A stretch of DNA of 62,223 nt, the filler included. It is 7 parts of 7 records of this genome, joined end to end, with 100 filler letters (N's around TTAATTAATTAA, not from the genome) between each part and the next. Parts side by side here need not be neighbours in the genome. Positions count along the whole stretch, not along the records: positions 20,119 to 31,005 come from SRR20825010_4220; 6 more parts are not named here. One strand, given 5' to 3'. The number at the start of each line of letters is the position of its first letter. The first letter of the stretch is position 1. Below the pieces are notes generated by a model. That model did no database searches, was not told where the DNA came from, and saw only the letters and a program-made list of their open reading frames with translations. Shown here one piece after another: positions 1 to 62,223 of the stretch. The position numbers and the translations under genes are program-made.

Positions 1-267
1 GCCGGTGAAATTCTGCTGACCAGCATGGATCGCGATGGCACCAAGAACGGTTTTGACATCGCGCTGACCCGTGCCATCTCCGATGCGGTGCCGGTGCCGG
101 TGATTGCCTCGGGTGGGGTGGGCAACCTGCAGCATCTGGTGGATGGTGTGCAGCAGGGCGGCGCCGATGCGGTGCTGGCGGCGTCGATTTTCCACTTCGG
201 CGAATATTCGGTGCAAGAGGCCAAGGAATTTATGCAGTCGGCCGGAGTGGAAATGCGCTTGGGCTGA
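1..267 (+). CDS. hisF: Imidazole glycerol phosphate synthase subunit HisF, 3' part (5' truncated by window edge)
   Basis: [26 protein letters not shown] and [12 protein letters not shown] motifs; open from base 1. Confidence 0.95.
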
Positions 268-417
268 TCATCGCCCGGCCTTCTTTCGCTTGGATTAACC
301 TCCTGTCACAACTTTAGCCGCTACGTACTGGCTATAAATGGAACCCTGTTTTACTCTCGATGTTTTGGGGGCGCTGCCCCCGTTGAAAGACCATAAAAAA
401 ATCACGGGAGAGTTGTA

Positions 418-1305
418 ATGGGTTCAGGTGCGTTGATTGATATCGGGCTGCCGTTATCGTTGTTTCTGATCATGGTGGGGATGGGCATGACCCTGACCCC
501 CAAAGATTTCCGCGAAGTTGTCATTGCCCCGCGTGGCACCTTCTATGGCCTGGTCTGCCAGATACTCCTGCTCCCGCTCATCGCCCTGGGCGTGGCACTG
601 GCGCTGGACCTGTCGCCAGCGCTGGCGGTGGGCCTTATCGTGATTGCCGCCTGCCCGGGCGGTACAACCTCCAATCTGTTTGTCTATCTGGGGCGCGGTG
701 ATGTGGCGCTGTCCATTGTGCTCACGGTACTGGCCAGCCTGATTACCATTGTCACGTTGCCTGCCTTTACCGGTTGGGGCCTGGAGCGTTTTCAGGACAC
801 CGCCAAAGCGCTGGAACTGCCCGTGATGCGCACCATCATTACCCTGTTCGTGATTATCTTGTTGCCGGTGGCCATCGGCATGGCTATTCGCCACTTTCGT
901 CAAAACTGGGCCGAAAAAGGCGAGAAAGCCGTGGGGCTGCTGGGGCTGGCGGTGATGGTGGCGGTGATTGCGCTGCTGCTGGTGGAGCTGGGTGAAGAGG
1001 CTCTGGAGCTGTTCAAAAAAGCGGGAGTGTCCGCCATTATTCTTAATGTGGCCGGGATCATTCTGGGCATGGTGGGGGGCCGGGTGATCGGCTTGAGCCG
1101 GGATCAGGCCTTCACCGTGGCCATCGAGCTGGGTATCAAGAACGGTACGCTGGGCTTGATGGTGACCTTGACCCTGCTGCATTCCGAGGCCATGTCTGTG
1201 CCGTCGGCTGTTTATGGCGTGCTGATGTTTGCTTTCGGCTTCTTGATGATCGGCTACGCCAGGCTCACGGGTATTGGCAAGAGCCGGGATCAGGACCCGG
1301 CGTGA
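418..1305 (+). CDS. Bile acid:sodium symporter (BASS) family transporter
   Basis: Polytopic membrane protein with ACPGGTTSN and ELGIKNGTL motifs. Confidence 0.9.
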   Translation: MGSGALIDIGLPLSLFLIMVGMGMTLTPKDFREVVIAPRGTFYGLVCQILLLPLIALGVALALDLSPALAVGLIVIAACPGGTTSNLFVYLGRGDVALSIVLTVLASLITIVTLPAFTGWGLERFQDTAKALELPVMRTIITLFVIILLPVAIGMAIRHFRQNWAEKGEKAVGLLGLAVMVAVIALLLVELGEEALELFKKAGVSAIILNVAGIILGMVGGRVIGLSRDQAFTVAIELGIKNGTLGLMVTLTLLHSEAMSVPSAVYGVLMFAFGFLMIGYARLTGIGKSRDQDPA

Positions 1306-2069
1306 ACTTCGCTCCCGGTGGTGGCAGTGGTCACCGCCGGGGTGCTCAATAGCGTGGACACCGGCACCACCTCAATGCCGGCGTCTTGCATCAAGGGCAG
1401 TACCTGCTGCAGGTAGTGCACGGTTTCCGGGTAGGGGTGGCCGATGGCAATCGCCTGGCCGCGTTGCCGGGCCAGCCGGATCAGCCGGTTGAACTGCTCA
1501 TTGATGCTGACCAGATTGCGTTCATTATCCAGAAAGACGTCGCGCCCGGCGTGGGATAGTCCTACCTGCCGGGCCACCTGCTGTGCCACGGAATGACTGC
1601 TGGTGCGGCTGTCCACAAAGAATAGCTGGTGTGCCTTCAATTCTGTCATCAGCCAGCCCATGGGCTGTGGCTGCTCGGTGAGCGCGCTGCCCATATGGTT
1701 GTTCAGGCCGCGAGCCTGGGGAATCTGGCTCAGGGCCTGACGCACCGCGTTCAGTAACTGAGGTTCATCCATGCCGTCCTGCAGGCCGCCCCGGTCAAGT
1801 TTCAGATGACTCTGTGCGGCCATGGGCATGTGCACCAGAACTTCCTTGCCGGCCAGGCTGGCCTGCTCCGCGAGCCGGTGGGCATGGGGGGAAAAGGGGA
1901 TCACCGCGCAGGTGACCGGCGCGGGCAGGTCCACAATGGCCTGGCCGTGTTGCCGGCTGTAGCCCAGGTCATCAATGATGATGGCAATGCGGGGCGTGGC
2001 CAGCGCGCTGGCGCTTAACAGCAGCCCCGGTAGCAGCCACCCCAGGGCCAGTAACCGGCCTGTCATCAA
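1290..2069 (-). CDS. Divergent polysaccharide deacetylase family protein (YibQ-like)
   Basis: IAIIIDDLG, HMPM, NNHMGS, FVDSRT, RDVFLDN and AIGHP motifs; downstream of ctpA. Confidence 0.92.
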   Translation of the reverse strand: MMTGRLLALGWLLPGLLLSASALATPRIAIIIDDLGYSRQHGQAIVDLPAPVTCAVIPFSPHAHRLAEQASLAGKEVLVHMPMAAQSHLKLDRGGLQDGMDEPQLLNAVRQALSQIPQARGLNNHMGSALTEQPQPMGWLMTELKAHQLFFVDSRTSSHSVAQQVARQVGLSHAGRDVFLDNERNLVSINEQFNRLIRLARQRGQAIAIGHPYPETVHYLQQVLPLMQDAGIEVVPVSTLLSTPAVTTATTGSEVHAGS

Positions 2070-3385
2070 GGCTGGTCGGGTTGTGAGGCGTGGGCGGGGC
2101 GCTGAGTGAGGACGACACCTTTGAGAATGGAGAGCGCCTGCGCCAGCGGGTAATCGTCTTCGGCCAGGGAGCTGCGTTTCTTCTCTTTCTCGCTGTCGCC
2201 GTTTTCATTATCCAGATGGCGAGGCAAGTCTGCTTCGCGCAGGTGCATGTCTTCGCGTACTTCGATCTTGGTGACCACATCCACGGCAATGTCGGGCTCA
2301 ATGCCCTCTGCCTGAATGGAGCGCCCCTTTGGGGTGTAATAACGGGCAGTGGTGAGTTTCAGGGCGCGGTCCTTGCTCAATGGTAATACCGTTTGTACTG
2401 AGCCTTTGCCGAAGGTGCGGTTGCCCACCACGATGGCGCGCTCCTGGTCCTGCAGGGCGCCGGCCACGATTTCCGATGCGGAGGCGCTGCCGCCGTTGAC
2501 CAGTACCACCAGCGGTTTGCCGTTCAGTGCATCGCCGGCGCTGGCATCAAAGTCGTTTCGGCTCGCCTTGTCGCGGCCCTGGGTGTACACCACCAGGCCG
2601 GCATCCAGGAACAGGTCGGTGACTTCCACGGCACCGTTGAGTACGCCGCCGGGGTTGTTGCGCAGATCGAGAATCAGGCCGTTAAGAGTGGTGTCCTTGT
2701 TGAGCTTTTCCAGCGCTTTGCGGGCGTCGTCACCGGTGTTGTTCTGGAACTGGGAAATGCGCAGGTAGCCCAGGCCGGGTTCCAGCATTTTTGATTTCAC
2801 GCTGTGGGTCTGGATGCGGTCACGTTCGAGGCTGACCTGGCGGGGCTTTTCGTCGCCTTCGCTAAGGACCATCAACTCGATTTTAGTGCCGATTTCCCCG
2901 CGCATCAGCTCTACGGCTTCGCCCAGAGTCAGCCCTTTCACGAAGGTGTCATCGATCTTGAGGATCAGGTCGCCTGCGAGAATGCCGGCGTTGCTGGCCG
3001 GGGAGTCATCCACCGGAGTGACTACTTTGACAAAGCCGTCCTCCATGGTGACCTCGATGCCAAGGCCGCCGAATTCGCCGGTGGTGGTCACCTGCAGGTC
3101 GTCAAACTGGTCCGGGGTCAGGTAGTTGGAGTGAGGGTCCAGATCGTGGAGCATGCCACGGATGGCGGCTTCCAGCAGTTCACGATCATCCACGTCCTCA
3201 ATGTAGGCTGCGCGAATGCGTTCCATGACCTCGGCAAAGGCGCGCAGCTCGTCCACCGGGACGCCTTGCTGGCGGGCTTGCTCATCAAGGGCAGGGTCCT
3301 GGGCGTGAAGTGCGGTGAGCGGGCTAAGGGCAAGCAGGCCCGTGAGCGCGACAGAACGGAGCGTGGGCAGGATGGTTGTTGGCAT
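2066..3385 (-). CDS. ctpA: C-terminal processing peptidase, S41 family, with PDZ domain
   Basis: LDPHS, FGGLGIEV, LDLRNNPGG, SASASEIVAGALQD and FGKGSVQ motifs. Confidence 0.95.
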   Translation of the reverse strand: MPTTILPTLRSVALTGLLALSPLTALHAQDPALDEQARQQGVPVDELRAFAEVMERIRAAYIEDVDDRELLEAAIRGMLHDLDPHSNYLTPDQFDDLQVTTTGEFGGLGIEVTMEDGFVKVVTPVDDSPASNAGILAGDLILKIDDTFVKGLTLGEAVELMRGEIGTKIELMVLSEGDEKPRQVSLERDRIQTHSVKSKMLEPGLGYLRISQFQNNTGDDARKALEKLNKDTTLNGLILDLRNNPGGVLNGAVEVTDLFLDAGLVVYTQGRDKASRNDFDASAGDALNGKPLVVLVNGGSASASEIVAGALQDQERAIVVGNRTFGKGSVQTVLPLSKDRALKLTTARYYTPKGRSIQAEGIEPDIAVDVVTKIEVREDMHLREADLPRHLDNENGDSEKEKKRSSLAEDDYPLAQALSILKGVVLTQRPAHASQPDQP

Positions 3386-3438
3386 TCAGGATCCCCGGCG
3401 GGCACAGGAAAAAGGTGTGCGCGTGTCAAAGTTCATCA

Positions 3439-4602
3439 TCAATTTTGCGCCAATGGCGGCAGTGTAACACGCTGATTGCACCAGCGTGTGGGGTTCACAG
3501 CCTTGCCCCGGTGGCGTATCTCGAAGTAGAGACCGTTGGTCCGGTTGCCGCCGGAATTCCCGGCCAGGGCCAGGCTGTCACCGGCGGATACCCATTCGCC
3601 GACCTCGCGCAACAGGCTCTGGTTATAGCCGTAAAGAGTCAGGTAGCCGTTGCCGTGATCAACAATGGTTAGCAAGCCATAGCCGCGTAGCCAGTCAGCG
3701 AACACCACGCGGCCGGAATGGATCGCCCGGACCGGGGTACCGGGGGCGGCATTGAAAATAACGCCTTGCCAGCGCAGTGCTCCTTCCCGGCGGCTGTTAT
3801 AGCCGGTGGAAATGCGCGCCTCCACGGGCCAGGGGAGTTTACCGGCCAGCTTGCCGAAGGGCTTGCCGCCCAGGTCAGCAGGGATGTCATTAAGGCTGCG
3901 TTGCATGTCTTCCAGCAGTTTTTGCAGGCGTTGTTGGTCAGCCTTGAGCTGGTTGAGGTTGCTGCCACGGTCATCCAGTGAGCGGTTCAGTGATGCCAGT
4001 GTGGTCTGGCGCTCTTTCTGGGCGGTTTGCAGCTTGTCCGCATGGCGTTGAACGTCGGAACGCTTGTCCAGCAGGGCTTGGCGGGCCTTGTCCACGCGCA
4101 GGGCGATGGCTTTGAGTTCATCCAGCTCACCATTGACGGCCTTGAGGCGGTCGGTACGGGCGCGCTGATAATATTCCTGGTAACGCAGCAGGCGGGCGAT
4201 CTGGTCGGGCTGCTCCTGGTTGAGCAGTAATTTGATGCGTTCCTGGCGGCCGGCCTGGTAGCTGGCGCGCACGGTTTTGCCCAGCCAGTCCAGTTGGGTG
4301 CGTTTCTCTGCAGCTAGCACTGCCTGCTCTGCTTCCAGGTTTTTGAGGCGTTGTTGGGCGGTGCTGGCCTTTTTTTCCAGGCTCCGTTGTTCCCGGGTCA
4401 ACCGGCTGATGCGCAGTTCTGCCTCGCGCAGGCTGGCCTGCACGGAATCGCGTTCGCGCAATTCGCGGTTCTGGGCCTCGCTCAATTCGCTGATGCGGGA
4501 TTTGAGTTTCTCCAGCTGGGCCTTGCTGGGCGCAGTGTCCGCCGCACCGCTAACAGGGAGCAGGGTCGGGAGCAGCAGAAGCAGTAGTAATCGTCGGGTC
4601 AT
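3439..4602 (-). CDS. envC: Murein hydrolase activator EnvC (coiled coil plus degenerate M23 domain)
   Basis: Signal peptide, long coiled coil, WLRGYG...DHGNGYLTLYGYNQ...LYFEIR; envC-ctpA-deacetylase order. Confidence 0.92.
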   Translation of the reverse strand: MTRRLLLLLLLPTLLPVSGAADTAPSKAQLEKLKSRISELSEAQNRELRERDSVQASLREAELRISRLTREQRSLEKKASTAQQRLKNLEAEQAVLAAEKRTQLDWLGKTVRASYQAGRQERIKLLLNQEQPDQIARLLRYQEYYQRARTDRLKAVNGELDELKAIALRVDKARQALLDKRSDVQRHADKLQTAQKERQTTLASLNRSLDDRGSNLNQLKADQQRLQKLLEDMQRSLNDIPADLGGKPFGKLAGKLPWPVEARISTGYNSRREGALRWQGVIFNAAPGTPVRAIHSGRVVFADWLRGYGLLTIVDHGNGYLTLYGYNQSLLREVGEWVSAGDSLALAGNSGGNRTNGLYFEIRHRGKAVNPTRWCNQRVTLPPLAQN

Positions 4603-4737
4603 GGCGCGGTTTTACCTTAACGGCCCGGGGATGTGTATACTTGGCGCCGATTTTCCTTCGGCTTTCTTTCCCGGGGGGAAGCAGTGGCGCGCACCATCGG
4701 CGCCGATTAGAGCCAACGCTAATGATCCGGGGTTTCC

Positions 4738-5154
4738 ATGGGCAATCTGATTGAATTCGCCAGCAACCATTATATTCTGGTGTCCGCCTTTTTCCTGTTG
4801 TGGGCACTGTTTTTTGTGCTTGAGTCCCGCCGTGGCGGCCAGTCTCTAACACCGCAGTTGGCCACCAACATGGTGAACCAGAAAGACGCGGTGATCGTGG
4901 ATCTGCGCGACAGTGATGAGTTCCGCACCGGGCATATTGCCGGTAGCATCAATATTCCCGCCGGGCAGGCGCTTGATCGTATTGCAGAGCTGGAAAAATA
5001 CAAGGACAAACCCCTCATCCTGACTTGTGATATGGGGGCAAAGGCCTCACATCTGGGGCGGCAGCTGCGCACCAAGGGTTTTTCCGACCTGTATCGCATT
5101 CAGGGTGGCCTGAACGCCTGGCGGTCAGCCAGCCTGCCGGTGGTTAAAGAGTAA
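4738..5154 (+). CDS. Rhodanese-like membrane-anchored protein (YibN-like)
   Basis: N-terminal TM, DLR..EF..GHIAGS and GGLNAW; precedes grxC-secB. Confidence 0.9.
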   Translation: MGNLIEFASNHYILVSAFFLLWALFFVLESRRGGQSLTPQLATNMVNQKDAVIVDLRDSDEFRTGHIAGSINIPAGQALDRIAELEKYKDKPLILTCDMGAKASHLGRQLRTKGFSDLYRIQGGLNAWRSASLPVVKE

Positions 5155-5167
5155 GCAGGAGGCAGAG

Positions 5168-5428
5168 ATGGCCAAGGTCGAACTGTATACCACTGCCTGG
5201 TGCCCGTTTTGCGTGCGTGCCAAGCAGTTGCTGAACAGCAAGAATGTGGTGTTCGAGGATACCGATGTGGATCGCGAGCCCCAGCAGCGTGTAGTCATGA
5301 TGCAGCGCGGCGGTGCCCGCACGGTGCCGCAGATTTTCATTAATGATCACGCCATCGGTGGCTGTGATGAACTTTTTGCTCTGGAGCGGGCGGGGGAGCT
5401 CGATGCTCTGCTCGGAGCAGGCCAGTAA
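5168..5428 (+). CDS. grxC: Glutaredoxin 3
   Basis: CPFC, TVPQIFI and GGCDEL motifs. Confidence 0.95.
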   Translation: MAKVELYTTAWCPFCVRAKQLLNSKNVVFEDTDVDREPQQRVVMMQRGGARTVPQIFINDHAIGGCDELFALERAGELDALLGAGQ

Positions 5429-5440
5429 CAGGAGAAGAGC

Positions 5441-5914
5441 ATGGCTGATGAACAGCAACAGGTTTTCCAACTGCAGCGTATTTACCTGAAAGACACGTCC
5501 TTCGAGTGCCCGGGTGCACCGGAAGTGTTCCTGCAGGAATGGAAACCCAAGGTGAACGTGCAGCTGAACAACAGCGCCCGCCGTGTTGGTGAAGGTGATG
5601 AGTTCGAAGTGGAAATCACCGTGACGGTGACCGCCAAGGACGAAGCCGAAGAAAAGACGTTCTACCTGGTGGAAGTGAAGCAGGCAGGCATCTTTACCGT
5701 GAAAGGCATCGAAGGCGAAGAGCGGGCGCAATTGCTCGGCGCGTATTGCCCGAATCTGCTGTTCCCGTATGTCCGTGAAGTGGTGTCGGACCTGGTGGCC
5801 AAGGGGTCATTCCCGCAGATGGTGCTGCAGCCGATCAACTTCGATGCGCTGTATCAGCAGCAGCGTCAGCAGCAACAGGAAAATGCTGCGGCGGCGGGCG
5901 AGACCGTTCAGTAA
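5441..5914 (+). CDS. secB: Protein-export chaperone SecB
   Basis: LQRIYLKDTSFE, EVKQAGIF and CPNLLFPYVRE motifs. Confidence 0.97.
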   Translation: MADEQQQVFQLQRIYLKDTSFECPGAPEVFLQEWKPKVNVQLNNSARRVGEGDEFEVEITVTVTAKDEAEEKTFYLVEVKQAGIFTVKGIEGEERAQLLGAYCPNLLFPYVREVVSDLVAKGSFPQMVLQPINFDALYQQQRQQQQENAAAAGETVQ

Positions 5915-5976
5915 ACTGCAATTAATGGTTAATAACGGATAGTTAAAAGCTGCGCGAGCAGCGTTTGTTATGCCGG

Positions 5977-6021
5977 AACGCAAAAGGCCGCGCCCAGAGT
6001 ATGGGCGCGGCCTTTTGCGTT
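5977..6021. terminator. Bidirectional intrinsic terminator between secB and trmL
   Basis: AACGCAAAAGGCCGCGCCC-loop-GGGCGCGGCCTTTTGCGTT inverted repeat between convergent genes. Confidence 0.8.
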
Positions 6022-6067
6022 TCAATACGGACAAAATCTATCCCGTGACGTTATTAATTATTCATTA

Positions 6068-6538
6068 TTAACTATTCGCTGCCCCTTCGTATCCCCGTTG
6101 TCGCCATGCTTCATAGAGCGTTACGGCAACGGCATTGCTGAGATTAAGGCTGCGGCTATCCGCCACCATGGGCAGGCGCAATCTCTGTGTTGGCGGCAGA
6201 CTTTCCAGAATGGGGTCCGGCAGGCCGCGGGTTTCCGGCCCGAATAACAGAACATCTCCGTCCTGAAAACAGGCTTCGCTATGGGGGCGGCTACCCTTGG
6301 TGGTCATGGCGAACAGCCGCTGGCCAGCGACACTTTCCTGAAATGCGGCAAAATCCCGATGCACCTGTAATGCGGCGAACTCGTTGTAGTCGAGGCCGGC
6401 GCGGCGCAGTTTCTTCTCTTCCAGGGAAAACCCTAATGGCTCAATCAGATGCAACTGGGCGCCGGTGTTGGCGGCCAGGCGGATAATGTTGCCGGTGTTG
6501 GGGGGGATTTCCGGCTCGAACAGGGCGATATGCAGCAT
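6068..6538 (-). CDS. trmL: tRNA (cytidine/uridine-34 2'-O)-methyltransferase TrmL
   Basis: [26 protein letters not shown] and SLNLSNAV motifs; start placed at MLHIAL. Confidence 0.95.
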
Positions 6539-6630
6539 GTCGGGTTTTGCCTTGGCGGGGTGGGCGTGGTACTGATCGGCACTAGGGTAAGAGCTACGAT
6601 AAGCGCTACGACAAGAATAACAGGACATGG

Positions 6631-6966
6631 ATGATGATGTGGAAACGCGAGACCTTGGTGTTGTTGTTTTTACTGGCCGGTTGCAATGAGCCTTCGCCGC
6701 AGGACAAGCCCGGGCAGCTCCTTTATGTGGCGCCCTATGGCTCGGCATGTATTGGTGTCGGCGTAATGGAGTGTTTGCGGGTCAAGCAGGAGGTCGATGC
6801 CAATTGGGAGTTATTCTATAACCACGTAGAGGGCTTTACTTACGAAGAGGGGTTTCAGTACACCCTGCGAGTGAAGGTCGAAAACGTGGAATCGCCACCG
6901 GCGGATGGCAGCAGCTTGCGCTATACACTGCTGGAAGTGGTGGAGAAAACCCCGGTGAACCCGTAA
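6631..6966 (+). CDS. DUF4377-like lipoprotein
   Basis: Lipobox [20 protein letters not shown] and [10 protein letters not shown] motifs. Confidence 0.8.
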
Positions 6967-6982
6967 CGAAAGGAGAGGCCTG

Positions 6983-7318
6983 GTGAAGTGTGTGTTTCAG
7001 GCGCGACACATGATTGAAGCCCATATGCTGGCCAACCTGCTGGACCAGGTGGGTATCATGGCCCAGGTGCATGGCGATATGTTGCAGGGCGGCATGGGTG
7101 AGCTGCCGGCGGCGGGCCTGGCGACAGTATGGGTGGCCGCCAACGATGAAACGCGGGCCCGGGAAGTGATTGCTGAGTTCGAGGCCAGTCAGCCGGCGGA
7201 TCCGGGAGAGGGGGCGTCCACTATCGGTGCGGCACCGCTGGCCGGGCAGGGATTTATGGCGGGTTTGATAGTGGGGTTGGTGATCGGCGCGGTGCTGGTG
7301 TTGATGTTATTGCGTTAA
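6983..7318 (+). CDS. DUF2007-like putative signal-transducing protein with C-terminal TM
   Basis: IEAHML..LL..GI and GELP pattern; hydrophobic C-terminus; GGAGAGG RBS. Confidence 0.75.
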   Translation: MKCVFQARHMIEAHMLANLLDQVGIMAQVHGDMLQGGMGELPAAGLATVWVAANDETRAREVIAEFEASQPADPGEGASTIGAAPLAGQGFMAGLIVGLVIGAVLVLMLLR

Positions 7319-7693
7319 AGGCGCGCTGACGATGCGCTTGACACCAAAAAGGTGAGTGATCAGCCGGTTTCAGGCCTTGTCTCATCATCATCGGCTGGCA
7401 ACCGCTGGACGCTGGATGCCCGACGACAGACGCTTGCATTCAAAAGCTGAAACCCATGGACGCGATGCTCTCTGTGCAAAATGCATTAGCCGATTATTCC
7501 CTGAATGATGGCCCTGACTATTCCTGAAAAACCTCAAAACACCCCTCAAAGGAGATGCCGCAATAACGGCAGCCACTCAGGCTATGAGCTTTTACGTCAG
7601 GCCTTCGGCGTCGAGCGTTTGGCAAAGTGCCGGGTATTCGCGATAACCCCATCAGACGGCGAGAAGCGAGTTATTCACCCTGATACGCGATGA

Positions 7694-7736
7694 ACACAAA
7701 AAAACGCCACGTTTTTAGGCGTGGCGTTTTTTGTGT
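7694..7736 (-). terminator. Intrinsic terminator of typA
   Basis: AAAAAACGCCACG-loop-CGTGGCGTTTTTT hairpin just past the typA stop. Confidence 0.8.
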
Positions 7737-7758
7737 GCAGCGTGGTTGCGCCTCTTGC

Positions 7759-9567
7759 TTACCGGCCGGCGCGCTTGCGCTCGGTTTCGGTGAGTAGCTT
7801 CTTGCGAATACGCAGGGAGTTGGGGGTCACTTCTACCAGCTCGTCGTCTTCGATGAAGTCCAGCGCCTGTTCCAGGCTGAAACGGATCGGCGGGGTGAGA
7901 ACGATGTTCTCATCGGTGCCGGAGGCGCGCATGTTGGTCAGCTGCTTGCCCTTGGTGGGGTTGACCACCAGGTCGTTGCCACGGCTGTGGATGCCGATGA
8001 TCTGGCCCTCGTACACGTCCACGTTCGGGTCGATCAGCATGCGGCCACGTTCTTGCAGGTTGAACAGGGCGAAGCCCAGCACTTTGCCTTTCACCATGGA
8101 TACCAGCACACCGTTGATGCGTTTGGCCATGTCGCCGGCCTTGTGCTCGCCGTAGTGGCTGAAGGTGCTGTTAAGGATGCCGGTGCCGGAAGTCAGGGTC
8201 AGGAACTGGCTACGGAAACCGATCAGGCCTCGACTTGGTACCAGGAATTCCAGGCGAACCCGGCCTTTGCCGTCCGGTTCCATGTTGGTCATCTCGGCCT
8301 TGCGCAGCCCCAGGTGCTCCATGATGGCGCCCTGATGCTGTTCTTCCACGTCGGCCACAACCGTTTCGTAGGGTTCCTGCTTCACGCCGTCTTCTTCACG
8401 GATGATTACCTGCGGGCGGCCTACGGCTAGCTCGAAGCCTTCGCGACGCATGTTCTCGATCAGTACCGACAGGTGCAGCTCGCCACGGCCGGAGACGCGG
8501 AACTGGTCGGCGCTGCCGGTTTCTTCAACGCGCAGGGCCACGTTGTGCTTGAGTTCGGCTTCCAGGCGCTCACGGATCTGGCGGCTGGTAACGAACTTGC
8601 CGTCCTGGCCGGCAAAAGGTGAGGTGTTCACGTGGAAGAACATGCTGACGGTGGGTTCGTCCACGCTCAGCGGGGTCAGCGCTTCCACATTCAGCGGATC
8701 ACACAGGGTGTCGGAAATGTTCAGCGGATCCAGGCCGGTGATGCAGACGATTTCGCCAGCGGACGCAGTGGTGGCATCGACGCGCTCCAGGCCGTGGTAA
8801 CCCATGATGGTGAGGATCTTGCCGTTACGGACATTGCCGTCGGCGCCGATCACTTTCACCGGGCTGTTGGCCTTGATGTTGCCGCGCTTGACCCGGCCAA
8901 TACCGACGATACCCAGGTAGCTGTTGTAGTCCAGAGAGGAAATTTGCATCTGGAAGGGGCCGTCCGCGTCTACGTTCGGGTAGTCCACCTTGTCGACGAT
9001 GGCTTGCAGCAGCGGGGTCATGTCGTCGGCCAGATCATCCGCGTCCAGGCCGGCAATGCCGTTCAGGGCGGAGGCGTAGATCACCGGGAAGTCCAGTTGC
9101 TCGTCGGTGGCGCCCAGGTTGTCGAACAGGTCGAAGACCTGATCCATCACCCAGTCCGGGCGGGCACCGGGGCGGTCGATCTTGTTGATCACGACGATGG
9201 GTCTGAGGCCGGCGGCGAACGCTTTCTGGGTCACGAAGCGGGTTTGCGGCATGGGGCCGTCCACTGCGTCTACCAGCAGCAGCACGGAATCCACCATGGA
9301 CATAACCCGCTCTACCTCACCGCCGAAGTCGGCGTGGCCAGGGGTGTCCACGATGTTGATGCGATAGTCATTCCACTGGATGGCGGTGTTCTTGGACAGA
9401 ATGGTAATGCCCCGCTCTTTTTCCAGGTCGTTGGAGTCCATGACCCGTTCGATGTCGCCGGCGCGATCTCCCAGGGTGCCAGACTGTTGCAGCAGCTTGT
9501 CCACCAGGGTGGTCTTGCCGTGGTCAACGTGGGCGATGATGGCGATATTGCGCAGACGTTCAATCAC
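7759..9567 (-). CDS. typA: Translational GTPase TypA/BipA
   Basis: [33 protein letters not shown] and GRGELHL motifs; GTG start at 9567 with GGAG RBS. Confidence 0.97.
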
Positions 9568-9835
9568 TAGTGTTGCTCCAAATATGGTGGGCGAAACCGT
9601 GCCAGCGGTTTCGCAGGGGCGCGCATTATAGCAGCGTAGCGTGTGGGTGATAGCCCGCCGGTCAGCCTTTATCGTAAGATTGGCAATTGTGAACAAGTTC
9701 AAAATTTCACGGTTGAGCCTGCGAGAGGCTCAATGATCGCCTAGAATGGCGCAACCATTTTCCGGGGGACCGGTCAGAGGCTGGGTCGGAAATCCCGTGA
9801 TCAGGCTGTAATGCTTTTACAATCAGGTTGTTATA

Positions 9836-10450
9836 ATGCGCACATTCCTTGCTTTGCTGTTGGCGCTGGCGCCCTTGGTGGTGGTGGCTGACGACTCATC
9901 CGGCAAGATGATTTATGGCTTGCACGAAAAAGTGCATATCAAGGAGTTGGGCATTACGGTACCTGCCAAGCTGGATACGGGGGCGGATTCTGCCTCCCTG
10001 AGCGCTCGTTACATCCGTACTTTTGAGCAGGATGGCGTGGAAATGGTCGAGTTCGACCTGTCCATCGACCGCGATGACCGGGAAGATTGGGGTATTAGCG
10101 CGGAACAATGGGATGATGTGGAGCTGCCACTGTCAGGGCATGTGCGCATCAAGCGACGGGCAGAAAGTGTGTCGCCGGGTGAGAGGGACTACAGCCGTCG
10201 TCCGGTGGTAACCCTGACGGTTTGCATGGGCAACCGCCAGGAACAGATTGAAGTTAACCTGACAGACCGCAGCGAGTTTCGTTATCCGTTGCTAATGGGC
10301 TCCGAAGCGCTGCAAGGCCTGGGCGCATTGGTGGACCCATCGCTATCGATGGCGGTGGGCGAACCCGGTTGTCAGGCCAGTGAAGACAATAGTGAAGACA
10401 AGGTTGTCGAGAGCGACGACGAGACAATGGAGGCTGCCGAGGCGCTATAA
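9836..10450 (+). CDS. Secreted retropepsin-like peptidase (RimK-associated; often annotated ATP-dependent zinc protease)
   Basis: Signal peptide, AKLDTGA, RRPVV and VNLTDRSEFRYPLLMG motifs. Confidence 0.85.
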   Translation: MRTFLALLLALAPLVVVADDSSGKMIYGLHEKVHIKELGITVPAKLDTGADSASLSARYIRTFEQDGVEMVEFDLSIDRDDREDWGISAEQWDDVELPLSGHVRIKRRAESVSPGERDYSRRPVVTLTVCMGNRQEQIEVNLTDRSEFRYPLLMGSEALQGLGALVDPSLSMAVGEPGCQASEDNSEDKVVESDDETMEAAEAL

Positions 10451-11985
10451 TGGGTTCTGTGAAGTTGCAAGCGCGGCTGCTTGCCGTTTTCCTGCTTTTG
10501 TTGGGGGGCGGCAGTATCGCTTACCAGCTGTTGGTACAAAATGTGCCGCTCAGCCAGGACGAGAAGGACCCGGTGTGGGTCGTTGATGCTCAGGTGTCTT
10601 TTTCGGCCAAGGCCAACAAGCCCGTCAAAGTGCGCATGTTCGTGCCGCCACTGGGAGTGGGCTATACCACCCTCAATGAAAGTTTTATCTCCAACAATTA
10701 CGGCGTGAACGTGAATGTGGAGAAAGGCAACCGGCAAGTGACCTGGTCGTCCCGTCGCGCCGAAGGCAACCAGTACCTCTATTACCGCCTCATGCTCACG
10801 CCGCGTTATGCGGATGCTCCGGAAAATGACCCCGGCCCCCAATTCCGCCCGGCTCCGACACTGGACGGCCCGGACAAGCTGGCCGCTGACGCTCTGCTGG
10901 AGCCGATTCGCCAGCACTCGGCGGATGTGGAAACCTTTATCAGCGAGACCATCAAGCGGGTCAATGAGCTGGAAAACGATAATGTCCAGCTGCTGCTGGG
11001 CAGCGATGTGAGCCCGGAGAATCGGGCCAGCGTGATTGATCTGCTGTTGGCGGTGGCGCATATCCCCGCTGAACCGGTACATACATTGCGCCTGGCGGAG
11101 AGTCAGGAGCAGCAGCCGGAGCTGTGGCTACGCAGCTTTAACGGCAAGAAATGGCTTTATTTCAATCCGCTCAATGGCCAGCAGGGCCTGCCGGAAGACC
11201 GTCTGGTCTGGTGGAGTGGTCCCGGGCCGCTGCTGAATATCGAAGGCGGCAAGTCTGCGGACGTGAGTTTCAGCGTGCATGAGAACGAAATGAGCGCGTT
11301 GCAGCTGGCCCAGTCCCTGCGTTTGAAAGACGTAAGCAGTTTTATCGATTTCTCCCTTTACGAATTGCCCTTACCTGCCCAGCAGCTGTACCGCATCCTG
11401 GTGATGATCCCGGTGGGCGTTATGTTGGTGCTGTTTATCCGTTCGCTGATCGGTATGGAAACCCTGGGGACCTTTACTCCGGTGCTGATCGCCCTGGCAT
11501 TCCGTGAAACCCAGGTAGTCTGGGGGGTATTGCTGTTTACCTCCATCACCGCCATCGGCTTGTCGGTGCGCTCGTATCTCGAGCATCTAAAATTACAGTT
11601 ATTACCCCGGCTTTCCGTGGTGCTTACCTTTGTGGTGATTGCCATGGCGTTGATCAGCCTGCTGGGCTACAAGCTGGGCATGGGCTCGGGCTTGTCGGTG
11701 GCGTTGTTCCCCATGGTGATTCTGACCATGGTGATCGAGCGGACCTCCATCGTCTGGGAAGAGCGCGGTGGTACCCAGTCGCTGAAGGTGGCACTGGGCA
11801 CGCTGGTGGCCGCCATCTTCTGTCACCTGTTGATGGTGTGGCAGCCGCTGGTGTATTTCGTGTTCACCTTCCCGGGCGTGTTGCTGTGCCTGGCCGCAAT
11901 TATGGTGCTGATGGGGCACTACCGGGGCTATCGCCTCACCGAGCTGTTGCGGTTCCGTGCCATGGTGGACGGGGATAAACGCTGA
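10450..11985 (+). CDS. Inactive transglutaminase domain fused to 7TM domain
   Basis: Periplasmic domain then TLGTFTPVLIALAF and LFPMVILTMVIER TM region; typical position between peptidase and ATP-grasp genes. Confidence 0.85.
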   Translation: MGSVKLQARLLAVFLLLLGGGSIAYQLLVQNVPLSQDEKDPVWVVDAQVSFSAKANKPVKVRMFVPPLGVGYTTLNESFISNNYGVNVNVEKGNRQVTWSSRRAEGNQYLYYRLMLTPRYADAPENDPGPQFRPAPTLDGPDKLAADALLEPIRQHSADVETFISETIKRVNELENDNVQLLLGSDVSPENRASVIDLLLAVAHIPAEPVHTLRLAESQEQQPELWLRSFNGKKWLYFNPLNGQQGLPEDRLVWWSGPGPLLNIEGGKSADVSFSVHENEMSALQLAQSLRLKDVSSFIDFSLYELPLPAQQLYRILVMIPVGVMLVLFIRSLIGMETLGTFTPVLIALAFRETQVVWGVLLFTSITAIGLSVRSYLEHLKLQLLPRLSVVLTFVVIAMALISLLGYKLGMGSGLSVALFPMVILTMVIERTSIVWEERGGTQSLKVALGTLVAAIFCHLLMVWQPLVYFVFTFPGVLLCLAAIMVLMGHYRGYRLTELLRFRAMVDGDKR

Positions 11986-12971
11986 TGTTCTGGTCGAAAA
12001 CCCGCAAGGCCCTGCGCGCCCGTGGCGTTATGGGCATTAATCAGCGCAATGGCGATTACATACTGCGTTATAACAAACGCAGCCTGTACCCGTTGGTGGA
12101 CGACAAGATTCAGACCAAGCAAATGGCGCTGGATGCGGGAATCCGTGTGCCGCACATGTACGGCACCATCGCCACCGAGCAGGGCATCAGCACCTTGCAC
12201 CGGGTAGTGGAGCAGCACCGGGATTTCGTGATCAAGCCCGCGCAAGGGGCCGGCGGTGACGGCATCATGGTGATTGCCGATCGCTTCGAGGATTATTTCC
12301 GCTCCGCTTCCGGGCGCATCATTACCACCGAAGAACTTGAACACCATATCTCCGGGATCATTTCCGGTATCTATTCCCTCGGCGGTCATCGCGACCAGGC
12401 GCTGATCGAATACCGGGTGCGTTCTACCGAGCTGTTCAACCGGATCAGCTTCGAAGGGGTGCCGGATATTCGCATCATCGTGCTCAAGGGGTACCCGGTG
12501 GCGGCCATGTTGCGCTTGCCTACCCGGCAATCCCAGGGCAAGGCGAACCTGCACCAGGGCGCCATTGGTGTGGGCCTGGATCTGGCGTCCGGGGTCACGC
12601 TGGATGGCACCTGGCACAACCTGAAAATCGAGCGTCACCCGGATACCGCCAACCCGGTGGCCGGGCTGACCGTGCCGGACTGGCAGGAATGCCTGGAGCT
12701 GGCGGCCCGTTGCTACGACCTGACTGGCTTGGGCTATCTGGGGGTGGATCTGGTGATGGATCACGAGCATGGGCCGATGATGCTGGAGCTGAATGCCCGT
12801 CCGGGTCTGAATATCCAGATCGCCATGGACGATGGCCTGCTGCGCCGTTGCCAGATTATCGAGAAACAGCTTGAGGCCCTGAAAGACGAAACCCGTCCAG
12901 TGGCCGAACGGGTGGCCTTCGCCAAACAGCAATTTGCGGTGGCCGGCCCGGTGCCGGCGGAAGAAGAATAA
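11985..12971 (+). CDS. Alpha-L-glutamate ligase-like ATP-grasp protein (RimK-like)
   Basis: VDDK, FVIKPAQGAGGDGI, GVPDIRII, ANLHQG and LELNARPGL motifs. Confidence 0.9.
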   Translation: MFWSKTRKALRARGVMGINQRNGDYILRYNKRSLYPLVDDKIQTKQMALDAGIRVPHMYGTIATEQGISTLHRVVEQHRDFVIKPAQGAGGDGIMVIADRFEDYFRSASGRIITTEELEHHISGIISGIYSLGGHRDQALIEYRVRSTELFNRISFEGVPDIRIIVLKGYPVAAMLRLPTRQSQGKANLHQGAIGVGLDLASGVTLDGTWHNLKIERHPDTANPVAGLTVPDWQECLELAARCYDLTGLGYLGVDLVMDHEHGPMMLELNARPGLNIQIAMDDGLLRRCQIIEKQLEALKDETRPVAERVAFAKQQFAVAGPVPAEEE

Positions 12972-13019
12972 AGACCAGCAAGCGGCAAGCCTGTCGCTTG
13001 CTGCTTTCGTCAGCCGCTT

Positions 13020-13985
13020 TCAGCGAATCCCTTCCCCCTGTTGGGTGCCCTGCCAGAGTAGTGTGATCAATGGATCCTGTGGATCCCCCTGCACACTGTA
13101 AAAACGGTACTCCGCTTGCATCGTCCCGCTATCATCCTCCAGATCAATGGTGGCCAGGCCGTGAGTGGCGCGGGTGAAGCGTTGCTGTTCACTGGGATGC
13201 CCCAGGTCGTTGTTGATGCTGGCGGCCCCGGAAATCAGCTGACGGGTGCCCTGGTATTCCCCCTCATCGGACAGCACGTGGTCATGGCCGCCCACCAGCA
13301 GGTCCAGGTGGCCGAGCAGCTTTGGCTTGAGTGACAGGTTGATCATCTCGCCGGCATCGCCGTGGGAGCCGGTGCTGAACATGGGGTGGTGGGCAAAACC
13401 CAGGCTGAAGCGGCAGCCATGCAGGCGGGCCGTTTCCTTCGCCTGTTCCAGCCAGCTGCCCTGGCGGCGGAAGTAATACCATTTTTCGAACCAGGTGGTT
13501 TCCAGGCTGAAGGCGCAGGCGTCCGGCCATTGTTCAAAATAGTAGAAGTGGGGAAAGTGTACTTGTGGGTAGCGCCGCGCCACTTCCAGCCAGGCCTCGC
13601 CACTGCCTTTCCAGTCATGGTTGCCCAGCACCAGATAGAAGGGAATGCCCGCGTCCATGGCCGGTTTCATGGGGGTGAGGAAGCGACTTTCCAGCAGGGG
13701 ATCGTCGGCACTGGTGATGCCGTCCGGATACACAAGATCCCCCAGGTAGCGCACCTGATCACATTCCAGATGCACCAGTGCCTGCCCCACGGCCATGGAG
13801 GGGGCATTGCCCCAGCCACCGTCTCCCACAGCGCAGATGCGCTGCCCGGCCAGGGGCTCCTGATGAACCAGCCAGGGGCCGTGGGGGGTATGCCACCACC
13901 AGCCCAGCGCGGCGGCGATCAGGGTAAACAGCGACACCATCAGCAGCCAATGAAGTCTTGAGCGCATAAAGCAAAGCAAGGTCAA
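13020..13985 (-). CDS. Calcineurin-like metallophosphoesterase (acid phosphatase-like)
   Basis: GDGG, LGDLVY, LGNHD, HHP and GHDH metal-binding motifs. Confidence 0.88.
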   Translation of the reverse strand: MTLLCFMRSRLHWLLMVSLFTLIAAALGWWWHTPHGPWLVHQEPLAGQRICAVGDGGWGNAPSMAVGQALVHLECDQVRYLGDLVYPDGITSADDPLLESRFLTPMKPAMDAGIPFYLVLGNHDWKGSGEAWLEVARRYPQVHFPHFYYFEQWPDACAFSLETTWFEKWYYFRRQGSWLEQAKETARLHGCRFSLGFAHHPMFSTGSHGDAGEMINLSLKPKLLGHLDLLVGGHDHVLSDEGEYQGTRQLISGAASINNDLGHPSEQQRFTRATHGLATIDLEDDSGTMQAEYRFYSVQGDPQDPLITLLWQGTQQGEGIR

Positions 13986-14137
13986 TCACATGGGGTGCCG
14001 AGTGTGGGTGATCGTCATGACGATGGGGTGACAGCCGGTCGGTGTGGCTGCCATCGGGAGGATGCGCCCTCGGCCCGCGATTGCTATACTGCGCCGCCCA
14101 ATTTTTGAGCTGTCCCCACAGCAACGCAGGTTTTTCG

Positions 14138-15223
14138 ATGACAGAGGCAAGCCAACCAATCAAGCGCCGCGCCATTGCTCTGGTGTCCGGTGGACTGGAC
14201 TCCATGCTGGCGGTGAAAGTCATGCAGGAGCAGGGCATCGAGGTGGAAGGCGTCAACTTCTACACCGGCTTCTGCGTGGAAGGGCATACCCATGCCATCC
14301 GCAAAAAGGACAAGGACAAGGAAAAGCGCAACAACGCCTTGTGGGTCGCTGAGCAGCTGGGTATCAAGATGCACATCATTGATATCTCCGAGGAGTACAA
14401 GGATGTGGTGCTTAACCCCAAGCATGGCTACGGCGCCAACCTGAATCCCTGCCTGGACTGCAAGATTTTCATGGTCAACCAGGCCACGCTGATGATTAAC
14501 AAGGCCCGTGAGCTGGCGGGCGACCGGGGCTTCGATTTTATTGTTACCGGTGAGGTGATTGGTCAGCGGCCGAAGAGCCAGCGCAAGGAAACCATGCCGA
14601 TCATTAGCCAGGAATCCGGTGCGGATGATCGCCTGCTGCGCCCCCTGTGTGCCCAGAACCTGCCGCCCACCCTGCCCGAGCGCGAAGGCTGGGTGAATCG
14701 CGATGAGCTGCACGACTTTTCCGGGCGCAATCGCAAGCCGCAGATGGCGCTGGCTGCCAAGTTCGGGCTGGATGACTTTGCCCAGCCCGCCGGCGGTTGC
14801 TGTTTCCTGACCGATGAATCCTATTCCAACAAGCTGGCCGACCTGTGGAAGGCCCGCAATGAGCGTCGCTACGAGCTGGATGACATCATGCTGCTGAAAG
14901 TGGGTCGTCACCTGCGCCCGCAGCCCCATTACAAGCTGATCATCAGCCGCGAAGAAGGCGAAAACCGCTTTCTGGAAGGGTATCGTTACCAGTTCACCAG
15001 CCTTACTACGGTGAGCTGCCCGGGGCCGTTGGCACTGGTGGATGGCGAATTCGGCAGCGAGGCGGAGCTGGAGCAGGCTGCTGCCATTGTGGCCCGTTAC
15101 TCCAAGGGGCGGGTTGAAGAGACGGTGACCCTGGAGGTGCGTAGCCCTGACGGGGTGGCGCGGGAGATTACCGTGGCGCCGGCACAGCCGGATGCGGTAC
15201 TGGCCAGCTGGAATGTGGGCTGA
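14138..15223 (+). CDS. PP-loop tRNA thiouridylase-like protein (ThiI/MnmA-related, DUF814-type C-terminus)
   Basis: SGGLDS PP-loop, NPCLDCK, TGEVIGQRPKSQ, PAGGCCFL and GRHLR motifs; adjacent to tusA. Confidence 0.8.
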   Translation: MTEASQPIKRRAIALVSGGLDSMLAVKVMQEQGIEVEGVNFYTGFCVEGHTHAIRKKDKDKEKRNNALWVAEQLGIKMHIIDISEEYKDVVLNPKHGYGANLNPCLDCKIFMVNQATLMINKARELAGDRGFDFIVTGEVIGQRPKSQRKETMPIISQESGADDRLLRPLCAQNLPPTLPEREGWVNRDELHDFSGRNRKPQMALAAKFGLDDFAQPAGGCCFLTDESYSNKLADLWKARNERRYELDDIMLLKVGRHLRPQPHYKLIISREEGENRFLEGYRYQFTSLTTVSCPGPLALVDGEFGSEAELEQAAAIVARYSKGRVEETVTLEVRSPDGVAREITVAPAQPDAVLASWNVG

Positions 15224-15230
15224 TTCGACG

Positions 15231-15482
15231 ATGACCTCTCCCCTTCACGAACTGGATGTGCGCCGGTTGCTGTGCCCCATGCCGGTGATCAAGACCCAGA
15301 ACAAGGTAAGAACCCTGGCCACCGGCGACACGCTGAAAGTGGTCTGCACCGACCCCGGCGCGTTGAGCGATATCCCGGCCTGGTGCCGGATTAACGGCCA
15401 CGAGGTGCTGGAAATGGGTGAGCAGGGCAACGAGGTTTTTGTGGTGCTGCGAGTGGGCGAAGACAATGGTGCACTATTTTAG
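15231..15482 (+). CDS. tusA: TusA-family sulfur carrier
   Basis: LDVRRLLCPMPV and TDPGALSDIPAWC motifs. Confidence 0.85.
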   Translation: MTSPLHELDVRRLLCPMPVIKTQNKVRTLATGDTLKVVCTDPGALSDIPAWCRINGHEVLEMGEQGNEVFVVLRVGEDNGALF

Positions 15483-15530
15483 TGCTTTGCACTTATTGAG
15501 TGCACCGTTGCTGTGCACCAAAATGAATCA
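15470..15530. promoter_or_regulatory. Cluster of NtrC-binding sites upstream of glnA
   Basis: TGCACTATTTTAGTGCT (15470), TGCACTTATTGAGTGCA (15488) and TGCACCAAAATGAATCA (15514) resemble TGCAC-N7-GTGCA. Confidence 0.8.
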
Positions 15531-15578
15531 TCTTCCCTGGTTTCTGCGATTTAGGCGGGGAATGCGCTAAAAAAGGGC

Positions 15579-15593
15579 TGGCACGGTATTTGC
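15579..15593 (+). promoter_or_regulatory. Sigma54 promoter of glnA (-24/-12)
   Basis: TGGCAC-GGTAT-TTGC matches the consensus, downstream of the NtrC boxes. Confidence 0.88.
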
Positions 15594-15711
15594 CTCCCTA
15601 TTGGCAAAGCTGGCCCAGTGGCCGAGAATACCGGCTCTTTGTGTTGCGCTTACCCAGAGTGGCACGACGAGTCAGAGACAAACCCGCTGTTCCTTAGGAG
15701 GACGCACGATA

Positions 15712-17118
15712 ATGTCTGTTAAGACCCTCAAACTGATCAAAGAAAACGATGTGAAATGGGTGGACCTGCGCTTCACCGATAGCTCTGGCAAGGAGCAGCA
15801 CGTCACCCTTCCGGTTGGCGAAATCGATGAAGATTTCTTCCAGGACGGCAAAATGTTTGATGGCTCCTCCATCGCTGGTTGGAAGGGCATCAACGAATCC
15901 GACATGGTAATGATGCCGGATGACGAGTCCGCCGTAATGGACCCGTTCACCGACGTGGCTACCCTGAACCTGCGCTGCGACATTCTTGAGCCGACCACCA
16001 TGCAAGGTTACGAGCGCGACCCGCGTTCCGTTGCCCGTCGTGCCGAGGAATACCTGAAGTCGACCGGCATCGCGGATACCGCCCTGTTCGGTCCGGAGCC
16101 TGAGTTTTTCGTATTTGATTCCGTGCAGTGGAAATCCGACATGCAGGGTTCCATGTACAACATCCACTCTGAAGAAGCGGCGTGGGTGTCCCACGAAGAC
16201 TTCGAAGGCGGCAACATCGGTCACCGTCCGGGCGTGAAAGGGGGTTACTTCCCGGTTCCGCCGGTAGACAGCCTGCACGATCTGCGTGGCGCCATGTGTT
16301 CTGCCATGGAGTCCATGGGGCTGAAAATCGAAGTGCATCACCACGAAGTGGGCACCGCGGGCCAGTGCGAAATCGGCGTTGGCGCCAACACCCTGACCGC
16401 CAAGGCGGACGAAGTACAGATCCTCAAGTACTGCGTACACAACGTGGCACATGCTTACGGTAAAACCGCTACCTTCATGCCCAAGCCGCTGATCGGTGAT
16501 AACGGCTCCGGTATGCACGTGCACGTATCCCTGGGCAAAGACGGCAAAAACCTGTTTGCCGGTGACGGCTATGCAGGCCTGTCTGACGAAGCGCTGTATT
16601 TCATCGGCGGTATCATCAAGCACGCCCGCGCCCTGAACGCATTCACCAATGCTTCCACCAACGCCTACAAGCGTCTGGTGCCCGGTTTTGAAGCGCCGGT
16701 AATGCTGGCCTACTCTGCTCGCAACCGCTCTGCGTCCATCCGCATTCCGTTTGTGAACAGCGCCAAGGCCCGTCGTGTGGAAGCGCGCTTCCCTGATCCG
16801 TCTGCGAACCCGTACCTGTGCTTCGCTTCCCTGCTGATGGCTGGCCTGGACGGCATCAAGAACAAGATGCACCCTGGCGATGCCATGGACAAGGATCTGT
16901 ACGATCTGCCGGCTGAAGAAGCCAAAGACATCCCCACCGTGGCTCACACTCTGACCATGGCGCTGGATTGTCTGGAAGAAGACATGGACTTCCTGACCGA
17001 AGGTGACGTGTTCACCAAGGACATGCTGGAAGGCTACATCGCACTCAAGCGTGCCGAGGTTGAGCGTTTGAACATGACCCCGCACCCGGTTGAGTTCGAT
17101 ATGTACTACTCCTGCTAA
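15712..17118 (+). CDS. glnA: Glutamine synthetase type I
   Basis: [29 protein letters not shown] and NGSGMH motifs; AGGAGG RBS before ATG 15712. Confidence 0.98.
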
Positions 17119-17145
17119 TATCCTTCGGGAAACAGCAGAAAAGAG

Positions 17146-17172
17146 GCCCCCGCTTGTCGGGGGCTTTTTTTT
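17146..17172 (+). terminator. Intrinsic terminator after glnA
   Basis: GCCCCCG-loop-CGGGGGC followed by a T run. Confidence 0.82.
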
Positions 17173-17262
17173 GCTGGAAAAAAGCGTGCTATTTTGTGCG
17201 CTTCCCCCTTTTCTGGGCGGCCCAGCCGGGCCAGAATCAAGGGCAGTCATAGGGAGATAACA

Positions 17263-18024
17263 ATGAAAAAGTCGCTGATTGCGGTGGTTGCCTTGGGTCT
17301 GGTCTCTGGATTAAGTCTGGCGGCCACGGCGGAAGATGGGGATGGCGCCAACAGGGCGGAGGCCTCCGACGCGCCGGCGTCGAAGATTTACCGGACCACC
17401 GATGAAAAGGGCAATGTGGTATTCACCGATCAACCCGGAGAGAGTAGCCGCTCCGAGGAAGTGAAACTGAAAACCACCAATACAGTGCCAATCAAGAAGG
17501 TGGAAATGCCGGAGGCGCTGTCGGCGCCAGAGGAAGAGGCGGCGGACCCCTCGGTAGAGGAGTACACATCGCTGACGATTACTTCCCCGGAAAGCGGCTC
17601 TACGCTACGTAACCCGACCGATGCTGTGTATGTGTCCGTGAATTTGCAGCCCGGGCTGCAGCCCGGCGATAGCCTGGTGTTGCTGGATAATGGCGTGGAG
17701 CAGCCCGCCCTGCAGCTGGATGCGCCGGAACGCGGAGTGCATAACCTGATCGTGAAAGTAGTGAGTGAGGAGGGCGAAACCCGCATCACCTCCGAGCCGG
17801 TGGAAGTGTACATTCACCGCAGCACGGTCAGTGATTTCCGCAATGTCCCCGGTGGCGGGAGTAACGGCGGTGCTGCGCAAGTCGGTGGTGCAGCGGACCG
17901 TGGTGGTTCCGCCAATGTGGGAGGCAGTGCTTCAACCGGGGGCGCTGCCAGCGTGGGCGGTGGTGCAGATCGGGGCACCGCAGCCCAGCCGGCAAAACCG
18001 AATCGGAGCATTCGCAGCAACTAA
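17263..18024 (+). CDS. Secreted DUF4124-domain protein with Ig-like domain and Gly-rich repeat tail
   Basis: Signal peptide and IYRTTDEKGNVVFTDQP motif; such genes typically lie between glnA and glnL. Confidence 0.8.
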   Translation: MKKSLIAVVALGLVSGLSLAATAEDGDGANRAEASDAPASKIYRTTDEKGNVVFTDQPGESSRSEEVKLKTTNTVPIKKVEMPEALSAPEEEAADPSVEEYTSLTITSPESGSTLRNPTDAVYVSVNLQPGLQPGDSLVLLDNGVEQPALQLDAPERGVHNLIVKVVSEEGETRITSEPVEVYIHRSTVSDFRNVPGGGSNGGAAQVGGAADRGGSANVGGSASTGGAASVGGGADRGTAAQPAKPNRSIRSN

Positions 18025-18027
18025 TAA

Positions 18028-18044
18028 TGCACCCTAATGGTGCA
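18028..18044. promoter_or_regulatory. NtrC-binding site upstream of glnL
   Basis: TGCACCCTAATGGTGCA, near-perfect consensus. Confidence 0.85.
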
Positions 18045-18180
18045 TTTCGCCCCTCCTTCCCTTTAAACTCATCAATAGCAGGCTTTTACGCCTGTGCTGC
18101 AGGCCGCTGATACCCGCTTTTTCGGGCTGATCTACAGATGGCCTGATAATTGCTTATGCCCTGTTATGGGCCAATTTCTG

Positions 18181-19272
18181 ATGGGTGACATTACGTTGCA
18201 CAAACGACTACTGGATCACCTGCGTACCGCAGTGATCATGCTGGACGATGCCTTGTGCGTGCGCTACCTGAACCCGGCGGCAGAAATGTTGCTGGCGACC
18301 AGCACCAGCCGTGCCGTCGGTCAGCCTCTGCCCGATTACTTTTTCGATGATGAAGAAGCCCGCCTCGCCATTCAGCAGTGCATTGATGATGAGCACCCCT
18401 TCACCCAGCGTGAAGCGCGGCTGTCGGTGGCGCCGGGCCATGAAATCATGGTGGATTATTCGGTCAGCCCGATTAACGAGCCGGGCCAGCCTTTGTGTCT
18501 GCTGATGGAAATGCAGTCACTGGATCGTTTGCTGCGGATCAGTCGTGAAGAAGCGCTGATTCATGCGCACCAGGCTACGCGGGCATTGGTGCGGGGTGTG
18601 GCCCATGAAATCAAGAATCCGCTGGGTGGCATCCGCGGTGCGGCCCAGTTGCTGGAGCGGGCGCTGCCTGACCCGGAGCTGACCGAGTACACCAAGGTCA
18701 TTATCGATGAAGCCGACCGGCTGCGGTCGGTGGCGGACCGCATGCTCGGCCCGCGCAAGCCGCCCGAGTTCCGTGCGGTAAATGTGCACGAGTGCCTGGA
18801 GCATGTGCGCCAATTGCTGCTGGCGGAATACCCCAAAGGCGTGGCGATCTGGCGCGATTACGACATCAGCTTGCCGGATGTGATCGCCGACCGGGACCAG
18901 CTGATTCAGGTATTACTGAACCTTATCCGCAACGCCACCCAGGCGTTGCTGGAATCGAAGACGCCGGCACCGCGCATCACCATGCGTACCCGGGTGTTGC
19001 GCCAGTTCACCATTGGCGCCCAGCGACACCGTTTGGTGTTGCGCATGGACATTATCGATAACGGCCCGGGCATTGCCGAGGATGTGCAGGAAACCCTGTT
19101 CTATCCCATGGTCAGTGGCCGTGCCAGCGGCACCGGGCTGGGACTTTCCATTGCACAGTCCATCATCAGCCAGCATCAGGGGTTGATCGAGTGCGAGAGT
19201 CAGCCGGGCGAAACCGTGTTTAGCATCCTGCTGCCCATGGAGCAGCTGGATGAAACAGAGAAACCGACATAG
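18181..19272 (+). CDS. glnL: Nitrogen regulation sensor kinase NtrB
   Basis: PAS domain, AHEIKNPLGGIRGAAQLL, DNGPGI and GTGLGL motifs; start inferred. Confidence 0.95.
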   Translation: MGDITLHKRLLDHLRTAVIMLDDALCVRYLNPAAEMLLATSTSRAVGQPLPDYFFDDEEARLAIQQCIDDEHPFTQREARLSVAPGHEIMVDYSVSPINEPGQPLCLLMEMQSLDRLLRISREEALIHAHQATRALVRGVAHEIKNPLGGIRGAAQLLERALPDPELTEYTKVIIDEADRLRSVADRMLGPRKPPEFRAVNVHECLEHVRQLLLAEYPKGVAIWRDYDISLPDVIADRDQLIQVLLNLIRNATQALLESKTPAPRITMRTRVLRQFTIGAQRHRLVLRMDIIDNGPGIAEDVQETLFYPMVSGRASGTGLGLSIAQSIISQHQGLIECESQPGETVFSILLPMEQLDETEKPT

Positions 19273-19359
19273 CGTTAATTGCGCTGCTTTGAACAGAGCG
19301 ACGCCATACAAGCCGGCCGCTGATTGCGGTGGCGATGGAAACAACAGGAGTAGCAGGTC

Positions 19360-20018
19360 ATGAGTGTCAGTATTTGGGTTGTGGATGATGACCGCTCCAT
19401 TCGCTGGGTGTTGGAAAAGGCGCTGGGCCAGGAAGGCTACGCGGTGACCTGCTTTGAAGATGCGGATGAAGCGCTCAATACCCTGGAACAGGGCGGGCAG
19501 GAACCGGAAGTGCTGATCAGCGACGTGCGCATGCCCGGCACGGACGGGTTGCGGATGCTGAAAATTCTACAGCGCAAGAATCCGGATTTGCCGGTGATCA
19601 TCATGACGGCGCATTCCGATCTGGATTCTGCCGTGGCGTCCTACCAGGGTGGCGCGTTTGAATACCTGCCGAAACCGTTTGATGTGGATGAGGCGGTGGC
19701 GCTGGTGCGCCGGGCCATCAAGCATCGGGAAGAGTCCCGTGGCGATTTTCCTGAACCGGTTGAAGAAGCGCCCACCGAAATTATCGGTGAAGCCCCGGCC
19801 ATGCAGGAAGTGTTTCGTGCCATTGGCCGGTTGAGTCACTCCAATGTGACGGTGTTGATCAATGGTCAGTCCGGTACCGGTAAGGAGCTGGTAGCCCGGG
19901 CTTTGCACCGCCATTCCATGCGGCGCGAGAAAAACTTCGTTGCCCTGAACATGGCGGCCATTCCCAAAGACCTGATCGAGTCAGAGTTGTTCGGTCATGA
20001 AAAGGGAGCCTTCACCGG
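19360..20018 (+). CDS. glnG: Nitrogen regulation response regulator NtrC (3' truncated)
   Basis: VDDDRSIRWVLEKAL, GQSGTGKEL and ESELFGHEKGAFT motifs. Confidence 0.95.
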
Positions 20019-20118
20019 NNNNNNNNNNNNNNNNNNNNNNNNNNNNNNNNNNNNNNNNNNNNTTAATTAATTAANNNNNNNNNNNNNNNNNNNNNNNNNN
20101 NNNNNNNNNNNNNNNNNN
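20019..20118. other. Artificial contig linker
   Basis: N44-TTAATTAATTAA-N44 (stops in all frames); composition changes across it. Confidence 0.98.
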
Positions 20119-20168
20119 GCTTTAGCGGATGAGAAGCGAAGGAACTAACAAGCTAATCGGAAAACAAA

Positions 20169-20795
20169 TTACCTAATCACATTTACCCAATCATCTGGGC
20201 TAATGTTATGGAAACCATTCATGCCCATGGCCATGGCCGCTTGAATATTCTCTAATCTATCATCAATAAATAAGGTGCGCGAAGCATTCAATTGATGATC
20301 GTTAAGAATAGGTTGCCATGCGCCAAAGTTAGGCTTGCGCTCCCCCACTTCCTGTGAAAAGTAAACTTGGGTGAAATACTCATGAAACGACTTATTTGGA
20401 GAAATCAAGTCAACAAGTCTGAGAAAAAACCTCGCATGGATATCGTTGGTATTGCTCATTACAAAGAGCTTATACGTTTTTGAAAGTTCTTCAAGCTTCT
20501 GAAGTCGCTGCATTGGAATTTGCCCAAGCATAGCATTCCATGCACCATCTAAAATATTATCTTCAGAAAACACATTTAATGACTCCCTTAAATGTGCTCT
20601 AAAAGTAGGGTCGTCAATATGGCCTGTTTCATAAAGCTTAAAGAATTCAGCCGTTTTCGACAGCTCAAGTACTTCATTTTCAGTACGCCCAGAGATTTCA
20701 GCAAAGGCCTTAATAGTCGCGGCTTCATCTAAATTAATGATTACCCCACCTAAGTCGAAAATGATTGAATCTATATTGCTTAAATCTGGCGTCAT
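20169..20795 (-). CDS. HAD-family phosphatase (YihX-like)
   Basis: FDLGGV, MSNTN, RKP and FIDDRLENI motifs. Confidence 0.9.
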   Translation of the reverse strand: MTPDLSNIDSIIFDLGGVIINLDEAATIKAFAEISGRTENEVLELSKTAEFFKLYETGHIDDPTFRAHLRESLNVFSEDNILDGAWNAMLGQIPMQRLQKLEELSKTYKLFVMSNTNDIHARFFLRLVDLISPNKSFHEYFTQVYFSQEVGERKPNFGAWQPILNDHQLNASRTLFIDDRLENIQAAMAMGMNGFHNISPDDWVNVIR

Positions 20796-20925
20796 GTTTT
20801 GTTGTTTAATTAATCGCAAATATGTAACATTGCACTCCCAAAATCAAAGGGTTTAAAGCACAATGTAGTCTGTTCATTTTTCAGAATAGCTGCAACATAA
20901 AACCAGCCGCTTTAAATAAGATCTT

Positions 20926-20999
20926 GGGCCTATAACTCAGCTGGTTAGAGTATCTGACTCATAATCAGAAAGTCCCTGGTTCGAGCCCAGGTGGGCCCA
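20926..20999 (+). tRNA. tRNA with CAU anticodon, probably tRNA-Ile2 (elongator Met not excluded)
   Basis: GGGCCTA/TGGGCCC acceptor stem, TCTGA-CTCATAA-TCAGA anticodon arm, GGTTCGAG T-loop. Confidence 0.92.
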
Positions 21000-21000
21000 C

Positions 21001-21036
21001 AAAAAAGCCTCTCAATTAATTTTGAGAGGCTTTTTT
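21001..21036 (+). terminator. Terminator after the tRNA
   Basis: AAAAAAGCCTCTCAA-loop-TTGAGAGGCTTTTTT. Confidence 0.85.
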
Positions 21037-21483
21037 ATTGGACAACTATTGGGAAACAAAAAACGCCTTTAGATCAGGTGGCTATAAGCATGTCTTTTAG
21101 TATAATTGCAATATGCTCATCTAGTTCTTGTGAACATTACAAAGGCTCTTATTAATCATCACACGCCAGTTTCTTACTTACTCATAATAGCCCGAGTAGG
21201 TTATTATGTGAACATAAGGTAGCGCCCACCCTTTCTCTTTCCTCATTCATTTCGAAAAGCATTGATTCATCTAGATTTGGAATGCCCTCAAAATTTTTAA
21301 ATAGGTCATAAGTACATATTAACCATTGATTATATATTTATTTCCTTAGTTTTTAATAATTCACTTATTACATGAATTAATTATTAATAAAATATTTCTA
21401 TATCTCTTTTTTAATAGCTATAATTGATTATACTTCTAAATATTCTATGTATTTAGAAGTTAGAAAAAACATGTGAGGATAGT

Positions 21484-22575
21484 ATGTATGATATGAAAAT
21501 GACTGGTGAAATTAATGGACCGAGTATTTTTAAAGACATACCTGAAGTCTACAGTTCTCTTTTTTCGGATTTTTTTCAAAGTAAAGTTCCCCAAGAATCC
21601 TTAGCTACTTGCAACAATTGCGCAATGGTTTGCAGAGATAAAAAAAAGGATATTACAAAGCTAGCAATGCGGCCTTTCCAAGAAGATAAAAAATGTTGTA
21701 CATATCACCCCTCATTACCTAGTTACTTGGTTGGAGGAGCTTTAACCCAGGCCTCACCCGAAGGGGTAAATAGACTTAGAAAGGCAATTGCTAAAAAAAT
21801 CGGAGTAAGCCCTTTTGGTCTTAACGCACCCAATGTCTACAATGTGCTTTATAAGAACCAATCTGGTGGATTTGGAAATAGCGAAAGTCTGCTATGCCCT
21901 TATTATTTGAAAGAATCTGGTAATTGCAGCATTTGGAAGTTTAGGGAGTCAGTTTGCTCAACATATTTCTGCAAGCATGTTAGTGGAGCAAGTGGTAAAC
22001 AGTTCTGGACAGATGTAAAGAAATATCTTCAACATACAGAACAAAGTCTCACATTATACCTAGCCAAAGAAGCCAAACTTGATTATTTTCTTAAAGTTAC
22101 AAGTGAATTTAAAAGCCCCTCGTCTCAATTAACAGCTCAGGAATTAGATGGGCTGCCTCCAATAGATTACGAAAAATTATGGGGAGACTGGATCGGTAAA
22201 GAAGAGGAGTTTTATAAATGGACATATCAAAAAGTCAATGAAATGTCTAAAAGTACTTTTGATGAAATTACAGGTATTCGACAAAAGGTGCTTTTAAACA
22301 ACCTTGAAATCCAAAGATCAGAAATGCTCGATATACCTAAGTATTTAAAAATTCATTCGGATTGGCTACCTAAAGAGGGAGAACTGAATACGGTAATTCA
22401 TTTCAAAACCATTGATATTCAATTTGGATTACCCTCCCAAGTATTAAATGCTTTCGATGGAAAAAAATCCACACAAGAGGTGATACAGCAATTAGATGAA
22501 AAGGAGAAAATTGAAATTGAAGTGCCACTAGTCATTTCTTTATTTCACTATGGAGTTCTAGAAGAACAAAAATAA
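21484..22575 (+). CDS. Cys-rich YkgJ/FliB-like putative Fe-S protein with C-terminal PqqD/RRE-like winged helix
   Basis: CNNC, KCC and CPYY..GNCSIW..R..VC.TYFC; C-terminus FDGKKSTQEVIQQL...LVISLFHYGVLE. Confidence 0.6.
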   Translation: MYDMKMTGEINGPSIFKDIPEVYSSLFSDFFQSKVPQESLATCNNCAMVCRDKKKDITKLAMRPFQEDKKCCTYHPSLPSYLVGGALTQASPEGVNRLRKAIAKKIGVSPFGLNAPNVYNVLYKNQSGGFGNSESLLCPYYLKESGNCSIWKFRESVCSTYFCKHVSGASGKQFWTDVKKYLQHTEQSLTLYLAKEAKLDYFLKVTSEFKSPSSQLTAQELDGLPPIDYEKLWGDWIGKEEEFYKWTYQKVNEMSKSTFDEITGIRQKVLLNNLEIQRSEMLDIPKYLKIHSDWLPKEGELNTVIHFKTIDIQFGLPSQVLNAFDGKKSTQEVIQQLDEKEKIEIEVPLVISLFHYGVLEEQK

Positions 22576-22621
22576 TAGAGCAACAAGGTGTTGCTCTTCA
22601 TTAACATAAACAATTACTATT

Positions 22622-22843
22622 ATGGATACCAAAAACAAATTAAAAATCGGATTTAGTACATTGGCCATAGCAGCATTTATGACTGTAGGAGCTAGTTCCG
22701 CTGAGGCATTTAATTCCGAACCCGACTGCTCGGATGGTTCACCCCACGTGGATTGCCCTATTTGGAATTTAAAAGTTGGTGCAGGTGAGTTTTCTTGTAC
22801 TACAGGTGGAGAATGGAAATGCCAAGATCCAACTAAACAATAA
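22622..22843 (+). CDS. Small secreted four-Cys peptide A (putative precursor)
   Basis: Sec-like leader ending SAEA; core C-x8-C-x13-C-x7-C; paralogous to 24079-24288. Confidence 0.85.
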   Translation: MDTKNKLKIGFSTLAIAAFMTVGASSAEAFNSEPDCSDGSPHVDCPIWNLKVGAGEFSCTTGGEWKCQDPTKQ

Positions 22844-22924
22844 GCATCACTGAATGCAAAGGTATTTGTTTAAAACATCTTTGCATTCACAAATTTTCAG
22901 CCTAAAAAACATTAAATCCGGAGT

Positions 22925-23995
22925 ATGAAAAACAAAGAAATCTTCCTGCTAATTTTAATCTTTTGTATCTCTGCTTGTGATACCTCCACCGAAAGTAATG
23001 TGATATCAAAAGGCGATCTCCCTTTTGACCCTGTTGCAATTTTGAATGAGAATAATTCGCTTTTAGGTGATTTACTTGGGTTTGATTTCATCACTAAGAC
23101 AGATTTCATTGTTGCCACAAAATCTGGATTTATTGTTACATACAACACAAAAGGAGATAGACTTCAAAGATTTTCAAAAATTGGAACTGGCCCATATGAG
23201 TACCTCTTCCCTTCTGTAATTAAAGTAGCAAATAATAAAATTTATGTTTGGTGTGAGCAACTTTTAAAATTGATTGTATATGACATCAAGGGAAAGCCGC
23301 TTGAAGAGTATTCCGATTTTTCCAAAGCAATAAAGGACTTTGTGATAAGAGATAACATCGTCTACTTCTACATGTCAGGCGGAGGACTTTATGCTCTAAT
23401 AGAAAAGTATGATCTGAAAAAAAGAGAATCAATAGGCTTTTACGGTAAAGAAGAAAATGAAGATGAAGCCATGAGTTTGAATGCTTGTTCAGGTGGACTT
23501 CTCTTAGAAAAGGAAACTCTGCATTATATTCGAGCTGGTTCACTATCAATAGAATCAGTTAATAATGATGTGGAGAAAAGTAAGTTAATTACGGATAATG
23601 AATTTGTAATTAAAAAATTAGAAGATTCCGAATTCGCTGAACTAAAAAATAGTATGAAATCGGTACTTACTTTTATATCCAATAATAGCTATGTTACTGG
23701 ACTTTTTAAATTTGGGAAGAACTACATAGTAAAAACTGAAATCGGATCGCTAGAATATGAGTCCTTCACAGATTTAAAAACATGGGATACCTCTAAAAGA
23801 TTTGAAAAATATTATATTCTTGATGAGAATTTTACGCTTATAGAAACATATACATTGCCATATTCTTTAAATCGAAATAACTGTTGGTTTCAATCTAATG
23901 GTGAAAACCTTTACTTTATTGATATGGTCGAAACAGCGGGACATGATGACTATCAATACCGATTGAACAAAGTTAATCTAGGTCTAGATTATTAA
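22925..23995 (+). CDS. 6-bladed beta-propeller lipoprotein (DUF5128-like)
   Basis: Lipobox ISAC, GTGPYEY motif and beta-rich repeats. Confidence 0.75.
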   Translation: MKNKEIFLLILIFCISACDTSTESNVISKGDLPFDPVAILNENNSLLGDLLGFDFITKTDFIVATKSGFIVTYNTKGDRLQRFSKIGTGPYEYLFPSVIKVANNKIYVWCEQLLKLIVYDIKGKPLEEYSDFSKAIKDFVIRDNIVYFYMSGGGLYALIEKYDLKKRESIGFYGKEENEDEAMSLNACSGGLLLEKETLHYIRAGSLSIESVNNDVEKSKLITDNEFVIKKLEDSEFAELKNSMKSVLTFISNNSYVTGLFKFGKNYIVKTEIGSLEYESFTDLKTWDTSKRFEKYYILDENFTLIETYTLPYSLNRNNCWFQSNGENLYFIDMVETAGHDDYQYRLNKVNLGLDY

Positions 23996-24078
23996 TATTA
24001 AAGTAAAATATAAAATAAATAATTTTAAAATAAACTTTATAATATAGCAATTATTGTATATAAATTAAATATTATACT

Positions 24079-24288
24079 ATGAATAAAAAAAGTAAATCAA
24101 AAATTGGGCTAGCATCATTGGCTGTAGTAGGTTTTATGACCTTAATTAATAATAGCGCTGGAGCTTGTGACCCTACACTACCATGGGATACTGGATGTGC
24201 TGAATATGACATTGTAATTCGTTCAGGGTCATTCTATTGCATTGAAGGAGGGACATGGAAATGCACTGACCCCTTTAAGGAGGAATAG
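24079..24288 (+). CDS. Small secreted four-Cys peptide B (putative precursor)
   Basis: Sec-like leader ending SAGA; core C-x9-C-x13-C-x7-C; paralogous to 22622-22843. Confidence 0.85.
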   Translation: MNKKSKSKIGLASLAVVGFMTLINNSAGACDPTLPWDTGCAEYDIVIRSGSFYCIEGGTWKCTDPFKEE

Positions 24289-24422
24289 CTACATTCACAT
24301 CCCCTAATTGTGAACCTTGTATGCAAACTATTTGCAACGAGATAAATTAGTGCTAGCATAAAACCATAAGAATTTGATTTTAAGAAAACAGGCAAGCTCC
24401 AGTGAAGAATATTAAGTTTGCA

Positions 24423-24563
24423 TTACCCTTTCTTCCCCAACAACGAAACTTGAAATTCAAGTCGTTTGATTTCGCGGAGAAGGCTGTTTTTATCCATTTG
24501 ATTCCAGTTGTAGATCTTAAGCAGGGACATGGTAATAAAACCAAGTAGTGTACAAACAGCCCA
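24423..24563 (-). pseudogene. Orphan 3' fragment duplicating the end of the 25215-25598 gene
   Basis: Translates to WAVCTLLGFITMSLLKIYNWNQMDKNSLLREIKRLEFQVSLLGKKG*, 42/46 aa identical to 25215-25358 by manual alignment; in-frame stop immediately upstream. Confidence 0.88.
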
Positions 24564-24704
24564 TTACAAAGCTCATGTGGCTCTTTCTGCATTATATGAA
24601 TAGTCAGGAATCAGTATAAATTATTAGGGTAATCACCACTGACAAATTCATAAATCACCCATGGGTTGCATCATTTTCTTTTGGATTTTCGTTATCTTCA
24701 AGCG

Positions 24705-24923
24705 ATGACTAATATAACTATAGATAAAGACGTTCGACTCCGTAAAACTCACTTCAAAGACCTTGAGGAATTAAAATTAGAGCTTATTTTGGTTGAAGAA
24801 GAAGCTTTTGAACTTTCTCCTTCGCAAGTAAAAATGTTGAAAGAGCGAGAAGATGAAGCCGATAAAGCAACTGACAAAGGCTTAGCTTGGGATAGATCAC
24901 TTATCACTCGAAAGCATGGCTAG
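24705..24923 (+). CDS. Putative antitoxin (addiction module component)
   Basis: Small charged protein with LSPSQVKMLKERE...GLAW; overlaps the toxin start. Confidence 0.72.
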   Translation: MTNITIDKDVRLRKTHFKDLEELKLELILVEEEAFELSPSQVKMLKEREDEADKATDKGLAWDRSLITRKHG

Positions 24924-25209
24924 TTTCTCTCTCCGTCCTTCAGTATATGAGGACATTCAAAGGGCTGTTAACTACTACGACCTAATAAACCCTAAACTCT
25001 CCGAGGCATTTCTTGATGAAATTGAAGATTGCTTTGCCAATATCCAAGACTTACCAGAAGGCTACCAAGAACGACTTGGGAAAATACGAATAGCGTTCCT
25101 TAGGCGATTCTCTTTTGGTGTTTCATACAAACTCTATGACACTCGTATAATTGTTATAGCCGTTTTCCACACAAGCCAAGACCCTGATAATTGGAAAGGA
25201 AAAGAGTAA
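24916..25209 (+). CDS. RelE/ParE-family type II toxin
   Basis: 97 aa; A..YY, FL.EIE, LRRFSF.V.Y and IIVIAVFHTSQDP pattern. Confidence 0.85.
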   Translation: MASFSLRPSVYEDIQRAVNYYDLINPKLSEAFLDEIEDCFANIQDLPEGYQERLGKIRIAFLRRFSFGVSYKLYDTRIIVIAVFHTSQDPDNWKGKE

Positions 25210-25214
25210 TTTGT

Positions 25215-25598
25215 TTACTCTCCCTTCTTCCCCAACAACGACACCTGAAATTCTAGCCGTTTGATTTCTCTGAGCATGGCATTTTTATCCATTTGATTCC
25301 AGTTATAGATTTTAAGCAGGGACATGGTAATAAAACCAATCAGTGTATAAACAGCCCACTCTAGTTTATCTGTCATTACATCGGTATTGAGCATTTCCAC
25401 AAACGTATATATTGAAAGACCGAGCACTACTAAGTTGAAAACAAACATAACTACAGTGATCCAGCTGTTCTTTCCTTTAAACAGGCCTAAAATCATCTGA
25501 GGCATATTTTGTTCTCCTAACTGATCGTAATAAGCAGCCTCTTCTTTAGTAAGCGCTTGGTGGATTAAATCATCCATTTCTTTTTCTGAATCATTCAT
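25215..25598 (-). CDS. DUF6768-like small membrane protein (probable anti-sigma partner)
   Basis: Two TM segments and LLKIYNWNQMDKN.MLREIKRLE; coupled to an ECF sigma gene. Confidence 0.75.
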   Translation of the reverse strand: MNDSEKEMDDLIHQALTKEEAAYYDQLGEQNMPQMILGLFKGKNSWITVVMFVFNLVVLGLSIYTFVEMLNTDVMTDKLEWAVYTLIGFITMSLLKIYNWNQMDKNAMLREIKRLEFQVSLLGKKGE

Positions 25599-26139
25599 AA
25601 CTCTCGTTTTTAAGTTTCTTTTTTAACTGTTCTCGTGCATGGTATAAACTTGACTTTACAGTGCCTTCTGGCTTATCGAGTATCTGAGCAATGATTTTTA
25701 TCGGAGTCTTTTCCAGATAGAAAAGCCGTAAGACCTGTTGATGCTGCTCAGGCAAATCATAGATAGCCGCCAACATAAGCTCCATTTGATCCTGCGGTTC
25801 AGCTTCTGAAGGTGAACTATTTTCAACCTCAAACTGATGTACGCTGTTCCTTTCGCGCTGCTGCTGTTTAATCCAATCTGCCGCCCTACGCTGGACAATC
25901 TTATAAGCCCAAAACCGGAACAAAGCAGGATCTTTCAGCTTGTGAATGCCTTTTATAATAGAGACCCAACTTTCTTGCGCAATTTCATAAGCTTGATCTT
26001 GGTCTTTCAAAAAGCCATATGACCAGCTTAACACTTTGGGCTGCCAGCGTTTCCATAACAAGCCAACCGCAGTTTGGTCTCTGTCTTGGCAGCGCAAAAC
26101 AAGCAACTCATCAAAAATTTGGTCTGAACTCCGTTTCAT
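25591..26139 (-). CDS. ECF RNA polymerase sigma factor
   Basis: Region 2 (AQESW...FRFWAYKIV) and region 4 (IAQILDKPEGTVKSSLYHAR). Confidence 0.92.
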   Translation of the reverse strand: MKRSSDQIFDELLVLRCQDRDQTAVGLLWKRWQPKVLSWSYGFLKDQDQAYEIAQESWVSIIKGIHKLKDPALFRFWAYKIVQRRAADWIKQQQRERNSVHQFEVENSSPSEAEPQDQMELMLAAIYDLPEQHQQVLRLFYLEKTPIKIIAQILDKPEGTVKSSLYHAREQLKKKLKNESYE

Positions 26140-26284
26140 AAAAATCTAATAAGGAGTCGCATAAATGATTAAAAGGTTCAATTAAAAAATAACGAAGAGA
26201 CGAATACTAGTTCGACCAAAAGTCAGATTGAATACAAGATACCCAAAAAGAGGGGCATTCCTTAGAGCCTGATATTTTTATGGC

Positions 26285-26292
26285 TACTTTTG
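26285..26292 (+). promoter_or_regulatory. Bacteroidota -7 promoter element
   Basis: TACTTTTG matches TAnnTTTG, about 25 nt before the next ATG. Confidence 0.65.
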
Positions 26293-26317
26293 CCCCAGTT
26301 CAAAAAAACCATACCTC

Positions 26318-27307
26318 ATGCTCAAAATTGGCGTTCTAGGTGCCGGCCATCTCGGCAAAATTCATATCAAATGCATTAAAGACATTCCTGAATACGAACT
26401 CGTAGGGTTCTATGATGCTTCAGAAGAAAATGCAAAAGCAGTTGCAGAAGAGCATGGTATTAAAGCTTATGCTACTATTGCTGAATTACTCGAAGTGGTA
26501 GACGTAATCGATATCGTCACTCCAACTTTATCTCATTTCGATTGTGCCAAACAAGCACTAGGTGCTGGAAAGCACGTGTTTATTGAAAAGCCAGTCACCA
26601 ATACTGTTGCTGAAGCCGAAGCATTGATCAAACTTTCGAGAGCGAAAGGGCTGAAAGTTCAGGTGGGTCATGTAGAAAGGTTCAATCCAGCTTATATAGC
26701 TGCCAAAGACTACCTTAAGCAGCCTATGTTTATTGAAACGCACCGTTTGGCGCAATTCAACCCAAGAGGTTTGGATGTTCCTGTGGTGCTGGATTTAATG
26801 ATTCATGATATTGATGTGATTTTGCATGCTGTGGGTTCGGAAGTAAAGAACATTTCAGCCAGTGGAGTAGCCGTAGTAAGCGACACGCCTGATATTGCCA
26901 ATGTGCGTTTAGAATTCGAAAACGGATGCGTGGCGAACCTTACGACTAGCCGCATAGCCGTGAAAAACATGCGCAAATCACGTTTCTTCCAAAAAGACGC
27001 TTATGTATCGGTAGATTTCCTTGAAAAGAAATCTGAAATCGTAAGAATGCAGGAGGCTACTGGAGAAGAAGGCCCTTTCTCAATGATCTTAGATTTAGGT
27101 GAAGGCAAAAGTAAAAAGGAAATCATTTTTGAAAACCCTAAAATTCATCCAACAAACGCCATTCGTGAAGAGCTCTTTACTTTTAATCAGGCGATAAACA
27201 ATAATACCGAGCCAATTGTTACCATTGAGGATGGCTATAAAGCTTTAAAAGTGGCTCAACAAATTCTAGACATTATTGAAGTCAACCTTAAACAGATTGG
27301 CTCTTAA
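26318..27307 (+). CDS. Gfo/Idh/MocA-family oxidoreductase
   Basis: GAGHLG, IEKP, VGHVERFNP and DLMIHD motifs. Confidence 0.92.
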   Translation: MLKIGVLGAGHLGKIHIKCIKDIPEYELVGFYDASEENAKAVAEEHGIKAYATIAELLEVVDVIDIVTPTLSHFDCAKQALGAGKHVFIEKPVTNTVAEAEALIKLSRAKGLKVQVGHVERFNPAYIAAKDYLKQPMFIETHRLAQFNPRGLDVPVVLDLMIHDIDVILHAVGSEVKNISASGVAVVSDTPDIANVRLEFENGCVANLTTSRIAVKNMRKSRFFQKDAYVSVDFLEKKSEIVRMQEATGEEGPFSMILDLGEGKSKKEIIFENPKIHPTNAIREELFTFNQAINNNTEPIVTIEDGYKALKVAQQILDIIEVNLKQIGS

Positions 27308-27325
27308 ACATAAACAACAAACACT

Positions 27326-28153
27326 ATGGACAACAGAAAATACTTACCCGCTATCGTCATTTCTGTCATTGCGGTGATTATCCTTTTTGCAATATCAAGC
27401 AGCGTTTTTTATACCATCCAAGCCAATGAAAGGGCTGTACTCTTCAAAAAATTCTCTGGAGGTTTAGACAAAGACAATGTAATCACTCAAGGCTTTCATG
27501 TAAAGGCGCCTTGGAATGAGTTGATCGTTTTCGATGTGGCCGAAACACAAGTAGAAGAAACAATGGACGTGCTCGACAAAAACGGTTTGAGCATTAAAGT
27601 AGATGTATCGGTTCGTTTTTACCCAAAGTTCGAGCGTGTAGGCTATATCTATGAGAGCTTCAGGAAAAGTTACGTTTCTACTTTAGTTACCCCTGAAGTG
27701 CGTTCAACTGTACGTCAGGTAATGGGGCGCTATACAGCAGAAGAAATATACTCTACTAAGCGGCCAGAAGTAGAAACTGCCATTAGAACAGAAACAGCTG
27801 ATGTTTTGGGTAGTGAATCTAATAATATAGAAATGAGAGCCCTTCTAATTCGATCAATCAATCTCCCTGAAAAGATTAAGCAAGCGATTGAAAGTAAATT
27901 GCAACAAGAGCAAGAAGCTTTGGCTTATCAGTTCCGTTTGGACAAAGAGAAGAGTGAAGCTGAAAGAAAAAGGATCGCTGCTGAAGGTGAATCTGCCGCC
28001 AATAAAATTATTAACAATAGCTTAACACCAAGCCTTTTAAAGATGCGAGGCATTGAAGCAACGTTGAAATTGGCTGAATCTCCTAACTCTAAAGTGGTCG
28101 TTATTGGTCAAGGAGATGAGGGCTTACCATTAATTTTAGGGGGTAACAATTAA
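27326..28153 (+). CDS. Prohibitin/SPFH family protein
   Basis: N-terminal TM, band-7 domain and EAERKRIAAEG coiled coil. Confidence 0.9.
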   Translation: MDNRKYLPAIVISVIAVIILFAISSSVFYTIQANERAVLFKKFSGGLDKDNVITQGFHVKAPWNELIVFDVAETQVEETMDVLDKNGLSIKVDVSVRFYPKFERVGYIYESFRKSYVSTLVTPEVRSTVRQVMGRYTAEEIYSTKRPEVETAIRTETADVLGSESNNIEMRALLIRSINLPEKIKQAIESKLQQEQEALAYQFRLDKEKSEAERKRIAAEGESAANKIINNSLTPSLLKMRGIEATLKLAESPNSKVVVIGQGDEGLPLILGGNN

Positions 28154-28253
28154 AAATAACTAAAGTAGGGAACAAGAGTTTCATTTAAGTGTTTAATACA
28201 TTAAATTCGCTCGCCTAATAAAGCACCCCAAACTAAGTAAAACACTTTATAGA

Positions 28254-29540
28254 ATGTCAAGTACTGCTGAGATTAAAGTTGACGGTAAAACATTAGAACT
28301 ACCGGTAATTGAGGGCACCGAAAATGAGAAAGCCATAGATATTTCTTCTCTAAGAGGAGAAAGTGGCGTAATCACTATCGACCCAGGATTTAAAAATACA
28401 GGTTCAACCAAAAGCGCTATCACTTTCCTTGATGGTGAAAAAGGAATTCTACGTTACAGAGGTTACTCAATTGAAGAGTTGGCTGAGAAGTCTACCTTCC
28501 TTGAAGTTTCATACCTTCTGATTTACGGAGAACTCCCGACCCCAGAACAGTATAAAGATTTCACCAAAACCATCACCAATCACACATTGGCGCATGAAGA
28601 CATCAAGAAGATTCTAGAAGGGTTTCCTTCAACTGCGCACCCAATGGGCGTATTATCTTCTTTGGTTTGTGCTCAAACAGCCTTCTACCCTGCCTCTTTA
28701 GACCCTAACAGGGCGGCTCCGGAAGTGGACATGAGTATCATTCGTTTGCTTGCCAAAATGCCAACTTTTGCGGCTTGGTCATACAAAAACCAAATCGGGC
28801 ATCCAGTAAACTATCCAGACAATAGTTTAAACTACTGTAGCAACTTCCTTAAGATGATGTTTTCTAACCCAGCAGAAGCTTATGAGGTTGATCCTGTAGT
28901 TGCGAATGCCTTAGATAAATTATTAATCTTACATGCTGATCACGAACAAAACTGTTCTACTTCAACAGTAAGAATGGTAGGTTCGTCTCATGCGAGTTTG
29001 TATGCTTCCATTTCAGGTGGAATCAATGCCCTTTGGGGACCGTTACATGGTGGTGCTAACCAAGCGGTAATCGAAATGCTTGAAAGCATCAAAAAAGATG
29101 GTGGAGACACTAAAAAGTGGATGGCGAAAGCTAAAGACAAAAACGATCCATTCCGTTTGATGGGCTTCGGACACAGGGTTTATAAAAACTTTGATCCAAG
29201 AGCAAGAATCATCAAAAAAGCAGCTGACGATGTTTTAGCAAAATTAGGAGTAAACGATCCTATTTTAGAGATCGCCAAAGGTTTGGAAGAAGAAGCTTTG
29301 AACGATCCTTACTTCGTAGAAAGAAAACTATATCCAAATGTTGATTTCTACTCGGGTATTATTTATAGAGCTTTGGGTATTCCTACTGACATGTTTACCG
29401 TTATGTTTGCCATGGGTAGACTACCAGGCTGGATTGCACAATGGAAAGAAATGCGTGAGAACAAAGAACCTATCGGAAGGCCAAGACAAGTATACACTGG
29501 TTACAACGAAAGGGTTTACGCCCCTATAGACAAAAGATAA
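28254..29540 (+). CDS. gltA: Citrate synthase
   Basis: LHADHEQNCSTS, GPLHGGAN, MGFGHRVY and PNVDFYSG motifs. Confidence 0.97.
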   Translation: MSSTAEIKVDGKTLELPVIEGTENEKAIDISSLRGESGVITIDPGFKNTGSTKSAITFLDGEKGILRYRGYSIEELAEKSTFLEVSYLLIYGELPTPEQYKDFTKTITNHTLAHEDIKKILEGFPSTAHPMGVLSSLVCAQTAFYPASLDPNRAAPEVDMSIIRLLAKMPTFAAWSYKNQIGHPVNYPDNSLNYCSNFLKMMFSNPAEAYEVDPVVANALDKLLILHADHEQNCSTSTVRMVGSSHASLYASISGGINALWGPLHGGANQAVIEMLESIKKDGGDTKKWMAKAKDKNDPFRLMGFGHRVYKNFDPRARIIKKAADDVLAKLGVNDPILEIAKGLEEEALNDPYFVERKLYPNVDFYSGIIYRALGIPTDMFTVMFAMGRLPGWIAQWKEMRENKEPIGRPRQVYTGYNERVYAPIDKR

Positions 29541-29562
29541 TTGAGTTTTTACTCATTATTTT

Positions 29563-29596
29563 AAAAGGAGCTTATTTTACGATAAGCTCCTTTTTT
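29563..29596 (+). terminator. Terminator after gltA
   Basis: AAAAGGAGCTTAT-loop-ATAAGCTCCTTTTTT. Confidence 0.85.
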
Positions 29597-29749
29597 ATTG
29601 GTATGAACGCCAAAACACCGATTAAACTAGCCAGAATATTAATCATACTAAAACTGTGTTTACTAATTTATAGTTTTGATATTCAACTGATTTACAGTAT
29701 ATTATACTTCTATTTGATAAATATTCAAAATCACTAAATTAGAAACTAT

Positions 29750-30208
29750 ATGAATTTCCAAGGAGTAAAAGCACCAGAGGTACCCAAAGGCGTTCAGCAA
29801 TACCGCCCAGTTACCGATTACATGACCCACGAGGTTATTTCATTCAGCCCTGAACAAAGCATAGCAGAGGCTATGGATATCTTTTTAGACAAGCACATTT
29901 CAGGCGCACCCGTCATTGATGAGAAAGGAAAAATTATTGGAATACTTTCAGAGATTGATTGTATGAGAATTATGGTAGACGAAGCTTACCACAACCTTCA
30001 CCACGGGAAAATTACTGTTGCAGAATACATGAGCAATAACGTTGCTACAGTATCAGTTGACATGGATGTATTGGACTGCGCCCAAAAGTTCTTAAGAACG
30101 CATTATAGAAGGTTTCCCGTAGTAGATGTGAACGGTAGAATCAAAGGCCAAGTAAGCAGAAGAGACATTCTTCAAGCCACAAGAGACTTAAAAACTTCTT
30201 CTTGGTAG
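29750..30208 (+). CDS. CBS-domain pair protein
   Basis: ISGAPVID...GILSE.D and RRFPVVD...GQVSRRDIL motifs. Confidence 0.9.
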   Translation: MNFQGVKAPEVPKGVQQYRPVTDYMTHEVISFSPEQSIAEAMDIFLDKHISGAPVIDEKGKIIGILSEIDCMRIMVDEAYHNLHHGKITVAEYMSNNVATVSVDMDVLDCAQKFLRTHYRRFPVVDVNGRIKGQVSRRDILQATRDLKTSSW

Positions 30209-30211
30209 AAA

Positions 30212-30496
30212 CTATAACACATCCTGCCATTTCTCATGACGCTGTAGCGTAGCCTTTGCAAAAGGACATAGCGGAATGATTTTGACTTTATTTTTACGTG
30301 CATACTCCACGGCATGCTCAACTAACTTTAGCCCCATACCTGTACCCCTGAGTGTGTCGCTTACTTCTGTATGGTCAATAATAATTTTGTCTAAACCCGC
30401 TTTCGAGAAAGTCATTTCTGCCAAACGCTCTCCCTCCTGTTCAAAATAAAAACTTCCCTTATTATCTGTTTCTTGTTCCTGAATAGTGGCTACCAT
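30212..30496 (-). CDS. GNAT-like acetyltransferase (YjdJ-like)
   Basis: IIDHTEV, LRGTGMG and IIPLCPFA motifs. Confidence 0.9.
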   Translation of the reverse strand: MVATIQEQETDNKGSFYFEQEGERLAEMTFSKAGLDKIIIDHTEVSDTLRGTGMGLKLVEHAVEYARKNKVKIIPLCPFAKATLQRHEKWQDVL

Positions 30497-30900
30497 GATT
30501 CCCCTTTAAATTTACAGTACCAAGTTAAGAAACAAGAAGGTGAAATATAAATCACAGCCCATAATTGAAAAAAATAAAGCCCATGTAAATAAGTTACATG
30601 AGCTCCATTTTTTTAGGTTGAGGAAATCCAGAATAACTGAGCCTCTTCAATTATTCTACTTTACAAAGGAGGATAGATAAGAATTTATTAAACTCAGTGA
30701 AACTCACAAATCATTTCTATAAGTATTTTACCTAGATCAAATCAATAAAACCAAAGAGAAAAGACAAAGATTTGATAAGCTAAAGCCCATAGATCACTTC
30801 TAAATCGAAATAAATTTTCATTGTAGAGTTTTTTATCCCACTCAAGACCAAACAGTTGAAGAATATTCGAAAAATTAGTTCGCTTTTTTAGCCTCTGATG

Positions 30901-30931
30901 TTTGTAAATCAAGAACAGTATACTACTTTTG
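30901..30931 (+). promoter_or_regulatory. Bacteroidota housekeeping promoter (-33/-7) of tRNA-Asp
   Basis: TTTG-N19-TACTTTTG. Confidence 0.7.
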
Positions 30932-30970
30932 CATCACCTTAAACGAAAGGGATTACAAAACAAAGATATT

Positions 30971-31005
30971 GGAGCGGTAGTTCAGCTGGTTAGAATGCCT
31001 GCCTG
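30971..31005 (+). tRNA. tRNA-Asp 5' half (truncated at contig end)
   Basis: GGAGCGGTAGTTCAGCTGGTTAGAATGCCTGCCTG is the typical tRNA-Asp(GTC) start; anticodon cut off. Confidence 0.82.
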
Positions 31006-31105
31006 NNNNNNNNNNNNNNNNNNNNNNNNNNNNNNNNNNNNNNNNNNNNTTAATTAATTAANNNNNNNNNNNNNNNNNNNNNNNNNNNNNNNNNNNNNNN
31101 NNNNN
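31006..31105. other. Artificial contig linker
   Basis: N44-TTAATTAATTAA-N44. Confidence 0.98.
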
Positions 31106-31341
31106 CCGAACTGAAAACTCATGGTGATGCCCGACACCACCCCCAGGGCAAAACTGAGGGCAAAAATCTTCACCCAGAAAAAATAGGCATATTCCCAGGC
31201 CTTGTCACCGGAGAAGGTGTAGCGCAAACGAAAATAGAACAGCACCCAGCACAGGCCGATGGTGATAGTGGGAAACAGGATATGAAAGCTGATATTGGCG
31301 GCGAACTGCAGCCGGGCCAACAGGAACGGATCAAATTCCAC
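31106..31341 (-). CDS. cydA: Cytochrome bd oxidase subunit I, N-terminal part (truncated)
   Basis: LARLQFA..ISFHILFP and FALGVVSGITMSFQF motifs. Confidence 0.92.
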
Positions 31342-31631
31342 CGGGGCGACTCCTTCCTTTCGTCCAGTGACGAAGTTTCATTCCTCCAGACAGTAGCACA
31401 GGGGGATGCAGGGTAAATGAGACAAAAGGTCCATGCAGGGCGCCACCGCACGTGAAGAAGACGACAAGAACCAACAGGTGTTAACACTTTGTATACACCC
31501 GCAACATTTCCCCGTCCTGTCCACAACACGTTATGCACAGCATCCACCGGGTTTAGCCAACAAAATGCACTTCATGAAACTGGCAATCCGTTTTGGTCAT
31601 GCCAGCAAGTTCACTTTCTGGAGAGCACACC

Positions 31632-32645
31632 ATGAAAACAAGAATGGGGCTGGTAGCCCTGGCCACCGCAGCCATATTGTCCCTGAGCGGCAATGCCATG
31701 GCACTGACCAAGCGAACCTTTTGCGTCTTCGACATCATCGGCGCCAATGGTGACACCTTTAACATCATGCGCGACTACAAGACTGCCGCTGTCGAGTGGG
31801 GCGTGGATGTAGAGCTGAAGCCCTACACCGATGAAAAAATTGCCTCTGAAGACCTGAAAGCCGGGCAATGTGATGCCGCCGTGCTAACCGGTATTCGTGG
31901 GCGTCAGTTCAACAGCTACACCGGCAGCATGGATTCCATTGGCGCCATCCCCAGCTACGATGCCATGAGAACAGTGATTGCGGTGATTGCCAGCAACAGC
32001 CCCAGCGTCAACCAGCATCTGGTTTCCGGCCCCTATGAAGTGGGCGGGGTTGCCCCGCTCGGCGCGGCCTTCCTGTTCCTGAAAGACAAGGAAATCGACA
32101 CCGTTGAAGAACTGGCGGGCAAATCCATCGCGGTACTGGAATATGACAGCGCCCAGGCCAGCATGGCGTCCCGGGTCGGCATGTCGCCGGTCATGTCCGA
32201 TATCACCAACTTCTCCACTCGTTTCAACAACGGTTCCGTGGATATCTGCTTTGCTCCGGTAATGGGTTACTCCGCGCTGGAACTGTACAAGGGCATGGCT
32301 CCGGATGGCGGTATCCTTGACTACGTACTGGGCCAGCTGAGCGCTCAGGTCATTCTTAAAAAGGATAAATTCCCGGAAGACTATGGCCAGAAATCCCGAG
32401 CCTTCATGTTCAGCCAGTTTGATCGCGCCATGAAGCTGATTGATAACGCCAGCAATGAGATTGCCGACCGCTGGTGGATTCGCATTCCCGAGAAAGACAA
32501 GCTGCGTTATGACGAAATGATGCGCGAAGCCCGCATCGAGCTGACCAAGAAAGGGGTCTACAGCAAAGACATGATGTCCCTGCTGCTCAAGGTTCGCTGC
32601 AAGCAGGATCCCTCACGGGCGGAGTGTGTTAACCCGGTGGAATAA
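31632..32645 (+). CDS. Putative solute-binding protein (DUF6091/AdeT-like, DctP-like fold)
   Basis: Signal peptide, CVFDIIGANGD, YTDEKIASEDLKAGQCDA and C-terminal RC..DP.RAEC. Confidence 0.78.
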   Translation: MKTRMGLVALATAAILSLSGNAMALTKRTFCVFDIIGANGDTFNIMRDYKTAAVEWGVDVELKPYTDEKIASEDLKAGQCDAAVLTGIRGRQFNSYTGSMDSIGAIPSYDAMRTVIAVIASNSPSVNQHLVSGPYEVGGVAPLGAAFLFLKDKEIDTVEELAGKSIAVLEYDSAQASMASRVGMSPVMSDITNFSTRFNNGSVDICFAPVMGYSALELYKGMAPDGGILDYVLGQLSAQVILKKDKFPEDYGQKSRAFMFSQFDRAMKLIDNASNEIADRWWIRIPEKDKLRYDEMMREARIELTKKGVYSKDMMSLLLKVRCKQDPSRAECVNPVE

Positions 32646-32670
32646 CCGGCTTTAAACAGACGACTCCGAT

Positions 32671-32701
32671 AAAACGCCGCCAGCATCCCTGGCGGCGTTT
32701 T
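32671..32701 (+). terminator. Intrinsic terminator
   Basis: AAAACGCCGCCAG-loop-CTGGCGGCGTTTT. Confidence 0.82.
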
Positions 32702-32791
32702 CGTTTCACGCTGGTGCAAACGCCTCACCTTGAGGCCCCATTGCCCTGGCCGAACAGCAATTGAACGCCACCACAAAGCTGGGTAGGTTAT

Positions 32792-32845
32792 TTAAGGAAC
32801 CTCTGTAAAACTCCTTACATGCTCAGTCTTTCAGAGGTTCCTTAA
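32792..32845. mobile_element. Miniature inverted-repeat element or IS footprint flanked by TTAA
   Basis: TTAAGGAACCTCTG ... CAGAGGTTCCTTAA perfect 14-bp inverted repeat, extendable with 2 mismatches. Confidence 0.55.
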
Positions 32846-32893
32846 CGCACCGCCTGTGCGGCGCCCCACTTTCACTCTGAGCTGCAACGAGCC

Positions 32894-34096
32894 ATGGCCC
32901 TGACTTCCGCGGATGTTCGCAACGCCGAACCACTCCAGAAAGACTACAAACTCCATGACGACAAAGGGCTCTACCTGTTGGTAGAAACCGATGGTAACCG
33001 TACCTGGAAACTCAGCTATCGATTCGACGGGCGCAGCAAAGTCATCACCCTGGGGCCCTGCCCGGAAGTCACTCTTGCTTTCGCCCGCCAGCTTCGCGAT
33101 GAAGCCCGGGAACTGATCGCCGACGGCATCGACCCGATCAGCCGTTGTGTAAAGCGGGAAGTGTTCAGCCCTTCGGTGGAAACCTTTGAAGCGGTGGCAC
33201 AGGACTGGTTGGAACGAGTCTACCGATTTGAAGTCTCCGAAGAGCAATTCCGGCGCACCAAGCGGCAAATGGAAAACTACCTGATTGCCAGCATTGGCAA
33301 ACGGGTCGTCAGTGAAGTGACTCCCGAAGACCTGAAATCCCTGGCGGCCGCTCTTGGCGCCGAGGGGCACCTGGACAGGGGCAAGCGTGTTCTGGGCATC
33401 GGCAAGCGAATCTACACCCATGCCCGTGATACCGGCGTGGCCGGCTACCAGCAAACCGGCGCCCTGCGCCGCCGCCTCACCGGCTCCGGCACTGAACCGG
33501 AGTTTTTGCTCAGCACCCGTGAGCAGATTTTCAATCTGGCCAGCGGCGTTCTCGGCCAGTGGAGCCGCACCACCACTACCGCCGCCCTCAAACTCACTGT
33601 GTGGTTGCTGGCCCGCCCCAGCGAGATCGTCAACGCACGCTGGTCCGACATGGACCTGGACGCCGGCGAGTGGCGCATTCACCGCAAAAGCACTGAGAGC
33701 CCGACGGGTAGCAAGGTCCTCACCGTGCCTCTGCCGCGCCAGGCGGTAGAACTGTTGCGGGAAATCGAGCCCATCACTGGCCGCCAGGAGTACATCTTTC
33801 CCGGCACCGGCAATCGCAAAAAACACCTGGCCACCAGCACCCTTTCCGCGGCACTGAAAAAAGTCACACGGACCACGCCGGTTTCCACCGACAACCTGCG
33901 CACCCTGGCCGCCACCGCACTGGGCGAACTGGGCTATCAGGCAGAGCAGATTCAGTCCCAGCTGCTCAACCAGACCGGCGACGAACCGGCCGACCGGCAA
34001 GCCTACCTGGATAAACGCCGGGAGATGCTGCAGGCCTGGGCGGACTATCTGGACAATACCGCCATCGGCAAGGTCACCCGCCCGCGCAGACTCTGA
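32894..34096 (+). CDS. P4-type tyrosine integrase homologue with degenerate active site
   Basis: Arm-binding N-terminus (D.KGLYL.V...G.RTW...YRF, L..AR, GIDP), RPSEI..ARWSD.D and MLQAWADYL; HxxR, His and Tyr motifs altered. Confidence 0.85.
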   Translation: MALTSADVRNAEPLQKDYKLHDDKGLYLLVETDGNRTWKLSYRFDGRSKVITLGPCPEVTLAFARQLRDEARELIADGIDPISRCVKREVFSPSVETFEAVAQDWLERVYRFEVSEEQFRRTKRQMENYLIASIGKRVVSEVTPEDLKSLAAALGAEGHLDRGKRVLGIGKRIYTHARDTGVAGYQQTGALRRRLTGSGTEPEFLLSTREQIFNLASGVLGQWSRTTTTAALKLTVWLLARPSEIVNARWSDMDLDAGEWRIHRKSTESPTGSKVLTVPLPRQAVELLREIEPITGRQEYIFPGTGNRKKHLATSTLSAALKKVTRTTPVSTDNLRTLAATALGELGYQAEQIQSQLLNQTGDEPADRQAYLDKRREMLQAWADYLDNTAIGKVTRPRRL

Positions 34097-34141
34097 TACC
34101 CTGTAGGCAGTCACATTCACTGCCATCTTTCAGGATATTGC

Positions 34142-35596
34142 ATGCCAAGCCCGTTCGGCTTCCGTTTCGACAACACCTACCGCCGGCTTCCGCAGGCTCT
34201 GTTTTCAGAGTGCTCGCCACAGCCGGTCAGCACACCGGCCTTTGCCCTGTTTAACGATGCGCTGGCCCGTGAGCTTGGGCTCGATAGCGAGGCTTTGTCG
34301 ACGCACCCCGAATTTTTCAGTGGCAATGCATTACTGGAGGGCAGCGAGCCCATTGCCCAGGCGTATGCGGGCCACCAGTTTGGCAACCTGACCATGCTCG
34401 GCGATGGCCGCGCCGTACTGCTCGGTGAGCATGTGAGTGACAGCGGGCAACGCCGCGACATCCAGCTTAAAGGCGCCGGGCGCACCCCTTTTTCCCGGGG
34501 TGGCGACGGACGCGCGGCGCTGGGCCCCATGTTGCGCGAATACATAATCAGTGAAGCGCTACACGCCCTGAATATTCCGTCCACTCGCAGCCTGGCCGTC
34601 ACCCTCACCGGTGACCGGGTGCACCGGGACACACTGCTTCCCGGCGCCATCCTGGCCCGGGTGGCAACATCCCATATTCGTGTGGGCACCTTCCAATACG
34701 CCGCCGGACAACAGGATCCCGCCCTGCTGGAACAACTGGTGGATTACACCATCGCGCGTCATTACCCGGAATTGCACGGAGCCGACAACAAGGCACTGGC
34801 CCTGTTCGACGCCGTGATGGATCGTCAGATAGATCTGGTGGTCAACTGGATGCGCGTGGGCTTTATTCACGGCGTACTCAACACCGATAACGTGACCCTG
34901 TCCGGCGAGAGTATCGATTTTGGCCCCTGTGCGTTTATGGACAATTTTGACCCGAACACGGTGTTCAGCTCCATCGATCGCCAGGGGCGTTATGCCTATG
35001 GGAACCAGCCCAGCATCACCCAGTGGAACCTGGGCCGCTTTGCGGAAACCCTGCTCGGCTTGATCGACGAGGACACGGACACCGCCATCGAAAAAGCCAC
35101 CGCCTCGCTGAAGTCATTCAGTCAGCGTTACGAAGAAAAATGGCGCGCCATGATGAACAAGAAACTGGGATTGTTCGCAAGCGAAGCCGGGGACGACAAG
35201 CTGGTTGCCGATTTGCTCACCTGGATGCAGGCACAGAACGCGGACTACACCAATACGTTCCGCGACCTGATCAACGACGGCCTGCCTGACGGGGAGCAAT
35301 ACCAGAATGAAACCTTCCAGCAGTGGCACCAACAGTGGCGGGCGAGACTGGCCCGCAACAGCAAACCCCTGGCGTCATCACTGTGCCTGATGCGTAATCA
35401 CAACCCGGCGGTAATACCGCGCAATCATCTGGTGGAACAGGCATTGAATGCCGCCAGCGACGATAACGATCTGGCGCCAACCCGTGCCTTGTTAGAGGCG
35501 CTCGCCGAGCCTTATGCGGACCGGGACAGTGACGATCCTTATCGGCAACCAGCGGCACCCGGCGAGCAAGTTTTTCAGACCTTTTGCGGCACCTGA
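34142..35596 (+). CDS. selO: Protein adenylyltransferase SelO (YdiU)
   Basis: YAGHQFG, LGDGRA, GFIHGVLNTDN, IDFGP and C-terminal TFCGT motifs. Confidence 0.94.
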   Translation: MPSPFGFRFDNTYRRLPQALFSECSPQPVSTPAFALFNDALARELGLDSEALSTHPEFFSGNALLEGSEPIAQAYAGHQFGNLTMLGDGRAVLLGEHVSDSGQRRDIQLKGAGRTPFSRGGDGRAALGPMLREYIISEALHALNIPSTRSLAVTLTGDRVHRDTLLPGAILARVATSHIRVGTFQYAAGQQDPALLEQLVDYTIARHYPELHGADNKALALFDAVMDRQIDLVVNWMRVGFIHGVLNTDNVTLSGESIDFGPCAFMDNFDPNTVFSSIDRQGRYAYGNQPSITQWNLGRFAETLLGLIDEDTDTAIEKATASLKSFSQRYEEKWRAMMNKKLGLFASEAGDDKLVADLLTWMQAQNADYTNTFRDLINDGLPDGEQYQNETFQQWHQQWRARLARNSKPLASSLCLMRNHNPAVIPRNHLVEQALNAASDDNDLAPTRALLEALAEPYADRDSDDPYRQPAAPGEQVFQTFCGT

Positions 35597-35618
35597 AAGA
35601 GACCGCGTTTTGGCATTC

Positions 35619-35692
35619 TGTCGGATTACGGCTGCGCCTAATTCGACCGATCTGAAGCTCAATGTCGGGTTACGCCGCTACGCGGCTAACAC
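35619..35692. repeat. Two tandem REP-like palindromes; contig breaks within the second
   Basis: TGTCGGATTACGGC-TGC-GCCTAATTCGACC and TGTCGGGTTACGCCGC-TAC-GCGGCTAACAC. Confidence 0.65.
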
Positions 35693-35792
35693 NNNNNNNN
35701 NNNNNNNNNNNNNNNNNNNNNNNNNNNNNNNNNNNNTTAATTAATTAANNNNNNNNNNNNNNNNNNNNNNNNNNNNNNNNNNNNNNNNNNNN
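35693..35792. other. Artificial contig linker
   Basis: N44-TTAATTAATTAA-N44. Confidence 0.98.
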
Positions 35793-35996
35793 GAGTGTCT
35801 AGTTAACTCGGGGCGATTCACATTCGATCTAAAACTGAATCAATATGAAATGATATCTCGAGAGCAAAACCGAGCTTTGGCGTGGCTAATTGATTTGCTC
35901 CAAACTGCACTCCAGATGGATGACAACGACATTTACAGACATCCCGAAGTGTCTTACAAAAAACCTTCGGAAGCTCAATCCGCAAAGTGGCGGTAA
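35793..35996 (+). CDS. C-terminal fragment of a probable N-acetylmuramoyl-L-alanine amidase (not in the ORF track)
   Basis: Open frame reading ...EQNRALAWLIDLL...IYRHPEVSYKKPSEAQSAKWR*. Confidence 0.55.
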   Translation, partial: ECLVNSGRFTFDLKLNQYEMISREQNRALAWLIDLLQTALQMDDNDIYRHPEVSYKKPSEAQSAKWR

Positions 35997-36002
35997 TACA
36001 AA

Positions 36003-36356
36003 ATGTTGCTCAAACGCTTTCTATTCGGACTACTCGTGCTAACTCTGTTTGGCTGCGTTTCCTCACAAGAACCCTTCACGGAAATTCGTATCACCGAACA
36101 GGGTTTTGATCAGGGTGGGGAATTTTGTAAAGACTTTGGTTCCACCACTTTTGAGATAGAGGAATTTTTTGCCAAAGCGCAGGTGAAAACATCGCGTGAA
36201 ATTCACGATGATTTCGACTATTTACCCTGCTACATCAGGGGCTCTGCGATGCACAAGCAAGAAAAAGTAAGCTGGGAAATTCGGGCTGGGGGTACAGCCA
36301 CGCTGACTTACGCAAACGGTTCTCAAATTGAGTTGGGTTGTACCGGCTGCTTTTAA
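36003..36356 (+). CDS. Small Cys-containing lipoprotein, possible immunity protein
   Basis: Lipobox LFGC; starts 6 nt after the amidase-like stop. Confidence 0.65.
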   Translation: MLLKRFLFGLLVLTLFGCVSSQEPFTEIRITEQGFDQGGEFCKDFGSTTFEIEEFFAKAQVKTSREIHDDFDYLPCYIRGSAMHKQEKVSWEIRAGGTATLTYANGSQIELGCTGCF

Positions 36357-36360
36357 AACA

Positions 36361-36669
36361 TCAATGATTTTTTAATGCGTAATACACGGCCAGCGCCCCG
36401 TCTTCTTCAAGGGTGATCATTCGCCGTTCGTCGATTGAAACCACAAATTTTCGTTGTTCCCACTTGCCCTTCCAGTCTGGGTCTTTACATTCCAACATGC
36501 CGGTTTTCAGTTTGGTTTGCGCCTCGCCAAAAGGTGAGAAGCCAAGGCCGGTGTTCTCGAGCGAGAACCGCAAGGGCTTTCCCTCAGGGCTTATGGCTTC
36601 GGGTGGAAGGGTTTCGTTCATGCGAAATAGAACTTTTTCCAGCGGTAATTTCTGACCAACAAAGTACAT
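36361..36669 (-). CDS. Hypothetical protein
   Basis: 102-aa ATG ORF packed downstream of 36691-37320. Confidence 0.5.
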   Translation of the reverse strand: MYFVGQKLPLEKVLFRMNETLPPEAISPEGKPLRFSLENTGLGFSPFGEAQTKLKTGMLECKDPDWKGKWEQRKFVVSIDERRMITLEEDGALAVYYALKNH

Positions 36670-36690
36670 TTGCCGCCGCAGAACATATGC

Positions 36691-37320
36691 TCACTTCGCA
36701 ATATTTTTGATTGCGAAGTGTCGGCCAGCTTCCCAAGTTTTTCTTAGCGCTTGTGGTCCCTCGCAAAGTACGTTTATTATTGCATCTCCAAACAGACCGG
36801 GCACCTTGCCGTCGCTGTATTCATTGATAGACGACTTTTGTGCGGGCGATTTAGAGTATCGAATCAGCGATTCAAAGAGCTCGCTAGGTCCATTGATCGC
36901 ATTGTCTTTCACCATATGCTCGATGTTCAGAATCAAACAATCCTCGAATGATGAGCGCGCGTTCAAGACTATCGCTTCAGTTTCGCCCGAATATCGCCAT
37001 TTTGTCGCTTTCTCCAGTTCATTGACGAACTCCGAAAAAACTTTCTGACTAAAGGCCCACGGAACATCAGTGGTGTTACGATTTGGGACCTCGTCGATAG
37101 CTTCCATATCGGGAAACTCGTCTTTGTGCCAGTAAGCGCCGTAGCCAGCGCAATAGAAGTGAATAAAGTCCCCGCTTCTATGATGCAGGTATCCGAGTCT
37201 TGGTATCACTCCCTCTTTCGCTGGCTTTGAGAACGGTGGTGCGAACAGTAAGCAACAAAGTGCTTCGGGATGGCGCTCCCGGTGCTGAAGAACGTCATTG
37301 AGTGATGGTGCGGGCAGCAT
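36691..37320 (-). CDS. Hypothetical protein
   Basis: 209-aa ATG ORF with AAAGGAG RBS and globular composition. Confidence 0.75.
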   Translation of the reverse strand: MLPAPSLNDVLQHRERHPEALCCLLFAPPFSKPAKEGVIPRLGYLHHRSGDFIHFYCAGYGAYWHKDEFPDMEAIDEVPNRNTTDVPWAFSQKVFSEFVNELEKATKWRYSGETEAIVLNARSSFEDCLILNIEHMVKDNAINGPSELFESLIRYSKSPAQKSSINEYSDGKVPGLFGDAIINVLCEGPQALRKTWEAGRHFAIKNIAK

Positions 37321-37797
37321 GAATGCTCCTTTGAGATACTTAATGTAATTTAAATTTCATATTCCAGTGTTAACTGACAAAGCAACATCTTGTCTCCGCT
37401 CATATCCCGCACCACAGGCACTGAATCCTTGTTCGCCTCTGCGGTCATGCTGCCTATCCAGCCAGTTTAATTGACAAAACTTGTTTCCGCTGTATTCCAC
37501 CTCGATCAGGCGCATCGCGCAAAGTCACCAGCCCGCGCCAAGCATTTGCGAAGCTCGCATTGCCGTCATTCCGCCTTCAAGAAAGCCTGCCTGTTTGAAG
37601 TTCACACGCCGCGTTCGGCTGCAAGCCGACACCGAGATTCGGCCATCTGTTTTGCCGAATTCGGTGAGCCAGTGTGAATTTCAAAAAGGGGGTATTCAGG
37701 CTTTCAGGTGGAGGAGGGCATGTGACTTTGCAAATGCAACTTCGCAAATGCCCTGTACCGCACCGGGCATGCAACTTCTCACATGCCCATCAACGCA

Positions 37798-39459
37798 TCA
37801 AAGGTTATCCGACGCGAAATCAGCCAAGCGCGAACGCTCACCACGCTGCAGCGTAATATGCCCTGCATGCGGCCAGCCCTTGAATCGATCCACCACATAC
37901 GTCAGGCCCGAAGAACCTTCCGTCAAATACGGCGTGTCGATCTGCGCCAGGTTGCCCAAGCAGATTACCTTCGTACCAGGGCCCGCCCGGGTAATCAGGG
38001 TTTTCATTTGCTTGGGCGACAGGTTTTGCGCTTCATCAATAATCAAAAACTTGTTGATGAAGGTGCGACCGCGCATGAAGTTCATCGACTTGATCCGGAT
38101 TTTCGTGCGGATCAAATCAGTGGTGGCGGATCGGCCCCAGTCGCCACTACCAGGGTCCGGTTTGTTCAACACTTCCAGGTTGTCCTCGAAAGCGCCCATC
38201 CAGGGTGCCATTTTTTCTTCTTCGGTACCAGGCAAGAAGCCAATGTCTTCACCCACCGGCACGGTGGCGCGGGTCACAATAATTTCTGAATACTGCTTGC
38301 TTTCCAGAACCTGCGACAAACCTGCAGCCAAGGCCAGCAAAGTTTTACCTGTGCCAGCCTGGCCAAGCAATGTGACGAAATCGCATTCCGGGTTCATCAA
38401 CAAATTCAGCGCAAAGTTCTGTTCGCGGTTGCGTGCAGTAATGCCCCACACGCTGTTTTTGTTGTGGCTGAAATCCCGCAGTGTTTTCAGCACTGCTGTA
38501 CGGCCGCTTACTTCCAGTACCTGTGCAATCAAAGGGATGCCAGTTTCGCAATACACAAACTGGTTAACCATCATGTCTTTTACAGCAGGGCCGCTGATGC
38601 GGTAGAAGGTGCTGCCACCTTGCTGCCAGCTTTCAATGCCTTTGCTGTTCTTCTCCCAGAAATCGGAAGGCAATTCCATGAAGCCTGAATACAGCAAATC
38701 ACGGTCTTCCAGCACCTGGTCGTTGAAGTAGTCTTCGGCCAGCAAGCCCAGGGCACGGGCCTTGATGCGCATGTTGATGTCTTTGGACACCAGTGCCACT
38801 TCCCGGTCGGGGTGGTGTTTGCTGAGTGCAAATACCACGCCCAGAATTTGGTTGTCGGCTTTGCCCACGGGCAGTGTTTTTGGAAGTTCTGCGGTCAGTT
38901 CTGTGGTTTGCACCAGCAGGCGGCCCAAGGCGTCCACGTTGCCCAAGCGGTTCAGTGCCACGCCTTTCTCGATGTCGTCGATGTTTTCCATCAAGGCATC
39001 TAGCGCCCGGCTTACCTGGCGGGCGTGGCGTGCCACTTCCGACATGCCCTTTTTGTGGTCGTCCAGTTCCTCAAGGGTGATAAGCGGCAAGAACACATCG
39101 TGTTCTTCAAAGCGGAATAGCGACGTGGGGTCGTGCATCAACACATTGGTGTCGAGTACGAAGATTTTCTTCCCCGCATGCGTAACCTGTCGCTTCGCTT
39201 TCGCGATGGGCATGCCCGTTGGCTTGCCTGCTTTGCCAGTGCTTGCGCCTGGAATCGACTTGTTCCGGTTTGAATCTGGGGACTTGGCTGTCACCGTGTT
39301 GTCGGTGGCCAAGGTTAGTGCAGCTTTGCCACTGTTGGGCAAGCCGTCAATTCCCTCGGTTTTCTTGGTCGGCTTTCTCGGTTTGGGCGCCGCAATTGGA
39401 GGAATTTCGTTCAGTGTGGTTGCTGGTTTGCTGGGTTCTTTTGGAAGAGGCATTGTCAA
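37798..39459 (-). CDS. PIN-PhoH family protein (PhoH2/YbeZ-related)
   Basis: VLDTNVLMHDP PIN motif, GQAGTGKT Walker A, MRGRT and IIDEAQN. Confidence 0.93.
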   Translation of the reverse strand: MTMPLPKEPSKPATTLNEIPPIAAPKPRKPTKKTEGIDGLPNSGKAALTLATDNTVTAKSPDSNRNKSIPGASTGKAGKPTGMPIAKAKRQVTHAGKKIFVLDTNVLMHDPTSLFRFEEHDVFLPLITLEELDDHKKGMSEVARHARQVSRALDALMENIDDIEKGVALNRLGNVDALGRLLVQTTELTAELPKTLPVGKADNQILGVVFALSKHHPDREVALVSKDINMRIKARALGLLAEDYFNDQVLEDRDLLYSGFMELPSDFWEKNSKGIESWQQGGSTFYRISGPAVKDMMVNQFVYCETGIPLIAQVLEVSGRTAVLKTLRDFSHNKNSVWGITARNREQNFALNLLMNPECDFVTLLGQAGTGKTLLALAAGLSQVLESKQYSEIIVTRATVPVGEDIGFLPGTEEEKMAPWMGAFEDNLEVLNKPDPGSGDWGRSATTDLIRTKIRIKSMNFMRGRTFINKFLIIDEAQNLSPKQMKTLITRAGPGTKVICLGNLAQIDTPYLTEGSSGLTYVVDRFKGWPHAGHITLQRGERSRLADFASDNL

Positions 39460-39520
39460 CGATCTGAAGTAGGAAGCTCATAAATCGCGCAGGGTCGTCA
39501 ATCCTGCGCCCGTGGGGATA

Positions 39521-39991
39521 TTAGTCCCCGATTGTGCGTACAAAGTCAAGCACCGCCTGTGCGTGACCCGGCACCTTCAAGCCGCGCCACTCCTGCACAA
39601 GAAGGCCTTTCTTGTTGATTACAAAGGTACTTCTTTCCACGCCACGTACTTGTTTGCCGTACATGTTTTTCATCTTCATGACGTCGAAAAGCAAACAAAC
39701 TTTTTCATCCGGGTCGGAAATCAGTTCAAACGGCATGTCCAGTTTGGCTTTGAAGTTTTCATGCGACTTCAGGGAATCGCGCGACACGCCAAAAACGACA
39801 CAATCCGCTTTGGCGAATTCGGCGTGTAAATCGCGAAAGTTTTCACCTTCGGTGGTGCAGCCCGGCGTGCTGTCTTTGGGGTAGAAATAAATAACGAGAT
39901 TTTTGCCCGCGTGGGCGGACAGCTCAAAATTTGCTCCGCCTGTGCAAGCTGCTGAAAAATCAGGCACTTTGCTATTGACTTCAAGCGACAC
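39521..39991 (-). CDS. bcp: Peroxiredoxin Bcp
   Basis: YFYPKDSTPGCTTE and RSTFVI motifs. Confidence 0.93.
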   Translation of the reverse strand: MSLEVNSKVPDFSAACTGGANFELSAHAGKNLVIYFYPKDSTPGCTTEGENFRDLHAEFAKADCVVFGVSRDSLKSHENFKAKLDMPFELISDPDEKVCLLFDVMKMKNMYGKQVRGVERSTFVINKKGLLVQEWRGLKVPGHAQAVLDFVRTIGD

Positions 39992-40071
39992 GGTGCTGCT
40001 CCCTGGCGTCTGTGGTTTGAATTTTCAAGATCAGTATAACCACAGCTTTCGACGCCAAAATGGATGCGCTG

Positions 40072-40443
40072 TCAGGAACGTGCCAAAAGCGCCACACCCA
40101 GTACGATCACGCCAATGGCCACCCAGCGTTGCAGGCTGACCGGTTCATTGAGGAAGTATTGTGCGGCAAAGGCGTTAATCACATAGCCAATGGCCAGCAT
40201 CGGGTAGGCAAGGGTAACGTCGACCCGTGAAAGGGCCATGAGCCAGATCAGCAGTGAAAACCCGTAGCAGAACAGGCCAAGGATCATCGGCCATTGTAAA
40301 AACAGGGCTGACATGGCGCCCAGGCTAAGCGCACTGGATGCCTCGATCACCCCCACCTTGTTGGTGGCCATTTTCAGGAAAAACTGGGCCAGCGCATTCA
40401 ACACCACGCCGGAAAGTACAAGCATTGCGGCGTAAGTGGTCAT
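40072..40443 (-). CDS. SMR/EamA-like small transporter (ArnE/F-like)
   Basis: Four TM helices and LSRVDVTLAYP motif. Confidence 0.82.
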   Translation of the reverse strand: MTTYAAMLVLSGVVLNALAQFFLKMATNKVGVIEASSALSLGAMSALFLQWPMILGLFCYGFSLLIWLMALSRVDVTLAYPMLAIGYVINAFAAQYFLNEPVSLQRWVAIGVIVLGVALLARS

Positions 40444-40817
40444 AGCAAAATCGCGGCAATTACGTGCCGGCCTTCCCCGATCAAAATATTGTAGGTGCGG
40501 CAGGCTGCCTGGCTGTCCATGTATTCCACCGGGCAGCGCTTGTTGGCAAAAAACTTGCGGATGTCCATGCCGGGAAACACTTGTTTTGCGCCGGTGCCAA
40601 TCAGCAACACTTCCATGCTTTCAGGGCACTGGCTGTAAAGCCACTCGCAATGCGCCAGCGTCAAGGGGCCAGAACCCGCATTTTCCCAAATTCTGGGGGT
40701 GAAATCGGTGCCAAACACCACACTTTCCGTTTGAAGCCTGCCGCTGATCACGACACCTTCTTCGTCATACCGCTGAACGACGAATTGATTGTCGAGCGAT
40801 TCAGGTTGAAATTTCAT
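40440..40817 (-). CDS. Mth938-like domain protein
   Basis: LLIGTG and MDSQAACRTYNILIGEGR motifs. Confidence 0.9.
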   Translation of the reverse strand: MKFQPESLDNQFVVQRYDEEGVVISGRLQTESVVFGTDFTPRIWENAGSGPLTLAHCEWLYSQCPESMEVLLIGTGAKQVFPGMDIRKFFANKRCPVEYMDSQAACRTYNILIGEGRHVIAAILL

Positions 40818-40946
40818 TCGAAAGATGCTCCAGGATGGGGCCAAAGCCTAGCAGGCACTGGCCTAAACGGTTAAATTATAAGACTTTGCGCAAGCAAAAG
40901 AATAAGCACCTTAAATATCACCTCAACAATCCACTCACAGGTCGAC

Positions 40947-42173
40947 ATGAAACCCATCCTTAAATCTGCCAAGCTGGCCAATGTTTGCTATGACATCCGC
41001 GGGCCCGTGATGCAGCGAGCGCGGCAGCTGGAGGAGGAAGGGCATCGAATCCTGAAGCTGAACATCGGCAATCTGGCCCCATTTGGGTTCGAGGCACCCG
41101 ATGAAGTGCGGCAAGACGTGATCATGAACCTGGGCGATGCCTCGGGTTACAGCGACAGCAAGGGTTTGTTTGCAGCGCGCAAGTCCATCATGCACTACAC
41201 CCAGCAAAAGAAAATCAAGGGTGTAACACTCGACGACATCATTATAGGCAATGGTGTTTCTGAACTGATCGTGATGAGCATGCAAGGCCTGTTGAACAAC
41301 GGCGATGAAGTGCTGGTGCCTGCGCCCGATTACCCACTGTGGACCGCTGCTGTAAGCATCTCCGGCGGTACGCCGCGCCATTACCTGTGTGATGAGCAAA
41401 GCGACTGGTACCCAGATACCAAGCACTTGCGCAGCCTGATCAACGAGAAAACCAAAGCCCTGGTGATCATCAACCCCAACAACCCCACGGGTGCCCTGTA
41501 CCCCGAAGAAGTGTTGCTGGAGATGGTGCAAATTGCCCGTGAACACCACCTGATCATTTTTGCGGACGAAATTTACGACAAGATGCTGTACGACGGTGCC
41601 GAGCACACATCGATTGCCTCCCTGGCCGATGACGTGTTGTTCATCACCATGAACGGTCTGTCGAAAAACTACCGCGCCTGCGGCTACCGTGCGGGCTGGA
41701 TGGTTATTTCTGGCGACAAGCGCCACGCCACCGATTACATCGACGGCCTTGGTATCATGGCGTCCATGCGGCTGTGCGCCAATGTGCCCGGGCAGTACGC
41801 CATTCAAACCTCGCTGGGTGGTTACCAAAGTATCAACGACCTGGTGGGGCCCGGTGGGCGCTTAACACGCCAGCGCGACTTGGCCTACGACCTGATGACG
41901 TCCATTCCCGGCGTTACCTGCGTGAAGCCTAAGGCGGCGCTGTACCTGTTCCCGCGCCTTGACCCCAAGATTTACCCCATCAAGAACGACCAGCGCTTTG
42001 TGTTGGAGTTGCTGGAGGCTGAAAAGGTGCTGGTGGTGCAGGGTACCGGCTTTAATTGGATCAATCCGGATCATTTCCGGGTGGTTTTCCTACCCAACAC
42101 CGATGATTTGACGGACGCAGTTGGTAGAATTGCACGCTTCCTGGAAAGTTATCGAAAACAACACCTTGGCTGA
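40947..42173 (+). CDS. alaA: PLP-dependent alanine aminotransferase
   Basis: CYDIRGPV, INPNNPTG, DEIYDK and LSKNYRACGYRAGW motifs. Confidence 0.92.
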   Translation: MKPILKSAKLANVCYDIRGPVMQRARQLEEEGHRILKLNIGNLAPFGFEAPDEVRQDVIMNLGDASGYSDSKGLFAARKSIMHYTQQKKIKGVTLDDIIIGNGVSELIVMSMQGLLNNGDEVLVPAPDYPLWTAAVSISGGTPRHYLCDEQSDWYPDTKHLRSLINEKTKALVIINPNNPTGALYPEEVLLEMVQIAREHHLIIFADEIYDKMLYDGAEHTSIASLADDVLFITMNGLSKNYRACGYRAGWMVISGDKRHATDYIDGLGIMASMRLCANVPGQYAIQTSLGGYQSINDLVGPGGRLTRQRDLAYDLMTSIPGVTCVKPKAALYLFPRLDPKIYPIKNDQRFVLELLEAEKVLVVQGTGFNWINPDHFRVVFLPNTDDLTDAVGRIARFLESYRKQHLG

Positions 42174-42180
42174 TTTAAAA

Positions 42181-43494
42181 ATGAATAAACCTCTTCGAGT
42201 GGCCCTGCTGGGTTTGGGTACCGTCGGTTCCGGCACCTTCAACGTGCTGAAAGACAATGCGAGCGAAATTGAGCGCCGTGTGGGTTTTCCCATCGAAATC
42301 AAGATAATCGCCGACCTGAACACCGACAAAGCCCGCGAACTGGCTGGCCCCGGCGTTGAAGTGCTTGGCGATGCATTCGAAGCGGTAAAGCGCGACGACA
42401 TCGATGTGGTGGTTGAACTGATTGGTGGCTACACCATTGCCAAACAACTGGTGTTGGCGGCAATCAACGCCGGCAAGCATGTGGTAACCGCCAACAAGGC
42501 GCTATTGGCCGTGCATGGCGATGAAATTTTTGCTGCTGCTGAAGCCAAACATGTGATGGTGGCCTTCGAGGCCGCAGTGGCTGGCGGTATTCCCGTGATC
42601 AAGGCGATCAAGGAAGGTTTGGCTGCCAATAAAATTGAATACGTGGCTGGCATTATCAATGGCACGTGCAACTTCATTTTGTCGGAAATGCGCGACAAGG
42701 GTTTGCCTTTCGCCGATGTGTTGGCCCAGGCACAAGCCTTTGGTTACGCCGAAGCGGATCCCACTTTCGACATCGAGGGTGTAGACGCAGCCCACAAAAT
42801 CAGCTTGCTGAGTTCAATTGCCTTTGGTGTGCCGGTTCAGTTTGAAAAAGCCTATATTGAAGGCATCACCAAACTGACCAAGGAAGACATTCAGTTTGCC
42901 GAACAGCTGGGTTACCGCGTGAAATTGCTGGGTATTGCCAAGCGCACAGACCACGGTGTGGAACTGCGCGTACACCCCACATTGATTCCGGGCAAACGCC
43001 TGATCGCCAATGTGGAAGGGGTGATGAACGCCGTGCTGGTAAAAGCCAATGCGGTTGGCCCCACCTTGTACTATGGTGCTGGTGCCGGTAGCCTGCCCAC
43101 TGCATCTGCAGTAGTAGCTGACCTGATTGAAATTGCGCGTGCAAGCCAGGCCCCCCTGGCCAGTCGCGTGCCGGTTCTGGCATTCCAGAAAGAAGGCATT
43201 CAGAATCTGGATGTGTTGCCCATGGACAAAGTGGTCACTGCATTTTATTTGCGCTTGGCAGTGGACGACAAGCCCGGCGTACTGGCTGAAGTTACCCGCT
43301 TGCTGGCGGACAACCAAATTTCAATTGAAGCCATGATTCAACGCCAGGCCACCAGTGAAAAACAAACCGCTGAAATTGTGTTGTTGACGCACCGTTGTGT
43401 AGAAGGCGATGTAAACAAGGCGATCGCCAGCATTGAAGCGCTGGATAGCGTGCATGGTCACTTGACCCGCATTCGTGTAGAGGACTTGAGCTGA
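42181..43494 (+). CDS. hom: Homoserine dehydrogenase with ACT domain
   Basis: GLGTVG, VVTANK, FEAAVAGGIP, AEADPTFD and DKPGVL motifs. Confidence 0.96.
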   Translation: MNKPLRVALLGLGTVGSGTFNVLKDNASEIERRVGFPIEIKIIADLNTDKARELAGPGVEVLGDAFEAVKRDDIDVVVELIGGYTIAKQLVLAAINAGKHVVTANKALLAVHGDEIFAAAEAKHVMVAFEAAVAGGIPVIKAIKEGLAANKIEYVAGIINGTCNFILSEMRDKGLPFADVLAQAQAFGYAEADPTFDIEGVDAAHKISLLSSIAFGVPVQFEKAYIEGITKLTKEDIQFAEQLGYRVKLLGIAKRTDHGVELRVHPTLIPGKRLIANVEGVMNAVLVKANAVGPTLYYGAGAGSLPTASAVVADLIEIARASQAPLASRVPVLAFQKEGIQNLDVLPMDKVVTAFYLRLAVDDKPGVLAEVTRLLADNQISIEAMIQRQATSEKQTAEIVLLTHRCVEGDVNKAIASIEALDSVHGHLTRIRVEDLS

Positions 43495-43495
43495 A

Positions 43496-44911
43496 ATGAA
43501 ATACTTCAGCAGCCGTGGGGGAATGGACCCCCAAGATTTTTCTGAAATTTTGCTGGAAGGTTTGGCGCCCGATGGTGGCCTTGCCGTGCCCGAGTTTTAT
43601 CCCCAAGTGGCCCTGCATGTGCTGGAAAGCTGGAAAAGCTTAAGCTATGGCGAATTGGCATTTGAAGTGCTGCGCCCTTATGCCACCGACATTCCTGAAG
43701 CTGACCTGAAAGCGCTAACAACGAGAACCTACACCAAGGCCGTGTACGGTACAGAAGAAATTACCCCGCTGCGTGAGCTGTTCGACGGCATCAAGGTGCT
43801 TGAACTTTCCAATGGCCCCACGCTGGCTTTCAAAGACATGGCCATGCAATTGCTGGGCAATTTATTCGAATACCAGCTTGCACGCACCAACCGGGAACTC
43901 AATATTTTGGGTGCCACCAGTGGCGACACAGGTTCGGCAGCCGAATACGCCATGCGTGGCAAAAAGGGCGTGCGCGTATTCATGTTGAGCCCCTTGGGCA
44001 AAATGAGCGCATTCCAGCGTGCCCAAATGTACAGCCTGCAAGACCCGAATATTTTCAACATCGCAGTTGAGGGTTTGTTCGACGATTGCCAAGACATCGT
44101 AAAAGCGGTCAGCGAAGACTTGCCGTTTAAAAACCGTCAGAAAATCGGCACAGTCAATTCCATCAACTGGGGCCGCATTTCCGCACAGGTGGTGTACTAC
44201 TTCAATGCCTACCTGCGCACGGCGGAAAAGATCGGTGACCCGGTCAGCTTTGCGGTGCCTTCAGGCAACTTTGGAAATGTTTTGGCCGGGCACATTGCAC
44301 GCCAAATGGGTTTGCCAATCCGCAAGCTGATTGTTGCAACCAATGAAAACAATGTGCTGGATGAGTTTTTTAAAACCGGTGTGTACCGCCCTCGCACTTC
44401 GAAGGAAACATACATCACGTCCAGCCCATCGATGGACATTTCCAAGGCGTCGAATTTCGAGCGCTTTGTGTATGACCTGCTCGGCCGAGACCCCAAGGCA
44501 CTGAAGGCCTTGTGGCAAGATTTGGCCAAAAACGGTCACTTTGACTTGTCCCATGATTCACGCTTCAAGCACATTGAATCAGACTTCGGCTTTCAGTCCG
44601 GCTCGTCAAGCCACCAGAATCGCCTGGACACCATCAAGGAAGTGTATGCCCGCACTGGCACGTTGATTGACACCCACACCGCCGATGCAGTGAAAGTGGC
44701 TCGTGAACTTGTTGAGCCAGGCGTGCCCATGGTGGTGCTGGAAACAGCGCTGGCTGTGAAATTTGCGGAAACCATTGAAGAAGCTACGGGGCAAAAACCG
44801 CCCGTGCCCAAGGTTTTTGAAGGCATTGAAAAACTACCGCAACGTGTGGTGGAAATGCCGGTTTCCGTTGAGCAGGTGAAAGCCTTCATTGCAGAAAATA
44901 CCGGTCTGTAA
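43496..44911 (+). CDS. thrC: Threonine synthase
   Basis: GPTLAFKD, ATSGDTG, NSINWGR and PSGNFGN motifs. Confidence 0.96.
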   Translation: MKYFSSRGGMDPQDFSEILLEGLAPDGGLAVPEFYPQVALHVLESWKSLSYGELAFEVLRPYATDIPEADLKALTTRTYTKAVYGTEEITPLRELFDGIKVLELSNGPTLAFKDMAMQLLGNLFEYQLARTNRELNILGATSGDTGSAAEYAMRGKKGVRVFMLSPLGKMSAFQRAQMYSLQDPNIFNIAVEGLFDDCQDIVKAVSEDLPFKNRQKIGTVNSINWGRISAQVVYYFNAYLRTAEKIGDPVSFAVPSGNFGNVLAGHIARQMGLPIRKLIVATNENNVLDEFFKTGVYRPRTSKETYITSSPSMDISKASNFERFVYDLLGRDPKALKALWQDLAKNGHFDLSHDSRFKHIESDFGFQSGSSSHQNRLDTIKEVYARTGTLIDTHTADAVKVARELVEPGVPMVVLETALAVKFAETIEEATGQKPPVPKVFEGIEKLPQRVVEMPVSVEQVKAFIAENTGL

Positions 44912-45008
44912 TCGTTTGCCTGCAAGTAATAGGGTTTACCTAACTTGCAGCTCCAAACGGAATCATGAACAATAGCAAGGTTGAAAAACACCGCTTGAAG
45001 CCATCGTT

Positions 45009-46421
45009 TTGACCTCGCCATCCGACATTGTTGATTCTCCCGAAGTAGCACCCGGCCAAGGCATTGATGCCCAGCCCAGAAAGGGCTTGTCCGCACTGGC
45101 TGTGGATGACGAACCCGGCATGCGCCATTTTCTCGAGAAAGCGCTCGAAACCCGTTTTGCGCGGGTGGATACAGCGGGGTCCGTGGAAATGGCTCAAGCC
45201 CTGTTTGAGAACCACGATTACAGCACGATTGTGCTGGATGTCAGTTTGCCCGGTAAAAGTGGCCTTGCCTGGCTCAATGAATTGCGCCAAGGCAGTTACG
45301 AGGGCGATGTGATCCTGATCACCGGTTATGCCGACATGGACACTGCAATAGGCGCACTGCGTGCCGGTGCACAAGACTTCCTGCAAAAACCCTTTCGAAT
45401 TGACCAGCTTTGGTACGCACTGGACCGTGCTGCCGATCAAAACCGCTTGAAGCGCGAAAACTTTGTGTTAAAGCGTGCCGTGTCCAGTCTTCAACAAAAC
45501 GAGCAAGTGATGGTGGGCGAAAGCCCGATTGTTCGCCAATTGCGCAGGCTGGTGGCCAAGGTTGCACCCACCGATTCAACCGTGTTGCTCACCGGTGAAT
45601 CCGGTTCAGGCAAGGAGGTACTGGCCCGCACCTTGCACGGCATGAGCCTTCGAAGCGAAAGGCCCTTTGTGCCCATTAACTGCGGCGCGATTTCGCCCGA
45701 ATTGATTGAAAGCGAATTGTTTGGTCACGCCAAAGGTGCCTTCACGGGTGCCACTGAATCGCATCAAGGCCTGTTTTACTATGCGCAGGGCGGCACACTG
45801 TTTCTCGACGAAATTGGTGAACTACCACTGAGCATGCAAACCAAGTTGTTGCGTGTTCTGGAAGATCGCCGGATCCGGCCCGTGGGCAGCACCAAAGAAC
45901 TGGATGTGGACGTGCGCATTGTTGCGGCCACCAACGTAAACCTAGAAGTGGAAGTGAAACGCGGGCGCTTTCGCCAAGACCTGTATTACCGCTTGCAGGT
46001 GATGCCGATTGAAATGCCGCCGCTGCGTTCACGCCCCGACGACATCGATTTGCTGGCCAATTATTTCATCAAGGTGTTTGCCAAAAAACTGCGCATTGAC
46101 CCTTTGAAAATAAGTCAGGAAATGCAGGCCCGTTTGCAGGCCTACGAATGGCCGGGCAATGTGCGCGAATTGCGAAATTTTATCGAACGCTCCCTGATTC
46201 TGGGTTATTTCCCCAAAGAAGACCTTCCCTTGAATCTTGATCTGGACGAGCGCACCGCTGTTGAAGAAGACTTGCAAAATGAATCGCTGGAGCAGGTTGA
46301 AAAAGCCCACATCCTTCGCGTGTTGAATGCGTGCAGCGGTAATAAGTCCGAAGCTGCTCGCCGTTTGGGTGTGTCCCGAAAAACACTTGAAAGAAAGTGC
46401 ATGGCGTGGAGCCAAGAATAG
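45009..46421 (+). CDS. Sigma54-dependent response regulator (REC-AAA+-Fis HTH)
   Basis: VDDE receiver, GESGSGKE, GAFTGA, WPGNVREL and C-terminal HTH. Confidence 0.93.
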   Translation: MTSPSDIVDSPEVAPGQGIDAQPRKGLSALAVDDEPGMRHFLEKALETRFARVDTAGSVEMAQALFENHDYSTIVLDVSLPGKSGLAWLNELRQGSYEGDVILITGYADMDTAIGALRAGAQDFLQKPFRIDQLWYALDRAADQNRLKRENFVLKRAVSSLQQNEQVMVGESPIVRQLRRLVAKVAPTDSTVLLTGESGSGKEVLARTLHGMSLRSERPFVPINCGAISPELIESELFGHAKGAFTGATESHQGLFYYAQGGTLFLDEIGELPLSMQTKLLRVLEDRRIRPVGSTKELDVDVRIVAATNVNLEVEVKRGRFRQDLYYRLQVMPIEMPPLRSRPDDIDLLANYFIKVFAKKLRIDPLKISQEMQARLQAYEWPGNVRELRNFIERSLILGYFPKEDLPLNLDLDERTAVEEDLQNESLEQVEKAHILRVLNACSGNKSEAARRLGVSRKTLERKCMAWSQE

Positions 46422-47402
46422 GTCAGCGGCCATTTCCGCCACGCGGGCATTTTTGGCCCAGCCACTGGACTGTCAAAACCAAGCTGGTGGTGACGGCCTG
46501 TATTCCATTGCTGGTGCTTATCCCCGTCGTGGCCATGCTGGTGTGGTCCGCTGGTCAGGCGGCTTACACAAAAATTTTGATCTCCAAGGTGCGAAGTGAC
46601 CTGGTGCTTGCCCAGCAGGAATTCACCGACGTACAGGAAAAAAAATACGACACGCTTAAAGCCTGGTCTGAAAGTGCATACCTTCGAAACTTGTTGCAAC
46701 GCCAGGGCGGCAAGCTGACCAACAAAGACCTTCGGACGCAGGCAGAGAAATTGGGGTTTGCCTACCTTCGCCTGATCAGCCCGACGGGAATGGTCGTTAA
46801 TTCTTACCCAGCGCGTTTGCCGTATATGTTGGGTGCCCAAATTCAAAAATCAGTCAAATTTCGGGAGTCGGGTAGCTATACCGTGTTGCTGTCGAATGCC
46901 GAGTTGAATGACATTTCACCAGAACTGGCTTCCCGTGCCGTGCAGGCAATTTTGCCGACATGGAATGCAAGCCCCTCGTCAAAAAGCGCCGAGGACCGTG
47001 GGCTTGTGGTTCAGGTACTTCAGCCCCTGTTCAGCGATGGCAACATGCTGGGTTATCTGGAAGGCGGCTTGTTGCTCAATGGAAACCTTGAGCTGGTGGA
47101 TAAAATCAATGACCTGATTTATTCACCCAACACCTTGCTTGAAGGGTCGATCGGCACGACCACCATTTTTCTGGAAGATGTACGTGTGGCCACCACGGTT
47201 CGGCGGGACGGTGAATCCCGTGCCTTGGGTACCCGGGTTTCCGATGTGGTTCGTCAAAGTGTATTGGGCCGGGGCGAGGTATGGCTTGAACGGGCTTTTG
47301 TAGTAAACGATTGGTATGTGGCAGCCTACGCCCCCTTGCTAAGCCCCGAGGGCGCGCGAATCGGCATGTTCTACGTGGGGTTTCTGGAAGCGCCTTATGC
47401 CA
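46397..47402 (+). CDS. Cache-domain membrane sensor, probably a histidine kinase (3' truncated)
   Basis: TM, periplasmic domain with RVATTV...RALGT and YVAAYAPL; follows the response regulator. Confidence 0.8.
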
Positions 47403-47502
47403 NNNNNNNNNNNNNNNNNNNNNNNNNNNNNNNNNNNNNNNNNNNNTTAATTAATTAANNNNNNNNNNNNNNNNNNNNNNNNNNNNNNNNNNNNNNNNNN
47501 NN
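47403..47502. other. Artificial contig linker
   Basis: N44-TTAATTAATTAA-N44. Confidence 0.98.
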
Positions 47503-49813
47503 GTTTCCGGGCGTAGTATTGCCTATTACAGTGGGACGCACAAAGTCCATTAAGCTTGTAAAGAAAGCCTACAAAGGAAATCGGATTATAGGGGTAGTTG
47601 CTCAAAAAAATAAAAATCAGGAACCCGTATTCACTGATTTGCATCCTATAGGGTGTGTGGCCAAGATTCTGAAAATGTTGGTTTTGCCAGACGGAAACAC
47701 CACAATCATCATTCAGGGGCAAAAAAGAATAAAGCTTCTTGAGCCCGTTCAGGAAGAGCCTTTCATTACTTCCCGCTATGAGTTGCTGGGGGATGAAGGA
47801 AAAATGAGCAAGGAGGATATTAAATTGATAACCCAATCCCTGAAAGAAGCGGCTTACAAGGTGCTAAAGCTGAACCCGGAGATTCCGAAAGAGGCTCAGG
47901 TAGCGCTTGATAACATTGATAATTATACGTTTTTGACCCACTTTCTATCTTCCAATGTAAATGCGGAAGTTTCTGAAAAGCAAGTTTTATTAGAGATCAA
48001 CGATCCGAAAAAACGTGCAGAACAATTGCTTCAATACATGCTTCGGGACATCCAGGTGCTTGAGTTGAAACATGAGATTGCTTCCAAGGTACATTCGGAT
48101 ATTGACCAGCAGCAGCGGGATTATTATTTGCGTCAACAGATGAAAGTACTGCAGGATGAACTGGGGCAGGATGGTGCAGATCAGGAATTAAAAGGCTTGC
48201 GTCTAAAAGCAAAAGACAAACTTTGGAACGAAACCGTAAAGAAACATTTTCTTAAGGAATTGGATAAAATCGGACGGATGAACTCAGCGTCTGCGGAATA
48301 TCCGGTGGCCATGAATTATGCTGAACTGCTAGTGGATTTGCCATGGGGCGAGGTGACGGAAGACAATTTTGACCTGAAGCGTGCCAAGAAAATCCTCGAT
48401 AAGGATCATTTTGGCCTGGATAAGGTAAAAGAACGGATTTTGGAATATCTGGCTGTTCGTAAACTAAAAAATGATTTAAAAGGTCCTATTTTATGCCTTT
48501 ATGGACCTCCGGGAGTTGGTAAAACCTCTTTGGGTAAATCCATTGCGGAGGCCTTGAATAGAAAATATGTCAGGATGTCGCTAGGAGGCGTTCATGACGA
48601 AGCGGAGATACGTGGGCACAGGAAAACCTACATAGGGGCTATGCCGGGTAAGGTGATCCAGAATATTAAAAAGGCAGGTTCATCCAATCCCGTTTTCATC
48701 TTGGATGAAATTGATAAGGTAAGCTCGGATTTCAGAGGAGACCCATCTTCGGCATTATTGGAGGTACTTGATCCGGAGCAAAACGGAGCTTTTAGTGATA
48801 ATTATCTGGAGGTGGATTATGACCTGTCAAAGGTCCTTTTCATTGCTACAGCGAACTCTTTGGACACCATCCAACCAGCCCTACGCGACCGGATGGAGAT
48901 CATTGACATCACTGGTTATACACTCGAAGAAAAGGTGGAAATAGCCAAAAAACATTTGGTGCCCAAGCAAATAGAAGAGCATGGACTGACCAGTAAGGAA
49001 ATTACCTTCGACAAAGCCGCGCTGGAAAAGCTGATTAATGACTACACCAGGGAATCTGGCGTGAGGAGTCTTGAGCGAAAGGTGGCTTCCGTAGTTCGTA
49101 ACACAGCCAAATCCATCGCAATGGAAGAGGAATACGCCATCAAAATCAATGCTGATAGCATCCGAAAAATCCTTGGAGCTGAGATTTTCGATAAGGAGTA
49201 CTACGAAGACAATAAACTTCCGGGAGTAGCCACGGGCCTTGCCTGGACACCATCCGGTGGGGATATTCTATACATAGAAGCGAGCCTGAGTAGAGGAAAA
49301 GGCAAGTTGACTCTGTCGGGTCAGCTTGGGGACGTGATGAAAGAATCTGCAATGACGGCCCTTTCTTATCTGCGGTCGAATGCCGATGTACTTGACATCA
49401 ATTATCGGATTTTTGATAATTACGATCTTCATGTACACGTGCCTGCTGGAGGGATTCCAAAAGATGGACCATCAGCGGGGATTACCATGCTCACGGCCTT
49501 GGCTTCCGTATATACCCAGCGAATGATCCTTAAAAAACTGGCCATGACAGGTGAGATAACCTTGCGTGGTAAAGTGCTTCCGGTTGGTGGTATCAAAGAG
49601 AAAATCCTTGCGGCCAAACGTGCAGGAATCAAGGAAATTATCATGTGCCAGAAGAACAAACGCGATGTGGATGAAATCAATCCGAGCTACATCAAAGATT
49701 TGAAAATTCATTACGTGGAATTTGTACAACAAGTGCTTGATTTGGCGTTGTTGAATCAGAAAACAGCCAAACCGATTCAATTCATTCTTCCCGAGGAAAA
49801 GAGAGCCGATTGA
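47503..49813 (+). CDS. lon: Endopeptidase La (5' truncated)
   Basis: [23 protein letters not shown] and GGIKEK motifs. Confidence 0.97.
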
Positions 49814-50805
49814 GATACCTGACCTTCATATTGCTGCTGATTGCAGCCACCACTCAAGCCCAGTTCGGCCAATACCAGGCTTTGGAGCTTCCGTCGGGAG
49901 CCCGAAGCGCTGCTTTGGGAGGAACGATGGTTTCACTGGCAGATGGTGATGTGACGCAGTTTATGAATAATCCGGCTGTTTTGGATTCGATTGGTCCGAC
50001 GGATATTTCACTAAACTACAACCCGTATTTTGCAGATATCAATGTGTTTTCGGGGGCTTACAATGCCAATTTTGGGAAGCTCGGTCCATTGGCCATCGGT
50101 CTTACCTACGTGTCGTATGGGGAATTTATCGAAACAGATGATTCGGGAAATGAGATTGGCACGTTTACTTCCAATGATTACGTGATTGCTATTGGGAAAA
50201 GCCATCAGGCAGGGTCGTTTAGTTTTGGGGTAAACATGAAGCTGGCCAACAGCTCCATCCAAAACTATTCATCTACCATCATGGTGTTTGATTTGGGCGG
50301 GATTTATCGCGTACCGAATCAGAACATTACCCTAGGGCTAGCCTTCAAAAATTTTGGGTTCAAATTCTCTGATTATGCTTCCCTGACCAATTCGCGAATT
50401 CCGTTTGATGTGCAAATGGGTGTGACGGTCAAGCCGGAACATATGCCGTTTAAGTTTACCATTACCAGCTACAACCTTGTGGAAGAAAACATGATTTTCG
50501 ATGCTGATCCCGACGATCAGGTAGCAAACACCTCGGCTTTTTTTGATAAAGTACTGCGTCGGGTGAATATCGGGACGGAGTTGATTTTGAATGAGCACAT
50601 TCAGTTTCAAATTGGGTACAACCACTTGAGACGTCAGGAGTTGAAATTGGATGAAACAGCCGGAGGAGCCGGTTTTTCCTATGGATTGTCCATCGGAGTA
50701 AAAAAGATCAAATTCAGGTACGCACGGGCAAAGTACCATGTGGCTGGAGCGGCTAATTTCATTAGCCTGCAAACCAACCTGAATTCTTACAAAAAGATAT
50801 TATAA
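49810..50805 (+). CDS. porQ: Type IX secretion system beta-barrel PorQ
   Basis: Signal peptide, ARSAALGG, NPA and GYNHLRRQEL; lon-porQ order typical of Bacteroidota. Confidence 0.82.
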   Translation: MRYLTFILLLIAATTQAQFGQYQALELPSGARSAALGGTMVSLADGDVTQFMNNPAVLDSIGPTDISLNYNPYFADINVFSGAYNANFGKLGPLAIGLTYVSYGEFIETDDSGNEIGTFTSNDYVIAIGKSHQAGSFSFGVNMKLANSSIQNYSSTIMVFDLGGIYRVPNQNITLGLAFKNFGFKFSDYASLTNSRIPFDVQMGVTVKPEHMPFKFTITSYNLVEENMIFDADPDDQVANTSAFFDKVLRRVNIGTELILNEHIQFQIGYNHLRRQELKLDETAGGAGFSYGLSIGVKKIKFRYARAKYHVAGAANFISLQTNLNSYKKIL

Positions 50806-50808
50806 ACA

Positions 50809-52182
50809 ATGAACAGAGACCTTACACCCAAGCAAATAGTAGCTGAACTGGATAAATACATCATCGGTCAAACCGACGCAAAAAGAAACGTAGCAATCGC
50901 CTTGAGAAACCGTTGGAGACGAATGAATGTGAAGGACGAGATTCAGGGCGAAATTGTGCCAAACAACATCCTGATGATTGGTGCTACTGGAGTAGGTAAG
51001 ACAGAAATCGCGCGACGAATTGCTAAAATATCCGATGCGCCCTTCATTAAAGTAGAGGCGTCTAAATTCACCGAAGTTGGTTACGTAGGGCGCGATGTGG
51101 AGAGCATGGTACGCGATCTGATGGAGCAATCCGTCAACATTGTGAAGGTGGCGAAGAAGGAAGAGGTGAAAGAACGAGCCGCTGAAATAGTCAATGGCAT
51201 TATTCTGGACGCTTTGATTCCACCGCTTGTGGCCAATAAAAACATGCATGCATCGGGTGTTGGAAAAGACTTGCCCGGTGAAGAGCAGGAGTTGAATGAA
51301 AAGACCAGAGAGCGTTTTCGTGAGAAAATAAAAAACGGCGAGATGGACGAACGCAAGATTGAAATCAACGTGAGCCAATCGGGCAATCCGGGTATTGGAA
51401 TGATAGGTGGTGGGATGGATGAAACCTCCATGATCAACATTCAGGAAATGCTTGGCAGCATGATGCCGAAGAAAACAAAAAAGCGAAAAGTAACGATACA
51501 GGAAGCCCGCAAAATCCTTATGGATGAGGAAACTTCCAAGCTTATCGATATGGATGAGGTGAAGGATGAGGCCATTAAGAAAGCGGAGAATTCGGGCATC
51601 ATCTTCATTGATGAAATTGATAAAATTGCTAGTTCCGGCAGCAAAGGAGGGGCAGATGTGAGTAGGGAAGGTGTGCAGCGCGACTTACTCCCGATTGTTG
51701 AGGGCAGTGCGGTCAACACCAAATATGGTGTGGTTCATACCGATCACATTTTGTTCGTGGCTGCAGGAGCCTTTCATGTGAGCAAACCCTCCGATTTGAT
51801 CCCCGAACTTCAGGGTCGTTTTCCGATTCGCGTGGAATTAGAAAGCCTGACCAAAGCGGATTTCCTACGAATTTTACAGGAGCCAAAAAATGCACTAACC
51901 AAACAATACACCGCGCTTGTGGCAGCTGAAAATGTGAGTTTGACTTTTCAACCGGAGGCTCTGGAAGAATTGGCGGCCATCGCCTTTCAGGTGAACGAAG
52001 AAGTTGAAAACATAGGAGCCAGAAGACTACAGACGGTATTGAGCAGACTGCTCAATGATTTACTGTTTGATATTCCCGATACCATCGGGCCGAACGCACA
52101 AATTGTTGTGGATAAAGCGATGGTGGATGAGAAATTAACCGGCCTGGTTAAGGACAAAGACCTGAGCAGATACATTCTTTAA
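50809..52182 (+). CDS. hslU: ATP-dependent protease ATPase subunit HslU
   Basis: ALRNRWRR, GVGKTEIARR, GYVGRDV and PELQGRFPIRVEL motifs. Confidence 0.97.
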   Translation: MNRDLTPKQIVAELDKYIIGQTDAKRNVAIALRNRWRRMNVKDEIQGEIVPNNILMIGATGVGKTEIARRIAKISDAPFIKVEASKFTEVGYVGRDVESMVRDLMEQSVNIVKVAKKEEVKERAAEIVNGIILDALIPPLVANKNMHASGVGKDLPGEEQELNEKTRERFREKIKNGEMDERKIEINVSQSGNPGIGMIGGGMDETSMINIQEMLGSMMPKKTKKRKVTIQEARKILMDEETSKLIDMDEVKDEAIKKAENSGIIFIDEIDKIASSGSKGGADVSREGVQRDLLPIVEGSAVNTKYGVVHTDHILFVAAGAFHVSKPSDLIPELQGRFPIRVELESLTKADFLRILQEPKNALTKQYTALVAAENVSLTFQPEALEELAAIAFQVNEEVENIGARRLQTVLSRLLNDLLFDIPDTIGPNAQIVVDKAMVDEKLTGLVKDKDLSRYIL

Positions 52183-52184
52183 TC

Positions 52185-52670
52185 TCAGATTCCCTTCGGA
52201 GTATAAAAGAAAAGTGGCTGAGCCGTTCGGTTCATGATGCTTTTCCAGGAGTTGGTATCGAACTGCAATCCAACTATTCCGCAGGTGGGGATGTTCATAA
52301 TGTACTGCTCGCTCACCAGATTGTTGAAATCGGTAAATCCCGGATTGTGGCCAAAAATGGCGATGGTATTTATGTTTCCAAATCCATTTAAAATCTCGCC
52401 AATTTCCGCAAGGTTGCAATGAAACAGCTTGCTCGAAAGTACGATTCTATCTTCGGGGTATTGCCAGCCATCTGACAGATGCAAGGCTGTATAAAACGCT
52501 CTGCTGGCTGTACTGGTAATGATTAGTTCGGGTTCCGGTACATTTTCCCGAACGAATTTACCCATTTTGATTGCATCCCTTCTTCCTCTTTGTCCAAGTG
52601 GACGATCATGGTCTTTCAAGTCAAACGACCAGGATGATTTTGCGTGACGAACGAGATAAAGGGTTTTCAA
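52185..52670 (-). CDS. sixA: SixA-like histidine phosphatase
   Basis: LVRHAKS, DRPL and GHNP motifs. Confidence 0.85.
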   Translation of the reverse strand: MKTLYLVRHAKSSWSFDLKDHDRPLGQRGRRDAIKMGKFVRENVPEPELIITSTASRAFYTALHLSDGWQYPEDRIVLSSKLFHCNLAEIGEILNGFGNINTIAIFGHNPGFTDFNNLVSEQYIMNIPTCGIVGLQFDTNSWKSIMNRTAQPLFFYTPKGI

Positions 52671-52697
52671 TGAGGCTAATTTTGGATGTTTGCCAAT

Positions 52698-53258
52698 CTA
52701 ACAAAATGTTGCGATTTTCTCCTTCAAAAAAGCTTTTTCATTTGGATTTAAGGTGAGGTCCATCGCTTTTTGAAGCATTTTAATGGCTTCATCTTTTTTG
52801 TTCAGGGACAGTAAAATCTCGGCTTTGATGGAAGGGAGGAGGTAATTCTTCTCTAAAGCGACTTCCTTTTCGAGCTTTTCAATTTCAGCCAAAGCTACCG
52901 GAGCACCATTCGTTTTTTCCAAAGCCACAATCCGGTTCAGAGCCACAATAGGGCTTGGGTTAAGCTGAAGCAAGGTGTCGTATAAATGCAGAATAATGTC
53001 CCAGCGCGTTTCTTCGTAGCTGTCGGCATTGCAATGAACTCCACTGATGGCAGCTTGCAGGAAATACTCGTTTTGCGATTCATTATTCTTCACGCTTCCC
53101 AGGTAATAGTTTCCTCGATTGATCAAATTTTTATCCCATCGGGATCGGTCTTGCAGTTCAAGCGGGATTATTTTACCCGCTTCATCTATTCTGGAGTCAA
53201 ATCGGGACGAATGATAATACATCAAGGAAAGTAGTGATCGGGTGTAGGGTGTGTTGGT
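52698..53258 (-). CDS. ECF sigma factor C-terminal DUF6596/TPR region (5' truncated)
   Basis: LELQDRSRWD, YFLQAAI..H, W..I..LYD.L and SPIVALNR motifs. Confidence 0.82.
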   Translation of the reverse strand, partial: TNTPYTRSLLSLMYYHSSRFDSRIDEAGKIIPLELQDRSRWDKNLINRGNYYLGSVKNNESQNEYFLQAAISGVHCNADSYEETRWDIILHLYDTLLQLNPSPIVALNRIVALEKTNGAPVALAEIEKLEKEVALEKNYLLPSIKAEILLSLNKKDEAIKMLQKAMDLTLNPNEKAFLKEKIATFC

Positions 53259-53358
53259 NNNNNNNNNNNNNNNNNNNNNNNNNNNNNNNNNNNNNNNNNN
53301 NNTTAATTAATTAANNNNNNNNNNNNNNNNNNNNNNNNNNNNNNNNNNNNNNNNNNNN
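53259..53358. other. Artificial contig linker
   Basis: N44-TTAATTAATTAA-N44. Confidence 0.98.
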
Positions 53359-54175
53359 TTATTTCTCGATCCTGACGCTGGCCTTTGCACAGATGTCCTA
53401 TAACCTTGCCTATTCGGTTCTGACCCCGATCACCAATGGTGAAACCGGTCTGCAACTGACGCAGGGGGACCCGCGTGTTCTTGATCGCATGTCCGGGATT
53501 GAAGCAGACGCATCGCTTCCAACACCGAACCTGTTTGGCATCGAAGGCATCGGCTATTCCGGCTTCTATATCTGTGCGGCCCTTATGCTTGTCTCGTTCT
53601 TCATCTATCTGCGCATCTTCCGCTCCCCGTTCGGGCTGAAGCTGCGTGCGATTAAATCGAACCAGAGCCGCATGGGCTATACCGGGTACAACACACGGCC
53701 CTATCTGATGACGGCCTTTGTCATCTCGGGCATGTATGCCGGTCTTGCCGGGTCGCTTCTGGCGGTGACCGATCCGCTTGCAGGGGCTGAGCGCATGCAG
53801 TGGACAGCATCGGGTGAGATCGTTCTGATCACCATTCTTGGCGGTGTCGGAACCCTGATTGGTCCGCTTCTGGGGGCCGGGGTTATCAAGTATTTTGAAA
53901 ATATCTTCTCGGCCTTTAACGAGACGGTTCTTCTCAATGCGTTTTCCTTCCTTCCCGATTGGCTCGCACACGGGGTCGCAACGATCCTTGGTCTGTTTGT
54001 TGGCGAAGGCTGGCATCTGACCCTTGGTCTGGTCTTCATGCTGATCGTGATCTTCCTGCCAGGTGGCATCATGGAAGGGATCAATCGCCTGTGGCGTCTT
54101 GTGTCCAACCGCGCGTCTTCAGCTTCTTCGGCTGAGGGCAAAGAAAAAGAACAACACTCGGCGGGGGAGGTCTGA
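53359..54175 (+). CDS. livM: Branched-chain amino acid-type ABC permease (5' truncated)
   Basis: [21 protein letters not shown] and [10 protein letters not shown] motifs. Confidence 0.85.
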
Positions 54176-54178
54176 TCG

Positions 54179-54943
54179 ATGTCTGAATACATTCTTGATG
54201 TAACTGATGTGGATAAGAATTTTGGCGGCTTGCGCGCGTTGTCTGACATTAACCTTCGGGTTAAGAAAGGCACGGTTCACGCTATTATTGGTCCAAATGG
54301 TGCGGGCAAATCGACGCTGTTGAACGTCATTGTTGGGCGTCTTGCGCCCAACCGTGGCCGGGTATTGCTTGGCGATGAAGTTCTGACAGGTAAGCAGCCA
54401 CACGAGATCAACCAGCTTGGTGTGGCACGTGTTTTCCAGACGCCGGAAATCTTCCCGGAATTGTCGCTTTTGCAAAACGTGATGGTTCCAGCTCTTGCCA
54501 AACGTGATGGCGAGTTCAAGCTAAGCTTCCTCAAAAGCCTGTTTGCCGAAAAAGAAATCATCGAACAGGCCGAGCATCTTCTTGAAGATGTTGGATTGAT
54601 TGCGCAGAAGGACAATATTGCCAGTGCAATGTCGCGCGGTGACAAACGCCGTTTGGAACTTGCGATGTGTCTGGGGCAACACCCTAAATTGTTCCTTCTT
54701 GATGAGCCGACAGCCGGTATGTCGCGTCATGACACCAACCGCACGATTGAGCTGCTTCAGCGGATCAAGGAACGCGGCATGACCAAAGTCATCATTGAAC
54801 ATGACATGCATGTTGTGTTCAGTCTGGCGGATCGCATCAGTGTTCTGGCTCAGGGGGCCATCATTTGTGAAGGCACCCCGGAAGAAGTACGCAATGACCC
54901 ACGCGTTAAAGAAGCCTATCTCGGAGGGGAAGCAGTAGCATGA
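54179..54943 (+). CDS. livG: ABC ATP-binding protein, LivG type
   Basis: GPNGAGKST, LLDEPTAG, IEHDM and EAYLG motifs. Confidence 0.88.
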   Translation: MSEYILDVTDVDKNFGGLRALSDINLRVKKGTVHAIIGPNGAGKSTLLNVIVGRLAPNRGRVLLGDEVLTGKQPHEINQLGVARVFQTPEIFPELSLLQNVMVPALAKRDGEFKLSFLKSLFAEKEIIEQAEHLLEDVGLIAQKDNIASAMSRGDKRRLELAMCLGQHPKLFLLDEPTAGMSRHDTNRTIELLQRIKERGMTKVIIEHDMHVVFSLADRISVLAQGAIICEGTPEEVRNDPRVKEAYLGGEAVA

Positions 54944-55692
54944 CCTCACTGCCAAAACAGGAACCTGTCCGCAATCAGGGCGGTGATCCGGCCTTTTTCT
55001 CGGTCCATGATATTCATGCCTATTACGGCGAAAGCTACATCGTTCAGGGTGTCTCCTTTGACATTCGCGAAGGCGAAATTCTGGCGTTGCTGGGCCGTAA
55101 CGGTGCAGGGAAAACATCGACGTTGCGGGCCTTGGCCCGCATGTCGAACCCGGAACTTAAACATGGTGAAATCTGGCTTGATCATCAGCCATTGCACACC
55201 ATGAAAGCTTGGCAGGCTGCCCGTCTCGGGGTGCAGCTTGTGCCAGAAGATCGTCGTATCATTCCGGGCATGACCGTTCAGCAAAATCTTGAACTTGCCC
55301 AGATTGCCGAACCGGTTGGCTGGTCCGTTGAACGCATCTACGAGCTTTTCCCGCGCCTTGGCGAGCGGGCAGAGCAAGAAGGCACCACCCTTTCAGGTGG
55401 CGAACAACAGATGCTGGCAATCGGCCGTGCCTTGGCACGTGACATCAAGCTTTTGCTGCTTGATGAACCGTATGAAGGCTTGGCGCCGGTGATTGTTCAG
55501 GAAATCGAAAAGACGCTTCAAAACGTCAAGAAACTTGGCATCACCACGATCATCGTCGAGCAGAATGCCATCGCGGCACTCAAGCTTGCAGATCGGGCAA
55601 TCATTATGGATAGCGGCGAAATCGTCTTTGACGGCACAGCACAAGCGGTTCTTGATGATGCCGAGCTTCGGGACCAATACCTGGCTATCTAG
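54940..55692 (+). CDS. livF: ABC ATP-binding protein, LivF type
   Basis: GRNGAGKT, LSGGEQQM and VEQN motifs. Confidence 0.88.
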   Translation: MTSLPKQEPVRNQGGDPAFFSVHDIHAYYGESYIVQGVSFDIREGEILALLGRNGAGKTSTLRALARMSNPELKHGEIWLDHQPLHTMKAWQAARLGVQLVPEDRRIIPGMTVQQNLELAQIAEPVGWSVERIYELFPRLGERAEQEGTTLSGGEQQMLAIGRALARDIKLLLLDEPYEGLAPVIVQEIEKTLQNVKKLGITTIIVEQNAIAALKLADRAIIMDSGEIVFDGTAQAVLDDAELRDQYLAI

Positions 55693-55751
55693 GTCCACTG
55701 TAGTGGGGGGAGTCTCCGAAGCTTCGTGGTAAGGGGAGTTTCGGGACAGGG

Positions 55752-55778
55752 AAGACCGTGCCTTTGGGCGCGGTCTTT
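55752..55778. terminator. Probable terminator between livF and the Lrp gene
   Basis: AAGACCGTGCC-TTTG-GGCGCGGTCTTT hairpin between convergent genes. Confidence 0.6.
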
Positions 55779-55824
55779 GCCGTTTTATGGACCAAAATTG
55801 ATCGATTGATCGATGCGAACTTGA

Positions 55825-56292
55825 TCAATCCGGGTTAACCGCCAGACCTTCAAAATCCTTCAACACGTTCAGAACAATTGACGTTTTGACATGCTGAACC
55901 GAATCATGCGGCAAAAGCACCTCATTGACGAAATGCGACAGGGCCGCCAGATCCTTTGTCGCGACCTTAAGGTGATAATCCATCTCTCCGGTCAGGGAAA
56001 AGGCTTCGAGCACTTCGGGCAAATCGGCCAGCAAACGGGCAAACCGTTTGGCATTGTCGCGGTTATGGGTGGCAAGGGTCACCGAAATCACCACCAGCAA
56101 TCCCAACCCCATTTGTTGACGGTCAATATCGGCACGATAGCCGCGAATGACCTTGTCATCTTCAAGTCGCGCGCGTCGGCGTGAACACTGTGATGCCGAA
56201 AGGCCAATGCGTTCTGACAAATCATTATTGGTCAGACGCCCGTCCTTTTGCAGTTCTGCAAGCAGTTTAAGGTCCAGTCGGTCAAGTTGCAT
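55825..56292 (-). CDS. Lrp/AsnC-family regulator divergent from hppD
   Basis: LQKDGRLTN HTH and TGEMDYHLKV motif. Confidence 0.92.
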   Translation of the reverse strand: MQLDRLDLKLLAELQKDGRLTNNDLSERIGLSASQCSRRRARLEDDKVIRGYRADIDRQQMGLGLLVVISVTLATHNRDNAKRFARLLADLPEVLEAFSLTGEMDYHLKVATKDLAALSHFVNEVLLPHDSVQHVKTSIVLNVLKDFEGLAVNPD

Positions 56293-56446
56293 ATTTCACG
56301 CGCCATTGTGAGTGATCATGCATGATGTGTGCATTTTGTGTAGAAAATCAACCATGAATGCACGCACGTTGCACGGGGTTTGGCGCACGATTGGAACATA
56401 ACAAAAGTTCGAAGAATTCGAATGTTTCAATCATAGGAGACTTCCG

Positions 56447-57559
56447 ATGGGACCGTTCCCGCATGACGCCCCTCGCGCCACCATTACTGATGAAAACCCC
56501 GCCGGGACCGACGGTTTCGAGTTTGTTGAATTTGCCCATGAAGAAGCCGACAAACTTGAAACCCTGTTTACCCGCATGGGCTACACCCCGGTTGCCCGGC
56601 ACAAAACCAAAAACATCACGGTTTGGCGTCAGGGCGATATCAACTATATCCTTAATGCCGAACCCGACAGTCATGCGATGAAATTTGTCGGGGTGCATGG
56701 TCCGTGCGCGCCGTCAATGGCATGGCGGGTGGTCGATGCCAAACATGCCTTTGATCATGCGATTGCCAAGGGGGCAGAACCCTATACCGGCACTGACAAG
56801 ACCCTGGATGTTCCGGCCATTGTCGGCATTGGCGGGTCGCTTTTGTATTTCATCGATACATATGGCGATACCGGTTCGGCCTATGACGCAGAATTCGACT
56901 GGATCGGGGAACGTGATCCGAAACCCGAAGGTGTCGGGTTCTATTATCTCGATCATCTGACCCATAACGTTTATCGCGGCAATATGGATAAATGGTGGGA
57001 CTTTTATCGGGATCTGTTTGGCTTCAAGCAAATCCACTTCTTTGACATTGCCGGTAAAATCACCGGCTTGGTCAGCCGTGCGATCACCTCACCTTGCGGG
57101 AAAATCCGAATCCCGCTCAATGAATCGACCGATGATAAAAGCCAGATCGAAGAATATCTGCGCAAATACAAAGGCGAAGGCATTCAGCATATCGCGGTGG
57201 GATCAGATGGTATTTACGATGCCACCGACAAGCTTGCCGCGAATGATTTGAAATTCATGCCCGGTCCGCCGGAAACCTATTACGAAAAATCCCATGACCG
57301 CGTCCATGGCCATGACGAGCCGATTGAACGGATGAAAAAACACGGCATCCTGATTGACGGCGAAGGGGTGATTGATGGCGGGATGACCAAAATCCTGCTG
57401 CAAATTTTCTCGAAGACCGTGATCGGGCCGATTTTCTTTGAGTTCATTCAGCGCAAAGGCGACGAAGGTTTTGGCGAAGGCAACTTCCGCGCCCTGTTTG
57501 AAAGTATTGAAGAAGACCAGATCCGCCGTGGTGTTTTGAAAGTCGATGCTGCGGAATAG
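56447..57559 (+). CDS. hppD: 4-hydroxyphenylpyruvate dioxygenase
   Basis: GFEFVEF, DHLTHNV, GIQHIA and FFEFIQRKGDEGFGEGNF motifs. Confidence 0.97.
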   Translation: MGPFPHDAPRATITDENPAGTDGFEFVEFAHEEADKLETLFTRMGYTPVARHKTKNITVWRQGDINYILNAEPDSHAMKFVGVHGPCAPSMAWRVVDAKHAFDHAIAKGAEPYTGTDKTLDVPAIVGIGGSLLYFIDTYGDTGSAYDAEFDWIGERDPKPEGVGFYYLDHLTHNVYRGNMDKWWDFYRDLFGFKQIHFFDIAGKITGLVSRAITSPCGKIRIPLNESTDDKSQIEEYLRKYKGEGIQHIAVGSDGIYDATDKLAANDLKFMPGPPETYYEKSHDRVHGHDEPIERMKKHGILIDGEGVIDGGMTKILLQIFSKTVIGPIFFEFIQRKGDEGFGEGNFRALFESIEEDQIRRGVLKVDAAE

Positions 57560-57660
57560 CATCAACACCCCCATATCTTAATCAGGACCCGTTTCGATCA
57601 ATATAATGGGTCCTGACGGCTTGTTGTTTTTGCACTTGGCTGCCATTGGGAAATTCCGCC

Positions 57661-57835
57661 ATGCTTGATAAACCAACCCGCGATCAGGCGACGGCTGCAT
57701 CTGATCAAACGGATCTGCGCTATATGTCTGGTTTCGGCAATGATTTTGAAACCGAAAGCCTTGCCTGTGCCTTGCCGCAGGGGCAAAACAGCCCGCAAAA
57801 ATGCGCCTATGGCCTGTATGCCGAACAGCTTTCCG
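57661..57835 (+). CDS. hmgA: Homogentisate 1,2-dioxygenase, N-terminus (truncated)
   Basis: YMSGFGN.FETE and [10 protein letters not shown]...YGLYAEQLS; follows hppD. Confidence 0.92.
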
Positions 57836-57935
57836 NNNNNNNNNNNNNNNNNNNNNNNNNNNNNNNNNNNNNNNNNNNNTTAATTAATTAANNNNNNNNN
57901 NNNNNNNNNNNNNNNNNNNNNNNNNNNNNNNNNNN
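57836..57935. other. Artificial contig linker
   Basis: N44-TTAATTAATTAA-N44. Confidence 0.98.
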
Positions 57936-57936
57936 G

Positions 57937-58143
57937 GTTGCACCGACCTATATCGCAACACCGCTCAATGAATTCGTTAAATCCAAGCCGGAAATGTATG
58001 ACGCATGGATCAATGGCACCCCGATGGCCCGACTGGGCGAAACCGATGAAATCGGATCGGTTGTGCTGTTCCTTGCTTCGGACGCCTCCAGCCTGTTGAC
58101 CGGATCCATCGTATTGGCTGATGGGGGTTACACCTGCTGGTAA
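57937..58143 (+). CDS. SDR oxidoreductase C-terminus (5' truncated; not in the ORF track)
   Basis: VAPTYIATPL...TPMARLG...FLASDASSLLTGSIVLADGGYTCW*. Confidence 0.88.
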   Translation, partial: VAPTYIATPLNEFVKSKPEMYDAWINGTPMARLGETDEIGSVVLFLASDASSLLTGSIVLADGGYTCW

Positions 58144-58219
58144 GGCCAGGTGGAACTGTTGATCACAATGTCCTGAAGCAAGGACCTGTACTCGTTGTGA
58201 TCAGGTCAGTACGATGGTC

Positions 58220-58254
58220 AAACGGGGCGCGGTTGTGGGACCTGCGCCCCGTTT
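58220..58254. terminator. Bidirectional terminator
   Basis: AAACGGGGCGCGG-loop-CCTGCGCCCCGTTT between convergent genes. Confidence 0.72.
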
Positions 58255-58260
58255 ACCTTT

Positions 58261-59499
58261 TTAAACAACGCTGACGTCTGCCAGATATTTCGAAAAATCA
58301 TTGGCCGGAATAACCTTCACCCCGCCAAGCCCCAAAAACGCTGCCAGACGATGCAGGTTTTCCATTAACGGCCCCGCAACATCAAGCCGTTCAAAGCCAC
58401 CTTCAAGATGCGCGCTTTGCACCAAAAGAACCCCGGCCTTGCGGTCTGATTTCAAATCAACACGCGCAACAAATTCGCCGTTAAGCATGAATGGCAGGAC
58501 GTAATACCCGTATTGGCGCTTTTCAGCCGGAACATATATCTCGATCCGGTAGCTAAAACCGAATATCCGCTCTACCCGATCACGTTCCCACATCACCGGA
58601 TCAAACGGCACCATCAAACAGGTCGGCTTTGCCCGTGCCCGCTGGTTCACATTCGGGCACAGATATCCGTCCTGTTTCCACCCCTGCACATCCGCGCGCA
58701 GCAACCTGCCTTCTTCGACAAGGAGCGCCAGACAGGCTTTGGTTTCAGCGGTTGGCATCCGAAAATACTTGCGAAGGTCAATCTCGGCTGCGACCCCGGT
58801 TGCCGCAATCCCCTTACAGATCAAGTCACACATCGCATCCTGACGGTCGGGTGCCGGATCATGGGCGGCATCCCCAATCACCCGATGGGGCAAATCATAA
58901 ACCCGCTCGAAACTGTTACGCCGTTTGTGCGCGGTAACCTGACCGCTCCAGAACAGATATTCCAGTGCGGTTTTGGTATCCGACCAACCCCACCATTCGG
59001 CACTCTTGGGGCCTGCCTGATCGAGATCACTTGCGCCAAGAGCACCTTCATTTTCAATCCGCTCAAGAATGCCATCAATCAACTCAGGCTGTTCACGTTG
59101 CATGCGGGCGATCCGCCCCCACATGCCTTTGCCTGACCGCGCATCTTCCATCCGCCAGCGATATAACGGGTAATCCTCAATCGGGATCATCGAGGCTTCA
59201 TGCCCCCAATATTCAATCAGCTTTCGGTCACGCGATTTGCCCCAAACGATATCATCAAGCAATTTCGGGTCATAAACGCCAAGCCGCGAGAAGACCGGCA
59301 TGTAATGTGCGCGTGTCAAAACGTTGACACTATCGACCTGCAACATATTGGTCTTGCGGATCGCCTTCATGATCCGGCGCTTGGTTACAGGGCGGTTTTC
59401 ATCGCAATCAAACCCCTGCCCGACAAGGGCAAGGTTCCGCGCCTGCTTGATGGAAATGGCAATAGACGGTTTTGGCATATGGGCACTGTCATCTGGCAT
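58261..59499 (-). CDS. YcaQ/AlkZ-family winged-helix DNA crosslink glycosylase
   Basis: QVDSVNV (QxD), EYWGHEAS, PFDP..W.R and YRIEIYVP..KRQYGYYVLP motifs. Confidence 0.9.
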   Translation of the reverse strand: MPDDSAHMPKPSIAISIKQARNLALVGQGFDCDENRPVTKRRIMKAIRKTNMLQVDSVNVLTRAHYMPVFSRLGVYDPKLLDDIVWGKSRDRKLIEYWGHEASMIPIEDYPLYRWRMEDARSGKGMWGRIARMQREQPELIDGILERIENEGALGASDLDQAGPKSAEWWGWSDTKTALEYLFWSGQVTAHKRRNSFERVYDLPHRVIGDAAHDPAPDRQDAMCDLICKGIAATGVAAEIDLRKYFRMPTAETKACLALLVEEGRLLRADVQGWKQDGYLCPNVNQRARAKPTCLMVPFDPVMWERDRVERIFGFSYRIEIYVPAEKRQYGYYVLPFMLNGEFVARVDLKSDRKAGVLLVQSAHLEGGFERLDVAGPLMENLHRLAAFLGLGGVKVIPANDFSKYLADVSVV

Positions 59500-59699
59500 G
59501 ATGGATCAATCAATTCGCGAATTAAAACAGGATGATACTATCACACCCTCCTGACAAATATGGCAGCAGGGTTTGTGCCTTGCAGGATAACTCTTCCATT
59601 CGCAGATAACGCAAGGCCTGCTTGACCTAACAGCCTGTCACGCCATAGGCTTTTGGATCATAGGCCAACATGCAGCGCCCCAAAACAGGACGGACATAA

Positions 59700-61664
59700 A
59701 TGGATAGCCCGCAAATCATGATCCTGACCGTTCTTGTTGGTACGGTTGCCCTGTTTTTATGGGGCCGCTGGCGCCATGACATGGTGGCGATGGCATCCCT
59801 TTTAACCTGCGTCGGATTGGGATTGGTCCCGACCGGGGATGCCTTTGTCGGGTTTGGTCACCCGGCCGTCATCACAGTTGCCTGCATTCTGATCTTGTCA
59901 TCGGCCCTTCAGAAATCGGGTGCTGTCGATACATTAACCCGGACCGTTTTGCCACAATCTGCGGGGCCTTTCGTCACCATGGCCGCCCTTAGTCTTCTGG
60001 CGGCCATCCTGTCAGCTTTTATGAACAATGTCGGTGCCTTGGCCCTTTTGATGCCGGTTGCCTTGCAAATTGCCCGAAAACAAAACCTGCCGCCGGGCAA
60101 AATCCTGATGCCGCTGGCATTTGGGTCGATCTTGGGCGGCATGACCACCCTGATTGGCACACCGCCCAACCTGATCGTGTCAGGCTTTCGTGCCGGACAG
60201 ACCGGCGAAGGGTTTTCGATGTTTGCCTTTACGCCCGTCGGCGTCACGATTGCGGTTGCCGGGTTGGCATTTGTCATGCTGCTGGGTCGATTTCTTGTCC
60301 CGACCCGCGAACGCGCCGGTGCCGAAGGATTTGAAACCGGCTCCTACCTGACCGAAGCCCGGATTACCGAAGGCAGCAAAGCGTCGGGCATGTTGCTGCG
60401 TGATATCAATCACGAACTGGAAAAAAGCGATGCACAGGTCATTGGCCTGATCCGCAACGAACGTCGCTTTCCGGCACCAAGTCCTTATCGCGAGCTTCAT
60501 CAGGACGATATTCTTCTCATCGAAGCCGAACCCGAAGGTCTGGCCTCCGCCCTTTCGGCACTCGAACTGACCCTTGAAGCCGAATGGAATGACGCCCGGG
60601 CCAAGGCCGCGGAAAAAGAACAGGCCAAGGCGCTTGAACGCGAAAAAGACGCGCAGAAGGATATCATTCCGGAAACTTCAGACACTCAAGACCCTGCAAA
60701 TGTCCCCGTCGTCGGCGGTGCTGAAGTGAACGATGACGCTGTTAAAACAGACGACATAGCCGATCCCCCCAAGACCGAAATCGAACGCCAAAAGGCTTTG
60801 GAATCCGATGACATATCGCTGATCGAACTTGCCGTTCTGCCAAATGCCACCTTCATTGGCCGGTCGGCTTCCGACATACGGTTGCGGGATCGTTACGGCA
60901 TCAATCTGCTGGCTGTTTCCCGACAGGGACAACGTTCCATGTCCCGGTTGCGCACCATGACAATGCAGGCCGGCGATGTGCTTTTGATGCAAGGCACCCC
61001 CGATGCTGTTTATGATTTCGGCAATCGCCTTGGATGTGTACCGCTTGCCGAACGTTCCTTGCATCTCGCCGATACCAAGATTGCCTTGCGCGCGACATTT
61101 ATCATGGCCGTCGCCATTCTACTGGCTGCCCTTGGCATCCTGCCAGCCGCGATTTCCTTTTCCTTTGGGGTGCTTGCGGCATTGCTGTTTGGGGTTGTTT
61201 CACCGCGAACGCTTTATAATGCGGTCGACTGGCCAGTGGTGGTGTTGCTTGCCGCGTTGATCCCCGTCGCCAATGCGATGGAAAGTACCGGCAGTGCGGA
61301 TTTAATCGCTCGTTTCCTGCTTGAAACCGTTGCTCAGGGCAATGCAATGATCGCAGTTGGCCTGATCCTGATCGTTACCATGACCCTGTCGGATTTCATG
61401 AACAATGCCGCCACCGCAGCCGTCATGTGCCCGATTGCGATTGGCAGTGCCGCGCAACTGGATGCCAGTGCCGACCCATTCCTGATGGCCGTTGCAATCG
61501 GTGCTTCCTGTGCCTTTTTGACGCCGATCGGGCATCAAAACAATACCCTGATCTTGGGCCCCGGCGGGTTCAAATTTGGCGATTACTGGAAGCTTGGCCT
61601 CCCGATTGAAATTATCGTGGTTGCCGTTGGCGTCCCGATGCTTCTTTGGGTTTGGCCGTTGTAA
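59700..61664 (+). CDS. SLC13/DASS-family permease with two TrkA-C domains
   Basis: SAFMNN, TLIGTPPNL and FLTPIGHQNN motifs with central TrkA-C repeats. Confidence 0.92.
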   Translation: MDSPQIMILTVLVGTVALFLWGRWRHDMVAMASLLTCVGLGLVPTGDAFVGFGHPAVITVACILILSSALQKSGAVDTLTRTVLPQSAGPFVTMAALSLLAAILSAFMNNVGALALLMPVALQIARKQNLPPGKILMPLAFGSILGGMTTLIGTPPNLIVSGFRAGQTGEGFSMFAFTPVGVTIAVAGLAFVMLLGRFLVPTRERAGAEGFETGSYLTEARITEGSKASGMLLRDINHELEKSDAQVIGLIRNERRFPAPSPYRELHQDDILLIEAEPEGLASALSALELTLEAEWNDARAKAAEKEQAKALEREKDAQKDIIPETSDTQDPANVPVVGGAEVNDDAVKTDDIADPPKTEIERQKALESDDISLIELAVLPNATFIGRSASDIRLRDRYGINLLAVSRQGQRSMSRLRTMTMQAGDVLLMQGTPDAVYDFGNRLGCVPLAERSLHLADTKIALRATFIMAVAILLAALGILPAAISFSFGVLAALLFGVVSPRTLYNAVDWPVVVLLAALIPVANAMESTGSADLIARFLLETVAQGNAMIAVGLILIVTMTLSDFMNNAATAAVMCPIAIGSAAQLDASADPFLMAVAIGASCAFLTPIGHQNNTLILGPGGFKFGDYWKLGLPIEIIVVAVGVPMLLWVWPL

Positions 61665-61742
61665 GTCACACCGCCAAAATCAATCTGGCGACCATCCTCG
61701 CACAGCATGAAAGGCCGCAATTTGATTGCGGCTTTTCAAACC

Positions 61743-62223
61743 TTATTTATGTGCAGATTGCAGGATTTTGATTGTCGCCGCCGCCGCACCAAAACCATTA
61801 TCGATATTAACTGTCATGATGCCGGGTGAACAGCTTCCCAGTGCGGATTCAAGGGCGGTTCTCCCGCCTGTTGACACGCCGTACCCAACGGATGTTGGCA
61901 CCGCAATTACGGGTGCCTCAACCAGTCCGGCCAGAACACTAAACAAAGCACCTTCCATCCCGGCAAGTGCGATGATGACCCGGAATTGCCGAATTTCTTC
62001 AATTCGTTCAAGTAACCGCCAAAGACCCGCCACGCCAACATCGTGGATCATAGTGCTGTCATAACCGCAAAACGCCAAGGTTCTCTGGGCTTCGGTTGCC
62101 ACAGGAATATCTGACGTTCCCGCCGCAATAATCCCGACCCCTGATTGTCCAAGCGGTGCTGTCTTGCCAACAATCCCCGTGGCCGACACATGATCATAGT
62201 CAAGCTGCGCGCTATTGTCCCGA
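61743..62223 (-). CDS. larB: LarB (AIR carboxylase-like nickel-pincer cofactor protein), 5' truncated by window edge
   Basis: AGTSD.PVA.EA, DVGVAGLWRL, AGMEGAL, VPTSVGYG and VNIDNGFGAA motifs. Confidence 0.92.
   Translation of the reverse strand, partial: RDNSAQLDYDHVSATGIVGKTAPLGQSGVGIIAAGTSDIPVATEAQRTLAFCGYDSTMIHDVGVAGLWRLLERIEEIRQFRVIIALAGMEGALFSVLAGLVEAPVIAVPTSVGYGVSTGGRTALESALGSCSPGIMTVNIDNGFGAAAATIKILQSAHK

Follow-up and report, generated by a model that had tools for sequence, protein, structure and literature searches.

The window, a 62,223-nt stretch of DNA, carries on its contig at positions 20119-31005 the gene of a Cys-rich 363-aa protein that probably belongs to a new family of RiPP-like maturases and would catalyze a peptide modification. 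Together with the two peptide genes and the lipoprotein gene downstream, we give it an even chance of being jointly explained as a mobile, conserved cassette that encodes a RiPP-like system in a marine Roseivirga-like member of the Bacteroidota. The four co-oriented genes proposed in the earlier note were recovered as ORFs with identical boundaries, all on the plus strand and 363, 73, 356 and 69 aa long. The features discussed below are as follows:

21484..22575, + strand: enzyme, a 363-aa ORF with 105 homologues, predicted to be cytoplasmic, with an eight-Cys domain and, behind it, a C-terminal winged helix
21610..21972, + strand: Cys-cluster module, enzyme residues 43-163 (weak PF03692 match and hhalign)
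22336..22572, + strand: predicted winged helix, enzyme residues 285-363 (secondary structure of the model and fold searches)
22622..22843, + strand: peptide A, candidate precursor, a 73-aa ORF with signal residues 1-29 at 22622-22708
22925..23995, + strand: lipoprotein, a 356-aa ORF with signal and lipobox up to Cys18 at 22925-22978
24079..24288, + strand: peptide B, candidate precursor, a 69-aa ORF with signal residues 1-29 at 24079-24165

The gene of peptide A begins 47 bp past the enzyme gene and that of peptide B 84 bp past the lipoprotein gene. Judging from the alignment, the true enzyme start may lie 5-6 codons downstream, at codon 6-7, since the closest homologue begins at the residue aligned with M7. 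The tRNA that had been noted ahead of the genes is present (tRNA-Met at 20926-21000, 484 bp upstream), but this neighborhood is not conserved, with no tRNA in any of the four related loci scanned. The "AT-rich islet" in which the genes had been placed proved to be an artefact: the window strings seven contigs together, with N spacers in which two 44-N runs flank a stop-codon linker, and at 20 kb, where the GC content falls, a 58-61% GC contig meets the low-GC contig 20119-31005, which has 33-42% GC throughout, about 37%. An island at a tRNA was ruled out by this junction together with the tRNA-free related loci. A scan of 20900-24700, with models that do not cover Bacteroidota promoters, returned 14 promoter-like hits against 15.6 expected and one terminator-like hit against 1.7. 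In two DNA-like runs, contigs span most of the cassette stretch without differences, which shows presence only, and no RNA runs carrying 21400-24300 were listed.

Peptides A and B are paralogues, as had been claimed (38% identity, E 3e-15). Each has 3-4 Lys/Arg in the first 8 residues; an uncharged stretch of 15-19 residues starts at residue 9, a -3/-1 site lies near residue 29, and 4 Cys follow it. A simple script found such a tripartite Sec-type signal (uncharged 15-20 residues from residue 9, site at 29-30) in 9 of 9 family peptides. The part of the contig that was examined carries no C39 exporter. The N-terminus is nearly invariant, Lys-x-Lys-Ile-Gly and then a hydrophobic stretch, and the Cys core is hypervariable: nine of the first 19 columns of alignment A2 are invariant (M1, K4, K6, K8, I9, G10, L14, A15, F19) versus two in the rest, the core residues G55 and C67. 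A precursor-like gene whose leader is conserved and whose core varies thus adjoins the enzyme gene. Residues 1-29 of peptide A, ahead of a 44-aa core with 4 Cys, are predicted to be a Sec-type signal and may double as the leader; the core of peptide B opens with Cys30, and for that reason this peptide may instead be cleaved as a small lipoprotein. Just seven relatives were found among 5.8 billion proteins. The closest to peptide B is P0112; another, P0114, has the same N-terminus with an unrelated core of 6 Cys. The longest contigs of P0114 and of the enzyme homologue P0004 agree in length, at 16,833 bp.

Among the nearest known systems are bufferins, RiPPs with Cys that are modified by MNIO/DUF692 enzymes and leave the cell through Sec. 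As the cassette is read here, both systems combine a cytoplasmic enzyme, a Sec signal as the leader and a Cys core, with no dedicated exporter or leader peptidase in the locus. Unlike in bufferin loci, Pfam detected no DUF692/MNIO or DUF2063 among the nine proteins of 20169-26139, the enzyme family is unrelated, and neither peptide matches a Pfam or NCBIfam precursor family.

The 356-aa protein starts with a hydrophobic segment that runs up to Cys18, with a lipobox-like I-S-A before it. Although it matches nothing in Pfam directly at E values up to 1, nor in NCBIfam, it shares 44% identity with P0106, a protein above the PF17170 cut-off (E 4e-12, 46.4 bits, cut-off 22.9), and it is through this link that the 6-bladed beta-propeller identity given earlier is supported. 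The lipoprotein can be regarded, by sequence, as a relative of the DUF5128/PF17170 propellers, a multi-copy family with 11 matches in the Roseivirga MAG G001; its own close homologues number just two in the 5.8-billion-protein set. The literature located mentions DUF5128/PF17170 only in passing.

The order enzyme-peptide-lipoprotein recurs in four lineages, namely the window and the loci L001/L081, L082 and L083, whose enzymes are 58, 58 and 49% identical to that of the window, respectively, and each has its own flanking genes. In the tree, the four enzymes group as a single clade (support 99). In L001, L082 and L083 the lipoprotein gene is kept after the peptide gene; a second peptide gene past the lipoprotein is absent in L001, and none was seen in L082 or L083. 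At 46% enzyme identity (L002/L084) there is neither a peptide nor a propeller. The MAG G001 has one enzyme gene; far from it, L162 and L169, which lie on different contigs from the enzyme gene, each hold another small Sec-type Cys-rich ORF immediately next to the gene of a lipoprotein of about 377-390 aa, so the peptide-propeller module needs no adjacent enzyme; the L162 peptide matches the peptide profile distantly (E 0.006).

Beyond this clade, the earlier note had suggested checking whether short Cys-rich ORFs recur beside homologues of the enzyme, and short precursor-like ORFs do. Gene calls were crude ORF lists; as spurious Arg/Pro/Ala-rich ORFs from high-GC loci dominated a blind clustering of the small neighboring ORFs, a motif-and-distance count was used, with the double-glycine set partly curated by eye. 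In the 500 bp around the enzyme, ORFs with double-glycine leaders reach a density of 1.95 per 10 kb versus 0.23-0.36 further out, an approximately 6-fold enrichment (23 ORFs in 19 of 130 non-redundant loci), while the reversed-sequence control gave 5. These peptides give sub-threshold matches to TIGR04149, leader_Chryseo and double-glycine bacteriocin models. By eye, nearly all their putative cores hold a Lys with hydrophobic neighbors, as might be expected if lysine were modified in the manner of FliB. Some of the loci are recognized RiPP clusters. Near family members there are C39-peptidase ABC exporters (8 loci), LanB-like (3), LanC-like (2) and Asn-synthetase-like proteins (2), HlyD genes (10-11 loci), a lasso cyclase clustered with some members and, in L100/L102/L111/L133, B12-radical-SAM, rSAM-SPASM and YcaO genes. 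In the small clusters L127, L117 and L031, the family member is the sole enzyme candidate recognized. Since relatives of the enzyme lie inside known peptide-natural-product clusters, the enzyme may mark an undescribed peptide modification. The precursor-like peptides beside homologues mostly lack Cys and have C39 exporters instead of Sec. Many homologues adjoin the peptides and exporters of double-glycine/C39 systems (TIGR04149 GG-Bacteroidales rSAM-modified RiPPs, class II bacteriocins), but the peptides of the window carry a Sec-type signal in place of a double-glycine leader. Known RiPP machinery adjoins the enzyme in a minority of loci. The window's enzyme falls into a clade of 39 rows (support 95), 20 of them with an adjacent precursor-like gene; in the 56-row, largely Myxococcota clade no adjacent peptide and no known RiPP machinery were seen. 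In Hyalangium-type loci the enzyme gene is tightly flanked by genes for a peptidase S46 on one side and a kinase on the other.

These neighborhoods bear on the best-surviving alternative, which we consider unlikely: that peptides and propeller work on their own as a secreted module, in which small, unmodified disulfide-rich proteins act with a cognate surface receptor, immunity or folding partner, and the enzyme is a neighbor with another substrate or an optional add-on. The two enzyme-free pairs in a genome with a single enzyme gene, the 11 propeller paralogues of that genome, the distant profile match of the L162 peptide and the large parts of the enzyme family without a peptide neighbor all agree with it. 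However, the enzyme gene is directly upstream of the peptide gene in all four clade members despite their differing flanks, the N-terminus of the enzyme-linked peptides is conserved far beyond the needs of a Sec signal, and RiPP clusters include relatives of the enzyme among their genes.

The enzyme family is unnamed and comprises 1,846 clusters at 50% identity (profile search), with a constant two-part architecture: among the best 150 of these clusters, nearly all match profile positions of about 2-365. The protein has no hydrophobic N-terminus or signal peptide (best 12-residue Kyte-Doolittle mean 0.48), and its AF2 model reached a pLDDT of 84.7 and a pTM of 0.84. Eight Cys are invariant in the alignment (C43, C46, C71, C72, C138, C148, C158, C163), laid out as CxxC, 24 residues, CC and then C-x9-C-x9-C-x4-C, and several aromatic and Arg residues near them are strictly invariant as well. 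The relationship to YkgJ/CxxCxxCC proteins stated in the earlier note was upheld as a remote one: PF03692 matches the enzyme with E 0.057 and 14.6 bits, under the cut-off of 23, and 16 of 25 family members (best E 0.002, all under the cut-off), and hhalign of the family against six true PF03692 proteins gave 87% probability (E 4e-6, 32 columns) over the C138-C163 module. The aligned module reads C ... G-x-C-x-I-Y/W-x-x-R-P ... C-R ... C, and the part shared with true members includes C ... G-x-C-x-I-W/Y-x-x-R ... C ... F-C. Unlike in those proteins, the first Cys motif is split, with no contiguous CxxCxxCC (C43-x2-C46, then C71-C72 24 residues on), and the enzyme additionally contains a helical region and ends in a winged helix. 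The only studied relative of the fold, the flagellin-modifying FliB, which has a similar motif, is described as needing a [4Fe-4S] cluster for SAM-dependent lysine methylation and as having 8 conserved Cys (PMC8598068); by this description the two proteins share the Cys-rich N-terminal region with its eight conserved Cys. Several searches of the enzyme were negative. NCBIfam gave no match, no SAM-binding motif was identified, the whole-enzyme profile found nothing significant among PDB sequences, and whole-model searches returned no convincing match and no recognizable cofactor-binding fold for residues 1-285; the best named ESM Atlas cluster for this region (0.83, PF03692 on 15% of its members) is under the level that the tool takes as more than a lead. 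A PF03692 search of G001-G003 picked other proteins, not homologues of the enzyme, and no informative fused domain was seen in P0191 (667 aa) and P0192 (644 aa), long representatives of the family. Overall, the sequence points to a divergent YkgJ/CxxCxxCC-like module forming a putative metal or Fe-S site.

Residues 285-363 were modelled as a beta3-alpha3 winged helix both in the whole model and in a model of the domain alone (pLDDT 89.2). In the VIA search with the whole model, three chains had a Z of at least 5, all aligned on 285/286-363 (MibB 5.7, TigE 5.3, Rv2067c 5.1), and RiPP enzymes were aligned to 285-363 in 9 of the 50 matches listed; in the fold search with the domain model, RiPP leader-binding proteins made up 14 of the 50 matches listed. 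The best full-length fold matches were MibB, TigE, MccB, ThcOx, TbiB1, PbtF, TbtB and LynD (Z 3.8-5.7), and Foldseek with the domain model ranked TbiB1, TruD, LynD and LynD as 1-4, the top one being TbiB1 with its leader. The PqqD-like RRE proposed earlier is therefore backed by a full-length beta3-alpha3 match to leader-binding domains, but not by strong scores: a Z up to 5.7 is weak and, according to the tool, can reflect a common arrangement, Foldseek gave E 0.12-0.43 for TbiB1 and nothing below 0.12, and non-RRE winged helices (SEA/GATOR, Fur, MecI) score alongside the RREs in the domain search. The likeness to RREs (TbiB1, LynD/TruD, MibB/NisB/MadB, MccB, TbtB, PbtF, ThcOx) extends over the whole 80-residue domain, and like them the enzyme adjoins leader-bearing short ORFs; the identity is 8-20%, however, and Pfam PqqD misses 24 of 25 family members, matching one at E 0.27. 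The domain profile found PqqD (5sxy) as the best match among PDB sequences, with E 0.38. Co-folding of the enzyme with peptide A, run with neither own alignments nor controls, scored 0.01 against a mark of 0.34 and is evidence neither way. Based on the models, we read the C-terminal domain as a PqqD-like RiPP recognition element, which would bind the leader. In contrast to known RREs, it is fused to a putative catalytic domain for which the literature searches found no RiPP class, in line with the earlier statement that no class based on this type of enzyme is known.

A winged helix joined to a Cys cluster could also be a metal- or redox-sensing transcription factor, with an Fe-S or Zn cluster and a DNA-binding domain acting over the peptide genes. 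Eight invariant Cys would suit a sensor, and the DNA-binding winged helices Fur, Nur, PerR, MecI, PadR and SAMD1 are listed at Z 3.0-3.7, but they cover only the helical half of the domain (model residues ~25-84), while the order of three strands and then three helices is that of the full-length PqqD-type matches. Moreover, the gene occurs inside biosynthetic operons beside precursors, radical-SAM, YcaO and C39 exporter genes, a placement that would be typical of maturases and not of regulators, which makes such a role improbable. Most improbable is a non-catalytic chaperone or targeting factor that binds the N-terminus of Cys-rich precursors and keeps these reduced and export-competent, its own Cys cluster holding a structural Zn: the RRE-like domain, the annotation of PF03692 as merely "putative zinc- or iron-chelating" and the lack of a recognized cofactor-binding fold in residues 1-285 would allow it, but among the precursor-like peptides near homologues the majority contain no Cys that would need protection and depend on C39 exporters instead of Sec, the eight strictly invariant Cys with nearby aromatic and Arg residues suggest an active center, and the protein is the only recognized enzyme candidate in L127, L117 and L031.

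For the maturase reading, the following sequence of events can be proposed. In the cytoplasm, the winged helix would hold the conserved N-terminal segment of the new precursor, and the Cys-cluster domain, which probably binds a [4Fe-4S] or another metal center by analogy with FliB, the sole studied relative of the fold, would alter one or more core residues. The only chemical precedent is SAM-dependent methyl or radical transfer, and FliB is likewise described as modifying its protein substrate in the cytoplasm before export (PMC8598068). The same N-terminus would then serve as the Sec signal and be cut near residue 29, the Cys pairs would form disulfides outside the cytoplasm, and the DUF5128 propeller lipoprotein would act on the exported peptide as a binder, immunity protein or processing factor.

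We tentatively extend this reading, at somewhat less than an even chance, to the whole family of about 1,800 clusters from many phyla: RiPP maturases in which a FliB/YkgJ-like Fe-S domain is fused to an RRE, with chemistry new to RiPPs. They would act as the sole enzyme in small double-glycine clusters, as tailoring enzymes in lanthipeptide, lasso and radical-SAM/YcaO clusters and, in the Roseivirga-like lineage, would have been rewired to Sec-signal leaders and a dedicated propeller lipoprotein. The system is small, with one enzyme and one 70-aa substrate, and hence directly testable. If true, this would establish a new class-defining enzyme family for ribosomal peptide natural products, give a function to about 1,800 clusters of "hypothetical" proteins and add a second known role for the YkgJ/CxxCxxCC fold besides flagellin methylation; it would also mean that genome mining by known enzyme families or Pfam PqqD misses all these clusters. 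The Sec signal as leader, combined with a cognate surface propeller, would show for a second time, independently, that peptides can be modified in the cytoplasm ahead of Sec export, and would open a way to study what the abundant DUF5128 lipoproteins do in Bacteroidota.

Four ORFs on the plus strand make up the cassette, exactly where and as the earlier note had described them. They are listed here with the genes around them:

20926-21000, tRNA-Met, upstream of the cassette
upstream of the cassette, minus strand, HAD hydrolase gene
21484-22575, plus strand, 363-aa ORF (the enzyme)
22622-22843, plus strand, 73-aa ORF (peptide A)
22925-23995, plus strand, 356-aa ORF (lipoprotein)
24079-24288, plus strand, 69-aa ORF (peptide B)
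24666-25209, plus strand, ParE-family toxin gene (PF05016, E 2e-7) and the small ORF before it, overlapping by 8 bases
25215-26139, minus strand, DUF6768 membrane protein gene overlapping an ECF sigma factor gene, downstream of the cassette

The window is split into seven pieces by pairs of 44-N runs flanking a stop-codon linker (spacers at 20019-20118, 31006-31105, 35693-35792, 47403-47502, 53259-53358 and 57836-57935). Since the GC contents of the pieces differ widely (0.58-0.61, 0.33-0.42 and 0.45-0.59), they probably derive from more than one organism within a single bin or metagenome. The cassette had been placed in an AT-rich islet, a description that has to be given up: piece 20119-31005 has 33-42% GC along its whole length and follows a piece with 58-61%, so the apparent islet is a contig junction. 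That preceding high-GC contig ends with genes for an NtrB-like histidine kinase and an NtrC-like response regulator (18094-20018, named by eye from translations), the latter truncated by the contig end. Between the enzyme stop codon and peptide A lies an inverted repeat with a 9-bp stem (22577-22597); it was the sole terminator-like match of the scan, given on the minus strand, and this count of 1 stays within chance (1.7 expected).

By sequence comparison, the 363-aa protein is a member of a well-defined family. A word-indexed search found 105 homologues. Scanning one genome per species yielded 177 candidate stretches, 155 of them relatives; for metagenome contigs the figures were 566 and 494. 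In an exhaustive profile search of 1.84 billion representatives, the family comprised 1,846 clusters at 50% identity, 1,134 of them at E <=1e-30, and nearly all of the best 150 were end-to-end matches of 344-426 aa. The named sources in the one-genome-per-species scan were Roseivirga, other Bacteroidota, Myxococcota, Acidobacteriota, Gemmatimonadota, Chloroflexota, Lysobacterales and others. An NCBIfam scan of the protein gave no match.

Eight cysteines (C43, C46, C71, C72, C138, C148, C158 and C163) were invariant in an alignment of 25 members. The proposed kinship with YkgJ/FliB (CxxCxxCC) proteins holds only as a remote profile link over C138-C163, whereas at the level of Pfam it fell short: the match of the 363-aa protein had an E of 0.057 and 14.6 bits against a cut-off of 23, a contiguous CxxCxxCC is absent from it, and 16 of the 25 members gave weak PF03692 matches, all under the cut-off. 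Profile-profile comparison with six proteins passing PF03692, which came from three enzyme-carrying genomes, gave 87% probability and an E of 4e-6 over the C138-C163 module. On the strength of these weak matches and of this comparison, the N-terminal half is treated as a putative divergent YkgJ/CxxCxxCC-type Cys-cluster domain outside the Pfam family proper. To our knowledge, FliB is the only studied protein with a similar Cys motif. FliB is reported to have eight conserved cysteines and a CX4CX3CC motif that binds an oxygen-sensitive [4Fe-4S] cluster, and to methylate lysines of flagellin in the cytoplasm in a reaction that requires SAM and a reductant (PMC8598068). The sole precedent for the chemistry that the enzyme might perform is the transfer of a methyl group or radical from SAM.

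The AF2 model of the whole enzyme was confident (pLDDT 84.7, pTM 0.84). Fold searches with it gave no convincing match for residues 1-285; residues 285-363 are modelled as three strands and then three helices. Among 48,161 PDB representatives, all chains with Z >=5 aligned to this C-terminal domain (MibB 5.7, TigE 5.3, Rv2067c 5.1), although values of Z <8 can reflect a common arrangement. Nine of the 50 rows of the whole-model search were RiPP enzymes aligned to it, namely MibB, TigE, MadB, ThcOx, TbiB1, MccB, PbtF, TbtB and LynD, and the top Foldseek match of the whole model was TbiB1 with bound leader peptide (E 0.43). The matched regions of MibB, LynD, MccB and others are their leader-binding domains, as some entry titles state. 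When modelled alone (pLDDT 89.2), the domain had TbiB1, TruD and LynD in Foldseek ranks 1-4 (E 0.12-0.39, TM 0.41-0.52), and RiPP leader-binding proteins took 14 of its 50 VIA rows (Z 3.0-5.1), with winged helices of other kinds, among them Fur and SEA/GATOR subunits, in between. The best match of the domain profile to PDB sequences was PqqD (5sxy), over nearly the whole domain (E 0.38). As to the RRE (RiPP leader-binding winged helix) anticipated for the C-terminus, the model has a winged helix there and leader-binding proteins are among the best fold matches, but these fold and profile scores are individually non-significant; residues 285-363 are likely, not proven, to be an RRE.

The two peptides are indeed paralogous (38% identity, E 3e-15). 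According to a simple script, each has 3-4 Lys/Arg within its first eight residues, an uncharged stretch of 15-19 residues from residue 9, and a -3/-1 site near residue 29 followed by four Cys; the N-terminus of the enzyme has no such Sec-type pattern. With just 7 clusters among 5.8 billion proteins, the peptide family is very small. Its alignment has 9 invariant columns among the first 19 (M1, K4, K6, K8, I9, G10, L14, A15, F19) and only two beyond column 19. One family member, P0114, has this N-terminus in front of a 6-Cys core of unrelated sequence; its longest contig and that of the enzyme homologue P0004 are equally long, which suggests that both lie on one contig. A conserved leader with hypervariable cores is the look of RiPP precursors and bacteriocins. 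The Lys-hydrophobic-Lys-hydrophobic element near the N-terminus occurred in four of five Sec-type peptides and 14 of 39 double-glycine ORFs; the 14 came from 7 of 28 loci, every one of these 7 in a single related clade. Of 4,141 other small ORFs, only 47 had it. It may be a recognition element; since signal peptides usually start with basic residues, we take it as a lead only.

The complete cassette is rare. In tblastn against 160 fetched loci (L numbers), the peptides and lipoprotein were found solely in L082 and in L001/L081, the latter being a Roseivirga MAG and an ocean scaffold nearly identical to it. By inspection, L083 (enzyme 49% identical) keeps this gene order; its 4-Cys peptide and its lipoprotein have diverged. 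The enzymes of these cassettes and of the window form one clade (support 99), and the genes either side of the trio are different in every cassette. Among the cassettes compared, the second peptide gene is unique to the window, and a tRNA scan of the three relatives found none near the cassette. L002/L084, with a 46% identical enzyme, has neither peptide nor propeller. By eye, the propeller gene of L083 is followed by a second small lipoprotein of 158 aa with a C-x-x-C motif (L083:3165-3641), and integrase-like ORFs lie just past it.

In the 356-aa protein, a hydrophobic N-terminus leads up to a lipobox-like I-S-A-C, with Cys18 as its last residue. The protein has two close homologues only, one of which (44% identical) is named 6-bladed beta-propeller and passes PF17170. 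In the Roseivirga MAG from which L001 comes there is one enzyme gene and eleven matches to the propeller profile, and two of nine other loci inspected there pair a Sec-type Cys-rich ORF with an adjoining lipoprotein, far from the enzyme gene:

L162:180-1662, 77-aa Sec-type ORF with 5 Cys, adjoining a lipoprotein of ~380 aa
L169:1210-2640, 84-aa Sec-type ORF with 6 Cys, adjoining a lipoprotein of ~380 aa

These pairs bear out the expectation that small Cys-rich peptides sit beside propeller lipoproteins and, because they lack the enzyme, also show that the peptide-propeller pair can stand alone. The main alternative reading builds on such pairs: the pair would be self-sufficient and the enzyme dispensable for it. 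We consider this alternative unlikely on the whole, albeit the strongest of those weighed.

Peptides beside enzyme genes of the family were counted in 130 loci, kept of 148 with an enzyme ORF after near-duplicates (enzyme >=90% identical) were dropped. The count took in crudely called ORFs, 30-110 aa long, that fit an acidic double-glycine leader pattern.

Double-glycine ORFs by distance from the enzyme gene
0-500 bp: 23 ORFs in 19 loci, 1.95 per 10 kb; reversed-sequence control 5
500-1,500 bp: 7 ORFs, 0.35 per 10 kb; reversed-sequence control 3
1,500-3,000 bp: 9 ORFs, 0.36 per 10 kb; reversed-sequence control 6
3,000-6,000 bp: 10 ORFs, 0.23 per 10 kb; reversed-sequence control 4

Such an ORF lay <=1.5 kb from the enzyme in 24 of the 130 loci, a list that includes rows judged spurious (L010, L015, L058, L070, L153 and window peptide B, a chance GG) and misses L004, L016 and L039, where peptides were seen by other inspection. 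The peptides form several unrelated families, from Acidobacteriota, Lysobacterales, Ktedonobacterales, Bacteroidota and unassigned sediment contigs, and double-glycine leader models gave only sub-threshold matches to them. Thus, short precursor-like ORFs do recur beside the homologues, but the Cys-rich character foreseen for them does not, as most contain no Cys. Several unrelated loci share a proline-rich nonapeptide, F/L-N/D-P-Q-P-E/D/L-P-P-G/A, directly after the GG (L102:3036-3224, L114:877-1071, L127:5753-5908, L139:162-314; variant L043:1417-1605), which we know from no described RiPP.

Known RiPP machinery is near the enzyme in a minority of loci only. Within 6 kb there were C39-peptidase ABC exporters in 8 loci, HlyD in 10-11, LanB-like genes in 3, and LanC-like and Asn-synthetase-like genes in 2 each; B12-radical-SAM, rSAM-SPASM and YcaO genes occurred in L100/L102/L111/L133. 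L127 and L031 are examples of minimal double-glycine clusters, made up of peptide, enzyme and C39 exporter. The Roseivirgaceae locus L078 has a lasso-type set (PqqD protein, transglutaminase-like protease, Asn-synthetase-like cyclase, ABC transporter and several short precursors); its enzyme homologue (L078:6001-6828) is just 275 aa long, matches query residues 10-281 and may be truncated or frameshifted. Two large sediment-metagenome clusters (L100:800-11705, L102:21-10867) have an enzyme homologue at their centre. Around it are four or five double-glycine precursors, which share a Lys-rich leader, as well as a radical-SAM/SPASM gene and two or three genes for B12-binding radical-SAM proteins; L102 also has a YcaO gene. 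In a Ktedonobacterales MAG (L043:5722-8390), a double-glycine peptide, an enzyme homologue and a membrane-anchored WD40 beta-propeller protein follow one another, with five further double-glycine peptide genes and a C39 exporter upstream; this propeller echoes the lipoprotein of the window, although the propeller family differs. In the double-glycine clusters with an enzyme homologue, the stretch between exporter genes and precursors repeatedly has a small SurA-N-like protein or a PPIase whose N-domain is SurA-like (L117:4198-4602, L133:1518-1925, L127:4140-4880).

A FastTree of 128 enzymes, with context labels curated by eye, fell into three groups. The 39-row clade of the window (support 95) had 15 double-glycine, 4 Sec-type and 1 lanthipeptide context, many of its 'none' rows being contigs of 1-3 kb without flanks; another group of 33 rows (support 84) had 9 double-glycine contexts. 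The remaining 56-row clade (support 98), largely Myxococcota, had zero peptide neighbours, and in Hyalangium-type loci a peptidase S46 gene and a kinase gene flank the enzyme so closely that a peptide would not fit. Two further alternatives, the enzyme as a redox-sensing regulator or as a non-catalytic chaperone, are improbable in our judgement, the second slightly more so.

The most economical account, to which we give about an even chance as a whole, is that of a leader-guided modifying enzyme. The family would act on peptides, in some clades perhaps on proteins, and would combine an RRE with a metal-cluster domain of the YkgJ/FliB kind. In the clade of the window, the substrate would be a Sec-exported Cys-rich peptide modified ahead of export, and the propeller lipoprotein would serve as the extracytoplasmic partner. 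Such working would resemble an RRE-dependent RiPP pathway and, in the way export is arranged, the bufferins; no MNIO enzyme was found by Pfam among the 9 proteins scanned at the locus (20169-26139). Full-text searches of a collection without most subscription journals found no paper that ties the enzyme family or PF03692 to RiPPs. We regard the finding as a RiPP-like system whose enzyme family is new to the field. Small and rare as the locus is, it draws attention to a large family that has no name yet and a function open to testing.
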